Assembly (NCBI GenBank): GCA_020891255.1
Contig: BQFW01000008.1
Location: 930,001 to 994,000, forward strand
Reading direction: 5' to 3'
From: Entomortierella parvispora E1425
Taxonomy: Eukaryota > Fungi > Mortierellomycota
Length of the DNA stretch: 64,000 bases
In this document: positions 1 to 64,000 of the stretch, piece after piece
How positions within the stretch are numbered: the stretch's first letter is position 1
Layout: every line of letters begins with the position of its first letter
Notes under the pieces: generated by a model
Seen by the model: the letters and a program-made list of their open reading frames with translations, nothing else
Database searches by the model: none
Told to the model about the DNA's origin: nothing
Position numbers and translations under genes: made by a program

Positions 1-1961
1 ACTTGAGTTGCATCACCCCGAACAAGATGGGCCATCTACATTGGAAAGCCATTCAACATTTGCCGTCCATTTCGACCATGACCTCCCCCATTTCCAGACG
101 CGAGGTGGTGTCGCGGTTCTCCACGACACGGACCCAAAGAGCAAAGGGGTCGCTACGACACCAGTTTTGATGTGGGTGGAGGCAATAGAAAAGGTCTTTG
201 ACAAGATGAAGCAGGAGGGATTTCCTTTTGAACGCGTCAAAGCGATATCAGGCGCCGCTCAGGTGAGAAGGATGTTTGAGTTCAATTGGATCGTTTGGTC
301 TTTGGTCTAACAGACGCGCCATTTGGTCATCCTGATTAGCAACATGGGAGTGTCTATTGGTCTAAAGAGGCTATTAATGCATTGCAGTCGATGCATGGAC
401 CTGCTACACAAAACCAGCGGCTGACAGAGATACTCAAGGAAGCCTTTACTGTTGGTCTGTCGCCAATGTGGCAAGACACGAGTACGTCAGCCCAGTGCCA
501 GGAGATTGAGGAGTTCTTGGGCGTCTCGGAGACGGAGAAGAATAGCAGTGGAGCAGATGCTCGACTCTTGGGCCAGCAACGCTTGGCAGAGATGACAGGA
601 TCGAGAGCTCATGAGCGATACACCGCTAGCCAAATCCTCAAGATTCGACAGGCGACCCCTGAAGTTTATCAGGCGACAGAACGCATTTCCCTAGTGAGCT
701 CCTTCGTGGCGTCATTACTCATGGGGAAATTCGCGTCAATTGATGTTGCCGACGGTTCTGGTATGAACTTGCTTAATGTTGACACCAAGACATGGGACCC
801 AAAGTTGACGGCGTTCATTGCACGAGGCGGATCAGGAGTTGTATCCTCAGGGCAGGCGACAAATGAGGATATCTCAAACACCTTAACCAAGAAGCTGGGG
901 CCTGTGGATGCCTCAGGCAAAGCGCTGCAAGGCTATCTTTGTAGCTGGTTCCAGGAACGATATGGGTTTACTTCAGGTAATTATATGATGCTGTTTAATC
1001 ATCGGCACATTGACCACTCTTTAACAGCAGGTATTCTTTTTTTGAATTAGACGTTGGTGTTGTTTCCTTCACGGGTGATAATCCTGCGGCAGTCTTAGCC
1101 CTAAAGGCAGAGCAAGGAGACGCAATTGTCAGTCTGGGGACCAGCGATACCCTACTTTTATACACAGACAACCATGGACAGACCACCGACACCACACACG
1201 TATCGGAGCAGGCTGCAGAAGCAAAGCTTTCACTCGGATATTTGTGCCACCCAGTCGACCCCAATGGGTTCCTAATGCTTTACTGCGCTAAGAATGGATC
1301 ATTGGCTAGGGAACGCGTACGAGACCTCTATGCTGACGGAAAATGGGAGACATTTAACAAGTACCTGACTGAAGCTATGGACCTGCAGACCAGGAGCTGG
1401 TTTCAACAGGATGAGGAATCAAAATTAGGATTTTTCTTTTTTGACCGCGAAATCTGGCCGCCAGTTCAAGGGGTCTATCGGTTTGAAAACGGCGTCCCAG
1501 TCGATGAATTCCACTCAAAACAAAAGGAGGCTGCTGAGGAATCAGATCGTTTGAAGAAGCAAGCAAATGTCCTCTGCATTTGCGAGTCGCAGTTCTTGGC
1601 GATGCGAAGCCGCTCGAGCCAAAGTACGTCGTCATCCACTTCAAACACAGACACTCCATCCCCTTCGGGGATCTCCAGAATTCTAGCTACGGGAGGTGCC
1701 GCGTCAAATCCGGTGCTTCTTCGTCTTCTTTCTAATGTTTTTGGCGTACCCGTGGTGAGGACTGGCGGCGATGGAGATCAAACAGGCGCCGGATCCGCTG
1801 CTTGGGGAGCCGCAAGAAAAGCTTGCCAGTTCGGAAGTGGGACATTCATTCGAGACGAACAAACCTATGGCAACGCTATCCAACCAGACTTGGAACAGAC
1901 TCGACGCTACATCTCCCTTCTTCCGCAGTTCACCGCGCTTGAGCAAAAACTCTTGTCCTGA
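1..1961 (+). CDS. XKS1: Xylulokinase (FGGY carbohydrate kinase), 5' end outside window; introns 263-339 and 977-1050
   Basis: Splicing restores AISGAAQ|QHGSVYW and SD-VGVVSFTGDNP. Also RAHERYTASQI, ERISLVSSFVASLL, GSGMNLL, LCYKNGSL-type LYCAKNGSLARE and ILATGGAASN, all xylulokinase motifs. Stop TGA at 1959-1961. Confidence 0.9.
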
Positions 1962-2419
1962 GCTCTTTTTTTTTTTTTTTTTTTTTTTTGATTTTTTTTT
2001 TTTTGTTATTATTGCCTCCCGCTCCACATCAAACAAATAAAACGAGACGCGTACCAGACGCGTGATGGCACCTGACAGGATGTATTTGTGCATGAACCTA
2101 TCAAGGCTCGGGACGGATGGTTCTGTTGTCGTCGCTTGCGTAGAATGAACGTCAACAATCGATAATTCGCTTTCATTCGTCGGTAGGGAGAAGTGCGGGC
2201 GCACGACAGGCTCGGGCGGGACTCTGAGCACTATGCAGTAGCTCTGTTTCCACAGTTTGACCGTTACACACCCGCTCTCCACCTTGCATGTGCAATCAAT
2301 CCCCGTTGTCAGGAAAGACAGTTCGGCTTTTTTGCTTTCGCTCGTTTGTTTCCCTGCCATCCCATCTCGGCAACCCATTCTAGTTCCCATTGCGAATCTC
2401 ATTCAGCCCATCTGACCCA

Positions 2420-4690
2420 ATGACCATCCCGGAGCTCATTGCCGAACCAAGGACCGCTACCAAGGCCGCTAGCACCGCTGGAACCTCTGCAGTGCCCTCG
2501 GATGTGAAATTCAAGCCAAAGTACCCCACTGAGGCCCATTCTCATCCTTACCTGAAGGGAAACTTTTATCCAGTCTTTGAAGAAACTGTTGGAGATAATG
2601 GTATCGAATGTGAAGTAATTGGTGTCATTCCCGAGTCTCTGCGCGGCTCTCAATACATCCGGACGGGTCCCAACTCTCTTCATATCCCTGAAGGAACGGG
2701 GGCTTTCCATTACTTTGATGGCGATGGTAAGTATTCGAAAGAGCATGGAGAGAATCGACCCCCTGCGCAAGCGTAGTGGTTTTTCTAATAGTCATTTCTT
2801 TTTCTGTTTCTTCAACCATTGCAATCCAGGCATGCACCATGGGGTTTATTTTGATGCGGGTCCTGATCACAATGGTCCCATTCGACCTCGGTATATGAAC
2901 CGATACGCACGAACAGAACTCTTTCACAAGGCCAACAAGCAACAAAAGGAGATGCTGGTCTCATTGAGTTTGTTGTTGATCAACACAAAGTCTTTATTTA
3001 CACGAGTCATGGACATGGCTAAGGTGGGCATGAGGTTGGCGTTCAATGGAGTCGTCAATGTCAGTACGGCCAACACGGCGTTGGCATTTGTGGGCACTCG
3101 CCTGCTGGCACTTCAGGAGGCAGGCGTACCATATGAGACCAGCGTGCCCAGTCTGGACACGGTGGGTGAGTGGTACTTTGAAGAGCCAGGCCAAAAGCGC
3201 TCAAGAAAACTCATCCCAAACTCAGAGTCCTGCACTGCTCATCCCAAGGTAATCAATCCACAATCCAAAAAATTGGTGCAATCGGGTGAGGACTCATGTT
3301 CCACAAAATCGTTGAATGCTAATTCAAAGGTTCATATTCTGGCTCTTGCATGCACTTGTAGTACGACCCCAAAACCGGCGAGACCGTCTTCTTCTCATGG
3401 CGCTTGCTCGGCGCACATATTATTTACAATGTCGTGAATGACGAAGGAAAGCGAGTCGTTTGGGAGCAGTCTATTCCTGGTTTTCCCAGCGCGACCATGG
3501 CGCACGACTTTGCGATTACTGACAACTATACCATGTAAGAAGCCTTTTTTTTTTTCTCGCCATGACCAAAAGGAAAACCGCTGTTATCGTACTGGCTGGC
3601 CGCTAAGTCTCGATGCATTTATACGCGTCATACTTGTAGCATCTTCAAGGTGCCATTCACATTTGAACCTGTCAAGAACACTCGACGAGGAAAGCCCTTC
3701 ATGGCCTTTGATGAGCGAGAGCCTGCAAAGTTCGCAGTCTTCCCCCGCCACTTCAACCCCAAGAAAGGAGACAAAGTGAAGTGGTTCGAGACCCCAGCTT
3801 GCCACATGTTCCACACTGCCAACGCCTGGGAGGAAAAGGACGAGAATGGAAACACCGTCGCGGTGTGCTTTACGGCCTGTCGATCCGAGCGGTTTGTGGC
3901 AGATCTAACTCTTTGGTCTCCTGGTGAGGATGGCTACAGCGGTGGTAAAACCACGGAGGAATACAACACTCAGTACGTCGCCCCCGGCTCTGGTGATTAC
4001 GCTCATCAGGACCCTGATGCAACGTACCTCAGCGTGTTCAGATTGGATTTCAAGACCATGGAGACCCAGGTAACGACCTTGTCGACGATGGCGACAGAGT
4101 TCCCCATTATCAACTTTGATTGGTACATGCGCCCCGAGCTGCGTTACGTCTATGGTGCCAAGGTAACTCCTTCTGCACCAGGTCAGGGAGCTAGAAGCAA
4201 TGGAGTCGTCAAGATGGATACAAGGGCCGTTATGGAGAGGAAGCGACAACTTCTTGAGCAGGGGGTCGAACTCAAGAACGTGGGCGGCCATGGCAAGTGG
4301 GAGCTTGGAGCTGAAGCTTTGAAGGAGGTGGAGGACGAATTTACCCAGGTTCACATGTTTGGAGGGGCATACCATGGAAATGAGGCTCTTTTTGTGCGTA
4401 GCAAACCTCGTGCAGACGGAAAGCCCTTGGAGGAAGACGAGGGCCATGTTCTCGTGTATGTGTATGATGAGAGCCAGCTGGAGAACGGATTGGTGGCCCA
4501 TCCTGACAGACAGGTTACGGAGCTGTGGATCTTTGATGCCAAAAAGATGTCACAAGCGGACGAACCAGTTGCCAAGGTCAAGATCCCCCGTCGGGTCCCC
4601 TATGGGTTCCATGGCCTTTTGGTCACGAAGGAGCAGATCCAAAAGAGTCAAGAAGCGCACGCTGCACGCACCAGCAAGGCCAAGAAGTGA
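2420..4690 (+). CDS. Carotenoid/stilbene cleavage oxygenase (RPE65/CCD family), multi-exon
   Basis: Motifs LKGNFYPV, YIRTGPN, HYFDGD|GMHHGVYF, TANTA, LLALQEAGVPY. The four iron-ligand His contexts are present after splicing: TAHPK, MAHDFAIT, MFHTANAWEE, PYGFHG. ATG 2420; GT-AG introns near 2728, 3249 and 3534. Confidence 0.9.
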
Positions 4691-4868
4691 AGTTCAAACC
4701 CTTAACGAAACTACGAAAATTTCGCAGTCATAAAGTAAACAGAATTTTTCAAAAAAAAAAAAAGAAAAAAATCCTGGACTGCAACAACATTGACAGGCAG
4801 GGCATCAGCATCAATTGTCTCCATTCATTCATTCATTCCATCCCATCCACTCTTACACCTACATCATA

Positions 4869-6204
4869 ATGTCTGATTCCGACAGCGAACACGAGCAGCA
4901 ACTTACCCTTGAGGACCTCGAGGGCTCTGATACCGAGATGCTCTCCGGCGACGAGGACGGTCCCGTTGATATCTTCACCAAGCAGAAGGTCACCGTCAAC
5001 AACGAGGTACTTTGTCCCCCTTGTCCTTCTCTGTTTGCAAGGACACCACACAGCACGACCTTTTACTTTCACTGGCTGCTATCGGTACCCCACTGACGGT
5101 TGTTCGTCAGTAGCGTATACGACTTGGGAACTCTCATGGACCTGGAAGAGCCGACGTTATCCACTGAAACTTTGCCCTCTTTTTCGCATCCCTCTTTTAC
5201 TTACTCTCCATCTCTCTCACTCTATAATGAACTTAGCCTGCCTTGAGACGTCTCTGCGAACAAATTGCTCTCCCCACCGATATCCCCTGGTCCGAGACCC
5301 AGTCCATCACCTCATCTGTACCCGTCCATGTGGTCGATCCCGATGATGATTTGAACCGTGAGGTCGCTTTCTATAACCAGGCCTTGGAGGCCGCAGTACA
5401 GGGACGGGACAGGATAAAGAAGGAGGGAGGTGTCTTTGAGAGACCTGGAGATTATTTCGCCGAGATGATCAAGACGGACGACCATATGGCCAAGATCCGT
5501 CAAAAGTTGTTGGATGAGAATGCTTCGATCCAGGCCAGCGAAAGGGCCAAGGCTCAAAGAGAGTTGAAGAAGTTTGGAAAGAAGGTCCAGACCGAGAAGA
5601 GACTCGAGAGAGAGAAGGCCAAGGCGGATGCTTTGGACAAGATTCAGACACTCAAGAAGAGTACGTATTCATCGGAACACTTGGATTTTCACGCCCGCCT
5701 CACAAAAAATGTTTTGAAAAAAGGAAAGGAAAAAAGAGTCCTTGATATCATGGTTCAGACCGACTAACTTTTTTTTTTTTTTTGTGTGAACACCATTGTC
5801 ATTCTTTCCAATGAATAGAGCGCCAGGGCGGTGATAGCACAGGAAACGCTGATGACGAGTTTGATGTGGCTTTGGCCAGTGATGATGATGAGATGAAGGC
5901 CTACAAGACTGCAGGCAAGGGAGGCAAGAACCAGAACGGCAAGCGGCCAGCAGGATCTTCCTCTACGACAGAATCCAGAGGCAAGCGCATGAAGAAGGAT
6001 CAAAAGTTTGGATTTGGAGGCAAGAAGAGATTCGGAAAGAGCAACGACGCCAACAGTTCTGCTGATGTCTCGGGATTCAATGTCAAGCGTAACAAGTCAA
6101 CATCTTTCAAGGCTGGACACAAGGCATCCAAGGGTGCCGCCAAGGGTGGTGCCAAGCAGCGCCCCGGAAAGGGTCGTCGTCAGAACGGTGCTGGACGCAA
6201 GTAA
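4869..6204 (+). CDS. EBP2: rRNA-processing protein EBP2 (60S biogenesis), 3 exons
   Basis: PWSETQSIT, DDDLNREVAFYNQALEAA, RPGDYFAEMIKTDDHMAKIRQKL, RELKKFGKKVQ and the C-terminal KFGFGGKKR...KSN and QRPGKGRR signatures of Ebp2. Confidence 0.92.
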
Positions 6205-6355
6205 ACAAATCCCATATACTCGGTCCCAGCACACTCCTCCCCATCAACATTCATTTGCATTCGATACACTGGGACAAATAAACCCAACCTCGCATCATAT
6301 TATTATTTGAATATTTTCGATATATTTTATTTTTATTGAGATCCGATTGCCATGT

Positions 6356-9176
6356 CTATGAAGTGCTTAAATCTTCCAATCGGCTTGCAATCGAGTCGGT
6401 CGTGATATTGGTCAAAATGGCAGGAGACACTACAAGAGAGCTGGAAGAAAGCGGGGATGCCATGGTTGAACGGCTAATGATAGGATCCGGAGAGTCTACA
6501 AGACGTGACCGAACAATCATAACCTCCCCTGTTGGTCCTATGAGTAGACACTGCGCCAAGTCAGAGCGTACACCAGTGGCCGTAGAGGAGGTCGAACGAC
6601 CAATACTGGGACTTCCTAGGGACCGATCTAAAACCGCAGGTTTGCCGATGGGGCTGGCAAACGTGGTGCAAACCTTCCATCCCAGCCCAACTTGCAATAG
6701 ACCAACGCGCCTTCCTTGTCTAGCAGGATATATCTCCACTGTTCCGCGCTTTGGAGCATAGATCACCAAGTAAAGTAGCAAATGTTTCTTCTCGGTCGAC
6801 TCTGCTCCCTCATTATTAGTGACTGGAGTTTTGCTGCGAACAGTTCTTTCCTCCTGTATCCAACCGCACTTGGCTCCACGGAGCCCCTTCCACATCCGAA
6901 TGATTTCGCACTCTTCCAAGTCCACCAGAAGAACACGACCCAAAGAATCAGTCATTGCCGCCAATTTGGATGGATTGTGATAACACGATCCACGGGGTGG
7001 TGATGGTGCAAGAGAGACATGGCGGATGCATCGCTGAGAGTCACTGAGCCTCAAAACTGTAGGAACTTCAGTGGCTGGGGCTAAAGCTGAAGGGTAGATG
7101 GTGCCATAGGGTCCAGCGGTCCCATCCTGAGTTCCCTGTCCAGAGAGACGCTTTGAATCCGGGCTTGATCTTCCACTGTTAGCGCCTGGAGCAGGTGAAC
7201 CCGGCCTTGATGAGCCAGAGTTGCCCCATATTGATTTAGCAAATCCAAAAACGGCATTGGTGACCCTGGCAGCCATTTGTGTGGCAAGAGAGGTGGCAGA
7301 GAAGAGGGGGCGTCCTGAGCTTGAAGAGGCGTAAAATGCTATCATTGGCTTGGAGCCAACAGAGATAAAGCGTTCCGTTGCCTGAGAGGTATACATTGAA
7401 GAGCTCGACGACGATGAAAATCCATTTGACAGAGTGGGTTTGTGGCGGGCAGGGCCTATAGTATAGCGGTATCAATGTGTAGTCGCCATCAGCAGCACGA
7501 AAAAGGCAGTGTGTTTAGCGAGCCCAATACCCATTCATTCTTACCGCAACTAATAACGTCAACCAACAGGTCCTGGTTCATCAAACTCCACTTCTTATAA
7601 GCAAATGTAGCTGCTTGAACAGATATAGGATCTATCGAGAAGTTCCGTGTCATTAATAAAATGAGACGGCGTAGACGAGTATCATCTTTCATTGTACTTA
7701 CCACCTTGGCGCCCAGAGCCACTTGATAGGCGGAGAACAACCCAAAGGCTTTCGCCTTCAATGCACACCACTTTTCCGTCTTCGTGCAAGATTGTCATCT
7801 CATCCTCATCCTCGCCTGGGATCCTGCCAGCTCCAACTCGAGTCTTAATTGAGACAACGGGGGTATGATGGAGCTGCTGCACCACTACAAGCTGACCAGA
7901 CTAGTTTTCCCCACCAAACAATTATTAATACGCGTAAGTAATTGGGCGGGCTTTTTGACAGAGTCAACGTTCCTAGATAAAAAATCGCCTACCTCATTGA
8001 AAATCCTGATCATTCCAGATTTATAACCTACAACAACATATACTTGACTGGAGAAGAACCAGTTGCGTCAACTATTGTCGTCGAACCAATGCACGCAATT
8101 ACCTTTAAATAATGAATAATTACCTATTGATTGATCTTGGGGCATAGAGCGGTAAGCAGAGAATGGTTGTGATGCCGTCCCTAAATCACATAAAAAAATC
8201 AAAAAAAAAAAATCAAAAAAAAAAAATCAATGACACGCTCTTCCAATCCTGCTCAAACAGTCCGCTACGACAGCATTATGAATCTTACAGAGGACTGTCG
8301 AGACCGGAACCTTGGCCAACCAAAACCCATTCCTCTATGCTTTGTGGTGATCCGTTCCTCTCGTTTTGATTACTGTCCAGCTGAGGAGAGGTCACTCCGG
8401 ACCGTGGCTGTCGCTTCAGTATCGCAAACATCTTCTTGCTGGCGCATGCAATGTAACGACCACTGTCGCAAACAGATATACAAAGGTCCTGTGCCACACT
8501 CAATGAGCTTTCTTCGGAAGCAGGTGTAGTGGTGGTTGTGCTCGCGTTGCTTGAGGCATGGCTCGAGTTACCGCGCAATGAAAGTCCCGCGTTATCGCCA
8601 GTCGATGCACCGCCATCATTGGCGATCAACCCCAATCCTGTTAAAGAATCCTTGGCGGCTCTGGCTGACGGAACCAGTAATGTGTTACCATACTTTGCGC
8701 CTGATGTCGTAGAGGACTGAGCAGCCCGATAACCACGGTTGTTGTTCCCAGAGGAGGTTGATGTTTGTTCTCCGTCCGACCACTCCCACTCATCGTCAGG
8801 GACGTTCCAGGATCGACCTCCTTCATTGTCCTTGGTGTCCTCTGAGCGTGTGTTCTGGTCCGAGGCAGCCACGTGCTCCTGAATACTAGGATTAGTCTCA
8901 CGCCTCGTGTCTTCATCCTCGTCGTCTTCAGAGAGGCGATCGTCATGGATCGAGGATTGTCGCTGCATGGCTTCCACTTCCTGTCTGGGGTCTAGTGGCC
9001 GGTTGTCACAAGTTTGTCAGTTTCCAGCGGCTATTTTAAAGAGGTTAAAAAACGGGGCCATGTCATACTGACGTGAAGTATGTACCTGGAACCCTGGGCA
9101 ACGATCCCAACAGAATTGCCAGTACCTCGCGTGGCATGCTGCCATGGGGCACTAATTCCCATCGATGATGCGACAT
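6356..9176 (-). CDS. RAB3GAP2: Rab3 GTPase-activating protein non-catalytic subunit-like (RAB3GAP2 N-terminal domain), multi-exon
   Basis: LAAMTDSLGRVLLVDLEECEIIRMWKGLRGAKCGWIQ and LVIYAPKRGTVEIY...QGRRVG match RAB3GAP2_N. A first exon MSHHRWELVPHG...RVP (ATG 9176) splices in frame to DPRQEVEAMQR. Confidence 0.8.
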
Positions 9177-9398
9177 GGGTGGCCCTTTCTTCGCGTTTGA
9201 GTGTTGGGGTTGCGCTCCTGCTATGTGTTGAGTCCAGTGCGCGCAAGCGTGCTTGAGAAGGGGATGGGCGTATTGATGAATGGAACCTGAAGGAGCAGCA
9301 TTCCTTTTTCTGACCCCTTCCTCTCCCTGTCCACTTGGCGCACAGTCACAGGTCCACTTTTTTTTTCTTTTTTATTCTTGTAGAACGATAAATGTTCC

Positions 9399-10913
9399 CT
9401 ACACGCTCTGCAGTGTGGCTCTACCACGCTGGACGCGATCTGCTAGAGACATGTTGCTGTAGGCACTCTTCTGGGCAGACTTTAGGAAAGAAGCCTGGCC
9501 ACCCTTGGCAGCAGCCGCTCTCTTGGCCTCATCTTCTGCATCCTGCTTGGCTTCTTCTGCTCTGACCTCGGTCAAGCGCGCTTTCCGTGATTCTTCCTCT
9601 GCGGAAGCGTCGTCTGTCATGGCCTTGAGTCTGCGTGCTCGCTCTTCTGCCAGAGCAGCCTTCCTCTTTTCTTCGTCCTCTGTATTCTCGGCACGAGATC
9701 CTGAATTAAACATGTCTGATGCCACTGGTCTTCGCGGCGGAGTCCTAGGTCGATAGCGCTCTTGCACAGGCGCTCGCTGTCTGGGTGGGGAGCGAGACCT
9801 TGAGTATCTTCTGGAACGCACCGAAGGAGATCTTGATCGACTGTCGCGGCGAGAGCGACCAGAAGAGGAGAAATGTCTGTCCTGAGGCGATCGTGATCGA
9901 CGGTTGCTGTTTGAGCGGGTTGGGGATCTAGCGTCAGATCGAGGACGACCCTCCGTAGACCGACGTTGAACAGGAGAGCGGGAGCGGGAACGCGGGCGGT
10001 ATCTGTCGTCTCTTGTAGATCGACTGCGACTGGGCGATGGTGACCGTGAAGTATGATGACTGCGACTCTGCCGACTCTTTGAATCACGGTCTTCCGTGTG
10101 GCGAGATGACCTGGAAGGAGAAGAGGAATGTCGGCCATTCTTATCCTCGCTCCTGTTTTCGCCATCGCTTTCACTGCCAGTGTCGCGCGAGGATCGGTGC
10201 CTCTTGTGATGACTATGACTGTGTCTATCCGACCTGTTTTTTCGCTTTTCATCCGATTTGTCCTCTTTGCTCTTCTTTGATTTTTTCTCCTTGTGGCTCT
10301 TCTTGTCCTTGCCATCTTTGCTCTCCTTAAGTTGTCGCATCTTTATCGGGTTCTTCATCAAAGCCTCCATGCTAGCCTGTTCCCTCTTCTTGATGGCAAG
10401 CAAAGGGTCCTCTCTAATCTTGGACTGAATGTCCTTGATCGAGTTTGCCTTCTGAGCCTGAGCCATAAATGCGTCCGAGTCCTTACTCAGGGCTTGCAGA
10501 CTGCTGTCTCTTTTGTTGAGGATGTCGTCCACTCTTCTCTTTCCCAACAAGTAGTCCTCCAGGTCCTTTTCATCTCGTGCTCCACCAGTCGGTGCTGCCT
10601 GATACATCCAGTCCAGACGTTCACTCCTCTTTTTGCCTCCTGCTTGCTCCTGAATGCGCTGGAGTTCCTGAATCTGACGCTCCTCCTCGAGTTCCTTCCT
10701 CAACTGCTGCAGTTTCTTGTCTTCGTCCGCAGCCTTGCGCTCCTCCTTCCAGACCTTTTCCTGGTTGCGGAAGGTACCTGGATGCCAGGATTTTTTCAAG
10801 TTCTAGAAAGTGCAAGGAATGAGTTAGTAAGGCTAGTCTGAATTGACCCCTCCTGTCCTCTCTAGCCCGAGAAGTGATGCCAGGTGTCGACTTACGAGAT
10901 CGCCTCCTCCCAT
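9399..10913 (-). CDS. CWC25: Pre-mRNA splicing factor CWC25 with RS-rich tail; intron 10803-10895
   Basis: Exon 1 MGGGDL, then a GTAAGT...CTAG intron, then NLKKSWHP. Also ERLDWMY, EDYLLGKRRVD and KIREDPLLAIKKRE, followed by a long R/S-rich region. Confidence 0.92.
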
Positions 10914-11538
10914 TGTGGTGTTGTTGGTTGTTGGTCAAGAGAGTAAAGAGAGTCAAGAGAGTCAAGAGAGTAATGGAGGTGTGGGCAAGTGACGAAGCTG
11001 AGCAGAGAGTGATTAGGCAAAGAGAAGGGAAGGGACACCGCCAGGCAGGCGAGGCAGAATAAAAGGGACCAATAAAATTATTGTCAAAAAAAAAAAAGGT
11101 GACGTCGACATTTTTTTTTTTTTTTGGTCCAAAAAATCTCTTCTTTTTTTTTCCCTTCTTTTCCTCTCAATCATCCACTCCGCACCCCTTTCATCCCTCC
11201 CTCCCTCCCTCCCTCCCTCCCTCCCTCCGCCTCGCTTTGTTCGAGTTTTGCCAGTCTCTTCTGTCCATCCGCCATCGCTTGCATCTCGACCTAATCACTC
11301 TTCCCTTTCCGTAAGTCCCGCTTCTTTTTCTTTTGCTGCACTGCACTGCACTGCATGCGCCCTTGTCTTTGTTCTGCTGCGGTCACTCTCTTCGTCGCCA
11401 CCAACCTTCCAACGCGCTGGTCCCTGCAAGGAAACACGCGTGAAAAATAACACTTGATTGCCGATCAATCTCAGTTCTACATTCTCATCTCTTTTCCTCT
11501 TTTCTGATTGATTTGATTCCTTCCAACTGCTAGCCAAC

Positions 11539-13592
11539 ATGGACAAAATCCCAGAGCACCGCTCCCAGAACTTCAAGGCCAAGAGCGCCTTCAAGCCTGA
11601 GGAACTCAGACGTAACCGTAACGAGCTTAATGTTGAGCTCCGTAAGCAGAAGCGCGAGGAGAACCTTTCCAAGCGCCGCAACCTCGCCATCGCCGCCGAG
11701 TCGGATGAGTCTGAGGATGAGGGCATCGCCGCTGCGTACCATCAGGTATAGATACCTTGTATTTCACTTTATTCCCAAAGCTGTGTGGCCACACTGAGCT
11801 AGGTCTGGTGGATAATCCACAACACACCGCACCACAACATCGATACCAATAGTTGGATCGTGTGTGGACAGGAAGACGCAGCTTCATGAGAGGATGCCTC
11901 CACTTGATTCAAAATACTGACCCAATGAACTTGCTTTATTGTGCTTTCATTAGTTCCATGAGCAACTCCCTGCGATGATCCAGGGTGTCATGTCCGAGGA
12001 TGTGAACGAGCAGCTTGCGGCCACCGTTAGTTTCCGTAAGCTTCTCTCCAAGGAGCGCAACCCTCCTATTGACGAAGTCATTCGTTGTGGAGTCGTCCCT
12101 CGCTTTGTTGAATTCTTGTCAAACCCTCTTGTCCAGGTACAGCCAGTTGGCACTCTGGCATTCTGTTGATGTCAATGGATAAAGTAGAGTGTATCTAATT
12201 TTTTTTTATATTTGTTTTATCATGCAGTTTGAGGCTGCCTGGGCCTTGACCAACATTGCATCAGGAACCTCGGCTCAGACTCAATATGTCATTGAGGCTG
12301 GTGCCGTCCCTCTTTTCATCGAGTTGATGAGCAGCCCTGTTGCTGAAGTCAAGGAGCAGGTAAGGAGGATGACCTCTTGAGAACATACGGAAATGACCAC
12401 AGTTTCTGACCAAACGAACCATTCTTGATTTTGTAGGCTGTTTGGGCTCTTGGAAACATTGCTGGTGACAGTCCGCGCTGCCGTGACATTGTTCTCCGCG
12501 AAAACGCATTGATGCCCTTGTTGGCCCTCCTTCATGAGAACAACAAGATCACCATGCTTAGAAACGCCACCTGGACCCTGTCAAACTTCTGCCGTGGAAA
12601 GAACCCCCCACCAGACTGGGACTATGTAAGAATCCAATTTGATTGAACTGGTGTCTTCTCTTTTGCTACAGGCCTTTTGACATGCATTTGTACATGTTTG
12701 TTAGATTTCACCTGCCCTCGGTGTCCTTGCCAAGCTCATCTACTCGAGCGACGACGAGATTTTGATTGATGCCTGCTGGGCCATGTCGTATCTGTCTGAT
12801 GGAGTCAACGAGAAGATTCAGGCCGTCATTGAGTCTGGTGTGTGCCGTCGTCTTGTTGAGCTTTTGATGCACAACATGGCATCTGTTCAGACCCCTGCCC
12901 TCCGCTCCGTCGGCAACATTGTTACTGGTGATGACGTTCAGACCCAGGTCATCATCAACTGCGGCGCTCTTCAAGCTTTGTTGGCTCTTCTCTCCAGCCC
13001 CAAGGACAACATCCGCAAGGAGGCATGCTGGACCATCTCCAACATCACTGCAGGAACATGTGTCCAGATCCAGGCTGTCATTGAGGCCAACATTATCCCC
13101 CCTCTGATCAACACTCTTCAGAACGCTGACTTTAAGACTAAGAAGGAGGCTTGCTGGGCTATCTCTAACGCCACTTCAGGAGGATTGAACAAGCCAGAGC
13201 AGATCAAGTACCTCGTCTCTCAGGGCTGCATCAAGCCCCTCTGCGACATTTTGATTTGCATGGACAACAAGATCATCCAGGTTGCTTTGGATGGACTGGA
13301 GAACATCTTGAAGGTCGGAGATCTGGAGAAGGACCAGACCGACGGCGTCAACCAGTTCAGCATCTACATTGAGGAGTGTGGCGGTATGGAAAAGATTCAC
13401 AACTTGCAGGCCCACGACAATGTTGAAATCTACAAGAAGGCATATACCATCATCGACAAGTACTTCTCGGATGAGGATGACGAGGAGAACGAGCTTGCTC
13501 CTGGAGTCGACCAGAGCACTGGAGCATATGCCTTCAACCCTGCAGGCGCACCCCAGGGCGGATTCCACTTTGATCCCAACGCCATGCAATAA
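11539..13592 (+). CDS. SRP1: Importin alpha (karyopherin alpha), multi-exon
   Basis: IBB domain ([28 protein letters not shown]). ARM repeats [72 protein letters not shown]. Confidence 0.97.
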
Positions 13593-14140
13593 GCTACCTT
13601 TCCCCGTTCAACAAGGACAGGGCCATCTTCATTTTCTTTCTTATTCCCACCCTTTATTTCGTTTTGTTCGTTGATCACCCTTTTCTTTTCTGGCCCTCCT
13701 CCTACTTTTTCAAGTATTCCTTTATTCCCGTTCTCTTTTTTTGTGTCTCTTTCCCCTATTGTTTTATATTGAGGATTTTCCCCTCACCTGTTTCCATATG
13801 TTTTTTCTTAGCTCCTTTGCCACGCGTTCGCAGCGTTCTTATTTTTACCGAACTTCCTACTTTAACACCTTCTTTTTGCATCTCTCATTGCCTCTACCCG
13901 TCCGTTGAGTTCTGGCAGACGGGAAAGGATCTTGACTCTCCCTTCTTCCCCTTCTTCCCCTTGTTTAAACGCACACGCTCCCCAATAAAAAAAAAAAAGC
14001 TGTTTGCGTGACCTTTTGACCTTTGCGTATTTTCTCGTGCTCACATTGCATCAGCATTTCGCATCTCTCTCGCCTTCTCTTTTTTTTTTTTCCATTTATA
14101 TTTTTGACCCATTTCACCCATCTTTCGATATCCTTGAGTT

Positions 14141-14814
14141 ATGGTAATGACGCGTGCGCTTGAAAGACTCTTTTTATTCTCTGACGAGGTTCACCTTGTG
14201 TTGTTTTAACAATCTCTTTTGACTCTGTCAGTCTGAAGTAGAAGAAACCATCCGTCGACTGTCAGCCAAGAAGAATGTACAGGGCGTTGTCATTGTCAAT
14301 CAACTGGGACTCATGATCAGGTCAACATTGGATGCGTCGCTTGCAAAGCAGTATGCGACTCTCATGTCGGACCTTGTTCGGATGGCACGGGATTCCGTCA
14401 CGCAACTTGATGCAGAGGTAATGCATGCTTGGACCCTTGACCTTTTACTAAAGAGAGGCACCCAGTCTAGCGAGGGATAGAGCGAGTGAGCGAGAAACAG
14501 ATAGACGTCGTGCCAACTCTGACAACACTATTGCACTATTGCACAAACCCTGTCCTGCTGGACGACACCCATAGAACGAGCTCAAGTTTCTCAGGATAAG
14601 GACCAAGAAGCACGAAATCATGATTTGCCCAGGTAAAAGAGCAGATAACAGAGGATTGAACAAACGGACATGCGATAAAAGAACGCCCGACTGATCATTT
14701 CCATGCTTCCCATCCATGTCTCCCTTTGTTGCGTCTTCACCACACAAACACAAACCCACACCGTCCACAGAACGCGAGTACCTGATGATCGTGGTGCAAA
14801 CGCCCGAGGCGTAG
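14141..14814 (+). CDS. DYNLRB1: Dynein light chain roadblock/LC7; 4 exons (14141-14143, 14232-14417, about 14574-14631, 14771-14814)
   Basis: Spliced translation M|SEVEETIRRLSAKKNVQGVVIVNQLGLMIRSTLDASLAKQYATLMSDLVRMARDSVTQLDAE|NELKFLRIRTKKHEIMICP|EREYLMIVVQTPEA* closely matches the roadblock family. Absent from the ORF track. Confidence 0.92.
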
Positions 14815-15204
14815 CGTGACTGCGTCACCGTAAAAATGCACGTGTGTTGAATGTAATGAAAGAAAATGAAAAAAATGAGACCTTTCAGACTTCACAGCGG
14901 ACCGTCCTTGCTTCCTTGTTCATTGTCCTTTTTGGCACATTGCCCTCTTGCTTTATTCTCCTCTCCTTTCTTGCCCCATCTCCTTCATCTGCCGCTTTCC
15001 TTTCCTTCTCGCCCATTGCATCATCGCGAACAGACAGACAGGCAGACAATCAGAGCTTCATTGAAGGAAGCAAAAAGAAGAAGAAGAAAAAAAACGTAAT
15101 TGGTCACATCGGCATCAGCAGACCCATCCACCGCGTTCTTGACCCATTCATCATCGCCTGTACCTTCCTAACCGTCCCACCACATTCCAGACAGAGCATA
15201 CAAG

Positions 15205-15234
15205 GAAGAAGAAGAAGAAGAAGAAGAAGAAGAA
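15205..15234 (+). repeat. (GAA)10 microsatellite upstream of the kinase ATG
   Basis: Direct reading of the sequence. Confidence 0.9.
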
Positions 15235-15363
15235 CCAACACCGCTCCCACCATTCGTGAGTTCTCCCATTACATCATCCACCTGCGAGCCCTTTACACCC
15301 CTCCAAACAAACCTGCATTGCATTGCCACCAAACAGAAAGAAATCAGTGAGCATCGGTACATC

Positions 15364-18300
15364 ATGGACACGCCCATGCAGCACAGCACTCCATCCAATT
15401 CGTCGGACTTGGATGCAACCGTTGAACCTTCGTTGGAATCATCGTTGACGCCATCAACCATCCTGCAGCAAGAGCTAAACCACCCGCAAGAGCAACAGCA
15501 ACATCTCCAGCCTGAACTGGAACAACAGGAGTCTGTTGCTCGACTCGCTGCTGAGCCGCAGGAGCAGATCGTGATGGATCATCAACAGTTGCTGCAGGAG
15601 AATGAACATCAGCAACAATACACTATAGAGCAAGCACAGAGCATTGTTCAGCCTGCTCCGGCGTCGACGCAGATCCAAACTGATGTACCGATGACCCCGC
15701 TCGAGCATTCCCTCGCACCTGTGTCGATGCCTGAGCTGCAACAAGAGCTGCCACCATCGCCAATGATACAGCAACAGCAACACCTTGCAACTCAGCCCGG
15801 ATATCCACCTGCACCTATGGGCATACCCTCATCTCCCAATCTACCATCTTCCCCTTTCATATCTAGAAAACCAGGAGTCAACGGTCTGATCGAGAGAATG
15901 GCGTCAGCAGGCCAGATGAAGCGTACAAATACGAACTCGAGCATCGCCTCGTCCATCTCTCAGCTGGGGAGCATAAACTTTTCGGACGATGCTTTCTCAA
16001 ACAATCCCGAGGATTATGACGTTCGTAATCCCATTGGTAAGCCGCGTTGATCTTGTGCGACCAAAGATTGGTGTCCAGCTCCTGAATGCTTATTCGTTTT
16101 CGATTTTCGATTTTTTTTTTTGTTGACGTGTAGGATATGGATCCTCGGCTGTTGTCTACGATGCCTACTACAAGCCCTTGAACAAGAGGGTGGCGATCAA
16201 AGTTATTGATCTTGATATGTTTGAGCGTAACCAGATTGACGAGCTTAGACGGGAGACCCAGGTGATGGCACTGTGCAAACATCCCAATGTTTTGCGTGTC
16301 AATGGTGCATTCGTGACAGAAAGCAAGCTATACATTGTCACGCCCTACCTTTCTGCAGGTAAGAAATATGTCTTTGGACGATGTCTCCGATCACATAGAT
16401 ATGATGCTAAAAAGTTATCGTGCTCGGAAACTTTAGGATCTTGTTTGGACATCATGAAGACAGCCTATCCTGATGGATTTGACGAAGTCTCGATCGCAAC
16501 CATTTTGAAGCAAGCCTTACAGGGACTTGATTATCTTCACAAGAACGGACACATTCACAGGCATGTTTTCGAATATGTGTAGTGTTCTTGAACTTTTGTT
16601 TTATTTTCGATCGAGCTTGCGGATCACTAATCGGTCTGCGATTCGTCACCATCTTACAGGGATGTCAAAGCTGGCAACCTTCTCATGGATGACGATGGTT
16701 CTGTCTTGTTGGCCGACTTTGGAGTATCATCTTCTTTGATGGAGAACGGAGACAGACGAGGCATGAGAAAGACATTTGTCGGCACGCCCTGCTGGATGGC
16801 TCCCGAGGTCATGGAGCAGGCTGGGTATGATTACAAGGCTGACATTTGGAGCTTTGGAATCACAGCGATCGAGCTGGCCACGGGCCATGCTCCTTTTGCA
16901 AAGTATCCTCCCATTAAGGTATTAGATGGTGCCCTTATTGTTCTTATTTTTGGTATGATGGAAGATGACTCGGATCTGACTTTTTTTGCCGTTCATGTGT
17001 ATTTTAGGTCCTCATGTTGACGCTCTCTAATGATCCACCGACCTTGGACCGTGAATCTACCAAACATCGTTACTCAAAGTTGCTCAAAGAAATGATTGAC
17101 AGCTGTCTCCAAAAGGATCCTGCGAGAAGGTCAGTACAAATGATCGGCAACCGATCCACTTTACCGTTCTCGTTGCTAACGTTCTTGGATGTTTCGGATA
17201 GACCCTCTGCCGAGAAGCTGTTGAATCATTCATTCTTCAAGCAAGCCAAGAAGAGATCGTATCTTGTGTCTACTTTGTTACATAACCTCCCGCCCTTGGA
17301 ACAACGACCCCAGAAGAGTAAGATCCTTTTATTCATACTGGAGCCTGTCTGTCTCCTGAGCTGTGGCTCACTCTTTTTTTTTTTTTTTTTTTTTTTTTTT
17401 GGAATGATAGAGGCAGCGCAAAAGCTGGTGATGCCAGAAAAGGGCGTCTCTTGGGACTTTGATGCCGTTGACACTCCAGAGGAACCGGTGCGTCGACCCC
17501 GTACCGTGACGTTTGAAACACCCTCGCGCGCTTTGGCTGTAAACACCACAGCGGAGCCTGCAGAGACAATTGAGTCGGCGCCTTCTAGCTCCATGACAGC
17601 CACACCCACCAGTGAGACACAGGGGACCGTTCAATACGCACAGGAGGAGACCCCCAATTCGCAAAACAGCACGCCAATTTCCAGTCAGGCTAGCGATAAG
17701 CCTGTGAAAAAGTCTCGATTCGTGATTGAAGACTCGAACGCGGCTCTTTCTTCGCCCACAACACAGTCAATGGTAGAGCCATTTCCAGCCCCGATTGAGA
17801 CAGGTTCTCTACTTTTGCAGGCTGGACCCTCGACTGCTCAACTGGAACAGGGCTTTCAAGGATTGGGCGTCTCACAAACTGGATCCGAACAAGGAGCCCT
17901 CCCAGAGGTTAGGAAAGGACGCTTCAGTGTTAAGGATACGGCTGGAGGACTTTCGTCTCCTGTTCCCTCCAGTATCAAGACCATGCCAAATGAGTCGCTT
18001 CTCTCTCCTTCTCGCAGCTTGTCATCATCCCCGGTAGAAGGATCTGAAGGAGTTCGTATTGCTGGAGATCAACCTCCTCCATCAGGTAACATTTGACAAC
18101 ATGGACGATATTCAGTTCGATGGACAATGGACAATGGACAATGGACAGTGGACAGTGGACAATGGACGTTTGTTTGTGCATGAATGGGTGAGATTTCCTC
18201 TCGGAGGAATACTTTTCTACACAAGAAGATAATAAATGTCTGTCTTCTTGTTTGTTAGAGCGCAAATCCCGATTTGAGGTACACCATAACCATGCCTCAC

Positions 18301-19203
18301 CCACATCTGGATCTACAAGTGGTACAGGAACAAGCTCTCCAGCAGTCAACGGGGCGCAGGGTATGCCCCTTTCGAGAGAATCATCGCAGTCGCGGGTTGC
18401 GGGGGAATCTGGATTGTCTCGCGATAACTCTTCGACCCGAGTTTCGCGCTTCAGTATCGAATCGACAGCGTCCCCAACAGAGGGCTCTGTCGCCACAAGC
18501 AGCGTGCCCACTTCGTCCACAGGGACTCCCAATCCATCCAATGGGCCATCCGGCACCCAGAGCAAGCGGAGTCGATTCCAAATATCAAGTGTAGAGGGTG
18601 GTAGGACCGCCGATTATCCTCCAGGTAACGAACGGGTCAAATAACCTCGCTGGAAATGGTTATTTTACGGCCATTGTTGTCTAACGTTCAAACATGCTAT
18701 ATTTTATACGTCTTTTTTTTTTCTCTTTACTGACAACAGGGGATGCATCAGGATCTGTCCACTCTACGCCTAATACCTCCCCAACGGGTTCGCTCCTCCG
18801 TGGACAGCCAGGCTTGATGGAGGCTTTGGGAACGCATGCAATTTCATCGCATTTGGAGACGTTGTATCGACAAAATGAGTATCAACGACAAATATTAACG
18901 GAACTTTCAGCTGGCCTTGGGATAAAGAATGGGCCATTGAACAAACTGCATGGAGATTTTGGTGCATTCTTTGCTCCAGCAACTGGTGGTCAGCAGGCGG
19001 CGTACAGTGGTGGCAACAGCGTTGTCCTCAACAGCGGCGGTAGTATGAGCGGTGGTCTCGGTGGTGTCAGTGGAACAAGCGGGTCTGTCCCTGGCGGCAT
19101 TGAGAGACAGCTGCAGGTGGCGGTAAGAGAGAACGAGAGTCTGAGACGAGAGAACGAGGCCTTGAAGCGGGAACTTGACCGACTTCGCCGAGGCGCGCCG
19201 TGA
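15364..19203 (+). CDS. OXSR1: STE20-family (GCK-VI) SPAK/OSR1-like Ser/Thr kinase with Q-rich N-terminus, RFx[V/I]-repeat tail and C-terminal coiled coil
   Basis: IG|[30 protein letters not shown]|[63 protein letters not shown] are characteristic of OSR1/SPAK/Fray kinases. Many introns, including one GC-AG. Confidence 0.88.
18121..18167 (+). repeat. Heptamer tandem repeat (TGGACAR), about 6.7 copies, inside a kinase intron
   Basis: TGGACAA x3, TGGACAG x2, TGGACAA, TGGAC read directly. Confidence 0.9.
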
Positions 19204-19671
19204 AAGACCGACAGGCCACCACCACCAGACGATCAAAAGTGAAAACGACGAGAAGAGGAAGATGTGAGGATGTGAGCAGGAATAGGAAGAACGAGGAAGA
19301 GAGAAAGAAAGAAAGAAACGACGAAGGGGATCGCGAGAAGAGAGATAGATCCCGCCCCGCAATAGACCACCTATTTAAAAAGAAAAAAAAGGTCATTAAT
19401 TGCTGACATTGAGAATGAACATTGGACGATCATCCGATACTCTGTCCCTGTGCACAAAATGAAAATTGGCCCTTCTCTTCTCCTCTTTCATTCCCTTTAT
19501 TGCATCCCATCGATCGCTTGTTCAGCTCATTCACTCTCCTCCTCCTTCATCCCGACCTCTCTGTTTCTCTTTCCTCCCTTTGTCCTCTCCTGTCTGTCCC
19601 TCTCTCTTTCCTCTTTCTCTCCTCAATCAGATTTTGCTCCTTTGCCAGCCCCTCATTCAGTCATCTCTACA

Positions 19672-21772
19672 ATGTCGCAACCTACAGAGCTCTCAGTCCT
19701 CACTCTCAACTGCTGGTAAACCATCGTCCAACGTTGGTTCCTGAAATGCACCTCCTTCTCTTCTCTTTTCATCTCATTCCCACCGAGCATGACCACTGAT
19801 CCCATTCCTTGTCCTTTTCACTCTCTCTACTCTGTGCCTCCTTGGGTGCTATTAGGGGTCTCAAGTTCATTTCCAAAGACCGTGAGGACCGCCTGGGAGC
19901 TATCGGCCGCTATATTGCCGACAGATCTCGAGGATACGACATTGTAGGCCTCCAGGAGGTCTGGGTCTATGATGATTACCTTCGGATCAAGGACCTTGTC
20001 CAGGATACTCTGCCTTACTCCAAGCATTGGTACAGTGGCGTCCTTGGATCAGGACTGGTCATTCTTTCAAAGTTCCCAATCGTGAGCACCATGATGCGTC
20101 GTTTCGCCTTAAATGGAGACCCCTTCAAGTTTTATCACGGCGATTGGTATGTGGGCAAGTGCTGTGTCAGCGCCACGGTCGTGCACCCGACTTGCGGAGA
20201 GATTGAGGTCTTCAACACCCATGTAAGCATCTGTTTTTCCAACAGAAAATCGCAATTGAAACCTGACCTGGGCGTCGTCACCGGTTCGCTCCCCCTGAGG
20301 AAGCCACGGACTTGCATTCTGTACTGACCGCTCGTTCTCTTTTGCGGGCGTTTTCTTTTTCCGCTCTTTTTGATATCTGCAACAGCTCCATGCTGGATAT
20401 GACCCCGTTGGCACACCAGACTCGTACCTTGGATGTCGTATTGGCGAGGCGTGGGAGATGGCCTCGCTCATCAAGGCCGCCACTTCTCAGGGTCGCCATG
20501 TTCTTTCGGTAAGCTTATTTCTTGCCTTTCTCCCCTTTTTTTCAACAGGAGGTCCCAACGCAGCGCACGTTGTGAGGGGGCAGAGAATAGGGCGTTTTGG
20601 CGGGAGCACAAACCGTGGGCAGGCGGTCTCTCACAGGTTGAGATGGTTGACCTTCTGGGTGGACCAGTCGGTAAAAACATGACCAATTCATGTGGATCCA
20701 GCTTTCCTTGGGATGGCGATATGCGTCCACTTTGCAACTAATGTTTGCTGCCTTCAGGCATGGCGATGCCCTATACCATCTCTATTTGTGTTTGCGTTTT
20801 TCTAACCGGGATTTTTATTACTTTTTTGTTTACAAGCTCGGAGACTACAACAGTGCTCCCAACAGTTTGGTTGTAGCTCTGTTGACGAAGCAGGGAGGCA
20901 TGACGGATTCTTGGGCTAGATTGCACCCAGAACCAAACCCCATTCCCAGAGGACTTACACCCGAGGAAGGAGTGGCAATTATGGGCGTTACCTGCGATAC
21001 CCCTCTTAACAGCTGGTCAAAGCACAGCTGGCTCAACTACTTGACAAATGATCCCGTGGGCGAGCGTTTGGACTATATCTTTTACAGGGAGACACCAGAA
21101 ATGGTCTGCACATCTGTCGAGGTCGCAGTGCGGGAGCAAATCTCTGGCATTGGAGCACCCAACTCTGGGGCCAAGAACTACAGTGACCATTTTGGAGTTC
21201 ATGCCAAGTTTGCAATCTTGCCAGCTGTGTATCATTTCCAGAACCGGACGCCCAGCTTGGCCTTGTCCAACTCGTCATCCATGGGCTCTACCTCTTCACC
21301 AGCAACGACGTCGTCTGGAACGATTGCATCAAACCTGGAGCGTACCTTGAAGGATAGTCTGTTGGAGCAGGACCGAGGACTGAGCGTGGATACTTTGGAA
21401 CAGATCTTGATGATTTTGAAGCAGCACATGGAGCAGTCGCTTCGTCGTCCACGGTTGGAACTGAAGGTGATCTTCCCCTTGATGCTGCTCTCGGCTTTGA
21501 TCTTGGATGTGGCGTTCTTTTGGATTCAGCCTCGATGGGCGGCGTTTATTGTGGCGTTGCTCGTGAGCGCCTTGTCTGCAGGATGGATCGTCCACTTCTT
21601 GTACGGATTCTTGTTTGGAGGCGAGTTGTCCGGAGCGTTCTTGAACGTGATTCAAGAAGTCGAGTCGGTGATTGATTACAAGGTCGCCCATGAAGGTGCT
21701 GGATCGCGAGCCAACAGCACCCGTGGGGTCCCTGGTATCCACGGCGGACGTACGGGTCTTCTTCAGAAATGA
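19672..21772 (+). CDS. ISC1: Neutral sphingomyelinase / inositol phosphosphingolipid phospholipase C
   Basis: LSVLTLNCW|GLKFISKDR, YDIVGLQEVWVYDDY, GSGLVILSKFPI, FYHGDWYVGK, EVFNTH|LHAGY, LGDYNS, GVTCDTPLNSW, ERLDYIFY, YSDHFGVHA, plus two C-terminal hydrophobic helices. Confidence 0.92.
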
Positions 21773-22153
21773 GATTCGGTCGCCTCTTCCTTCTTTGCCC
21801 TCGAAAGAGAAGAAGGCGCCATTCGATTGACATGATAACCTGTTCCCCCAAAAGGTTATACAACTCCATTGTCATTTTTTTTTTCTTTGTTCTCACTCGT
21901 TTCTTTGGCAAGACTCTTCATACCCTATTTCCTCTCTTCCTTCTTCTCTGACTGTACTTTGTCATCCCTTTGACCTACCTGTCAGCTTTGATATTCTCCT
22001 TAATAATTAATACGAATGTCACCTTTTTTTTTGAATTTTTTATTGTGAAATATTTGTACAATGGTTGATCATAATCTGGATATGTGCAAAGGGAGGATAT
22101 CCTAGGTCCTATTGATGAGGAGGCTTCAAAGAGATTTAAAAAGGGCGACCTCT

Positions 22154-23089
22154 TTAGGCGACCGGGCGGTGGTAGGGGTCATAGGCGACGTTTCCCTGAG
22201 CAACACCGGGCTGAGCAACACCGGGTTGAGCAACGTTGGGGTTGTATTCACCAGGGACATGGGTGCCTGCGGCCGTGGTCGTTCCAGGAGCGCCCATAGC
22301 GGGGACAGTGTTTGGCACGCCAGCGTTGGAGTGCATGGTTGAGGGGTTCGTGGTGGTGTGCATGGGGACATTTCCACCGGCAGCAGTGCTGTGGACCTGC
22401 TGGTGGGCGCCGAGGCCGTGATCGCGGTGATCCATCTTGTGGCCTCCGAACAGCGAGGGCTTGGTGTCACGACCGGCGTGGACCTCTGCCACCTGGGTCG
22501 AGGGGACGACACCGGCAGCTGTGGGGGGGATATTCTGAGCATAGGTGGGGATGTTGGAGGTGCCTGTGGGACCGGCAGGGACGGCGTGTTGGACAGGGGC
22601 CACATTTGGGTTGTTCTGTTGCTGGTAAGCTGCACGGTCGACCGAGGGGTCGTGAGGGACGGCAGCACCGGCCATGGCGGCTCCAGTGTGAGTAGGGCCA
22701 GAGTGGTTCAAGCCGCTAGTGTGCTGCTGGTGAGCGTTGTTGTGGACGATACCGTGGTGGGCAGGGTTCGTGGTGGTAGCAGTGCTGGCGCCTGCGGGAA
22801 GGACGTTGGGGTTGGTGGGGTTGTTGAGACCGGCAGTGTTGTCCAAATCGGTGACCCCAGAAGGGCCGGTAGTGTTGACGCCGGGCTGGTTGAGGCCGGT
22901 AGTGTTGTTGTGGCCGAGAGCATTGTCGGGCTGCTGAACGACACCCTGATGATCGGTATAGGTATGGCTCTTGCCAGTGACCTTATCAAGCAGGTTGGTG
23001 GCCTTGTCCTTGATGTTGTCCATGGTCGAAGGCTTCTGAGTGGTGGTGGTGGTAGTGGTGGTGTTGTGGGTGGTGATAGGGTTGGTCAT
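22154..23089 (-). CDS. Intronless 311-aa hydrophilic Gly/Thr/His/Pro/Asn-rich protein, dehydrin/hydrophilin-like
   Basis: Continuous ORF from ATG 23089 (MTNPITTHN...) with strong C-ending codon bias. Contains MDNIKDKATNLLDKVTGKSH, HDPSVDR and PGVAQ repeats. Upstream TATATAAA. Confidence 0.7.
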   Translation of the reverse strand: MTNPITTHNTTTTTTTTQKPSTMDNIKDKATNLLDKVTGKSHTYTDHQGVVQQPDNALGHNNTTGLNQPGVNTTGPSGVTDLDNTAGLNNPTNPNVLPAGASTATTTNPAHHGIVHNNAHQQHTSGLNHSGPTHTGAAMAGAAVPHDPSVDRAAYQQQNNPNVAPVQHAVPAGPTGTSNIPTYAQNIPPTAAGVVPSTQVAEVHAGRDTKPSLFGGHKMDHRDHGLGAHQQVHSTAAGGNVPMHTTTNPSTMHSNAGVPNTVPAMGAPGTTTAAGTHVPGEYNPNVAQPGVAQPGVAQGNVAYDPYHRPVA

Positions 23090-23180
23090 TTTGAAAAAGT
23101 GTGTGTGTGTGTTTTTTTTGTTTGGTTGAGATGAAGTGAAAAGAGAAGGAAGACAAGAAAAGTAAGATCGGGCATCTCCT

Positions 23181-23188
23181 TTTATATA
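23181..23188 (-). promoter_or_regulatory. Putative TATA box (TATATAAA) of the dehydrin-like gene
   Basis: Consensus TATA about 92 bp upstream of ATG 23089, followed on the minus strand by a pyrimidine-rich leader. Confidence 0.55.
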
Positions 23189-23511
23189 AATCTCTTTGCT
23201 ATAAATCCTTCTGCTGTGTTCTGTTCCTTTCTCCACAACGATGATGAACCAACATGATAATGAGACGTTGGGCAATGATGATGCATACATAGGCAAACAC
23301 AGGACGCGACTCGACCTAAAAAATTCTTAAAAGAACAAAAGTGCTACCAGATACGTGTCGTCATGATGAACAAAATGAACCCTAATCGTTGATGACCGCG
23401 GATTGGGGAAATGACGACGACATGAGAGCTAGGTCCTCATGGCCACTGCTAGATAACAGAGGAGGACCATGGCCCTATGAGCGCGTTGAATTAAGAGGAT
23501 TCACTTTTATT

Positions 23512-26371
23512 CTACCGAGGGGATGCTGTATTAGAATAAGGTAAGCCCTCCTCGTCAGATCGATCTTCGTCATACTCCTCGTCTTGACTTCGATGTCCTC
23601 TCTCGTCGTCAACCATGCTACCCTCTTGCTCCATCTCTGTGTCTTCTCTGTCATTGTCCCCTTCACGTGGGGACTGCGGCCGATCAATGTCGTAGTCTTG
23701 GTCTCGGTCCATGCCAGAGTCCATGCCAATATCTCCATCTGTATCCTCCTCTCGTTCCCGAAGACTGGACTGGACTTTGGGACGACTGCTGCTGCTACCA
23801 AGATCGCCATCATCGTAGTCAGCCCCAGGCGAACTATAGTCTTCGCGTAAGGACCGCTCTGCCCTTGCCTGCAAAACCTTGACGGGTGGAACATTCAAAG
23901 CTGCTAATTGCCTTGCACTTTCAGATACCCAAAGCTCCACCTCGTCCACCAGATCAATCAGACACTCCTCGATCAAGTGTTCGTCCCATCTTTCCGACAT
24001 GGGTCTCCAAAGGTTGATGTCCGAAGTCGAAGCTGGCTCAGCCTTAATGACAGACTGTTGAGAGTCCTTTTTAGAGGCTACCTTTCGAGCTTCCTCCTCA
24101 GGATCTGGGCCCGGTGGAAAAGCAAAGTCGGGTCCAAAGTTGACAGTCGCGGTCCCGTTTCTGTAGACGGATACACAAGGATAGTAGCCAAGGGTCCCGT
24201 CATCAAACGTAATCTGGTCTCGCTCCTTGGCGTTTTGCTCAATAGGCATGAGTGCGAACAGATCCTCAAACATCACGCCTTGACAGATTCCATTCTTGTA
24301 AACAATGATCTTTGATCCAGGAATCACAGGTGGTCTCTCTAGTGCCTCTGGACGAGTCGTATCGCGAAACGGCGTTGCCTCGAACTCTGCGAGCTCGACA
24401 TATTTTTTGGTGGGAGAATAGTCGATCGACTCAAAGTAGAGCTGGCCCTTGAACATGAATGGTTTTCGAAGTCGCCTCTGTTTGAAAAAGGATGTCTCGT
24501 TGCCGTCGGGAGGTAGTGAAATGTAAAGTCCAATGACATCCCCTTCCTTGAATGAATCTCCATAGGGAAGAACCCGAGACATATGAACTTTTTCACCTGT
24601 TGTGTCGCGAATGCCATAACTGTATGCGTCAAATCCAGTTGGGGCTTGCAAAGTAGCTGATGGGTGATACATGAAAAAGAAAAAAAAAAAAGTCGTTAGT
24701 GCCAAACGATCCCATATGAAAAGCAGTTACAAACTTGCTACGATTACAAATGTGTCTTACCTTCACGGCGCGCCCATCCAAGACGGACATGTGCCCCATC
24801 CCTGCCTTCATATCGAGCCTCTCCACCTCTTTGGACCGTGACTTCGTAATACCAGCTTCCCTCTCTTACACCACAATTGGCGCGTACTGTCCTGAATCCT
24901 TTTTCAGTAGTGATCGTCCTACACTGTTCATCAATTTGCATATAGGGACTCATATCTTCTCGGCTAAGTCGTACTCCTGATAAGACCGGGTTGGTACTCT
25001 TCCGATAGAGCATGTACTGAAGTAGAGGATCCGCTTCACATGTCACATATCTGAATCGGTGTCTATTATAGGGATGCTCATTTGTCGTACTAAAAGGAAC
25101 GAGGTTGCTGCTGTTGGAGTTGCTGGCGACCACAGTGTGTGGCAGGGGTATAAACGCAGCTTGAGGATTGCTGCCTGACTGCGCCTTTTGACGACTTCCT
25201 GTTGCTGAGCTCTTTTTCACTGGCTTATCTGACTTGCCAGTAGCTGTCGTGGAGGTGTTGGATTTCTTAGGTTTTGGGCTATCGCGATCTCCTGTTGATC
25301 CAGCGCCCTTCCTTTTGACTGTACCCGCGCCTTTTGATCCCGATGATCGGACTCCCGGGTGTTGCTATGGTAACATATGAAATGCAATATGTTTAGCGAC
25401 AAAAGTACAAATGACTCCATAAATAACTCGTACAAATGCTGGAATCAAATGAAATGTTTTCGTACAGCGCGTACAGTGATGAACCCAGGCTTCACCTCCC
25501 AGAGATTCGATTTGGTGAGGCAAAAGTCGGATGAGGCTGAACGCGCCTGCTCATCAAACGTGGCGAACACGTCTTTAGAGATGTAAAGACAGCTTCCAAG
25601 GGTTGCCCACCTAGTATATCAACGTATATATTTTTCTGTTAATGGCCAAAGACAAGATATTTCCAATTTTGGCAGCATTCATGTGCAGCTCTTACCAAGT
25701 GGTTGTCCTAGCGCGATCGGTGCAGAGGGCAGCCCAGTATCGATCCACGTATGGTAAGATGTAGTCCTTTTTGTTGAAATAGTATCGGTTCTTTTGCCAG
25801 TCTATCCGTCGGGCGTTGACAGACCACATATTCTCTTCCAAGGGCAAATTTGGATCCTCTGATTTGTTTTTCGCAGCTTCAGAGAGGTATTCCTGAACGA
25901 TCAAGTTGGCCAAGGCTGTTGCACAAATCTCTTTCCATCCTGCAGTTACTCGTTGAAAGGACTCTGACTCGCCTTCCTGAACCTTGATTGTAGTGCGATT
26001 GTTGGTCTTGTTGTTCAGGGACTTTTGGACGCAGCTTTTGCAATAAAACTTGTAGTTGGTGATGAAGGGTACCACTGGTCCCAATGCAATCTCTATGCAT
26101 GATGCATGAAACCAATCGCTGCATCCTGTAGTGGGTGAGGAACAATAGGTATGGGAAAATGAAGGGAGACCGAGTTAAATACTTGTTCTGCGCTGCATGT
26201 CGCGCCTTTGTTTCTTTCTGTTGCTGTAGCTCCCTCGGTCCTGAATTTACCTCGACATTGCAAAGCGAGCTCATCGAGTCGTCTGTCCTGCCTGCAGTAA
26301 CAGTATTCGCCCTCCGCATTGACTGTGTGCGCGCTATTCCATGTTAGCGTTCTGGGTGCGCCCTCTGACAT
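23512..26371 (-). CDS. ASH2: COMPASS/Set1C subunit ASH2 (PHD-like/winged helix + SPRY + Dpy30-binding motif), multi-exon
   Basis: EYCYCRQDR...ALQC, FITNYKFYCKSC, WKEICATALANL, HPYNRHRFRY, KGFRTVRANCGVREGSWYYEV, HVRLGWARRE, APTGFDAYSYGIRD, GDVIGLYISLP, GYYPCVSVY, FGPDFAFPP, WRPMSERW. Confidence 0.9.
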
Positions 26372-26615
26372 TCTTGATGGCTGGTTTTCGGACTCTCTTC
26401 CCGGGCGTAGATGAATGAGCAAAGGTGGACGGACGCTTGGAAGGGACACGGCAAAAAAGAGGGGGGTGAAGAAATGGTGGCGGCGATGTAGGACTTGCGA
26501 TCGGAGAATACAGTGACTCTATGAGAGTCACGTGAGGAGCCTTGCCTTTGGCCACTGGCTGGGCGAAGTCGAGGGGGATGGCTCCAAGGAGGAGGAGCGG
26601 CGAGCAAGCCCCGTC

Positions 26616-26650
26616 TATTCTATTCTATTCTATTCTATTCTATTCTATTC
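26616..26650 (+). repeat. (TATTC)7 microsatellite in the divergent ASH2/VCX1 intergenic region
   Basis: Direct reading of the sequence. Confidence 0.9.
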
Positions 26651-26875
26651 TCTAACAGCCAGGGATATGGCTGTGAGCTCGACTCTGAATGTGAGAGACG
26701 CGTACCAGGCATTCTGATGCCTTCCTGACCTCCCTGCTCCTGGTTCACAAGAGAACGAAAATCCTATTCGAATATCAAGGTTCCGAACTCCCGCCTCTCA
26801 CTCTCTCTCTCTTTCCCTCCTTTTCCTTTTCCTTCTCCTTCAAAACACATCCCGACCTCTACTCAGCTATACGCG

Positions 26876-28427
26876 ATGGCCGAACCTACACATCGCCGAT
26901 CTAACTCCAGCGAAAGCTACAACCGCAGTGATGAGCCCCTGTACAACACGGCACAGCGCAGAGTTACCGTCCGATCAGTCCGCTCTCTTCGAGGAACTCT
27001 TCCAACCAACAGCGGCGTCATCCTAGGCGCAGGACCCTATGCGGACAGAGAGAAACTCTCGTTCATTGAGTGCTTAAAGACCATTCTCTTTGCCACTCGC
27101 ATCAACGCTCTGCTCGTGTTCGTACCTATCGGCATCATTGCCGCTCAGCTTCACTGGAGTCCCATGGCTGTCTTCTTGCTCAACTTTGTGGCCATTATTC
27201 CTCTTGCAAAGTGTAAGTAGTTTGTCTATGTATTGATCTATCCAACACACACAGTTGTTTATGAAATCAATTCAACATGCTCCTAACAACGCTGTATATT
27301 TCAGTGCTGGGATATGCTACAGAGGAGATTGCCATGCGCCTGGGAGATGTAAGGGAGAGAATCGACATGACAACCATGCGCCGTTGCTCTTTTGGCCCGT
27401 TTTCCTCAGTTCACTGACCACCACTTGGGCCAATCAATTAGAATCTCGGTGCTTTGTTGAATGCCTCGTTTGGGAATGCGGTTGAACTGATCCTCTCGGT
27501 CATTGCGCTCAAAGAGGGAAAGATTGACGTGGTCCAGGCCTCAGTCCTTGGATCCGTGCTATCCAACTTGCTCTTGGTAAAGTGCCTATGAAGGTTTTCA
27601 AGGAGAAGCTAATACAGCCGAGATTAATACGCGTTCCCTTTTTAACGTGGATTGCTTTCGACTAGGTTCTGGGCTTTTGTTTTATCTGTGGTGGCTACAA
27701 GTTTCAATCGCAAAAGTTCAACATGACCGCCGCTCAAACTTCAGCCTCCTTGCTCTCGTTATCGTGCATGTCCCTTTTGATTCCAGCAGCCTTTGTCGCG
27801 TCTGCCAAGGAGATTGACCAAACCGCCAATATTAAGCACCTGAGCTACGGAACCTCAATCATTCTGCTGATTGTCTATATGTTCTTTCTTTATTTCTCCC
27901 TCAAGTCACATTCTCACCTGTATTCGTCCGATGAAAACGACTCTGAGGATGAACCTGTCCTTCCTCTCTGGCTTAGTTTGACCTTGCTTCTAGGTGTCAC
28001 CATTGTAGTCGCCGTCTGTGCTGAGGGGCTCGTGGACTCGATTGAGCCAGTAGCAAAGGCATGGAACGTTAGTGAGGTGTTTGTAGGCATCATCCTTTTG
28101 CCCATCGTGGGCAATGCGGCCGAGCATGTTACTGCAGTGTCGGTCGCTATGAAAAACAAAATGGATTTGGCCATTGGTGTTGCTGTTGGATCTTCGACCC
28201 AGATCGCCCTCTTTGTCACACCCCTGATGGTCATTATCGGATGGATCATCGGCCAGCCTATGACACTTTTCTTCCATACGTTTGAGACGTGTGTCTTGTT
28301 TGTGTCGGTCCTCATCGTCAACTATCTGATCCAAGATGGAGAGTCCAACTGGCTTGAAGGCGTCATGTTGCTGGCAGCATACGTGATCATCGCCATTGCA
28401 TTCTACTTTTACCCTTCACAAGTATGA
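26876..28427 (+). CDS. VCX1: Vacuolar Ca2+/H+ exchanger (CAX family), multi-exon
   Basis: [35 protein letters not shown] (alpha-1 repeat), [28 protein letters not shown] (alpha-2 repeat), [25 protein letters not shown]. Confidence 0.96.
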
Positions 28428-28586
28428 TCTAAAAAACGCAGAACCGAGTCAAGGAATCGTTTTTGAAGAATAAAAAATAATGGATTCAATAGTCCATTTT
28501 TGCCATAAGAAACAGGAAGGGTGCTCGTCTCAAAAGTTGGTATATGTTGTTTTTTATATGATAGCTTTTAGAGCGCATCGTTATCT

Positions 28587-29371
28587 TTACTCGTCCTTCA
28601 AGTCGACCCTCCAGGTCAAAGTCAGTTTAGCCACCGTCTCAAAAGCCGCATTTTTGATCAGGACCTCATTGACGAGCTCCTTGATATCGCGGTCCTTGAT
28701 GGGCGTGATCACTGAGCTAGCCGTCAACAATCCTCGCGACACCTTGATGTACTATTGCAATAAAAAAAAAGGTGGTCAGATTACTCTCCTTCATCAACGA
28801 CGACCTGTACCATATGCTTTTGGTTCCTGCCCCTTCTGTTACCTCAGCATTGATGTTGGTGAGAATCGCACGGTCCTTCTTTCCGAGCAAGGTGAAAACA
28901 GCAAGACCTCCAACAGTCTCTCCGAATGTGATCAGTGCTGCAGCGTGAACGCATCGGAAGGGGTTTGAGATCTTTTTCGTCTCCTATCAGTGGAGAGGAC
29001 AGACAAAATTGCATACGTTAATTCCAGATATGCTTTTTTTTTTTTTTTGTTGATTTGTTTTCTCTTATCGACGATCGGGGGAGAGAGAGATCGCCATCTC
29101 ATTCCTGCTGGGAATATACCTTCATAACGCCGCAGGCCTTGCCCTTGCGAAGTTCCGTGATGCGGAAGTTGATTGATTTTGAGTAAGGGTTGGCGAATCC
29201 AACGACTGTCGAAAAGATCCAGGCGCGCAAACGGATGGGCAAGAGACCCACATTGTTGAGGGCGTCCCAGATCTGGAGAGGATCCCTCAAAGAGCCGAGT
29301 TTCTTGGCAATAAAGGAAAATGCCACGGCGATAATGACCAACAGGCCGATCAAGAATTTCAAAAAGCTCAT
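28587..29371 (-). CDS. Hotdog-fold thioesterase (PaaI/DUF4442-like) with N-terminal hydrophobic anchor; 3 exons
   Basis: Spliced translation ...ANPYSKSINFRITELRKGKACGVMK|ETKKISNPFRCVHAAALITFGETVGGLAVFTLLGKKDRAILTNINAE|YIKVSRGLLTASS...VAKLTLTWRVDLKDE*. The N-x5-HxxA-x4-GE pattern is typical of PaaI-type hotdog folds. Confidence 0.7.
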
Positions 29372-30698
29372 CTTTCCTGTTACTTGTTTTTTTTTTTTTT
29401 GGGTGCTGTTGCGGTGGTGTGGTGTTTGATAGTTGGCTAAACAGAACGTGAAGGACAGACAGAAGAGGGAGAAGGAAGGTGCGGTAAGTATGCGAGGAAT
29501 AACAATCTACGCGAGATTGGCCACAGCAGAAAGAGCTATCTATCTCTCGATGGGGGGCCAGCTTGACTCGTGGCGGGCCACCCACAAGGTCATGGTCGCT
29601 CTTATAAAGTATCGGGGCCAGATCGAGCGCGGACAAGATGCGTACGTACCACGGAGTACTGCTGGGACTGGGACGTTAAGAAGGGCAGATCAGATGACTC
29701 AAATCAGAGACGAGACAGGGCGATGGATGAGAGAGATGAGTCAAGCGTAAACAGAGTGTCGCCGGCAAGGGAGGAAGGGGACAAGGGGATGAGAGAGCGA
29801 ATGAATGAAGGATGGATGTGACAGATGGAGAAGGAGAAAGAGAAGGAGAGGGGATGAGCGGGGATGCAATGCGAAGCGAAGCAATGCGACGCAGGCAGAA
29901 CAATAGCCTGCCTGCTCGCTCAGCTGCCAGGCAGGTGCAGGAAGCACGTGCAACAGGCGGGTCTGAATCTGATCTGATCTGATCTGGCTGTTTGTGCCTG
30001 AAGGGAAATGAAATGAAGGATGTCTGACTGTCAGCCCGTGTGTCCTCCTTCCCCTTTCGATCATGTCATGGCCGTGCGCACACACGCGCTCTCTCTGTTC
30101 GTTCTCTGCCGGGCATGTGCTTGCCCTACAGTTGTGTTCTTAATGTGCATGTGTTGCCGCACACGATCTGCTGGCCTGCCAACTCGGATGACAAAAATCG
30201 GGGAGAATCCGCTCTTCTGTTGTTCCTTGCCCATGGTGGCTTTATGTATTATTACGGTGTGATATTAGTATTGGAATCGACTACTAAGGATGTAGGGCGT
30301 TGTAAAGACGGTGCTTGTCTACTGTACGGGATGGGCAAAGGAACAAAGGAACAAAGGACAACTCGAAGGTTCATCATGGGTATATAAGCGAGAGACAAGC
30401 TCTCAGCGACAGACAATAGAAAATAATGAGCAAACGCCGATCCATGCACGCCGACGCATCGACGAGACTAGAGAGAGACCATTATGTCCGTCATAATAGA
30501 AAATGTCTTTCTTTGTTCCACTCCCGAGCGGGCGCACAACACAACTGGGTGGACGGACAATGACGACCTCAAAAGTGGAGACGTGTCTCTGATCTCCTCC
30601 GACTCGTGGCATGACATGGCGTGGCAACCATCCCCTGCCCGCCGCCGTCGCCGCCCAAGGCAGAGGGCAGGTTAATGAATGAGTCAGGAACAAACCAT

Positions 30699-31505
30699 TC
30701 AAAAAACGTCAGTCTTGTTGGAGATGGGGGGTAGGACTCCTTGGACAATCCGGACGCTGGCCGTGAGCATCGAAGGCTCCATATCATAGTGCTCCTTGAA
30801 TCGTTGGTAATAAGGCTTGCCCTCACACCGGGCGTTGGAGTAAAACACAAACGAGTGGTTTCGAGATCCGACAAAAGACTCGATGACGAGCGGACTTTGC
30901 AGCGGGATACATCCACATCCTCTCAGGACCGCACCCTCGGCCTTGAATGATGACTTTCGAAAGAGTCGGACGACCCCTACCTCGGGAATGAACGAGGAAG
31001 GCAGGGAGGGAGACATGTCTGCTTTACAGCGTGCAATGATTTCCTCGGGTGTGTCCCCTAGAGGAGTGGGGGATCCGGTGATTGGGCGGCTAAGGTAGCT
31101 GCCGCCCTTGTCTTGGTGAGAACTAGACGGCCTTGGGTGTTTGCTGCTGTGAGAAGCAGTAGAGGTGGGGGGAGGGAGAGGAATCGAGGAAGTAGGGACT
31201 ATGGTTCCAGTCGTGAAGTGGATGACTGGTCGATCTCTCTCTTTTTCTGGCCGGACAGCCAAGGGGACGAAGATGTTGGGTATCCGAGGCACATCTGGCT
31301 CTGGGTCGATGTAGGTAGGTGTTGGAGCAGGATTGTCCAGTAAACGGGAGAATATGGAAGAGTCTTCGAGTTGACGTTCTGTCAGGCGTGTGCGGGTTGA
31401 TCGTGGAGGATGGGAAGAGGTGGAGGATTCAATGGGCGCAGAAGCGACGGTGCAGAGAAAGAGGATCAAAAGTATGCATGCCCAGAGGAAGGTGCATCCT
31501 GCCAT
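30699..31505 (-). CDS. Intronless secreted 268-aa protein: signal peptide, P/S/T-rich linker, C-terminal beta/gamma-crystallin-like domain
   Basis: N-terminus MAGCTFLWACILLILFLCTVASA. C-terminus VVRLFRKSSFKAE...CGCIPL...ESF...FVFYSNARCEG...TASVRIV resembles two Greek-key motifs. The fold call is an inference. Confidence 0.6.
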   Translation of the reverse strand: MAGCTFLWACILLILFLCTVASAPIESSTSSHPPRSTRTRLTERQLEDSSIFSRLLDNPAPTPTYIDPEPDVPRIPNIFVPLAVRPEKERDRPVIHFTTGTIVPTSSIPLPPPTSTASHSSKHPRPSSSHQDKGGSYLSRPITGSPTPLGDTPEEIIARCKADMSPSLPSSFIPEVGVVRLFRKSSFKAEGAVLRGCGCIPLQSPLVIESFVGSRNHSFVFYSNARCEGKPYYQRFKEHYDMEPSMLTASVRIVQGVLPPISNKTDVF

Positions 31506-32279
31506 TGTGGCTATGATGGAGGAACGGGGGATAAAGAAAGGATAGAAGGAAATCGGGTGAAGAGAAAGAAAGAGAGAGAGCAATAGGGGTGAAGAAGAGG
31601 GAAAAGAAAAATGAGAGAGAGACGAGACGAGACGAGGAGCAAGCAAACGGCGACAATTTTACATAACTACTGTATGCTTGCAAGCATAGGTCAGTCAGAC
31701 CTCGCCAGTCGCCATCCCGCCCTGAGAGATGGTTCCAGCGGGCCGTTTCAAGACGGAAATAGCTCAGTCCGTCGAGGCGCGTCATTGTCCCTACATGTAC
31801 AGTACGAGCAAGACGAGGACGAGGACGAGAGTCAAGGGCCAAGCAAGGTCAGACAGAAGGGAAGGGAGACGCACCCGCCCCCCGTCTGTTGCAAAACTTG
31901 CAGCCCACAAACACACACACACGTCCACTACGGACCGGAAGGAAGAGATATGCTCCGTCGGACGAGGCTCGACGCTCTGAATGAAATCGGTGGCAACGAA
32001 CAAAGGCCGTCCAGCAGTCACACACACACTGTCCATCCCACCTCTCACATCACATCTCTGCACTTGACTTCACTTTCATAAAATCATCCACCCACGACCG
32101 TGCCTGCACCTTCGACACCAAGCTTACTTTCAACCTCCCTCCTCTCTTTCGACACCCGCCATCCAACTACTGCTTGCAAATCCCATGCCGTCCCTGGCCT
32201 GCTCTGCTCTGTCCCTGTAATCTATTTCCCGTTTCATCCCCAGCGCCGACAGAGCTGAGTGCTTCTCCGAGTCTCCGTC

Positions 32280-35200
32280 ATGGCAATGACCCCGCGGCCA
32301 GCAACTTCACAGATGCCTTTCGAGTTTGGCGTCCCCATCGATCCCACCTACTGCAAGGTCCTCCAGCAACGCATCCACAAACTCCTTAGTACTGAAATCG
32401 AAGGGTGTGTGCACACATTTACTTTTGTTGTATTCTGTTGTAAATGATCTCGGAAAATGCCGAGGCCCCATCTCGACCCGTTCACGCGATGAGGACTTGA
32501 CCCGGCGCTACAAATCAATCTTTCACATGGACGAGCACGAAAGGACAGTGTAGTCAGGATGACAAGCATCTATTTGAATCGCCAATCCAAGGGCAATTTG
32601 ACAGGACATCAAGGGAGGCCATCATCAAACAAAGAGACAGGGATCACCTTGACATGGAAAACACATGGAAAACACACCGACCCACACAAAAATGGCGAGC
32701 TTTCGCCAAAGTGCGCAAAAGGGGGCTTGACCCCTCTTTATCCGCTGCGGACGCTGCTGCGATAACCTTGGACAAGGACATGAAACGCGCCTGGACAATC
32801 CAGACAGTCTGCCGCATCCGAAGCCCCTGAAGACTGACTACTTTTTAAACCCTCATTGTTACGCGTCCTTTGTGTCGCAATAGGTTCCCAGGATCATACC
32901 CCACGCTATTCGAGCCAGCACATTTACAACTCCTTGCCAATGAAGAATACTTTGTCACGGAAAAGGTCACAGGAATAAGGCATATGCTCCTAAGTACCCA
33001 GACTCCAAAAGGACCTGCATGTTTTCTGGCAAGTGCACTCAGTCTATGGTTATTGGATTTCCTTGGTGTTTACGCGAGGGTTGTGTTTCTAAATGAATAG
33101 AGTTTCCTCTTTCTGTTTGTGCTTGCTCCTTTAGATTGACCGGCATTACCAGATATCGTTCGTTCCCAATCTTCTCCTCCCACTTCGAGAAAGTCCAACC
33201 AAATGTCACATCGACACAATACTGGATGGAGAATTGGTTTCTGAGGGAGATGGAAGCAAGGTCAGTGACAGAAGTTCTTGGGTATGAAGCTTCTGCGACC
33301 TCAAGATGTGCGCGTTAACTGAAGATCTGTGTACTTTGCTTGATTGTAGAAAACCTTGCGTTTCTTGGTGTTTGACTTAATGGTTTTAAATGGCCTTTCA
33401 GTTACTCAGCGATCATACAGCACCCGGTTAGGGGTAAGTGAGGCTCCCTTTTGAATCATAGGGTGGAAGGCTCCTCAAGAAGGAAAGAAACTTACGACGA
33501 TTCTCTTTCATAGATGATGGACCAAGATATTCTGGGAGTACAGGCAGCAAAGCTGAGCGAAGTGAAGGCAAAGGAGCCTTTTACGTAAGAATGGATTCGA
33601 ACTGCAGGACCTCTATTGCACTCCGAATACGCTCCTAACTCACGTATTTATTTTCCTAATAGCATTGAACGAAAGACCATGCAGCGGTCGTATGGATTGA
33701 ACATTATCTTGGCTGGTAGTAAACGGCACAAACATGGAGGCGAGGGCTTGATATTTGCACCAGTCAAGCAGGCATATATCCCTGGAATTAGCCCAAAGCT
33801 GTAAGAATCTTGTCCTTTGCGTGGTCTCATTGAAACTCTGATGACTGACGCCTCCACTTGACTTGATTAGGTTAAAATGGAAATCGCATACCACTGCACA
33901 GTTTCAAATCAAAGTCACCTTCAGCAAAGAGCGGAAACCTCTCTACTGCATACACGTCAGGCAAGGAACGGGGACAAAGTTCTACGACTATGTGACACCA
34001 GAGCCAGCACTGGCCTCAGAGTATGTGCTGATTGCTAAGATTCTGTAGTTATCTCGTCAGAATATGTTCTCAGGAATCGGACTAACGGGTTGCATTGTTT
34101 TAAAACTGATTAGGTGGCATACATCTTCACCAGATGGAAAAAACGCAGAGTTTTGGTATGTACTATTTTAATAGCCGAGCCTCTGGACATTGCCCAACTG
34201 GCCCATTCTCATTTCTGACATTGTAATTTCTCACAAACGAAACAAAATAGGTGGGATGCACAATGGCCAACACAAATGTTCGAAAAGGGCTATGGATTGG
34301 AGACGCGACAAGGTGGTTGGCGCTACTACAGAACTCGGGAGGACAAAAAAGATATCGACGATGAAGCCACACTGCAGACAATCGTGAAGAGCCTAGACCA
34401 TATGGTGACAAAAGAACAGGTTCGTGAACTTCAGATACAATTACAACCTTCAGATCTTTCACTACTCCCTTGACTGACCACCCTTGTACGTTATGTTTTC
34501 AGCTTGAGAGCCAGATTGATCACATCAGGACGCAGTGGAAGGCGAGAGAGGCCGGCGGTGCTGCAAACGGGAAAGAAACGAATTCGTCTCAACGACCCTC
34601 CATGAAACCTTTGACTATTAACAATAACATAAGGTAACGCAGAGGTCTAACTCAGTCGATCAAACACGTACTTCTCGAAATGAACTACCTACTGACTCAA
34701 CTACATTTTTCTGTGAACAGCCATGCTGAGAATCACCCGCCTCTAATGACTCCATCACTCAGCTCTACCTACCTTCAATCGCCCTCTGTGGCGGGTCATT
34801 CAGGATCTCATGGTTACTTCTCAAAGAGAGATCGGGAGCGGAAACCGTCTATGGACGACCAAAGTTCGTCAGGGTCTTCTGCGGGATCAATCACTGGAAC
34901 CTTTTCGCACCCATTGCCGCCAAAGCCTCAACCATTTCGCATGAGGCAGACGTCAACAGACCAACCCAACCAACTTTCTCCATCAAGTTCGTCATCGCCA
35001 TTGAAAAATTCTGATGTGGAGCGAAATACGATCGACCCTTCACTTGGCGCCTCAGCGGGCGCCGCCAGTGAGGATATTAAGCCAACAGGCACTAGTACGA
35101 CCCCCGTAGCTACGACCGCATCAACGACTACACCAACCTCAACCTCTCCCGCACAGTCAACGTCGACGACAACTGTGAAGAACCCGCACAAACTGTCCCA

Positions 35201-38200
35201 AGTTCAGGCCCACCTTCAACCTATCAAATCTTGGATGACTGCATTACCCTCTCCTCGGGCGCCACCCATTGAGAAACCGGTGAAAGCCCTCTCTGAGCCC
35301 AGTATACGTGGAGGCTCCACCTCAAGGAAAAGCTCAATGAGTGGGTCTGGCCTGAGCAAAGAAATACCGATTCCAGCCGTTCTGAAAGCAGGGATAGTTG
35401 CCAGTCCATCGAGATCTTCATCACCAAACCGCAAATCTTCGCTATCACAAGAGGATTTGCCGCAAACGCCAATACCGGCCCGCGCAAATTCTGCTACACC
35501 TCAGCCATCTTCAGTCATTGCTGTCCCTATTCTTCCAGCCTTGAGTCTCCCTCGAACCAGCCTGGCGCTTCCAGATTTGGTAGAAAATGCCGAGGATGCG
35601 GAGGAAACGAAAACAGATGTCGAACAGGATGAGCAAGCTGTGATGACAGGGGAGATGAAGAGTCCAAATACGCTTTCGCGCTCAATACCGGCGAGCGATG
35701 GGACACCAAAACCGTCGCCCATCCTTGGAAAACGCACTGTTGGGGGATCTCCAACTACAGAAGGACCACCGACAGATTCTCTTGCTAGGCGGAGAAAGTT
35801 ATCTGATGGATTTCACCCGTCACCAAAGACCGAAGCAGTGGTATCAAGGCTGGACACTCTGCATCTAGTGAATACGCCAACAACATCCCAACCAGCAGAG
35901 CTTTCGGCTTCCTCAATACCCTCGAATTCTCAACATGCGGTGCGGCTCGATTCTGGGGGGGAAACCCACAACTCTCTGGATACCAAATTGGCAGTGCATG
36001 GTAACCATGTTGACCCATACCCGGCAAAAATCGAAGAAATCTACTCTGGCGCGGAATCAGGGGCACTTAGACCTCTGGAAAGTCGTTCTGATGTCGAGGA
36101 TGGCGCTCATACAGAAGCTCGACCCAACTCGATATTACAGGATACAGTCGTCAATATGCATCTGGATACAAAGTCTGAACCCAAGTTGGACCTTCCAGTA
36201 CCCATGTATGACCAGCCCACAGACCACGAAAAGCAACAAGCCTTGGCGCGTGCTCGAGCACTTGCATCTTCAAAAGTGCAACAGGAGCTGGAGAGTCGTC
36301 TTGCCAAGGAAAAGAAGCGGCTAGAGGACATTGAAAACTTCAAAGAAAAGTCTCGAGTGAGGACGGAAAAGGCGCAGAAGAGAAAGATCCAAGAAGCTAT
36401 GGAGACGCAAGTGCAAGATCGCCGTGCACAGCCGGTTCGTCAGATTAATCAGCAACAACAACTTCAGCGCTCAATGTCTTCACCTCAGGAGCAACAACGT
36501 ATGACGTATGTCACTCGGCAGTCGCGAGCAGGCACTCGACCAGAGACTAACTCCAGTGGTCAGAACAGCCCTCGACCCCATGGTCGACTTGTGCAGAGTG
36601 CTGTGAAAGAACAACGGAACTCGCCTCGATTGTCGGTGTCTGAGCCTCAGGCGGAAACAAACGCACAGTCTGTTAAGAGAGAGTCTGGTTCGGTACAGGA
36701 TGATCGAAACGAGGGATCACCACCAAAGGCATTGGCATTGGATCAGCAAGGCTCACAGCTATTGCTTCCTGAAGAAGCACCCCGTTATCACAGGAGGATC
36801 AACTCGGTGGACTATCAGCGACAAACAGCAGAGCCCTTGGGAAGCATTCGCCGTGATTCGAATCAATCGTCTTCAGGTCAAGGGAGCTTTGAGGGTCAGT
36901 ATAGAAGTCCCATTAGCAAGCGTTCAGACAATAGTCTCTATGGCGAATCCAGTTATATACGTTCTCAATCTGACATTATTCATCTTCTTTCTGCAGAGAG
37001 TCGAACCTCAGGGCAACAAGCCGATGGCCGGCCACCTCATACAGGACCAAATGGAGCCTCCGTTCCTCAGTACAGTGCGGATAATGATGGCAACTACTCC
37101 CCTTCTCAGTCTGAAGGTTCCAGAAATGGGACGCCTGGAAGGCCCATCCCTGCCAAGCGCGAGTCTAAAGCAAGACTCCAATTTATCCTCAACAATGACT
37201 CGCCCAGCCCAGAAAGCTCCCATGGAGATGATATGATTGAGCGGCCGTCGATATCAGAGGCACCGGCGTGGTATCAGCAACACCCAGAGAGTGAGCGACG
37301 CCTGTGGACTGACGGACCTGTGCCACATGGTCAACAACCCTCAGATCTCGAGGAATATACCCCACACGATCGAAGTGCCAGTGCTCACGAACGATTCCCT
37401 AGCATTGCCATGGAAGCAGATCCCGGTCGACGTTTGCCACTTAGAACCTCCACGCTTATTCCAGCTGCTCCAAGGAATGTGGAACGGTCTGCGTACAGCA
37501 CAATGCCAGAGTCTTATGAATATCCAGGTCGACACACTCAAGGTGACATGGCTCCTATGGCATTAGTGAATGAACGCCAGACTGCAAAAGCACCGCCACC
37601 CCCTGAGAGATGGCACGTACAACATCTTCAGCAATCTCAAGGACACGCATCAACACATCCAGGACAGCAAGTCCCCATGGCTCAGACACATAATCCTGCA
37701 AGGCGAGTGCCTCAAGATGGACCAAGCACACAGTCCCAGCAGCCTCCTTTATCCAGCCGAGAGTCTATGCAAGGACTAGACCAGGCTCCGTACGGACATG
37801 CTTCGCCTCGCGCGCCTTCCTCCGTGGACCACCAGGGTGTGCCCGCCAATGGGCCTGGACTAGTTTCAAAGCGGCCTCAGAAGATTTCTCACTCTCGACA
37901 CTCTTCATTGTCAAAATCAGGGCCAATGAACGAGGCCATGGTTCAGGGATCACTATACCAAACCCCTCGCCCGGTGTTTGCGCCCGGATCGACTCATTCA
38001 GCACCTGTACAGGCGGACTACTATGCTCAGTCTGCCTCTATGATGAATATGAACCAGCCATCGGCACGCTCCGGACCCCCTCCTCATGACGTCGCCCCAC
38101 CCGCACGCTTTCAGCAGCCGCTTCACCATCCTCAGCAGCATCCAATGCAACAACAAGGAAATTTGAATGCAGGATCCAGGAAGAAGGTTGCATTGGATCC

Positions 38201-39041
38201 ACAGGCAGGGCATGAACTCTCTCAGCAGCCGGGACCAGGCCCTCAAATGGCCTATGATAGGCAGCCACGTGCAGCTCATCCTCAGCAGTACCATCCTCAG
38301 CAACAGGGGTCGCAGCACATGCATTCGCATCGGCACTCATCTCATATTGAGAGTGGCGGCCATGGGTATGAGGCTGAACAGGAGCATGGGGTAGTTCACA
38401 GACATCCAGCGAGTGCTCACCCCCAATTGGGATATTACGAGCATGAGCCACAAACTCCACCTGGGCCAAGCCGTCCAGTCATGTACGGGTCACACGCACC
38501 CCATCCGGGGCAGGAGCGTCATGCCCCTGGATATCCTGCCCATCATGCCTCCACACCCTCGCACGACTTTGCGTACCATGCACCCCCTGTGAGCCATACG
38601 AGAGGAGAGCCAACGCACAAGGGAGATGGGCGTTTAGCTCATGGCGGGCGATCATCCAACTCTCACATTCCGGCTGACCACCAGATGCAGCAACAACAGC
38701 AAGGTCAAAGGTCATACCCGCCACATAACCAAGCTCAGGCTCCTCCTCCTCAACAGCAACAGCATCACCAACAGCAGCCCCAACAGCAGCATCAACACTC
38801 ACATCAAACACAGCAAACACATCTCCACCACGAATATCGACAAGGACAAACTGCCTATCGTCCATACCCGCCACAAATGCAACAGCACATGCAGCAGCAT
38901 CCATTGCCCCAGAATGGCTCGCATCCAAAGGTGTCCTCGCCGCGACATGGTCACCCAGGCGATTATGACCCAGCTTATCGACCCCATGCCCCTCACCCGC
39001 CGCCAAGGCCATCTCACGGACACGGGGGTCCAGCGTGGTGA
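32280..39041 (+). CDS. Divergent mRNA capping guanylyltransferase (NTase + OB domains) fused to a very long disordered tail; 11 exons, 1833 aa
   Basis: Exons 32280-32404, 32884-33028, 33135-33260, 33350-33433, 33514-33584, 33663-33800, 33871-34020, 34114-34155, 34251-34419, 34503-34633, 34721-39041 are all phase-compatible (5502 nt). Motifs FPGSYP, I (EKVTGIR), III (TILDGELV), IIIa (RFLVFD), IV (GEGLIF), V (LLKWK), VI (WRYYRTREDK). CEG1-family. Confidence 0.85.
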
Positions 39042-39604
39042 ACATGTCATTTCATGTCCTACAACAATTTCATTCGACGCAGTTTGCTCCTTGTTCTTTT
39101 TATTATGTCTCGCATGTATTGTAGTTGTATATTTCTCGAAGATAAAGAACAAACGAACCCTTCACGAACAACTTTATTACGCGAATGACCACATGATCCC
39201 ATTTGACCGTTCATGCATCCAACCTGGTAGCCAGTCAGCTGTGGGCTGGTGTGAAACCCCACGTCTCACCGTCGCACGTTTATTGACTTCAAATTTACAG
39301 CAAGGACCCTTTTCGGCGTCCATCACACATCTTGCACCTCCTTTTTCCACTTTGCATTCCGTCTCATTCCAACTCATCGCAACTTCACAGAAACAAACAT
39401 AGGCAAAACAATCCGCTTGGACATTGATCTTGTCGCCACCACTCGACCGACTCGACCCTATCTATTAGCTTCACTTGGTCGACCGTTGGTTTTCTCTCCC
39501 TTCCTTTCCAAACTACGCTGTTTTTTTTTATTACACGCATTCCCTTTGTTGCCGATTCGTTAGAACCCACTCAGCACCAGCACCAGCACCAAAATAACCA
39601 AAGC

Positions 39605-41326
39605 ATGTTGCTCTTGGTACCAACCGAGGACTCGACAGAGTCACCCTCATCCAGTCAACAACGCGTCTTGGTCATTCTTCCTCCTCGAGCAAACCTCGGG
39701 GCTGACACGATGGTGGTGCCAAGAGACCGTCGTGCAGGAGGAATGGCGACAGGTCAGTCCTTGTTGGACCCATTGAACCCTGCGAGCGGACGAAGACGAC
39801 ACAGCACGCAGGCCATCATGGTTTCTTCTTCCCAAGCCTCTTCATCGACCTCATCGACCTCATCGCCCTTCGTGTCAGCGTTACACAGCTCAAAGAAGGA
39901 ACGAAGGGGATCTCATCTCGGATTGTCGCGTTCAACCCTACGCCACTCCTTTAGTCAACCCTCCTCTCGGATATTCACAACCTATTCCATGTCATCGTCG
40001 TCACCGTCGCCCTCGACGATGTCCTATGCACAAAGGTCCTCATCCATGATGGTGGACGATGACAGTGAAGACGATTACTTATACCACGAAGCCTTCAAGT
40101 CAAGCCGAAGCGTTCAATCGCCCCTCTTGTTTTCCAAAAACTCGGAGCATGAAGAGGACTTGAGACTTCTCAAAAGCGACTACAGACAGAGTGTCGCCAC
40201 CGGAGGTGGGGTCATGGCGCGATCAACCGGGAAATGGAAATCCTTGAAGCAGATTATTGATGCCCCTCGGTCCACCACAGAAATCCCTTCGGGAGTGGTC
40301 TACCCCATACCTACAGCGATCGATAAACGACCGTCCATAGGGATTGAATCTGAAGACGAGGGCAATAATGGTGTCGAAGAAGGAAGCGAGGATCGACAGC
40401 AAACAAAAAGTTCAATTCCTGGTACCCCAACGAGTGAAAAAGTCCAAGCCTCTAGTTTTCTGTCGGCCGTAGACAGGACTTCCTCCTTGTCTTCATCCTC
40501 TTCCTCTTCGCCTTCTTTCTCCCTGTTGAAAGTGCAATCAGTGCCCTCGTTCATCTCGTCTCCCGGACTACGTTCACCAATGGGGGACTCTGCCTTGACC
40601 TCACCTACACGTGGACGCCGACATGTCTCTGAAGACAGAACCCCATACTTGACTGCAGACGATATCTCCAGTTCTTTGAATGCACATCTGACACCGCTTG
40701 AAATCCAGAGTCGCCTTTATTACCAGCGCGAACGCCAGACCTGGTCCCGTAGTCAGCGTCGCGCTCGGAGTACCAGTCATCGACCCCATCATCACCTCCA
40801 CCATCACCGACAGCAGCGGGAGTCTACAACTGGAATGTCAAACAGCAAGGAGCAATCACAACAGCTACAACAACAGCCCTGGCCACTGCCGAACCAATCA
40901 TCCCTTCAGCATCAGTTACTGTCGCTAGCCTTGGCAACGCCGTCCAGAATAGGGGCGGTGCATCCGTTTGATCGAGATTCTGCCACGATGCCGCCACCGC
41001 CCCCTCCTCTAACGCAATCCCGACCTATTTCAAACACAGGTGGGATGACGCCCACAAAGGGTACTGGGGAGGGGGTTCCACTGCCTCCGGTTTCAGCAGA
41101 GGAAAAACGGCACTCGCTCCCAAATGCATCTCGCATGGATCTCTCAGGAGAACAATTCCCTCATCTTCCAAAATTGCCTCCAAGCGCGTTCCGGACGGTC
41201 GAGTCGTTGCGACTGGACGAGGAAAAGATTAGGAAGGAACAGCTGGAGCAACGGCAGAGGGAGAGGCTGCTGCAGGAGCAAGATGAGATTGATCGGTTCT
41301 TGGTCTTTCCTTCTCCCACTCTCTGA
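39605..41326 (+). CDS. Hypothetical 573-aa Ser/Pro/Gln-rich, largely disordered protein with a short C-terminal coiled coil
   Basis: Uninterrupted 1.7-kb ORF from ATG with a downstream AATAAA. No recognisable domain. Confidence 0.7.
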   Translation: MLLLVPTEDSTESPSSSQQRVLVILPPRANLGADTMVVPRDRRAGGMATGQSLLDPLNPASGRRRHSTQAIMVSSSQASSSTSSTSSPFVSALHSSKKERRGSHLGLSRSTLRHSFSQPSSRIFTTYSMSSSSPSPSTMSYAQRSSSMMVDDDSEDDYLYHEAFKSSRSVQSPLLFSKNSEHEEDLRLLKSDYRQSVATGGGVMARSTGKWKSLKQIIDAPRSTTEIPSGVVYPIPTAIDKRPSIGIESEDEGNNGVEEGSEDRQQTKSSIPGTPTSEKVQASSFLSAVDRTSSLSSSSSSSPSFSLLKVQSVPSFISSPGLRSPMGDSALTSPTRGRRHVSEDRTPYLTADDISSSLNAHLTPLEIQSRLYYQRERQTWSRSQRRARSTSHRPHHHLHHHRQQRESTTGMSNSKEQSQQLQQQPWPLPNQSSLQHQLLSLALATPSRIGAVHPFDRDSATMPPPPPPLTQSRPISNTGGMTPTKGTGEGVPLPPVSAEEKRHSLPNASRMDLSGEQFPHLPKLPPSAFRTVESLRLDEEKIRKEQLEQRQRERLLQEQDEIDRFLVFPSPTL

Positions 41327-41411
41327 AAAATGGCAACAAAGACACCCTAGAGTTTGTTGCCATGCTAATAAAAAAAAAGAACGTGTTTTCTACTTGTGGG
41401 TTGCCACCAAA

Positions 41412-41412
<1 letters not shown>

Positions 41413-41445
<33 letters not shown>
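41413..41445 (+). repeat. Poly(A) tract, 33 nt
   Basis: Direct reading of the sequence. Confidence 0.9.
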
Positions 41446-41447
<2 letters not shown>

Positions 41448-41642
41448 ACTGTGTTTGTCGGAACCACAAAAGATAAGGATGGACATTCCCATCAAAAATT
41501 GGGCAAAGCCCCGACGCTTTGGGCCAACCTTGATCTGTGCATACATATGAGTCTTGAGGAAAAAAAAAAAAAACTCTGACTCGAGGTCAGGATTCTGGAA
41601 GGTCTTCATGACCACTGATTGCATTACTTTATTGACCTCCAG

Positions 41643-42152
41643 CGTGGGAACAAAACCCATGATTGGGTTTCTTTTCTGTCTCTGAGACTATTATCCGCCA
41701 TGAGTATGTACCTTGTGCATGGATCATTGGAGAGAAACGGAACGTTCACAAGGTATGACTGACGTCCAAAACAAGATTGAAAAAGAAAAAGAAAAAAAAA
41801 AAATAGAAAAGTGATGGGCGAAAAGGGGAACAGGGGCGAAATGGATTTGAGGTGACGATCATGAATGAACCCCCGCAGGTACCGCACCGTGGGATACCAG
41901 GCGCAAATTTTTCCCACGGCTTTGTGTTCGTTCAAAAAAAAGTCCATTGTCTCTTTGCCTTCGTTTCAATTGATCTGTATCTTGAAAGGAAAGATCGGAG
42001 AAGGGAGGTCAATTGACCGGGCTACACCGGGAGCATGATCGCTTGAAAATCCGTTCAATGGCTCAGATGTGTAATAGCTCTTGGGACCTTTTCGCACAGG
42101 AAGCTTTTACATCTCTGGTTTTACGGGCGGAATCCTCACTGGCCCGTGGGAA
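41643..42152. promoter_or_regulatory. Cluster of CSL-consensus sites: CGTGGGAA at 41643-41650 (+), 41911-41918 (-) and 42145-42152 (+), plus near-consensus CGTGGGAT at 41888-41895
   Basis: Exact matches to the established CSL element (C/T)GTG(G/A)GAA, 3.1-3.6 kb upstream of a CSL gene. Function is inferred. Confidence 0.5.
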
Positions 42153-44367
42153 TATCAGGCCTGGACTGTGATTGGTCCACATGCACGTGAAAGGTACCAA
42201 GCCATGCTTTTTGCTTAAGCCTGAAAGGTCCTTGAAGGACGCTCTCCTCCCTCCTAACCTGTTCGCCACTTTCCGTCAAATGATCGACATGCGCAATAGC
42301 AGGTTTACCGCCTCCTCCGGTCGGAAGAAAACAAAATTCCTCGATCACTTGGGGTTTTGGGGTTACACTTGGTGCAAGATTCGAGGGGGGGGGGACAGGG
42401 CGCAGAGATTGCAGTCAAAGCGAGATGACAAGGACAATCCAGATGTCGTGCTCGATGAGATATTGTCCAGCGGGAGTGGTAGGAATTTTCAGGGATGGAA
42501 AAAAAAAAAAAAAAAAAAAAAGGTATTGTGATGTCAATGGAACTACATTGCACCCCGGGAAGAGGTAGCGTGGCAAATTTCTGTGTTGCCACCGCAGCTC
42601 TTTTTCCTTTTCGACTCTTTTGTTCAGGGCTAAATGGTTGCCAATGAGCATCATTCTGTCGCCATCACATGTCGGTGCAGACAGTTTGCCACAAAAAGGC
42701 TGCTTCTTCTTGGACGTGCTGTAATGATCACGATGGTTCCTCATCTCATGTTTTTGTTGTCATCAAAAATATTTCCACGCTGAGCAAAGTGACAATAGCC
42801 CTCCTGCAAGAGACCGAAAATAACCTTCTTTGTTTCTTTTTTTCTCATCCGCTATCTCTTTGCTCAAATTCCACATCTCGGAGGATCGCTTGGGCTTGGG
42901 TTCATGTCCACTTTTTTGTTGTTACACTGGGGCGATCGATTGAGCGGACCGGAGAGAAGTGGAGCAAGAGAATTGCGTGTGAGAGCGAGCGTGGGCAAAC
43001 CCGAAGAGGCCAATTCCGAACGTACAAACAAGCTGGTACAGACCCACTACCGCCTCCACGCTGGTGAGATCTTTGTTTATACAGGCTGGAGCTGACCCAT
43101 GTCACTTCCCCTCAGTTCACTTCCGCGGTGATTTTATTTGAAATACAGCGTGTTATCACCATGATCTACGAAATCGAACCCTTGAATTGAACAAAAATAG
43201 CCAATGGACTCGCTGGCTTCTTTTTTTTTCACACTCCCTTCCAATCCCTTGAGCGGCAAATTCCTCACATTTCATATTTTTTGCCCTTTTGGACTCGTTG
43301 TGCATCCCCGACGGACCATTTTTGGGTCTCCCTTTTTGTCGCTGGATCACCGACTCAAGCGTGGGTATATTTTTTGTAAATGATGAATGGAATGCCAAAA
43401 CAAGCAACAAAGGTGGGAAAGCTGAAAGAACACAAGCCTAAAATAAAAGAGGGAAAGAACGCCCAATGAAGGAGGGATGGCAAAGGTCCAGTTCTGAACT
43501 TGAAAGAGGGGGGCAAGGAACGACTGTGTGGAGAATTGATACAGGGGAGAGGGGACAAGATGACGAAGGTCAACTAAAAAAAAAAAAAGGCTCCTGAGTT
43601 GTTACCGCTTTCGTTTTTTTTTTTTTTTTTTTTTTTCGTTTGCACACACTTGAAAGAAAAAGGGAGAAAGTGGGACAAGAAAAGGGACGGGCTTTGGGAG
43701 CCTGGGCCGAGGGGTCGTACTCAAAACCCCACAAAGAGCCATCAGGGTGGCGGGGAAGTCAGGAGAAAACAAGAAGGGGAGCTAGATGGGGGGTTGGAAA
43801 AGACGAGGGGATGTTTGCAATCCCTGCCTGCCAGGTGTGGCAACGGGCACACAGTTGATACGGCCAGGGAGCTGAACAAGAGCGTGCATCGGGAGGAAGA
43901 AGCAATGGGTCCACGGATGATAGGCAGTTCAAAGAGAACGGCTGTCTTTTGTTTCTTTGTTTCGTCTGTCCGGAGAAGAGAAGGGCTCAAAACGAGGGCA
44001 AAGAGAATGAGAAATGAAATGTCAATGTGGACGGAGAGGCGAGCGAAAATAAAGTGAGCGTGCAGACCGATGGAGTGAGAGAGAGACACGGACAAGCGTA
44101 GACGAACGAGGCACCACAACGAGGGGGTTTGGTTCCTTATCTCAGCATATTCGTTTTGTATTGCGATTGAATACTCCTATCTGCGAAATGGAGCGTGCAG
44201 CTCGGTCGCGTTTGCGTTTATTACCTTTGTTGCACATGAACATGGAGCGAGGGGGGGCAGGGGAGGGGTGTGAGTGGAGTGGACGGAGGGATCCTCGGCT
44301 TATACGCTCTTTCTTTTTTTAACTTTTTTTCAGTCGTCCACTTTCACACACTCGTGAGAGTTCTGGC

Positions 44368-44435
44368 TGACACTTGACACTTTGAACCTGCCTGTTCCAA
44401 CGCTGACACTTGACACTTGACACTTGACACTTGAC
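44368..44435 (+). repeat. Heptamer TGACACT tandem copies (2 + 4)
   Basis: Copies at 44368-44381 and 44404-44431, read directly. Confidence 0.85.
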
Positions 44436-44550
44436 TCGCACCATCATACTCTGGCACTCTGGCTTACAGAACACCCACCACGCTCGCTCGCTCGGTCGGT
44501 GTGCTTGTGGGCAGTGTGAGTCGGTCCGGACTGTCTGTCGAGCTTGTTTA

Positions 44551-44634
<84 letters not shown>
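44551..44634 (+). repeat. (TCTG)21 microsatellite upstream of the CSL gene
   Basis: Direct reading of the sequence. Confidence 0.95.
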
Positions 44635-44635
<1 letters not shown>

Positions 44636-45281
44636 GTTGCCCCCCCACGGGCAGGGACGAGGAAGTGAACGACGAGGAGGATGGGTGGCAGTCAGGGCTG
44701 CAGTCCAGGCAAAGGGAGAATGAATGAAATGAGCTGCATCGCCCCGCTGAAAACAAAAAGGAAACAAAACGAAACGGAAGTGAGTCGACCACACAACACT
44801 CACTCAATACTGTACAGACAACACAATACAACACACACACAGACACACACGATCATAATCAACCAAAATCACATAAAGAGAGAGATAAGAGGATCGCAAT
44901 TTTTTTTTTTTTTTTTTTATCTCTCCCCCCTCCTCCTCCTCCTCCTCCTTTCTGCCCCTCTCTTCTTGTCTCTCTCGCTCTTCCTTCATCGCTCGTCTGT
45001 CCTTGACCTCTTTTCTCTCACGCTTCGGTCTCGTTTATATTCCATCCTCTCCTCCTTCCCTTCCTTCGCTTCCCTTCCCTTCCCTTTCTCCCACCCTTTC
45101 TCTACTTTCTCACACTCTTTGATTCTCCACATCCCAACAACGTGTTTGCTCGAGGCACCATCGCACAACACTCTATTCTTGTTCACTGCTCCCACTCCTC
45201 GCCTTCTCCGTCCCCTTCCCTTCTGCCCTTGCTCCCCCTTCTCCCCGCCCCTCTCCACATCCACACAGATCCTCGCCAACC

Positions 45282-47931
45282 ATGAGGCCCCCGTTCCCTT
45301 CAGCCGCACAGGCCTACGCAGAATCCATCGACTCGGCCACTGCCAGCAGACACCACCCTGACGCACGTCTTACCATTCTCCCTCTTCCTTCTCTCGCTGC
45401 TCTCTACCCTCTTGACCAGGACCTTCACCTCCACCAGCACAACCACCACCACCACCACCACCACCACTCTCACAACCAGCAGCAACAACAACAGCAGTAC
45501 AGTCTTCACCAGACTGGCAACCTGTCCAGTGCTGTTGCTTCCTCGTCCTCTTCCTCTGCACACAGTTCGCTCGCTTCTTCCTCCACTTTCCCTCGCTCCC
45601 ATACACAGTCGATCTATAGCAGCCAACAGCAACAACAACAACATCAGCAACAACAACAACATCAACAGCAACGGCAACAGCCCTCATATCAGTCGTACGA
45701 CAAGCACTTCCAAAAGTCGCCCGCCTTGCGACCCGAGTCTCCTTCGAAGTCTAATAAGCAGGAATATCTTGGAACCAATATGGAGTCGCTTCTGGATGCG
45801 ATCGAGGTGCACCCCACCTTGTGTGCCTCCAGTGGCTCAATCTCCTCAGCTTCCTCCTGTGGCTCGCTCTCGCCCTCGACTTCTGTCGCCAGCCTGCCCT
45901 CAGCACCCTCGTCACCCATGGCCTCGTTTGCCACCACCGCCAAGGACGCAGAAAGAGCGACTGCTTGGACTGCGGCGGCATCCTCTGACGACAGTCACAC
46001 AAAGAGGACACGGGCCAGCCCCTCTCTCGCCCGCATGTCGATCAGCAGCCTCGTAGATAACGACGAGTCCTTCCACCGCCAAGGGCCCCAGCCCCAGCCT
46101 GAGGACAACAGCCATCGCCACCACCCCCGTGCCATGATGGCCCGCGCAACCTCACCGTCTGCTACCCCCAATGTGACCCACAAGCGCAAATGGTCGCGCC
46201 TCAGCACCCATACCTCGGATGATTCGCGCAGCACAAAAGTCCAACGTTCCCTTCTCTCCAACGTCCGCGCCTCCCCTGCCCCCTTCTCTGGCGCGGTCAG
46301 CAACAATGGCAGCAGCAGCAGCAGTAGTAGTAGTAGCAGTAGTAGCAATAATGGTATTCATCGACCAATGACGACTATCAGCTGCTACCATGCCTCGGTC
46401 GCACAAAAGTCGTATGGATCAGAGAAGCGATTCTTGTGCCCTCCCCCCATCGTACAGATCCAGGGACACTTGGACGATTCAAATTCGGGCCTCAGCAGCA
46501 AGCCCCAGGTCGCCATGTCAGTCATCTGTGACTCTGGTGAGAGCAGCGCCCTCGGCCAGCGATCGACCCTTGAGGAGGATCAGTCAAGCACCTTCAGATA
46601 CCTCTACGTCAGCGGCACTGCCAAGGCCAAGGCGTTCCAGCTCAAGCTTCAGATCTACGGACGCCCTTGCCTCCCCAACGGCTTTGTCTCTGGCGAATCC
46701 TTGCCTCAGACTCAGGCTCAGGCAGACGAGCCCTACGCCACCTTTGACTCTGCCCCCATCACCATCATCTCCAAGCCTTCCAAGAAGACTGCCAAAGCGC
46801 GCAATGTCTCGTCTTGCATCCTCGCCGGATCGTTGGTCTCGCTCTTCAACCGAATCAACTCACAGACCGTCCGAACAAAGTACATGACTGTGCAAGAGGG
46901 TGGTCTCTGTGCTAAGAGCTCGACTTGGTCGCCTTTCACCATCTCGATTGTCTCGAACGGCCCTTGCGCATCTGCTTCGCCACGCAGTGCCTCTGCAAAG
47001 TCGCACCATCGTCAGCCTGCTACGCCTTCCTCGACCCCGATCACTTATGGAGCCGAGATTGTCCTGACTGAGGTTGCCACTGGAGTTCAATCAGACCGCC
47101 TTATTGTCTGCAAGGTTGAGAATGGTCGCATTCTTGAGGGTGCTGTTGGACCTATTTGCCAAATGCAAAAGGTTGCTCTTCAGTCCCTGGACCGCAGCAA
47201 GGATGGTCAGCCTTTATACCTTGGTGCTGTCGGTGATGACCATCAGGGAGGTCGCTTCATGGACCATTCCACCGCGTCCAACACAATCCTCCGATATGAG
47301 GCTTCTACCATGACCGAGACGTCAAAAGCTGGTGGGGATGATTTCCTCTGCTGGACTATTGTTGGCATTTGTAAGTAGCTTTTCTTGCTCTTCCCTTTTG
47401 CTTTGTTGTCTCTTATGTAAAAACAAGTACAGCTTCCTAACCTTTACCTTTTTTTATTCTTTTGGACAAACAGCCAAGTTTGAGCACAGCTACTTTGAGT
47501 CTGCCAACGGTGAGAGCCAGGTCGCTCACAAATCCCAGCTGGCAACTCGGCCCATCACGCCTTTCCCCTTGCTTGTGAACGAGCCCGTCTACAACTCGAC
47601 CTCGCACTCTCTTGAGCTTTGCGTATCCTCCTTTTACTCACAGCCGTCTGCTGGGCTGGACGATGCCGAGCCTATGCAGGTCTGGCTTGGATCGAGTGGA
47701 CCTCTGAAGACTCAGATCATTCGACGAAATGTGATCGAAGGAGAGCGCGATGAGACCACGCTTCTTGCGGATCTCCCTCAAGGTCACCACCTCGAAAACA
47801 AGTCGTCCACAATGACATTGCCATTGCTGTTTGTCCGGCCCTGTGATGGAGTCAGCTACGATTCCCGAGTCAAGGTCGCGTACACTTGTCTGGGCGCTGA
47901 CAAGGATCGATGGGCTGTCCACCTGGTCTAG
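45282..47931 (+). CDS. Fungal CSL (CBF1/RBP-J/Su(H)/LAG-1) transcription factor; intron 47371-47473
   Basis: LAG1-DNAbind motifs CYHASVAQKSYGSEKRFLCPPP, FRYLYVSGTAKAK, FDSAPITIISKPSKKT. Beta-trefoil motifs VSLFNRINSQTVRTKYM, SSTWSPFTI, ITYGAEIVL, ICQMQKVAL, WTIVGI. Long Q/H/S-rich N-terminus as in fungal Cbf11/Cbf12-type proteins. Confidence 0.92.
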
Positions 47932-48575
47932 AGAAGACCTAAGGCCAGCTCTTTCTTTCTCTTTTCTTTCTCTCTTTCTTTCTACCTTCTCTCTCCATCC
48001 TATTCCGACTAGAGGAAGGAGGAACGGGCGACCGAACGCTGGGATGTCGAAACATATAACAAACTCCTTTTCGCAGGGATATACCCGAAAAAACGACAAA
48101 CCCCCCTCTTTGGACGCCAAATGTGCTTTTATACTTGTACCCATCTCTGTAATAATAACAATAGCAATAGTTAGCAATGCAATAATACTATCTTCAACTT
48201 TTCAACATATATGCCTTCCATCTCTCTTTGAGGTACTCGGTGGAGTGTCTACGGTCTTGTGTCAAGATGACAACGACGGTGGTCTCGACGGTTCGCGTCG
48301 CGTACACCCTTAAGCCATTTGTTTACCCTTTGACGCGTCCACAGAGTCAAACGAGACTCGCACGCCACCAATATGCACCTCGATGCAAACGAGAGAACAA
48401 GACAGGCACCTCCTTCATTCCTTTTGCCACCATCCATCCATCCATCCTTTCTCTCTCTCTCTCTCTTGCTCTCTTTCCTTTTTTCTGTCACTCGCCCCCT
48501 TTTGCTCCTCTCCCGCCTGCCCCTCTTCCTCCATCTCTCCCCATCAGGGACATTGCACCCAAATCAAAAGCAGCA

Positions 48576-51500
48576 ATGACACGACCCGAGGCGAACAACG
48601 TAAATGCACCTTCCTTCCGTCGCTCTAATGTTCTGCATGCACTCCCTGCTGTCCTCAACATGACCGACTCCTTGACACCTTTTTTACATTTTGTATTACA
48701 TTTGTCACTTGTAGAACAAGGCTTCTAATCTCGAGCCAGAGATCATCACGCGTAGATCCACACGCAAAAAGACCGAAACCGCGCCAGTGAAAGGTACGGT
48801 TCATTCCAATTGGTTCAGGACAACACCCACATGGCCCATTCGTGCATCCCTCACCCTCAGGAAAAGAAAGACCCTCGCCAAAGAAAAATAGTAATGCTAA
48901 CTGGAAGTTTACACCAATAGCTCCCGTAATTTCAAAGTCCAGAAGCTCGGCCAAGCCGACCAAAAAACCACTCTCTGCCGAGGAGATCGAGTCTGGAGAG
49001 GATGAAGAAGGCGATGAACGGAAATCTCGTTCACGCGCCAGTCGATCTGCAGCATCAAAGAAAGCGCCAGTAAAGCCTACGAATGGACACAAGGAATCAC
49101 AAAAGGCGCCAGCTAAGGAGGCAGAGAATGAGACAATAGAGAGTCGCGCCGACGATACCGACGATGCCGAGGACGACGACGATGAAGAAGAACAAGAAGA
49201 GGAAGAAGAAGAAGAAGAGGAAAAGGACAAAGTGGATGAAATCGATTCTTCTTCCTCTTCTGAAGATGACGACGACAATGACTCTGACTTTGAGGAGTCT
49301 CTTCCAGAGAAACCAGTAAAGGCCGAAAAGAAGCCCAAGGTGGCCCTCACAAGGATTCCTGTTATTAAGCGAAGCACAAAGGCACCGAAGGCACCGAAAG
49401 CGCCCAAGGCACCAAAGGCGTCCAAGGCATCCAAGACTTCAAAATCTTCGACAAAGGGCTCCGTTCAGCGCAAATCTGCTGAGGATGCGGCAGAAGGCGA
49501 GGCCGAGGAGGAAACGTCTGTTCTCTACAGTAAGAATTGATGGATCAAGCTGCATGGCTCCTTCCTGAATTTGATGGATTAGTTGCTCACTTTTATTTCC
49601 ATCTCCATGATACTCTATAGGTGCTGTACTTGATGCACAAACGGCCCTGGATGGAGTGGTAGATGAGTGGATCGAAGAATACGACAAGTCGAACGAGGAC
49701 GGCATGATGAAGTTGATCAACTTTCTTCTCCGTTGCTGTGGATGCACGCAACTTATTTCGGCCGAAGACTTTTCGAATGATGACATTCTGGAAACACTTC
49801 AGGGTGTATTGTTGAGATACAAAGAGGTAACAGAGACGCGTGAATGTGTAGATCTTGATATTTTCAGGGTGAAGGAATCTGACTGTACCTCTGTTTCAAA
49901 TCATAGAACACGTCCAACTTTGACTATCCAATCATCTCCAAGGCAAAGGAATTCAAAAAGTTCAGAAAAAACCTGCTAGAGTTTTACACGCGACTCATCC
50001 AAAAGGCCCAGAGCGAGATCATGTTTGACAAATACTTTATGGAAACTTTCCTCTCTTGGACCATCTCCCTCTCCGAGTAAGTTTCGTGCAACGTGCCAGT
50101 TTTTTATATTATTTTTGAAGCACAGTATAACTTATTGTTCGGATTTCTTTGTGACACCCTTTAGTACTACATTCCGACCAGTTCGACATACTGCCACCGT
50201 GGTTGGCCTCAGCATTGTATCGTTGCTTGCTGAGGTTGCGTCCGAAATTCAGGATGAACTCAACATTACTAGTCGCCAGCTGGCCACTAATCAGAAGCAA
50301 AAGTCTGCTCAGACAAAGATCCGTCAGCTTGAAAAGAAACTGAGGGAAGGCAAGGAACGTCAGGCAGATGTCCTGCAGTGGATCAACGAGATCTTTGAGA
50401 GGTAACAATTTCAAGTCTTTTTCCCACATTCTCTTTGATCTTTGAAATGCTGACTTTTTTCATTCATTTTTGGCTATTATCAGCGTGTTTGTACTTCGGT
50501 GTCGCGATGTGGACCCTCAGGTCCGTGCTGACTGTGTACGGGAGCTTGGACAGTGGATGGCCATCAATCCGGAACACTTTATCGCCTCATCCTATCTGCA
50601 ATATTTGGGATGGCTACTCTCAGACAAGGCAGCAGCAGTGCGCGTAGAGACTCTGAAAGTTCTTGCGAAACTGTACGAGAGTGAAAACCAGGCCAACGCT
50701 TTGAGACAATTCACGACTAGATTCACGGATCGATTTATTGAGATGGCTTTGGGTGAGTCTGATACATCCGCTCGCCAGGGAGCAATCCGGGTCGCCACCT
50801 TGATTCACAAGCATGGACAGCTGGAAGAAGAGGACCAGGTGAAACTGAGCGTGTTGATTTTCGGAGCCAATGCCAAGGTTCGCAAGTCTTTGGCCAAGTT
50901 TGTCAAGGCTCGAGTTTTTGAGGATGAGGTGGAAGGCAGAATGGCATCTTGCGAGGTTGCTATCTCGACGATGACTGAAAAGACTGAGATCAGGAAGGAT
51001 TGGGTAGAGCTGAAGTCCCTTGTAAGCTTCTTGATCAAAGTTGGCAAGGCGGAGGAAGAGCAAATCGCAGCCGGAAACAAGCCCATTGAACATGGTGATG
51101 GATCTCATACCCGTCTCATTGACGAGACCAAGGTCGGAAGAATTGCATTGGCTGTGGAAGCCCTCTGGAGTGAAATTGAAATGTTAAAGGTATTATATTC
51201 GTCATTACTGTGTTGGCATTGCGGGCGAAATGGCCGACTCTTACCGACCGCCCCTTCTCAACTTGCAACTATAGAGCTGGAAGTCAATCGCAGAATATCT
51301 CATCGAGGATCATTCGACAGCCCCACCGCAAGAGGCATCTTCTCAGCGAAGAGGTCCCAAGGCCACCACACTGGAGGATATTTATCACTTGGAGGAGGAG
51401 GAAGAAAATATCTTGCTCGAAATTTTCATTGCCAGTTTGCAGTTGACAGTCCACCCACCGGCAGCACCAGGATTTCAAAAGGACAAGGCAAAGCTCAAGG

Positions 51501-54054
51501 CTCAGCAAGACGAAGTAGCCAACGAGGTCGGGCGTTTCTGTGTTGGCGTACTTCCTCAGTTGTTTTCAAAATACGGTGTTGATGCTGTTCGCATCCGGTC
51601 CGTGCTTGTCATCCCGCAGATCATTCCGCTGAATGTGTATCTGGACATGCGCATGCTCACTGTAAGTCCTTATCGCTATTGACTATTGTTGTTGCTGGAC
51701 CTTATAGCCACAAAGACGTATGTAATAACACCCTACACATCCGATAGACATACGAGGAGTTGGTGGATGAGGTTATCAAGGTCTTCAAGAAGCACACAGA
51801 TACCTCGGTCTTACTCGCAGCAGCTACAACCCTTCGCGTCATGCTGGGCTATGAGATGCTGAGAACTTCGCATGAGGCCAAGATCGAAACTTTGGGCGCT
51901 TCTCTTGTGGAGTCGTTTTTAATCCAAACATCAATTGTAAGTCCTCGCTACATTGCGGATCAATGAGGAAATTATGGAAGTGCATGGATATGTCGTACTA
52001 ATTGTACATGTTACCCCTCTATTGTCGTTATCAGGACGACGAAATGTCGAGCAGTGATACCCTGGGCGAACTAGTGCCTTGTTTGGGACGAATTGAGCAT
52101 TTGATCAAGTGTACGGATTTGACTGGAAAGAAGACTCGCTCCACTGTGCTCGATCCATTTGATAGTCTGTTGAAAGTAATTGACAGCAACAAAACTGCTC
52201 ATGGAGAGCATGCAGAGGTAATACTTGCAAGTCTTTGGCGATATATTGATTGTATAGCATCTTGCCACAGTACTAATCCTACCATCCCACTCTAGGTATT
52301 GATTTCTGCACTCTCAGTCGCTTTCCTCTGGATCTCATGGGTTTGCAGGGGTGTTTCATCCAAGAGTGGACCTGACGCTGACTGGACTGAGCAGGATACG
52401 AATGAAGTTCTTGAAAAGCAGAGATCCTTAATGCGAGTTGCTTCTGACTTGGCCATCAAGGATGCACTGGACGTCGATACAAGAGTTCGCCGTAGAGCCT
52501 TCCAAGTCATTGGTGACATGTATTGGCTGTTTGGTGGAGACATGTTCCATGTGACCAAAGGCGATAACCGACACCTTCTTTACTTGGCATGCCCAGAGAC
52601 AACACAGGCAGAATGCGAAAGCTTTGTACGCTCAGAGATCGATCTGTGGGCTGCAAAGGTGCAAGAGAAGATGGCGACGCTTCAGGAACGAAGACAATCA
52701 ATGGCTGCTCGAAATAAGCGTGACAGAGGGGCAAATGCAGAGGAGGATGCCGAGGATGATGATGAGAACAATCTGGCAGATATCCTCGAGGATGAAAAGC
52801 AGGCTGCAGCACAAATAGAACAGGAAGACAAACACGAGATGTTCGGGACAGTGTTTTCATTCATGAGACAGATCATTCTCAAGGACTTCAGCATGGAGCA
52901 TGCCACAACCGTGCTGTCGCAGTTTGGGCGATTCGGAGTTGAGTTTGATGAAGGCGTCAAGCGGGTTGTAACAGCCATCAAGGCACAGACTTCGAGCGGC
53001 ATGTCAAAGCAGATCCGCGCGCAAAAGGCAGAGACATTCATGTCTGTTTGTTTGGAATCTCTCAAGAAGGTATGTTACTCATTTGTTGATGATGACTTCT
53101 TGGAGCGTCAGTGACTGATATTCCGCTTATATTTCGGCATAGGCCTTTGAGATCTTTTTGGATGGACACGTCAAGTCAACCAGTCAATCATTGCATTTGG
53201 CTAAAGTGCTCATGACTGCCATCAAACCTCCTGGATTCATGCAGCAGGTCCGCATTGGAATTGACGCACATTTGATCTGGCGCCTGCACACGCAGGGCGT
53301 CGTGTATATCATGGAAAAGCTCTCTCAACTCAAGGGCATCGACAACAGGCAAAATCTTGCGGACACGGCCAAGTTTTTTGAAATCCTGAGCCAGATGCTG
53401 TTTGGCGTTCAGGCCACAGCAGACCAGGTTGCCTCTATGTAAAGAATTTGTGTCCATTGATCCATGATCGGAATGGTCTCTTTGACTTGATTAATAGGCT
53501 AATTTTTTTTTTTTTTGTTTTCCTTCTCATTTTGTAGTAAGGAACTCATCACGTCGGAGGCAGAAAAGCATGGACTGGAGATTGACGACGATGAAGAGGC
53601 GGTGTGGGAGCCCCTTCGATCATACCAATCTAAACTCGAAAAGCTGTCACAAAAAGCAATTGTCGAAGAGGCGACAAAGGCCAGGAAAGCCGAGGATGCC
53701 GCAGCTGCCGCAGCCGCCGCAGGGACCCTCGCGCAAGAGGAAGACCGGGCACAAGCAGCTAATGCAGATGATGTAGAGATGGAAGTCGTTGGGCAGGATG
53801 ACCAGGCTGTTGGTAATGAACAAATCAGTGGCATTGGCAAGAAGCGTGGAGCTCTCTCGGACGATGAAGCGAATGAAGAAGAGGAAGAAGAGCAAGTCGC
53901 AATCGAAACAGCGAGGACAGAAAGAAGAACCAGATCGCCCAGTGCGTCCGATGTAGCGGCTGAAGTAGCAAGTGGACCCGACAGTGGCGCAGAAAGTGAT
54001 TCGAGCTTCCGGAGTTTAACCATCAAAGATTCAAAGCGCATCCGCCTTGCATGA
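48576..54054 (+). CDS. SCC3: Cohesin subunit SCC3/STAG, multi-exon
   Basis: VVDEWIEEY...KLINFLLRCCGC, STAG domain FRPVRHTATVVGL, SCD region RDVDPQVRADCVRELGQWM...SYLQYLGWLLSDK...VRVETLKVLAKLY, FTTRFTDRFIEMA. The start at 48576 is inferred from a spliceable first exon. Confidence 0.9.
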
Positions 54055-54405
54055 ACAAGCAGATGGCCAACCCACCCCCCCTCACATTAGTTGCTTCATA
54101 AACCATTCAGATTTTTTTTTACAGGTCCAAAGGAATCTGTTTATTTTGAGCAGAAAAGAGAAGAAAGAGCCTGCTATGGTCCGCTGAGTGCGCCTTTGAG
54201 GTTCATCATTATACAGCATGATGTGGTATGTGCGAGCTGGATATATCAAGGAAAGGAGCAGTGGGACTCTTATTCTTCATGTCTGGTGTGACAACTCGTT
54301 CCCTCCAAGAGGTTGCTTTGGTAAAGGGCCAGCGACGGAGACAGTGCTCTTTTTTTCATTCTTTTTTTTTTTTTTTTTCCTCAACTTGAGGAGATGATGG
54401 CTCCT

Positions 54406-54660
54406 TTAATAAGCCTTCTTGCGGAAGGAAACACCCTCACTCAAACGAGCAAGACCACCAGTGGGCTGGGAGAGGACCATGCTGCACTTTGGGCAGTTGA
54501 CGACGGTGTCGGCATGGGAGAAGAGAGGGGTGATGGATTGGCAGCCGGAGCACTTGACGTCCATGTAGAATGAGTTTGGGCTTTGAACAAGACGCTTGAG
54601 CTTGTGGGACTTTTGCTCGGTGGCGGGGGTGGGGTTGAGGAGATCGTAGGCAAGAGTCAT
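54406..54660 (-). CDS. RPS27: 40S ribosomal protein S27 (eS27), intronless CDS
   Basis: DLLNP...[22 protein letters not shown]...[13 protein letters not shown]...[17 protein letters not shown], with the C4 zinc finger intact. Confidence 0.95.
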
Positions 54661-54825
54661 GTTGGGATGTGTAGGCTAGATGTGGAAGTGTAGTGAGAGT
54701 GTTTTGTGTTTTGTTCTTTCTTTTCTTTTTTTTTTTTTTTTTGAGAGAGAGAGAGTAAGGTGTGGAGAAGAGTGAAGAAAAGAAGAGAGAGGTGGGGAAT
54801 AAGAAAGGCCAAAGAGGGTTGGTTC

Positions 54826-54832
54826 TTTTATA
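54826..54832 (-). promoter_or_regulatory. Putative TATA box (TATAAAA) of RPS27, followed by a pyrimidine-rich leader
   Basis: The minus strand reads TTCTCACGGG-TATAAAA-GAACC about 165 bp upstream of the ATG. Confidence 0.5.
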
Positions 54833-55415
54833 CCCGTGAGAAGAGAAGGCAAGGATCCAGGATCCAAGACCGTATCGGGGTGGGATCGGGGTGGGATCGA
54901 GATCAGGCAGAACTAGACCAGTCAGAGGCGCCAGATCGGTAAAGTGGCAAGAGTTGTGGCTGGGTGTGGCTGAGAGGAGGGTGCCGGATTGGAGCCACGC
55001 AGGGTCTGGTGTCTGAGCAAGGCCCAAAAAGGCGTTTTTTCTTTCTTTTACAACAGGGAAAGAGCGCCAGAAGCTGGGGATTGGCGGTACAACTGCGCCC
55101 AATTGGACATGACATCATTTCTGCAATTGAAAAATTAAAAAACGCCATGTGACCATGTCACGTGTGGAGAAGGAGGGAGAGCGACATGGGCAAGAACGGG
55201 GGGGCATTCCCTTCTCTCTGTCATTCCATCCCCATTCTGACACGCTTTCACTCCTTCTTTTCGTCCTCTTCTTCACTGACACAACCACGATCATCCTGCT
55301 TGTCTATCTGCCTATCTATTCGCCTGCTAGTTACGCGATCCTCGATAGCAACAAACAAACAACAACACAACAAAGCTGCAAACATCAAACAATCCTTTTG
55401 GTATCCCGAACAATC

Positions 55416-56728
55416 ATGGAGGGCCTCAACAACAGCAATACCACGACTACCACGACCACCACCGCCAGTAGTATAATGAGTTTAAGTCTTCCCCTCGACA
55501 GCTTCGCGTCCGTGCCCGTCCAACCAACCACTCACTCGGACATCCAAGCTGTCTGCGTTGCTGAGGACACTGCCAAGGGTCTGCACTGCTATGTGTACTC
55601 TACCTGTATGTATCTCAAAAAGACCATGAATGAAGACACCTGCATCACTGCTGGCTCCTGTGCCTCATCTCCTCTCTCTCGTCTCTTACCTCTCATACAA
55701 AGAAAGGGACACGTCGCTGCTTTATAATCTCTCGACTATTTTTTTTTTACCTTTCTTCTTTGGTGCCTGGGCATTGCAACTTCACAAAGAGAACTTGTGC
55801 TACCTCTGTCTCTTTCTGTGCTTCTTTCTTGTTTTCTCACTCTTTCTTTCTTTTCCTCGATATGGCATGGAAACTCAATGACCGCAGTGGAGGGCAGAGG
55901 CCAGTGGCGTTCCTGACATCGCTATTAATGATTGCGCGATGATGCTCTCGAGTCTTTGTGGCAGCGAGACTCGAGGACAAAGTCGCCATGGTGCTGTTGC
56001 ATCCACAAAGGAAACGGCACTGTTTGTGAGGGAGATCAAAGCAGGTGTACCACCACCACCACAACAACAACCGGGGGGTGGTTATACGTTACGGGAGAAC
56101 AAAGATGGTGATGATGGGACTTCGCTCCACAAAGGGGTGATGCTGGAAAGTAAGGTCGATGCCACATTGACGATCACCTCGACAGATTCAAAGATGAACA
56201 CTTGGCTCGGCTTCAAGTCTCAAAGTGCACTTTTCCTGCGAGGTAACGGTTGGGATGACATGGACATTCGACAGGTAAGGCCAATGACAGTAATATCCCA
56301 AAAAAAAAAAGTGACCGATCGGTCAAGAATCAAAGGGCTTCCTTTGTTCCCCGTATGATTTCGAATGGAACGTACGGAGACTTTTTCGTTTTTCTTTCTT
56401 GCTTTCATATTACGCTCAGAGACTGATGATGTTGATTGTTCTTGCAATGGTAGAGTGTCGTGGCGGCTCTTGATCTGGCAGAAGAGCAGCTTGGTTGCCA
56501 CACTGTATATCTATGTCTTGAAAAGAGTAACGAGGACTTGGGTAAGTCATACTCTAGTTGTCCCATGATGGATGTACATCCCCGGGAACAAACTACTTAC
56601 TTTGTTGTCTTTCATATCACCTAGCTAAACTTGTCCGTTCTTTGATGTACGCTGGATTTGAAGTCGTACATCCGGGCGTGTTGGCCCAAGCGGATCCAAA
56701 GTATCTAATCATGGGCATGGAGCTATGA
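55416..56728 (+). CDS. OAZ1: Ornithine decarboxylase antizyme, +1 programmed frameshift; exons 55416-55605, 55888-56274, 56454-56541, 56625-56728
   Basis: ORF1 (72 aa) ends ...YVYST|LEGRGQWRS* at TCC-TGA (55911-55916). The +1 frame continues DIAINDC... to DIRQ|SVVAALDLAEEQLGCHTVYLCLEKSNEDL|AKLVRSLMYAGFEVVHPG...YLIMGMEL*, the antizyme C-terminal signature. Confidence 0.93.
55911..55941 (+). promoter_or_regulatory. +1 ribosomal frameshift site UCC-UGA-C with an adjacent 3' hairpin (CAUCGC/GCGAUG)
   Basis: The shift site is identical to the canonical antizyme site. A 6-bp stem 55917-55922/55936-55941 with a 13-nt loop is seen in the sequence; its function is inferred. Confidence 0.8.
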
Positions 56729-57410
56729 TATTCCTTTTTTTTTTATTTGTTCTTTACTGCCGTGTACATTGTTTCTTTTTTTCCTTTTTTTTTCAACCCT
56801 GCAATAAAAAAGCCAAGACATCAAACACGTTCCATGAACTACAGAGATCTAGAGGATAGGACATCCCATTCACTTCTCGTTCCAAAATTGCTGGAAGCTG
56901 ACCTCCAAAAAAAAAAAAAAAAAAAAAAGATCGGCCTGAAAATGACAGGTTCTGTGACACGGCAAAATTGTTTGTCGTGGGTCCGCCGTGAATAAGAATT
57001 TAGACGACAGTTCCCGACAAAAAAAGTTGAAGGATCGCTGCTTCAATTAGTGATCGAAACCCTCCCCTCTCCTCCCCGAGGATGGATATAAAAAGGAAAG
57101 AGTCCTTGACCGAGAAGAAAGGCACTAAAATCAAAACGCTTCATCATCGACCCCCCACCCTGAACAAAAGACGTAGTCTGCTCATATCCCGTCATCCAAC
57201 TTTCATCTTTTTTTTCCCCCTCCTTTCCCTCTTTTTTTTTTCTGCTTCTGCACACTCTTCCAAACCCTCTCCACTCCTCCTTTACCCACTCTATTTCTAC
57301 TCGCCTATACTTCTTTCCACCCCCTCCTTCTTTCCTCCCCTCGTCTCCAATTTCGTCCATCTCCCTCTTTCTCCCTCCCAGCAACAACAACAACACACCA
57401 TATCATAGCC

Positions 57411-58724
57411 ATGCCATCGACAACGTTATCCAAAAACCTATTTGTCTTTGACTTTGACTGGTAAAAACAATGCCCGATTTTTTTGTCTGTTCGTGCTCGC
57501 GAAGAATAAGCGACACTGACGCAATTACGCTGACCCTGACACAAAAAAAAAACAAATTGTAGGACCTTGATCGAAGCTGATTCGGATCATTGGGTCATGG
57601 AGAAGCTGGGCGGCCTTACAAGAGAGGAATTCGAGTCAACCTACAAAGACGTCCAGTGGACTGATCTCCAGTAAGTTCACTTTCACCCTGCAGGATGGAT
57701 GGATTTCGCGGAGGGAGAGAGGGATATTAAATAGCCCGATGTTAACTTGCGCTTGCTGTTTGTTCCAGGGACATGCTTCTTGGCCGTCTGTTTGATCGCG
57801 GAGTAACCAAGGCTCATTTGGAGGCTACCTTGAGAGAGATCCCAATGGTGAGTGAGAGTGAGTCTTCCCTTTCCAAAAGAAAAAAACCCTCATGTTTCCT
57901 ACTCCAGATAAGGAAGGGATGACCACGCCAGAAATCGATAAGGAGAGAGAGGGAGAGGATCGACTCAACCTGCTCTGATATGTCACCTAGATGCCAGAAA
58001 CGATTGCCGCACTCCAGCTCATGAAAGCCCAGGGATCGGACCTGGTGATCCTTTCTGATGCCAACACTTTTTACGTTGACACGATTCTCAAGGTAGGGTG
58101 TCCGAGGAAAAAAAAATTGAAATGCACGTTCAGGGGATCTCTGCGAGAACAGACGTGAACTCATTTTCTCTTTTTTTTTCTTAGGCACATGGGATCGATC
58201 ATTTGTTTTCAAAAATCATCACCAACCCTTCCCACTTTGACGAACAAGGCCGCCTTCGAGTAGCAAGGTTCCACGGACTGGACAAACCACCTCATGGCTG
58301 CCCCCGTCTCTGCGCTCCTAATCTCTGCAAAGGTCAAGAGTTTCAAAAGGTGATCGCCTCCCAACATTGGGAACAAATTGTCTACATGGGTGACTCGACC
58401 AACGACTTTTGCCCCTCCACAAGACTGCAAAGGTATTACTTTCACGCCAAAGAGGCAAAAGGATAGTTGCACCAGAGTGGATTTTGACCCATCCTTTTAC
58501 CCCTTTCGCTGTTTTCTAGCAATGGCATTGTTTTGGCTCGAGCAAACCTCCTCTTGGAAAAGGCGATCAGGGAACACCCCGATATGGTCAAGGCACAGGT
58601 CATTTATTGGTCCTCCCCCAAGGACGTTCTTGCTGCTACGCAAGCCATCTTTGATGTCCCATCTCCAAAGTCTCTAGTGACACCTGCACTTGCAGTGTCC
58701 GAGATTACTCAAAGTGTATATTAG
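57411..58724 (+). CDS. PHOSPHO2: HAD-family PHOSPHO1/PHOSPHO2-like phosphatase (pyridoxal-phosphate / phosphoethanolamine-phosphocholine), multi-exon
   Basis: Motif I LFVFDFDW|TLIEADSD, ILSDANTFYVDTIL, IITNPSHFD..GRL, CAPNLCKG, IVYMGDSTNDFCP. Confidence 0.88.
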
Positions 58725-58985
58725 AAAAAAGATCTCTTTATCAGATGCGGTAAATAAATGAAGGGTCTTTATTGTATTGTGTTTTCCCAAAATGCTACGA
58801 CGACTACACCAGTCAAAGCATGCTGATATCTGTCATGGCAGGATATATTCATCCATGACCTATTGTTGTGCGCGATAAGATCCAAGCAACATCCACACAT
58901 TGTTTGGTTAGGGAAAGCGCGACGCGGGAAATCAAAGATGCCTATAAAAAGAGGAGGTTCATATCAACGAGATTTCGAAATGGTA

Positions 58986-60896
<1,911 letters not shown>

Positions 60897-60976
60897 CTAG
60901 TCAAAGAGGCGAGGATGAGCGAGGAAGGGGAGGAAGGGAGGAAGGGAGTACGACAAGAAGGAAAGAAGAGAGGGTA

Positions 60977-61043
60977 AAGACAGAGAGTGAGAGTGAGAGA
61001 GAGAGAGAGTGAGAGAGAGAGTGAGAGAGAGTGAGAGAGAGAG
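60977..61043 (+). repeat. Imperfect (GA)n/GAGT tract in the 356-bp divergent WDR5/STE24 intergenic region
   Basis: Direct reading of the sequence. Confidence 0.8.
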
Positions 61044-61243
61044 GGATGCATGCATGCATGGACAGTCAGTCCGTCAGTCCGTCGACGGCTCTTCTCCCCA
61101 CTTACTCCCTCGGCGCAGACAGACACCCAGAGCCAAGCCACCGGCACTTGTGCCCCCTTCCTTCGTCCATTTTTGGTGCCTGTCCGTCGCTCGTCTGTTC
61201 TCTTCACGACGCCCATCCCTTGCATTCCATCCCGTCCTTCGTC

Positions 61244-62985
61244 ATGGGCTCCTCTCCTCTCGACTCGCTCCAGCATGCGGCGGCGGCTCTCCTCTCGAGG
61301 ACAGTTTCCGGCAATGGCCCATTCCCCTACAAGGAATCCGTGCTCGCATTCATGTACACCGTCTTCCTGTGGGAAGAGTATCTCAGGTAACGCCACTCAC
61401 ACGACCCTGCAGCTCGAAACTGAAAGATCGGGCCGCCTTCAGTGACTAACATAGCCTTCAACCTGTCCTTTTGGAAATCGGATCACTAGATATCGCCATT
61501 ACCGTAACCTTTGCTCCACAGTTCTGCCCAAGGCTCTCCGTGAACACGTCACGGAGGATCAGTTTAAGAAGGCACAGGCATATGGACGGGACAAGGCTCG
61601 CTTTGGCTTTGTAGAGTCGGTCTTTGGTCAGATCCAGAGCACCCTGACCCTCACCTTGAACTGGATGCCATGGCTTTGGGCTGTCTCTGGCGACGCAATG
61701 TTCAGACTCGCCGGCTATGGTCGCGAATACGAGGTACGAATAGGAGAAAGTATTCTTTGGCTGAAGCTATGGCCGTTGTTTATTCTTGTCAGTCCTAATC
61801 GCTGATCTCCTCTCGTCCTCGGATTGGCTGAATGAATTTGATAGATTACTCAATCCATCGTGTTCTTTGTGGCGCTCTCGGTGTCCTCGACGATCATCTC
61901 GCTTCCTTTTTCTCTCTACTCAACCTTTGTGATCGAGGAACGACATGGATTCAACAAGCAGACTCTCAGACTCTATATCACGGATATGATCAAGGGTCAT
62001 CTTGTCGGAGGAGCGATCGGCATCCCTTTTCTTGCAGGGTTCCTCAAGGTTATCAAGATCAGTGGCGATAACTTTTTCCTCTACGTTTGGCTGTTCATGT
62101 AGGTGCTTCTAGTACTGCCAAAAAACATTCATTCTTTGAGCAAAATTAACTCTAATTTATTCCTTTCACCTCGTTCAGGGTCGCCTTCCAGCTCATCATG
62201 GTCTCGGTCTTCCCTACATTCATTCAGCCCCTGTTCAACAAGTTTGATCCCCTGCCCGATGGCGAGCTTCGTACCATGATTGAGGCCCTGGCGAGCAGGA
62301 TCCATTTCCCTTTAACAAAGCTGTTTGTGATTGACGGAAGCAAGCGATCGGGACATTCCAACGCTTACTTTTATGGATTCTTCAAGAACAAGCGCATTGT
62401 CCTCTACGATACCCTCTTGGAGCACTCCAGCAATGACGAAACTTGCGCCGTACTTGGTACCGTACCGGCGACATTTGTTTTTAGATGGCATGCATTTCCA
62501 TGAAACTCGGAGCACTAACGTCGGATTTCTTGGTAATAGCTCACGAGCTCGGACATTGGGCGTGCAATCATACACTCAAGATGCTCGCCTTCAGTCAAGT
62601 GCAGATCTTTGCCACCTTCTATCTCTTCTCTCACTTTATCAACAACAAGGCCATGTACCAGTCGTTTGGATTCATGGACGCCACTCCAACTTTGATTGGT
62701 TTCCTGCTCTTCCAGTTTTTGTACTCTCCCGTGGACAGCGCCATGAGCTTCATCACTAACATGATCAGTCGTCGGTACGAGTTCCAGGCAGATGCTTTTG
62801 CCCGTAACCTCGGCTATGCCAGCTCGTTGGCCTCAGGCCTGATCAAGCTACAGCTCAAGAACTTGGGTACAATGAACCCAGATTGGCTCTTTTCTATGTA
62901 CCATCGATCACACCCAGAGTTGGTTGAGCGCCTCAATGCCATTAACCACCCTGGACTCGTTTCAAAGACAAAGAAGGCAGAATAG
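61244..62985 (+). CDS. STE24: CAAX prenyl protease 1 (zinc metalloprotease M48), multi-exon
   Basis: [79 protein letters not shown] in [30 protein letters not shown]. Confidence 0.96.
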
Positions 62986-63217
62986 ACATTCAATTTTCTA
63001 CTCATAAAACAAAATAGCCGCCCTCTAAAAAAAAAATGTGTGCCACTTTTATGACAATCTAAAGACAGCTACGTCTCCAGCATGAGTGTTCCTACAAGTA
63101 TCTGCATGGCATCCCTTGTAGAAGCCTCGTCGTCTCCCAATCCTTCAGATTATGGTTGCAATCCTGACATTCATTGCAGTTAATTTCTAATACTACAGAC
63201 GGTGCCTCTTTCCCTGT

Positions 63218-64000
63218 TTACTGCTGCTGAGGCTCCTTGGCAGACAATGCTTGGAAGGTCCCTAAAAACACGTCAACATGTTCAAAAACCAGAACACAGT
63301 CAGCAAGTGCAAAAACATGTCGTAGTTGAACACCATAGACGTCGACCAATCATCATAGGAAAGAAAAGGTAAAAAGAAATGGGCATACTCATGGAAATCT
63401 CGGTGAGGTGCTTCTCGGTACCGTCCTTGCCAGTGTAGGTGCGGTAGTGAATAGGTCCTTCCACAAAGACAAGGTCGCCCTTCTTGACGCGCTCAGCCAA
63501 GTATGGGTTCTTCTTCTGGTCCCAAGAGACAATTCTGTGCCATTGAGTGGTCTTGATCAAGTTGCCTAGGACAAGGAAAGTAGTTATATGACAAAAGGTC
63601 AGTTTTTCCGTACAAGGTTATCTGGCCAATAAGAAGCCCTTCGTTTTTGAGACAACATGTCCATGTGTGTTGGTTGAGGATCCTGTCAGCCTTGTTACCT
63701 TCGGCATCTTTGCGGTTCTCGGAAGTGGCAATAGAGAAATGTACGACAGAGCGCTCAGGACCTGCACTGTTGATTTCAGCATCCTGACCGACGCGTCCGA
63801 CGATCGTAGCCTTGTTCACTAGAGTTCCATGAAAAAACACCAAATCCAACGTCAGTCTTTTGCAACTTAAATGGAAAACTCTGTCAAGGGCTGTGCTCTG
63901 CTCTCTCTCCAGTATGCGTCGTGTTGTCAAAGATTATTCCTAGACAACTTCGTGTCAACCCTACCGAGAGTACGGACAGCACCGACAGAGGTCTATACCA
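63218..64000 (-). CDS. RIM1: Mitochondrial single-stranded DNA-binding protein, 5' end outside window
   Basis: VNKATIVGRVGQD, FSIATSE, TQWHRIVSW, VKKGDLVFVEGPIHYRTYTGKDG. The last exon RTFQALSAKEPQQQ* has its stop at 63218-63220. Confidence 0.9.

Follow-up and report, generated by a model that had tools for sequence, protein, structure and literature searches.

The kinase gene at positions 15364-19203 (forward strand) of the window, by which the whole analysed stretch of 64,000 nucleotides from Entomortierella parvispora is meant, encodes a FRAY kinase of the OSR1/SPAK type that bears five RFx[V/I] motifs in a long C-terminal tail and has no detectable CCT domain. Signalling through WNK and OSR1/SPAK has its defining feature in CCT-RFxV docking, and nearly all work on it concerns animals, where the RFx[V/I] peptide lies on WNK and the CCT reader on OSR1/SPAK. 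The best explanation for the fungal protein, to which a probability of roughly 0.6 is given, is a reversed docking, and we infer that the motifs on the FRAY kinase would be read by the CCT-like domain of a WNK.

The FRAY Kinase Gene and Its Catalytic Domain

The gene consists of nine exons, ends with the stop codon at 19201-19203 and lies on contig BQFW01000008.1 (945364-949203) of assembly GCA_020891255.1. Exons 2-9, whose junctions were predicted from the GT/GC-AG sites, were 100% identical to and contiguous in the database protein P0165, annotated as a 959-aa "OSR1/STK39" protein of E. parvispora. This protein was used as the full-length sequence, and the individual exons were searched separately. 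The features of the gene and of its catalytic part are as follows:

15364..19203, forward strand: whole FRAY kinase gene, encoding P0165 (splice sites read, locus and span confirmed)
15364-16036, 16134-16358, 16437-16560, 16660-16918, 17008-17129, forward strand: exons 1-5 (GT/GC-AG sites)
17202-17317, 17411-18085, 18259-18624, 18740-19203, forward strand: exons 6-9 (GT/GC-AG sites)
16012..17241, forward strand: protein kinase domain, P0165 residues 170-432 (Pfam Pkinase, E=6.8e-61)
16769..16789, forward strand: activation-loop KTFVGTP, read from the sequence and conserved in 61 relatives
17449..17460, forward strand: SWDF motif (W473-D474-F475), adjoining the kinase domain C-terminally, at the position of WEW/WEF in OSR1/STRAD
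17497..17514, forward strand: PRTVTF, which fits the PP1-docking RVxF pattern [RK]-x-[VI]-x-F

The coding region of the kinase domain is split by five introns, one of which (16561-16659) is of the GC-AG type. Exon 1 may in addition hold an optional in-frame intron of 144 nt. Judged by sequence similarity, this domain is closest to human OSR1/SPAK: exon 4 scored 130.8 bits with OSR1 and 127.6 with SPAK, the next kinases being STK25/MST3 with 90, and SPAK/OSR1 also ranked first among the matches of exon 2. The best matches are thus the kinase domains of animal OSR1 (OXSR1) and SPAK (STK39), Drosophila Fray and C. elegans GCK-3. A 14-residue activation-loop sequence is identical in the animal OSR1/SPAK and the fungal kinase, and the first Thr of KTFVGTP (T331 of P0165) corresponds to the Thr that is phosphorylated by WNK in OSR1/SPAK. 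Within this loop R329, G334, T335 and P336 were invariant in the 61 relatives, and T331, F332 and V333 were at least 90% conserved. A Trp-acidic-aromatic motif after the kinase domain is likewise common to OSR1/SPAK and the fungal protein; its W473 was invariant and D474 and F475 were at least 90% conserved in the same relatives, and both the W and the F were invariant in 80 tails. The RVxF-type motif that follows was also widely kept, with R/K, V/I and F each found at their positions in 77 of the 80 tails.

A Tail Without a CCT Domain

OSR1/SPAK carry a C-terminal CCT (PF2) domain, whereas the fungal kinase has instead a 500-residue tail with the five RFx[V/I] motifs, the RVxF-type motif and a terminal zipper. 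The tail of about 500 residues was predicted to be disordered, and some 330 residues of this disorder carry the five motifs. In an AlphaFold2 model of the tail, from which the kinase domain was left out, 367 of 512 residues had a pLDDT below 50, as did the surroundings of all five motifs, and only two helices were formed:

18817..18915, forward strand: conserved helix, P0165 residues 832-864 (residues 385-417 of the tail model, pLDDT 87-94)
19090..19194, forward strand: C-terminal leucine zipper, P0165 residues 923-957 (residues 476-510 of the tail model, pLDDT 87-96)

The first helix has the consensus HLExLxRQNExQRxxLxEL across the tails. In the second, Leu occupies the "d" and Asn two of the "a" positions, and these residues recurred in the 80 tails (Leu in 75, 71 and 66; Asn in 55 and 74), the region giving weak coiled-coil matches only in Pfam. 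On the basis of this predicted helix and its pattern, the zipper is probably parallel and dimeric, and would dimerise the kinase.

Pfam detected no CCT domain (PF12202/OSR1_C) at E<=1 in any of the exons or in the 61 family members, and no beta-sheet domain was present in the AlphaFold2 model of the tail; a cryptic CCT domain in the tail was rejected on these two results. A search of the ESM Atlas with the tail returned meaningless matches only (TM<=0.15). Since the fungal kinase lacks the CCT domain, it cannot dock substrates through one, and database names such as "OSR1/STK39" conceal this different architecture.

Five Conserved RFx[V/I] Motifs

The five motifs are encoded by exons 7 and 8, in peptides located at nucleotides 17716, 17920, 18270, 18447 and 18573. 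Each of them has basic residues upstream, and the sequence between the copies is rich in S/T/P/G, with spacings of 68, 59, 59 and 42 residues:

17707..17727, forward strand: motif 1, KKSRFVI, positionally conserved as KKSRFV[IV][ED]D
17911..17931, forward strand: motif 2, RKGRFSV, conserved as [KR]KGRFSV (G181, R182 and F183 at least 90%)
18261..18281, forward strand: motif 3, RKSRFEV, conserved as RKSRFEVxH
18438..18458, forward strand: motif 4, RVSRFSI, conserved as RxSRFS[VI]E
18564..18584, forward strand: motif 5, KRSRFQI, conserved as K[RK][SG]RF[QE][VI]S

The number of copies is far above that expected for the composition. Shuffling of the three tail exons gave a mean of 0.057 RFx[VI] against the five observed, and not one of 20,000 shuffles reached four copies. 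In 191 fungal tails, 639 copies were counted against 11 expected. Each copy kept its own identity in Chytridiomycota, Blastocladiomycota, Neocallimastigomycota, Glomeromycota, Mucoromycota and Mortierellomycota, and column conservation was 0.76 in the motifs versus 0.33 in the remaining disordered region.

The flanks, analyzed in the 637 copies for which they were complete, gave the consensus [KR][KR][SG]RFx[VI], with K/R at position -3 in 96% and at -2 in 80%, and S or G at -1 in 98%. No Pro was found from -3 to +3 in any copy. In peptide arrays, CCT domains preferred Gly before the Arg, followed by Ser/Thr/His/Asn, and disfavoured Pro; Arg further upstream aided binding in the context of the WNK1 peptide, but not in that of WNK4 (PMC12413468). 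The tail motifs match this measured CCT specificity.

The sequence-only reading had described an OSR1/SPAK-like kinase with the activation-loop Thr and SWDF, five RFx[V/I] motifs with basic residues before them and disordered spacers between them, no CCT domain and a leucine-zipper end. This description was borne out by the best matches of exons 4 and 2, by the invariance or near invariance of the Thr and of WDF in the relatives, by the sequence of the tail, by the Pfam searches of the kinase and its relatives and by the predicted disorder and helices. That reading would have been abandoned if the motifs were not conserved in orthologues; they proved to be conserved across fungal phyla. The two other grounds named for giving it up, a cryptic CCT domain in the tail and a genome devoid of CCT-bearing proteins, did not apply either.

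By sequence comparison, a tail with motifs and without CCT is the architecture typical of early-diverging fungi, and the FRAY relatives in basidiomycetes have neither the motifs nor the zipper. In the literature on fungal RFxV/CCT, on FRAY/WNK kinomes, on Arabidopsis and on Mucoromycota, no published description of a motif-tailed, CCT-less fungal kinase was found.

A WNK With a Predicted CCT-like Domain in the Same Genome

A CCT-bearing partner had been supposed in the sequence-only reading, and the assembly that contains the OSR1/SPAK-like kinase also encodes a WNK kinase (P0419) with a CCT-like domain. Fungal WNKs were found by means of the degenerate DNA pattern for HRDLKCDNIF on metagenome contigs, which led to a Mortierellaceae contig (L016) and from there to annotated WNKs. 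P0419 has the hallmarks of this family, namely GEGAYKHVY, in which the glycine loop bears the relocated catalytic Lys, VEVAWNQL and HRDLKCDNIF.

The OSR1_C match of P0419 (residues 487-530) reached 20.9 bits, below the Pfam cut-off of 22.4, and the WNK orthologues scored 22.2-25.6 bits, mostly above it. Because the score of P0419 falls just under the cut-off, the assignment of a CCT-like domain is carried by fold and profile evidence. [quoted passage not shown] A profile of the fungal WNK CCT-like domain matched WNK3 at 3.5e-10 and the OSR1 CCT at 5e-6, and in it the invariant F42 and E57, together with F44, D49 and T50, which are nearly invariant, align with the F-E-F...D-T...E of OSR1; D49 and E57 are residues 498 and 506 of P0419. 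According to this modelled fold and these profiles, P0419 has a CCT-like domain.

The motif-bearing tail, which sits on WNK in animals, sits in the fungus on the downstream-type (FRAY) kinase. The C-terminal regions of animal WNK1-4 resemble the fungal tail in combining long disorder, several RFx[V/I] motifs and a coiled coil on a kinase of the same pathway. In comparison with animal WNK1-4, the fungal WNKs have kept the CCT-like domain and almost lack RFx[V/I], with two copies in 112 proteins against 11 expected; the extended motif [KR][KR][SG]RFx[VI] was absent from all 112. No Dikarya WNK appeared among the WNK matches, which extended as far as plants, and a loss of WNK from Dikarya is suggested by these match lists. 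FRAY "usually co-occurs with Wnk" (PMC3218828).

Proposed Reversed Docking and the Alternatives

In the proposed mechanism, the CCT-like domain carried by the fungal WNK would read the five tail motifs as docking sites, and the WNK so recruited would then phosphorylate the activation loop of the FRAY kinase. The docking polarity would be opposite to that of animals, with the peptide on the FRAY kinase and the reader on WNK, and a zipper-dimerised kinase would present ten motifs. The reversed polarity had been put forward from the sequence alone, together with a TSC22D-like tail. The polarity gained ground from the motif-bearing tail, the missing CCT, the CCT-like domain of the WNK and the scarcity of motifs in fungal WNKs. 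The TSC22D part stands as an analogy of architecture: the long isoforms of TSC22D1/2/4 share with the fungal tail a layout of disorder and CCT-binding motifs followed by a C-terminal zipper, although they have no kinase domain and the fungal protein has one. A homology of the tail with TSC22D, a family reported to be confined to Metazoa, was rejected, since Pfam TSC22 (PF01166) was not detected in exon 9 at E<=1 and appeared in only three of 61 relatives, at E>=0.11.

It is possible, though unlikely, that the motifs are real docking sites read by a protein other than WNK, such as an NRBP-like pseudokinase or another CCT-like or unrelated domain. The conservation of the motifs is silent on the identity of their reader, and several animal proteins carry CCT-like domains, of which new ones, e.g., FERRY3, are still emerging. 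A caution for the preferred reading is that the solved human WNK2 CCT-like 1 complex engages R-x-F-x-V and not R-F-x-V (PMC12413468). CCT domain classes differ in preference, so that the specificity of the fungal CCT-like domain cannot be assumed. The genome may also encode other CCT-bearing proteins, for instance an NRBP-like one or a canonical OSR1, and the motifs may have a reader in place of WNK or besides it. Against another reader, the CCT-like domains among the fungal matches met were on WNKs only, WNK and FRAY form an ancient co-occurring pair, and the activation-loop sequence phosphorylated by WNK in animals is identical here.

The clusters of basic residues, Ser, Arg and Phe could also be sites of basophilic kinases or basic patches resembling nuclear-import signals, and not CCT ligands. 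The tail is indeed rich in Ser/Thr, and a Ser follows two basic residues in 67% of the copies; however, position -1 is occupied by the non-phosphorylatable Gly in 31% of them, almost always so in motif 2, and the invariant R, F and V/I are the CCT-binding core, which makes this reading improbable. Phosphorylated Ser residues could still modulate docking instead of taking its place.

Even less credence is given to an action of the motifs within the same molecule or dimer, as an autoinhibitory or pseudosubstrate fold-back on the kinase domain. In its favour, the tail is joined to the kinase and is probably dimeric, and multiple copies could increase the local concentration, but no surface of OSR1/SPAK besides the CCT is known to bind RFxV, five separately conserved copies exceed the needs of one autoinhibitory element, and no packing of the motifs was seen in the tail model, in which the kinase domain was left out. 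Finally, a functionless chance product of low-complexity repeats or recent internal duplication, for which the fairly regular spacing could speak as a trace of an old duplication, is refuted by conservation, the motif identities being kept across phyla while the linkers diverge freely, and by the shuffles and family-wide counts given above.

Implications

Reversed docking thus stands as the preferred reading, and beyond it two further ideas may be raised. A role of the tail in condensates is speculation. It is also rather doubtful, if attractive, that the peptide-on-FRAY, reader-on-WNK arrangement was the ancestral docking, later inverted or duplicated in animals, and that the dimeric, ten-motif tail acts as a built-in TSC22D that clusters WNK into stimulus-dependent assemblies sensing osmotic stress or crowding in fungi.

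To our knowledge, no natural ligand of a WNK CCT-like domain is known outside animals, and the proposed reversal offers a concrete one. A whole fungal clade seems to have the peptide on FRAY and the reader on WNK, which would provide a natural experiment on the evolution of docking polarity. The fungi concerned include the genetically tractable Mucorales as well as groups of agricultural and medical relevance and, being free of the heavy redundancy among paralogues that marks mammalian cells, could open the study of osmotic or ion signalling.

Gene Structure and Catalytic Domain

The gene was located on the + strand at 15364-19203 (BQFW01000008.1 945364-949203 in GCA_020891255.1), with nine exons whose splice sites were read from the sequence; the interval of the original finding, 17440-19203, is its 3' half. 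The annotated protein retrieved by homology is P0165 (959 aa), named [quoted passage not shown]; it was used as the full-length reference, and the exons were searched one by one.

Exons of the kinase gene and its downstream neighbour (window coordinates)
15364-16036, +, exon 1
16134-16358, +, exon 2
16437-16560, +, exon 3
16660-16918, +, exon 4
17008-17129, +, exon 5
17202-17317, +, exon 6
17411-18085, +, exon 7
18259-18624, +, exon 8
18740-19203, +, exon 9
~19672-21772, +, downstream gene, Exo_endo_phos (PF03372) protein

Exons 2-9 were contiguous and 100% identical to P0165. Exon 1 differed only in 144 in-frame bases (15723-15866; 48 residues, SMPELQ...FISR) that are spliced out in P0165; a continuous exon 1 is also readable, and the frame is kept either way. 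All introns are GT-AG except 16561-16659 (GC-AG, donor AG/GCATGT), which lies inside the kinase HRD motif region and whose splicing is required by the annotated protein. A run of ~30 T was observed in intron 6 (17366-17400), and a (GAA)n microsatellite just 5' of the start codon (15205-15235).

Pfam detected a single protein kinase domain (P0165 residues 170-432). Against solved structures, exon 4 scored 130.8 bits with OSR1, 127.6 with SPAK and ~90 with STK25/MST3, and SPAK/OSR1 also ranked first for exon 2. By its catalytic sequence the protein is thus assigned to the FRAY family (OSR1/SPAK), in agreement with the sequence-only reading, and the KTFVGTP and SWDF motifs were found where that reading had placed them.

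A paralogous FRAY kinase, P0187 (811 aa), carries five orthologous motifs and is encoded in inverted orientation on the same contig (1128855-1132153), 134,855 bases beyond the window. Both genes lie between importin-alpha on the 5' side and an Exo_endo_phos gene on the 3' side, which makes P0187 part of a segmental duplication. The region around P0187 (1125855-1135153) and window 11539-21772 form an inverted duplication of the three genes, ~180 kb apart. Two FRAY paralogues on one contig were also found in Linnemannia elongata and Mortierella hygrophila. In several Mortierellaceae assemblies the annotation joins Exo_endo_phos to the kinase. The resulting proteins span 1167-1485 aa, and one bears the name "phospholipase C type enzyme". 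They appear to be fused gene models, and show that the gene order is conserved.

A Disordered Tail With Conserved Motifs and a Zipper

The tail matched its first description, with five RFx[V/I] motifs, basic residues N-terminal to each, linkers rich in S/T/P/G and a zipper sequence at the end. Chance does not account for the motifs: the mean expected number in the three tail exons was 0.057, and none of 20000 composition-preserving shuffles reached four or more. The absence of a CCT domain was likewise borne out, since Pfam OSR1_C (PF12202) gave no match at E<=1 in any exon or in 61 diverse family members, and the AlphaFold2 model of residues 448-959 (80-sequence alignment) was disordered (pLDDT <50 in 367 of 512 residues) apart from two confident helices, 832-864 and 923-957. 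As modelled, a cryptic CCT domain is absent from the tail.

The last helix forms a canonical zipper: Leu recurs at three "d" positions in succession (in 75, 71 and 66 of 80 sequences), and Asn at two "a" positions (55/80 and 74/80). This coiled-coil pattern favours a parallel dimer, the arrangement that the P0165 zipper would probably adopt. In addition, PRTVTF (17497-17514), 15 residues past WDF, is a conserved P-[RK]-x-[VI]-x-F that fits the PP1-docking RVxF pattern, with R/K, V/I and F each in 77/80 fungal tails, which suggests a putative built-in phosphatase docking site.

The family was searched with the stop-free ORF 17014-18096 against 1.84 billion representatives. Many relatives combine a FRAY-type kinase, two to five downstream RFx[VI] and an ENExLRRENExLKRE-type C-terminus, with named members in Mortierellomycota, Mucoromycota, Glomeromycota, Basidiobolus, Chytridiomycota, Blastocladiomycota and Neocallimastigomycota. 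In 191 tails, 639 RFx[VI] were observed against 11 expected, and the real motif is [KR](96%)-[KR](80%)-[SG](98%)-R-F-x-[VI]. Conservation in orthologues, on which the original claim depended, was clear: each of the five copies keeps its own identity across phyla (KKSRFV[IV]ED, KKGRFSV, RKSRFEVxH, RxSRFS[VI]E, and K[RK][SG]RF[QE][VI]S), and motif columns scored 0.76 versus 0.33 in the remaining disordered region. Purifying selection holds the motifs in place while the linker around them drifts, as is typical of functional short linear motifs.

Basidiomycota relatives (Tulasnella, Flammula, Microbotryomycetes, Sporobolomyces, and Pseudohyphozyma) lack both RFx[VI] and zipper. No Dikarya WNK appeared among the WNK matches listed, which extend to plants, and according to a kinome survey FRAY "usually co-occurs with Wnk" (PMC3218828). 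Judged from these matches, the loss of motif and zipper is compatible with co-loss of WNK.

A Proposed WNK Partner With a CCT-Like Domain

A degenerate pattern encoding HRDLKCDNIF was scanned over metagenome contigs, and one contig proved to encode a WNK from Mortierellaceae, 91% identical to annotated proteins. This match led to P0419 (1022 aa), annotated as [quoted passage not shown] and encoded in the assembly that contains the window. It is recognisable as a WNK by a Lys in the glycine loop, the missing beta-3 Lys and HRDLKCDNIF. Its OSR1_C match (residues 487-530) reached 20.9 bits, just below the 22.4 cut-off; orthologues from M. antarctica, M. alpina, Linnemannia and E. beljakovae scored 22.2-25.6 bits, mostly above it, and chytrid WNKs up to 34.8. 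Residues 450-560 were modelled confidently (pLDDT 83.7) as three strands and two helices, and the best Foldseek matches were human WNK3 CCT1, RFXV-bound WNK2 CCT-like 1, the WNK1 autoinhibitory domain, WNK1 CCTL2, and the SPAK and OSR1 CCT domains, all with probability 0.99-1.00. A profile of 80 fungal domains of this kind matched WNK3 (3.5e-10) and OSR1 CCT (5e-6). The genome holds a WNK with a CCT-like domain, the kind of partner that the docking proposal called for.

In the fungal domain F42 and E57 are invariant, and F44, D49 and T50 nearly so, aligning with OSR1 F-E-F...D-T...E, which we take from the CCT-peptide structure 2V3S to be the peptide-pairing strand and the acidic residues holding the peptide Arg. 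Fungal WNKs longer than 600 aa (n = 112) contained 2 RFx[VI] against 11 expected, and none carried the extended motif. Mortierellaceae seem to hold two WNK paralogue groups (~1000-1060 and ~1080-1250 aa), both with the CCT-like domain; only one WNK from E. parvispora is among the matches listed (P0395-P0462). Three WNK sequences are described in Phycomyces (PMC10301571).

Peptide arrays of OSR1/SPAK CCT domains defined an R-F-x-V/I core with Pro excluded, Gly preferred before Arg, then Ser/Thr/His/Asn, and an extra upstream Arg that helps in the WNK1 peptide context but not in WNK4 (PMC12413468). By sequence, the fungal consensus agrees with every one of these preferences. As a caveat for docking on WNK, R-x-F-x-V is used in the solved WNK2 CCT-like 1 complex, and preference varies among CCT classes.

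A Proposed Reversal of Docking

P0165 shares the FRAY kinase domain with canonical OSR1/SPAK but lacks their CCT domain. Its tail resembles the animal WNK C-terminus, where disorder with CCT ligands (putative in P0165) is combined with a zipper. The "TSC22D-like tail" of the sequence-only reading holds for this same layout and not for homology, because Pfam TSC22 was not detected in the P0165 exons and matched only 3 of 61 family members, at E>=0.11; TSC22D is reportedly confined to Metazoa.

The best-supported mechanism, to which we give a probability of about 0.6, is that WNK would dock through its CCT-like domain onto the five motifs of a probably dimeric FRAY tail and then phosphorylate the conserved activation-loop Thr; the binding itself, the direction in which phosphorylation runs, the dimerisation and the physiology are what we infer here. 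A CCT-like protein other than WNK is a less likely reader of the motifs, and roles as phosphosites, nuclear-import patches or autoinhibitory elements are weaker still.

The literature searched gave no account of fungal FRAY kinases bearing RFxV motifs, or of what the CCT-like domain of fungal WNKs binds. In animals, WNK has both peptide and reader and OSR1/SPAK has the reader, whereas in these fungi, as far as sequences and models indicate, FRAY carries the peptide and WNK the reader.

Follow-up and report, generated by a model that had tools for sequence, protein, structure and literature searches.

EMPS_05965 of Entomortierella parvispora belongs to a second, apparently undescribed clade of Ceg1-like proteins in early-branching fungi

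Introduction

Capping enzymes are commonly regarded as single-copy, essential and invariant components of eukaryotic gene expression. The described fungal systems closest to the gene studied here are Ceg1, Pce1 and Cgt1 (PF01331 plus PF03919; PDB 3KYH, 4PZ6 and 1P16), in which an NTase domain, an OB domain and a C-terminal helix are followed by tens of residues. Arg364 of Pce1 binds the Ser5-phosphate of the Pol II CTD, and capping enzymes differ from one another in how they read the CTD. Mammalian RNGTT also takes part in a cytoplasmic recapping complex, where its Pro-rich C-terminal region binds an adaptor. In the literature that we were able to search, nothing relevant was found on a fungal Ceg1 paralogue or a capping pseudoenzyme.

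EMPS_05965 lies in a 64-kb stretch of DNA from the soil fungus E. parvispora, the whole of which is referred to below as the window. Its product shares with Ceg1, Pce1 and Cgt1 the NTase, OB and C-terminal-helix fold (TM 0.76-0.83), the Lys nucleophile, motifs III, IIIa and V, the R-x-D-K of motif VI and the equivalents of the Pce1 CTD contacts. Unlike them, it falls in a separate, older clade (clade 2), carries an altered pocket (KVTG, EG, FPGSYP and a motif VI Asn replaced by Asp), has a strongly diverged OB domain and ends in a 1440-aa tail. Its own clade includes Spizellomyces punctatus SPPG_01390 (1436 aa) and proteins of Phycomyces blakesleeanus (598 aa), Lichtheimia hyalospora (778 aa) and Ambispora (447-462 aa), which share with it a disordered tail past the fold and the motif KRxS(K)AxLxFILN or a chytrid variant of it. 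Most of these relatives differ from EMPS_05965 in keeping the canonical KxDG, DG and Asn, and in Mucorales the motif forms the very C-terminus, whereas about 600 further P/Q/H-rich residues follow it in EMPS_05965. RNGTT recapping may serve as an analogy, as there too a capping-type GTase is drawn into a non-standard role via its C-terminal region, although RNGTT is the nuclear enzyme's own gene with its chemistry intact and EMPS_05965 is a separate paralogue with an altered pocket.

Results

Gene structure of EMPS_05965

Rebuilt from the DNA, the exons of EMPS_05965 splice in frame into 5502 nt with one terminal stop, yielding 1833 aa, which bears out the preliminary description of ten phase-compatible introns joining a capping fold to a 4.3-kb terminal exon.

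32280..39041, + strand: entire coding region of EMPS_05965, a clade-2 Ceg1-like gene; 11 exons, 1833 aa, in-frame assembly, single stop
32280-32404, 32884-33028, 33135-33260, 33350-33433, + strand: exons 1-4
33514-33584, 33663-33800, 33871-34020, 34114-34155, + strand: exons 5-8
34251-34419, 34503-34633, 34721-39041, + strand: exons 9-11
32405..32883, + strand: intron 1, 479 nt, five times the length of the other introns
33029..33134, + strand: intron 2, GC-AG, donor GCAAGT
34634..34720, + strand: intron 10, 87 nt, phase 2, linking fold to tail
36895..36996, + strand: in-frame 102-nt segment, an intron in the NCBI model (GTCAGT...CAG)

Nine of the ten introns are GT-AG; the exception, intron 2, is GC-AG, and its removal restores a conserved ...ACFL/IDR... 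that is present in all homologues. A search of 31000-40000 against Rfam, with the long intron 1 included, gave no match. The NCBI-annotated protein is 98% identical to the product read here, and the NCBI model (1797 aa) departs from ours at only two places, a start at the second Met and an extra intron at 36895-36996. We rejected this extra intron as probably coding, since the peptide that the segment encodes is conserved in six orthologues, and the unspliced reading of the preliminary description therefore looks better there. Exon-derived sequences and the NCBI-annotated 1797-aa protein were used as queries in homology searches.

The capping fold and its CTD-contact residues

32280..34633, + strand: exons 1-10, guanylyltransferase-type NTase and OB fold with C-terminal helix (about 370 aa), then a short linker
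34503..34550, + strand: C-terminal helix of the fold, LESQIDHIRTQWKARE, containing the equivalent of Pce1 Arg364

Pfam families PF01331 and PF03919 match the exons of EMPS_05965 in colinear order. The annotated protein scores 129 bits against PF01331 (cut-off 29.6), covering profile positions 5-194 of 194, while its OB domain scores 25.3 bits against PF03919, slightly under the cut-off of 26.5 and far from the 101 bits of the Mortierellaceae canonical enzyme. An AlphaFold2 model of residues 1-390 (pLDDT 86.8) includes the OB fold and the C-terminal helix and finds its best Foldseek matches in Pce1, Cgt1 and Ceg1. Its superposition on Pce1 and Cgt1 spans about 375-397 alignment columns, with a TM score of 0.79-0.83 to S. 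pombe Pce1. As the model superposes on Pce1, the NTase and OB fold is complete, as originally claimed. Equivalents of the CTD-contact residues of Pce1, namely Arg157, Gly164 and Arg364, are present in EMPS_05965, and the alignment indicates that almost every clade-2 sequence compared retains them, even where the nucleophile is lost.

Two clades of fungal Ceg1-like proteins

In an IQ-TREE phylogeny of GTases rooted on environmental sequences, fungal Ceg1-like proteins form two well-supported clades (clade 1, 100/98; clade 2, 98/86). Clade 1 is the canonical short enzyme and contains all Dikarya enzymes of the tree. Clade 2 comprises sequences from Mortierellaceae, Mucorales, Glomeromycota, Dimargaris and chytrids, with no Dikarya among the sequences sampled, and EMPS_05965 falls within it in a Mortierellaceae subclade with support of 100/100. 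A recent duplication inside Mortierellaceae was rejected by an AU test against grouping the long and short forms together (dlnL 120.6, p 7e-13). EMPS_05965 thus sits in a separate clade and is not orthologous to Ceg1 or Pce1. The earlier proposal of a second copy distinct from the housekeeping enzyme is indirectly supported as regards paralogy, given the separate clade and the AU test; the separate canonical copy it presupposes was located in five sister genera.

These genera, in which a separate short enzyme with canonical motifs is encoded, are Gryganskiella, Linnemannia, Podila, Benniella and Mortierella (M. polycephala). A tblastn search of the window with canonical enzymes returned EMPS_05965 only, with no second GTase there. 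Both paralogues occur together in at least six species: Gryganskiella cystojenkinii, Linnemannia elongata, Phycomyces blakesleeanus, Batrachochytrium salamandrivorans, Geranomyces michiganensis and G. variabilis.

Clade-2 members other than EMPS_05965 reach 560-2148 aa in total, with chytrid proteins attaining 900-1735 aa, and examples of long forms are found in Spizellomyces (1436 aa), Geranomyces (1602), Thoreauomyces (1735), Dimargaris (1315) and Calcarisporiella (1320). In Spizellomyces punctatus, a single exon encodes both the last helix of the fold and about 1070 aa of tail. These comparisons show the long tail to be ancestral to clade 2, including the chytrids, which corrects the initial view of a local fusion between a GTase and a long tail. 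Clade 2 is defined by the NTase and OB fold, a long disordered C-terminal tail and the tail peptide KRxS(K)AxLxFILN; it is apparently an undescribed gene family of early-branching fungi and, judging from the genes sampled, seems to have been lost from mushrooms and yeasts. The clade-2 relatives compared in the Introduction are annotated only as capping-enzyme-domain proteins.

Catalytic motifs

32885..32902, + strand: FPGSYP (for FPGSQP), with Tyr in place of Pce1 Gln45
32963..32974, + strand: motif I, KVTG; Lys nucleophile and Gly kept, Asp replaced by Thr
33225..33239, + strand: motif III, DGELV, agreeing with consensus DGE
33362..33379, + strand: motif IIIa, FLVFDL, agreeing with consensus FD
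33742..33756, + strand: motif IV, EGLIF, Asp replaced by Glu, departing from consensus DG(L/V)I
34336..34359, + strand: motif VI, REDKKDID; R-x-D-K kept, distal Asn (Pce1 Asn335) replaced by Asp, departing from RxDKxxxN

Translation places KVTG, FPGSYP, EGLIF and REDKKDID exactly where they had first been read. Motif I continues as KVTGIR, so that its Lys, Gly and Arg are present and its Asp is replaced, and motif V reads LLKWK, in agreement with the consensus KxK. Four pocket residues of EMPS_05965 therefore differ from the canonical enzyme (Gln to Tyr, Asp to Thr, Asp to Glu and Asn to Asp); the first of them corresponds to Pce1 Gln45, which contacts the ribose O3' through water. The protein keeps the Lys nucleophile and the phosphate-binding residues, and two residues of the metal/triphosphate site are conservatively changed. 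The 2003 work of Sawaya and Shuman reportedly counts the Asn of motif VI and the Asp of motif IV among the essential residues of mouse Mce1. We also considered Pce1 Cys65, which contacts guanine O6, as a marker of lost guanine specificity, and dropped it, as canonical clade-1 enzymes vary at this position too.

Across the Mortierellaceae clade-2 proteins, the Lys nucleophile, the motif I Arg, the motif III Glu, the motif IIIa Phe, both motif V Lys residues and the Arg and Asp of motif VI are invariant; in motif VI the Lys is retained or exchanged for Arg, and Linnemannia alone lacks the motif I Gly. At the motif I Asp position, other Mortierellaceae genera have Ala, and Linnemannia has in addition a Gly to Ser change. 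These proteins are only 70-85% identical overall, yet the catalytic residues are held, which argues for continued selection on nucleotide binding and perhaps on catalysis. Most clade-2 lineages, the long-tailed chytrid forms included, have fully canonical motifs, and the ancestral clade-2 protein was therefore probably an enzyme. At the 12 catalytic positions compared, clade 1 never leaves the consensus, whereas clade 2 has done so independently at least six times. The nucleophile Lys itself is replaced by Arg in Rhizopus, Hesseltinella, Spinellus and a 776-aa protein of B. salamandrivorans, all of clade 2. The last two combine loss of the nucleophile with loss of the motif I Asp, a motif IV Asp changed to Glu or Thr and a motif VI Asn changed to Asp, and a covalent intermediate is impossible in them without the nucleophile.

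These observations bear on whether EMPS_05965 is a still-active second nucleotidyltransferase, that is, a specialised capping, recapping or RNA-end enzyme with a re-tuned pocket and a tail that targets it to particular transcripts or places, a reading that we consider rather unlikely. It draws support from the Lys nucleophile, the Gly and Arg of motif I, the Glu of motif III, the Phe of motif IIIa, the Gly and Ile of motif IV, the Lys-x-Lys of motif V and the Arg-x-Asp-Lys of motif VI, nearly all of which are kept across Mortierellaceae, from the probable enzymatic ancestry of the clade, and from a long stem branch (0.82) after which conservation is strong, a pattern that looks like a change of function and not like decay. 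KVTG alone gives no argument for inactivity because the motif I Asp is reported to be dispensable for capping, and RNA ligases such as DraRnl normally have Glu in motif IV (PMC1807946). However, the same combination of changes in motifs I, IV and VI occurs in the nucleophile-less proteins of Spinellus and B. salamandrivorans. Both positions that are reportedly essential in mouse Mce1 are altered in EMPS_05965. In addition, the motif I Gly that has become Ser in Linnemannia is essential in DraRnl, a related enzyme (PMC1807946).

A disordered tail with conserved islands

34721..39041, + strand: terminal exon, low-complexity tail of about 1440 aa, with orthologous tails in six Mortierellaceae species
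34749..34859, + strand: conserved tail island TPSLSSTYLQSPSVAGHSGSHGYFSKRDRERKPSMDD, the core of which is also found in Mucorales tails (SILPSPS...GYF)
35184..35255, + strand: conserved tail island PHKLSQVQAHLQPIKSWMTALPSP
35781..35828, + strand: conserved basic island LARRRKLSDGFHPSPK
36228..36530, + strand: K/E/R/Q-rich charged segment (EKQQALARAR...QDRR...), a putative coiled coil that is conserved in the family
37155..37211, + strand: clade-2 signature motif KRESKARLQFILNNDSPSP / KRESKARLQFILNND, peptide KRESKARLQFILNNDSPSPE
37230..39038, + strand: Mortierellaceae-specific, P/Q/H-rich extension of about 600 aa past the motif, poorly conserved except for its end, ...HGHGGP(A/S)W

The terminal exon contains 0 stops in 1439 codons, whereas its two alternative frames contain 36 and 56, and it is 49% identical to its Gryganskiella orthologue over 99% of its length. 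A Pfam search of the 1439-aa tail found no domain. Its composition runs, as first described, from S/P/T-rich through charged to Q/H/P-rich, with P at 15%, Q at 13% and H at 10% in residues 1231-1833. The conserved islands stand in an otherwise divergent tail, a pattern that would fit a motif-bearing scaffold, and the basic island resembles a nuclear localisation signal and may act as one.

The signature motif KRxS(K)AxLxFILN is found in seven Mortierellaceae proteins, Ambispora, at least nine Mucorales, Calcarisporiella and Dimargaris, and Spizellomyces and Geranomyces carry the chytrid variant KRxSAW(L/M)D(V/I)VMG; outside clade 2, the motif was found in none of the other proteins scanned. 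An AlphaFold2 model of the full-length Ambispora clade-2 protein gave a tail pLDDT of about 30 and predicted no docking of the motif onto the fold. In EMPS_05965, the hydrophobic, probably helical LQFIL lies beside an acidic, phosphorylatable NNDSPSPE within a long disordered region, and in this it resembles, as a likeness only, the TFIIS-N-terminal-domain interacting motifs (TIMs) that sit in disordered regions of elongation factors (PMC9987994). The likeness does not extend to Mucorales, where the protein stops at the motif and no acidic stretch comes after it.

It is highly improbable that the joining of fold and tail is an artefact of the gene model, in which a stand-alone 393-aa GTase gene would be followed by a separate low-complexity gene starting at ATG 34680. 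This arrangement is suggested by the stop that retention of intron 10 brings directly past the donor (...NNNIR-stop), which would yield a 393-aa short form, by the ATG that opens the long ORF and by the fact that the Mortierellaceae fusions are all gene predictions. Yet both flanks of the junction are conserved, the first tail island has counterparts in Mucorales tails, and Gryganskiella has an intron at the position and in the phase of intron 10. Moreover, the single S. punctatus exon spans fold and tail, the tail motif is confined, among the proteins scanned, to those with the clade-2 fold, and only 45 nt would separate the stop from the next ATG.

Discussion

We conclude that EMPS_05965 is one gene, whose product represents Mortierellaceae in an old second clade of Ceg1-like proteins. 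This product probably combines a CTD-docking fold and weakened or re-tuned chemistry with a motif-bearing disordered scaffold. The fold would still dock on the Ser5-phosphorylated CTD of RNA polymerase II, as the alignment of contact residues suggests, while its nucleotide chemistry may be weakened or re-tuned and may be dispensable for the core role of clade 2. The tail would act as the scaffold, with its conserved peptide islands recruiting partners.

More tentatively, clade 2 could represent an ancient second Ceg1-like protein, lost in Dikarya, whose repeatedly non-catalytic fold anchors tail-borne partner recruitment to Ser5-phosphorylated Pol II. The KRxSKAxLxFILN peptide and the other islands of the tail would then bring a partner to early transcription complexes. 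If true, this would make the protein a pseudo-capping-enzyme adaptor, an undescribed type of transcription-coupled factor acting at early transcription complexes.

By extrapolation from the five sister genera, a separate short gene of clade 1 most probably performs housekeeping capping in E. parvispora. That EMPS_05965 is instead the sole housekeeping enzyme, an ordinary Ceg1 with an acquired long extension, is scarcely tenable: the window does hold no second GTase, but the tree and the AU test separate the protein from Ceg1 and Pce1, five other Mortierellaceae genera have the canonical short enzyme with two of those species carrying the long form too, and four pocket residues are altered.

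An additional, old Ceg1-like gene, with a long disordered tail and a signature peptide of its own, is present in the sampled Chytridiomycota, the Kickxellomycotina genus Dimargaris, Glomeromycota, Mortierellomycota and Mucoromycota. For annotation, its products are labelled as capping enzyme alpha subunits or mislabelled as decapping subunits, so that the true housekeeping gene is hidden. The FILN peptide and the altered pocket provide testable handles, and Mucor, Phycomyces and Mortierella offer tractable species. The clade amounts to a natural experiment on what, apart from capping, makes the fold worth keeping, be it CTD docking, nucleotide or cap binding, or partner recruitment.

Gene structure and fold of EMPS_05965

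Rebuilt from the DNA, EMPS_05965 of Entomortierella parvispora (Mortierellomycota) comprises 11 exons that join in frame to 5502 nt with a single stop at the end, bearing out the 1833-aa gene of the preliminary description, whose observation of the gene was right. Splice sites are GT-AG in nine introns, with a GC donor in intron 2. Capping-enzyme tblastn matches fall on the exons of this model, and the terminal exon, whose frame holds 0 stops in 1439 codons (36 and 56 in the other two frames), is 98% identical to the NCBI protein EMPS_05965 (P0001, 1797 aa). Orthologues of this exon are present in six further species of Mortierellaceae.

Exons (rebuilt from DNA) and motifs (from translation) of EMPS_05965
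32280-32404, 32884-33028, 33135-33260, 33350-33433, 33514-33584, 33663-33800, + strand: exons 1-6
33871-34020, 34114-34155, 34251-34419, 34503-34633, 34721-39041, + strand: exons 7-11
32885-32902, + strand: FPGSYP
32963-32974, + strand: KVTG
33742-33756, + strand: EGLIF
34336-34359, + strand: REDKKDID

The NCBI model begins at the second Met and drops an in-frame 102 nt (36895-36996, GTCAGT...CAG). Because the peptide encoded there (YRSPISKRSD...RSQSDI) is conserved in 6/6 orthologues, the segment is probably coding and the NCBI intron false or alternative. Intron 1 (32405-32883) is 479 nt long, the remaining nine being 70-106 nt, and gave no Rfam match and no extra exon. Public Mortierellaceae models of the long form (P0008-P0014, from Podila, Modicella, Haplosporangium and Mortierella spp.) are often just 341-492 aa; some appear to run into intron 10 or miss internal exons, so public annotations of this gene in the family are often truncated.

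The exons are colinear with PF01331 and PF03919, for which P0001 scores 129 bits and 25.3 bits, respectively, the latter slightly below the 26.5 cut-off. Residues 1-390 were modeled with AlphaFold2 (pLDDT 86.8), and the model could be superposed on S. pombe Pce1 (TM-score 0.79-0.83) as well as on C. albicans Cgt1, S. cerevisiae Ceg1 and human RNGTT. The modeled capping-enzyme fold is complete, in agreement with the NTase+OB fold first proposed, and all four motifs lie at the positions first assigned to them.

A second clade of Ceg1-like proteins

From word-indexed searches of protein sequences plus a single full HMMER scan, ~280 related proteins were collected, and an IQ-TREE phylogeny of 61 sequences, rooted on unnamed environmental sequences, divides the fungal proteins into clade 1 (support 100/98) and clade 2 (98/86). 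Clade 1 includes every Dikarya enzyme, Pce1 among them, together with Zoopagomycota, Glomeromycota and chytrid enzymes and short Mortierellaceae and Phycomyces proteins (339-448 aa). In clade 2, EMPS_05965 forms a group with the remaining long forms of Mortierellaceae (100/100, stem length 0.82), alongside Mucorales, Ambispora, Calcarisporiella, Dimargaris and several chytrid orders; no Dikarya were found there among the sampled sequences. Both clades are represented within one species in Gryganskiella cystojenkinii, Linnemannia elongata and Phycomyces blakesleeanus, and in the chytrids Batrachochytrium salamandrivorans, Geranomyces michiganensis and G. variabilis. A grouping of the Mortierellaceae long and short forms together, chosen post hoc with the tree already seen, was rejected by the AU test (dlnL 120.6, p 7e-13). 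The two-clade tree, the co-occurrence and the AU test support the paralogy first suspected: EMPS_05965 is a Ceg1 paralogue, from a duplication that predates the split between chytrids and terrestrial fungi.

Calcarisporiella thermophila carries two clade-2 proteins, P0163 and P0030 (1320 aa and 442 aa), placed as weakly supported sisters, which may reflect a further lineage-specific duplication.

Catalytic pocket

Mapped to the GMP contacts of Pce1 (PMC4066402; Pce1 numbering), EMPS_05965 keeps Lys67, Gly70, Arg72, Phe144, Lys195, Gly220, Ile222, Lys240, Lys242, Arg328, Asp330 and Lys331, and differs at four contacts: Gln45 is Tyr, Asp69 is Thr, Asp219 is Glu and Asn335 is Asp. All four substitutions are fixed in Mortierellaceae, the Gln45 site being Tyr/Phe and the Asp69 site Ala/Thr; Linnemannia additionally has Gly70 changed to Ser. 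The motif IV Asp and motif VI Asn are listed among the essential residues of mouse Mce1. Two observations speak against plain inactivation: the motif I Asp is reported to be unnecessary for enzyme guanylylation and in vivo capping, and RNA ligases such as DraRnl carry Glu in motif IV (PMC1807946).

At the 12 catalytic positions, at least 6 clade-2 lineages have independently left the consensus, compared with 0 in clade 1. The nucleophile is Arg in Rhizopus, Hesseltinella, Spinellus and a 776-aa B. salamandrivorans protein, and therefore a covalent intermediate cannot form in these. Because several lineages lack the nucleophile, the conserved clade-2 function would not require covalent catalysis. 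Asn335 is replaced by Asp both in Mortierellaceae and in 5/7 other altered proteins, and Asp219 by Glu in Mortierellaceae, Spinellus and Cladochytrium. As Mortierellaceae look like the dead lineages at three positions while the nucleophile and nearly all phosphate-binding residues are constrained, we weight a re-tuned enzyme and a nucleotide-binding pseudoenzyme roughly equally for EMPS_05965. That it is an active, specialized second transferase is possible but rather doubtful.

Conservation of the tail

Long clade-2 proteins occur in Polychytrium, Fimicolochytrium, Spizellomyces, Geranomyces and Thoreauomyces (895-1735 aa), Dimargaris (1315 aa) and Calcarisporiella (1320 aa). These comparisons show that the tail is no local invention. 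A signature peptide is common to clade 2 and was not found in the other proteins scanned.

Clade-2 signature peptide
EMPS_05965, 37155-37211, + strand: KRESKARLQFILNND
Ambispora: KRQSKAMLEFILND
At least 9 Mucorales, very C-terminus: ...SKAMLDFILN or ...QKAKLDFILN
Dimargaris: KSDLNFIMN
Spizellomyces and Geranomyces, close to the C-terminus: KR(T/S)SAW(L/M)D(V/I)VMG

Within Mortierellaceae, mean column identity is 33% in the tail vs 68% in the fold, with sharply conserved tail islands at residues 404-440, 450-469, 549-572, 748-763, 900-997, 1079-1089 and 1206-1224; the ~600 P/Q/H-rich residues past the signature peptide are Mortierellaceae-specific and weakly conserved. This pattern is that expected of a disordered scaffold bearing short linear motifs. 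The extreme C-terminus (39000-39038), ...SSPRHGH..D.DP.YRP...HGHGGP(A/S)W, is common to Entomortierella, Gryganskiella, Mortierella GBA30 and Linnemannia gamsii, and is a possible further short motif, with Trp as its last residue. In an AF2 model of the full-length Ambispora clade-2 protein (P0018), the signature motif was not docked on the fold (pLDDT ~30). The motif, if functional, probably binds another protein. It pairs a short hydrophobic helix with an adjacent acidic, phosphorylatable segment and in this resembles TFIIS-N-terminal-domain interacting motifs (PMC9987994), a likeness that we treat as a lead.

Proposed function and alternatives

Arg157, Gly164 and Arg364 of Pce1 hold Ser5-phosphates of the Pol II CTD, and nearly every clade-2 sequence compared retains their equivalents, nucleophile-less ones included. 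We moderately favor a reading in which the fold would dock on the Ser5-phosphorylated CTD and the tail would act as a scaffold whose conserved peptides recruit partners, with nucleotide chemistry secondary and altered in EMPS_05965.

Fold and tail could instead be two separate genes, and the Mortierellaceae fusions are gene predictions throughout; this is very improbable given four observations. Sequence flanking the fold/tail junction on either side is conserved across six orthologues. A Gryganskiella intron matches intron 10 in position and phase, within a locus (L002) whose flanking genes are syntenic.

Flanking genes syntenic with L002
30699-31646, - strand: upstream, 315-aa ORF with a hydrophobic signal-like N-terminus
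39605-41326, + strand: downstream, 573-aa Ser-rich ORF

Counterparts of the first tail island (SSTYLQSPSV...GYF...) immediately follow the fold in proteins of Phycomyces, Radiomyces and Lichtheimia, and in Spizellomyces punctatus an uninterrupted exon (locus L001, 4947-8183) encodes both the last fold helix (LLGRIETIRAHWKARE) and the entire ~1070-aa tail. The flanking ORFs are 39-54% identical to their L002 counterparts, which have no recorded Pfam match. Read-through of intron 10 (34634-34720) meets a stop right after the donor (AGG TAA; ...NNNIR*), and because retention would end the frame at once, a stand-alone 393-aa fold isoform, and with it an isoform switch, is possible. Least probable of all is that EMPS_05965 is the sole housekeeping capping enzyme, as E. 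parvispora presumably has its own clade-1 gene, judging from five other Mortierellaceae genera.

These proteins are publicly named 'mRNA capping enzyme, catalytic domain-containing protein' or 'Dcp1p-Dcp2p decapping enzyme complex alpha subunit'. The latter is widely attached to both paralogues (P0002-P0014, the canonical clade-1 enzymes P0118 and P0132, and others) and seems to be a mistake of the annotation pipeline for 'capping enzyme alpha subunit'. In the literature searched, mostly outside subscription journals, no description was found of a second clade of fungal Ceg1, of its tail motif or of its catalytic erosion, which is not proof of absence. The architecture of fold plus long tail is older and wider than the first reading assumed.
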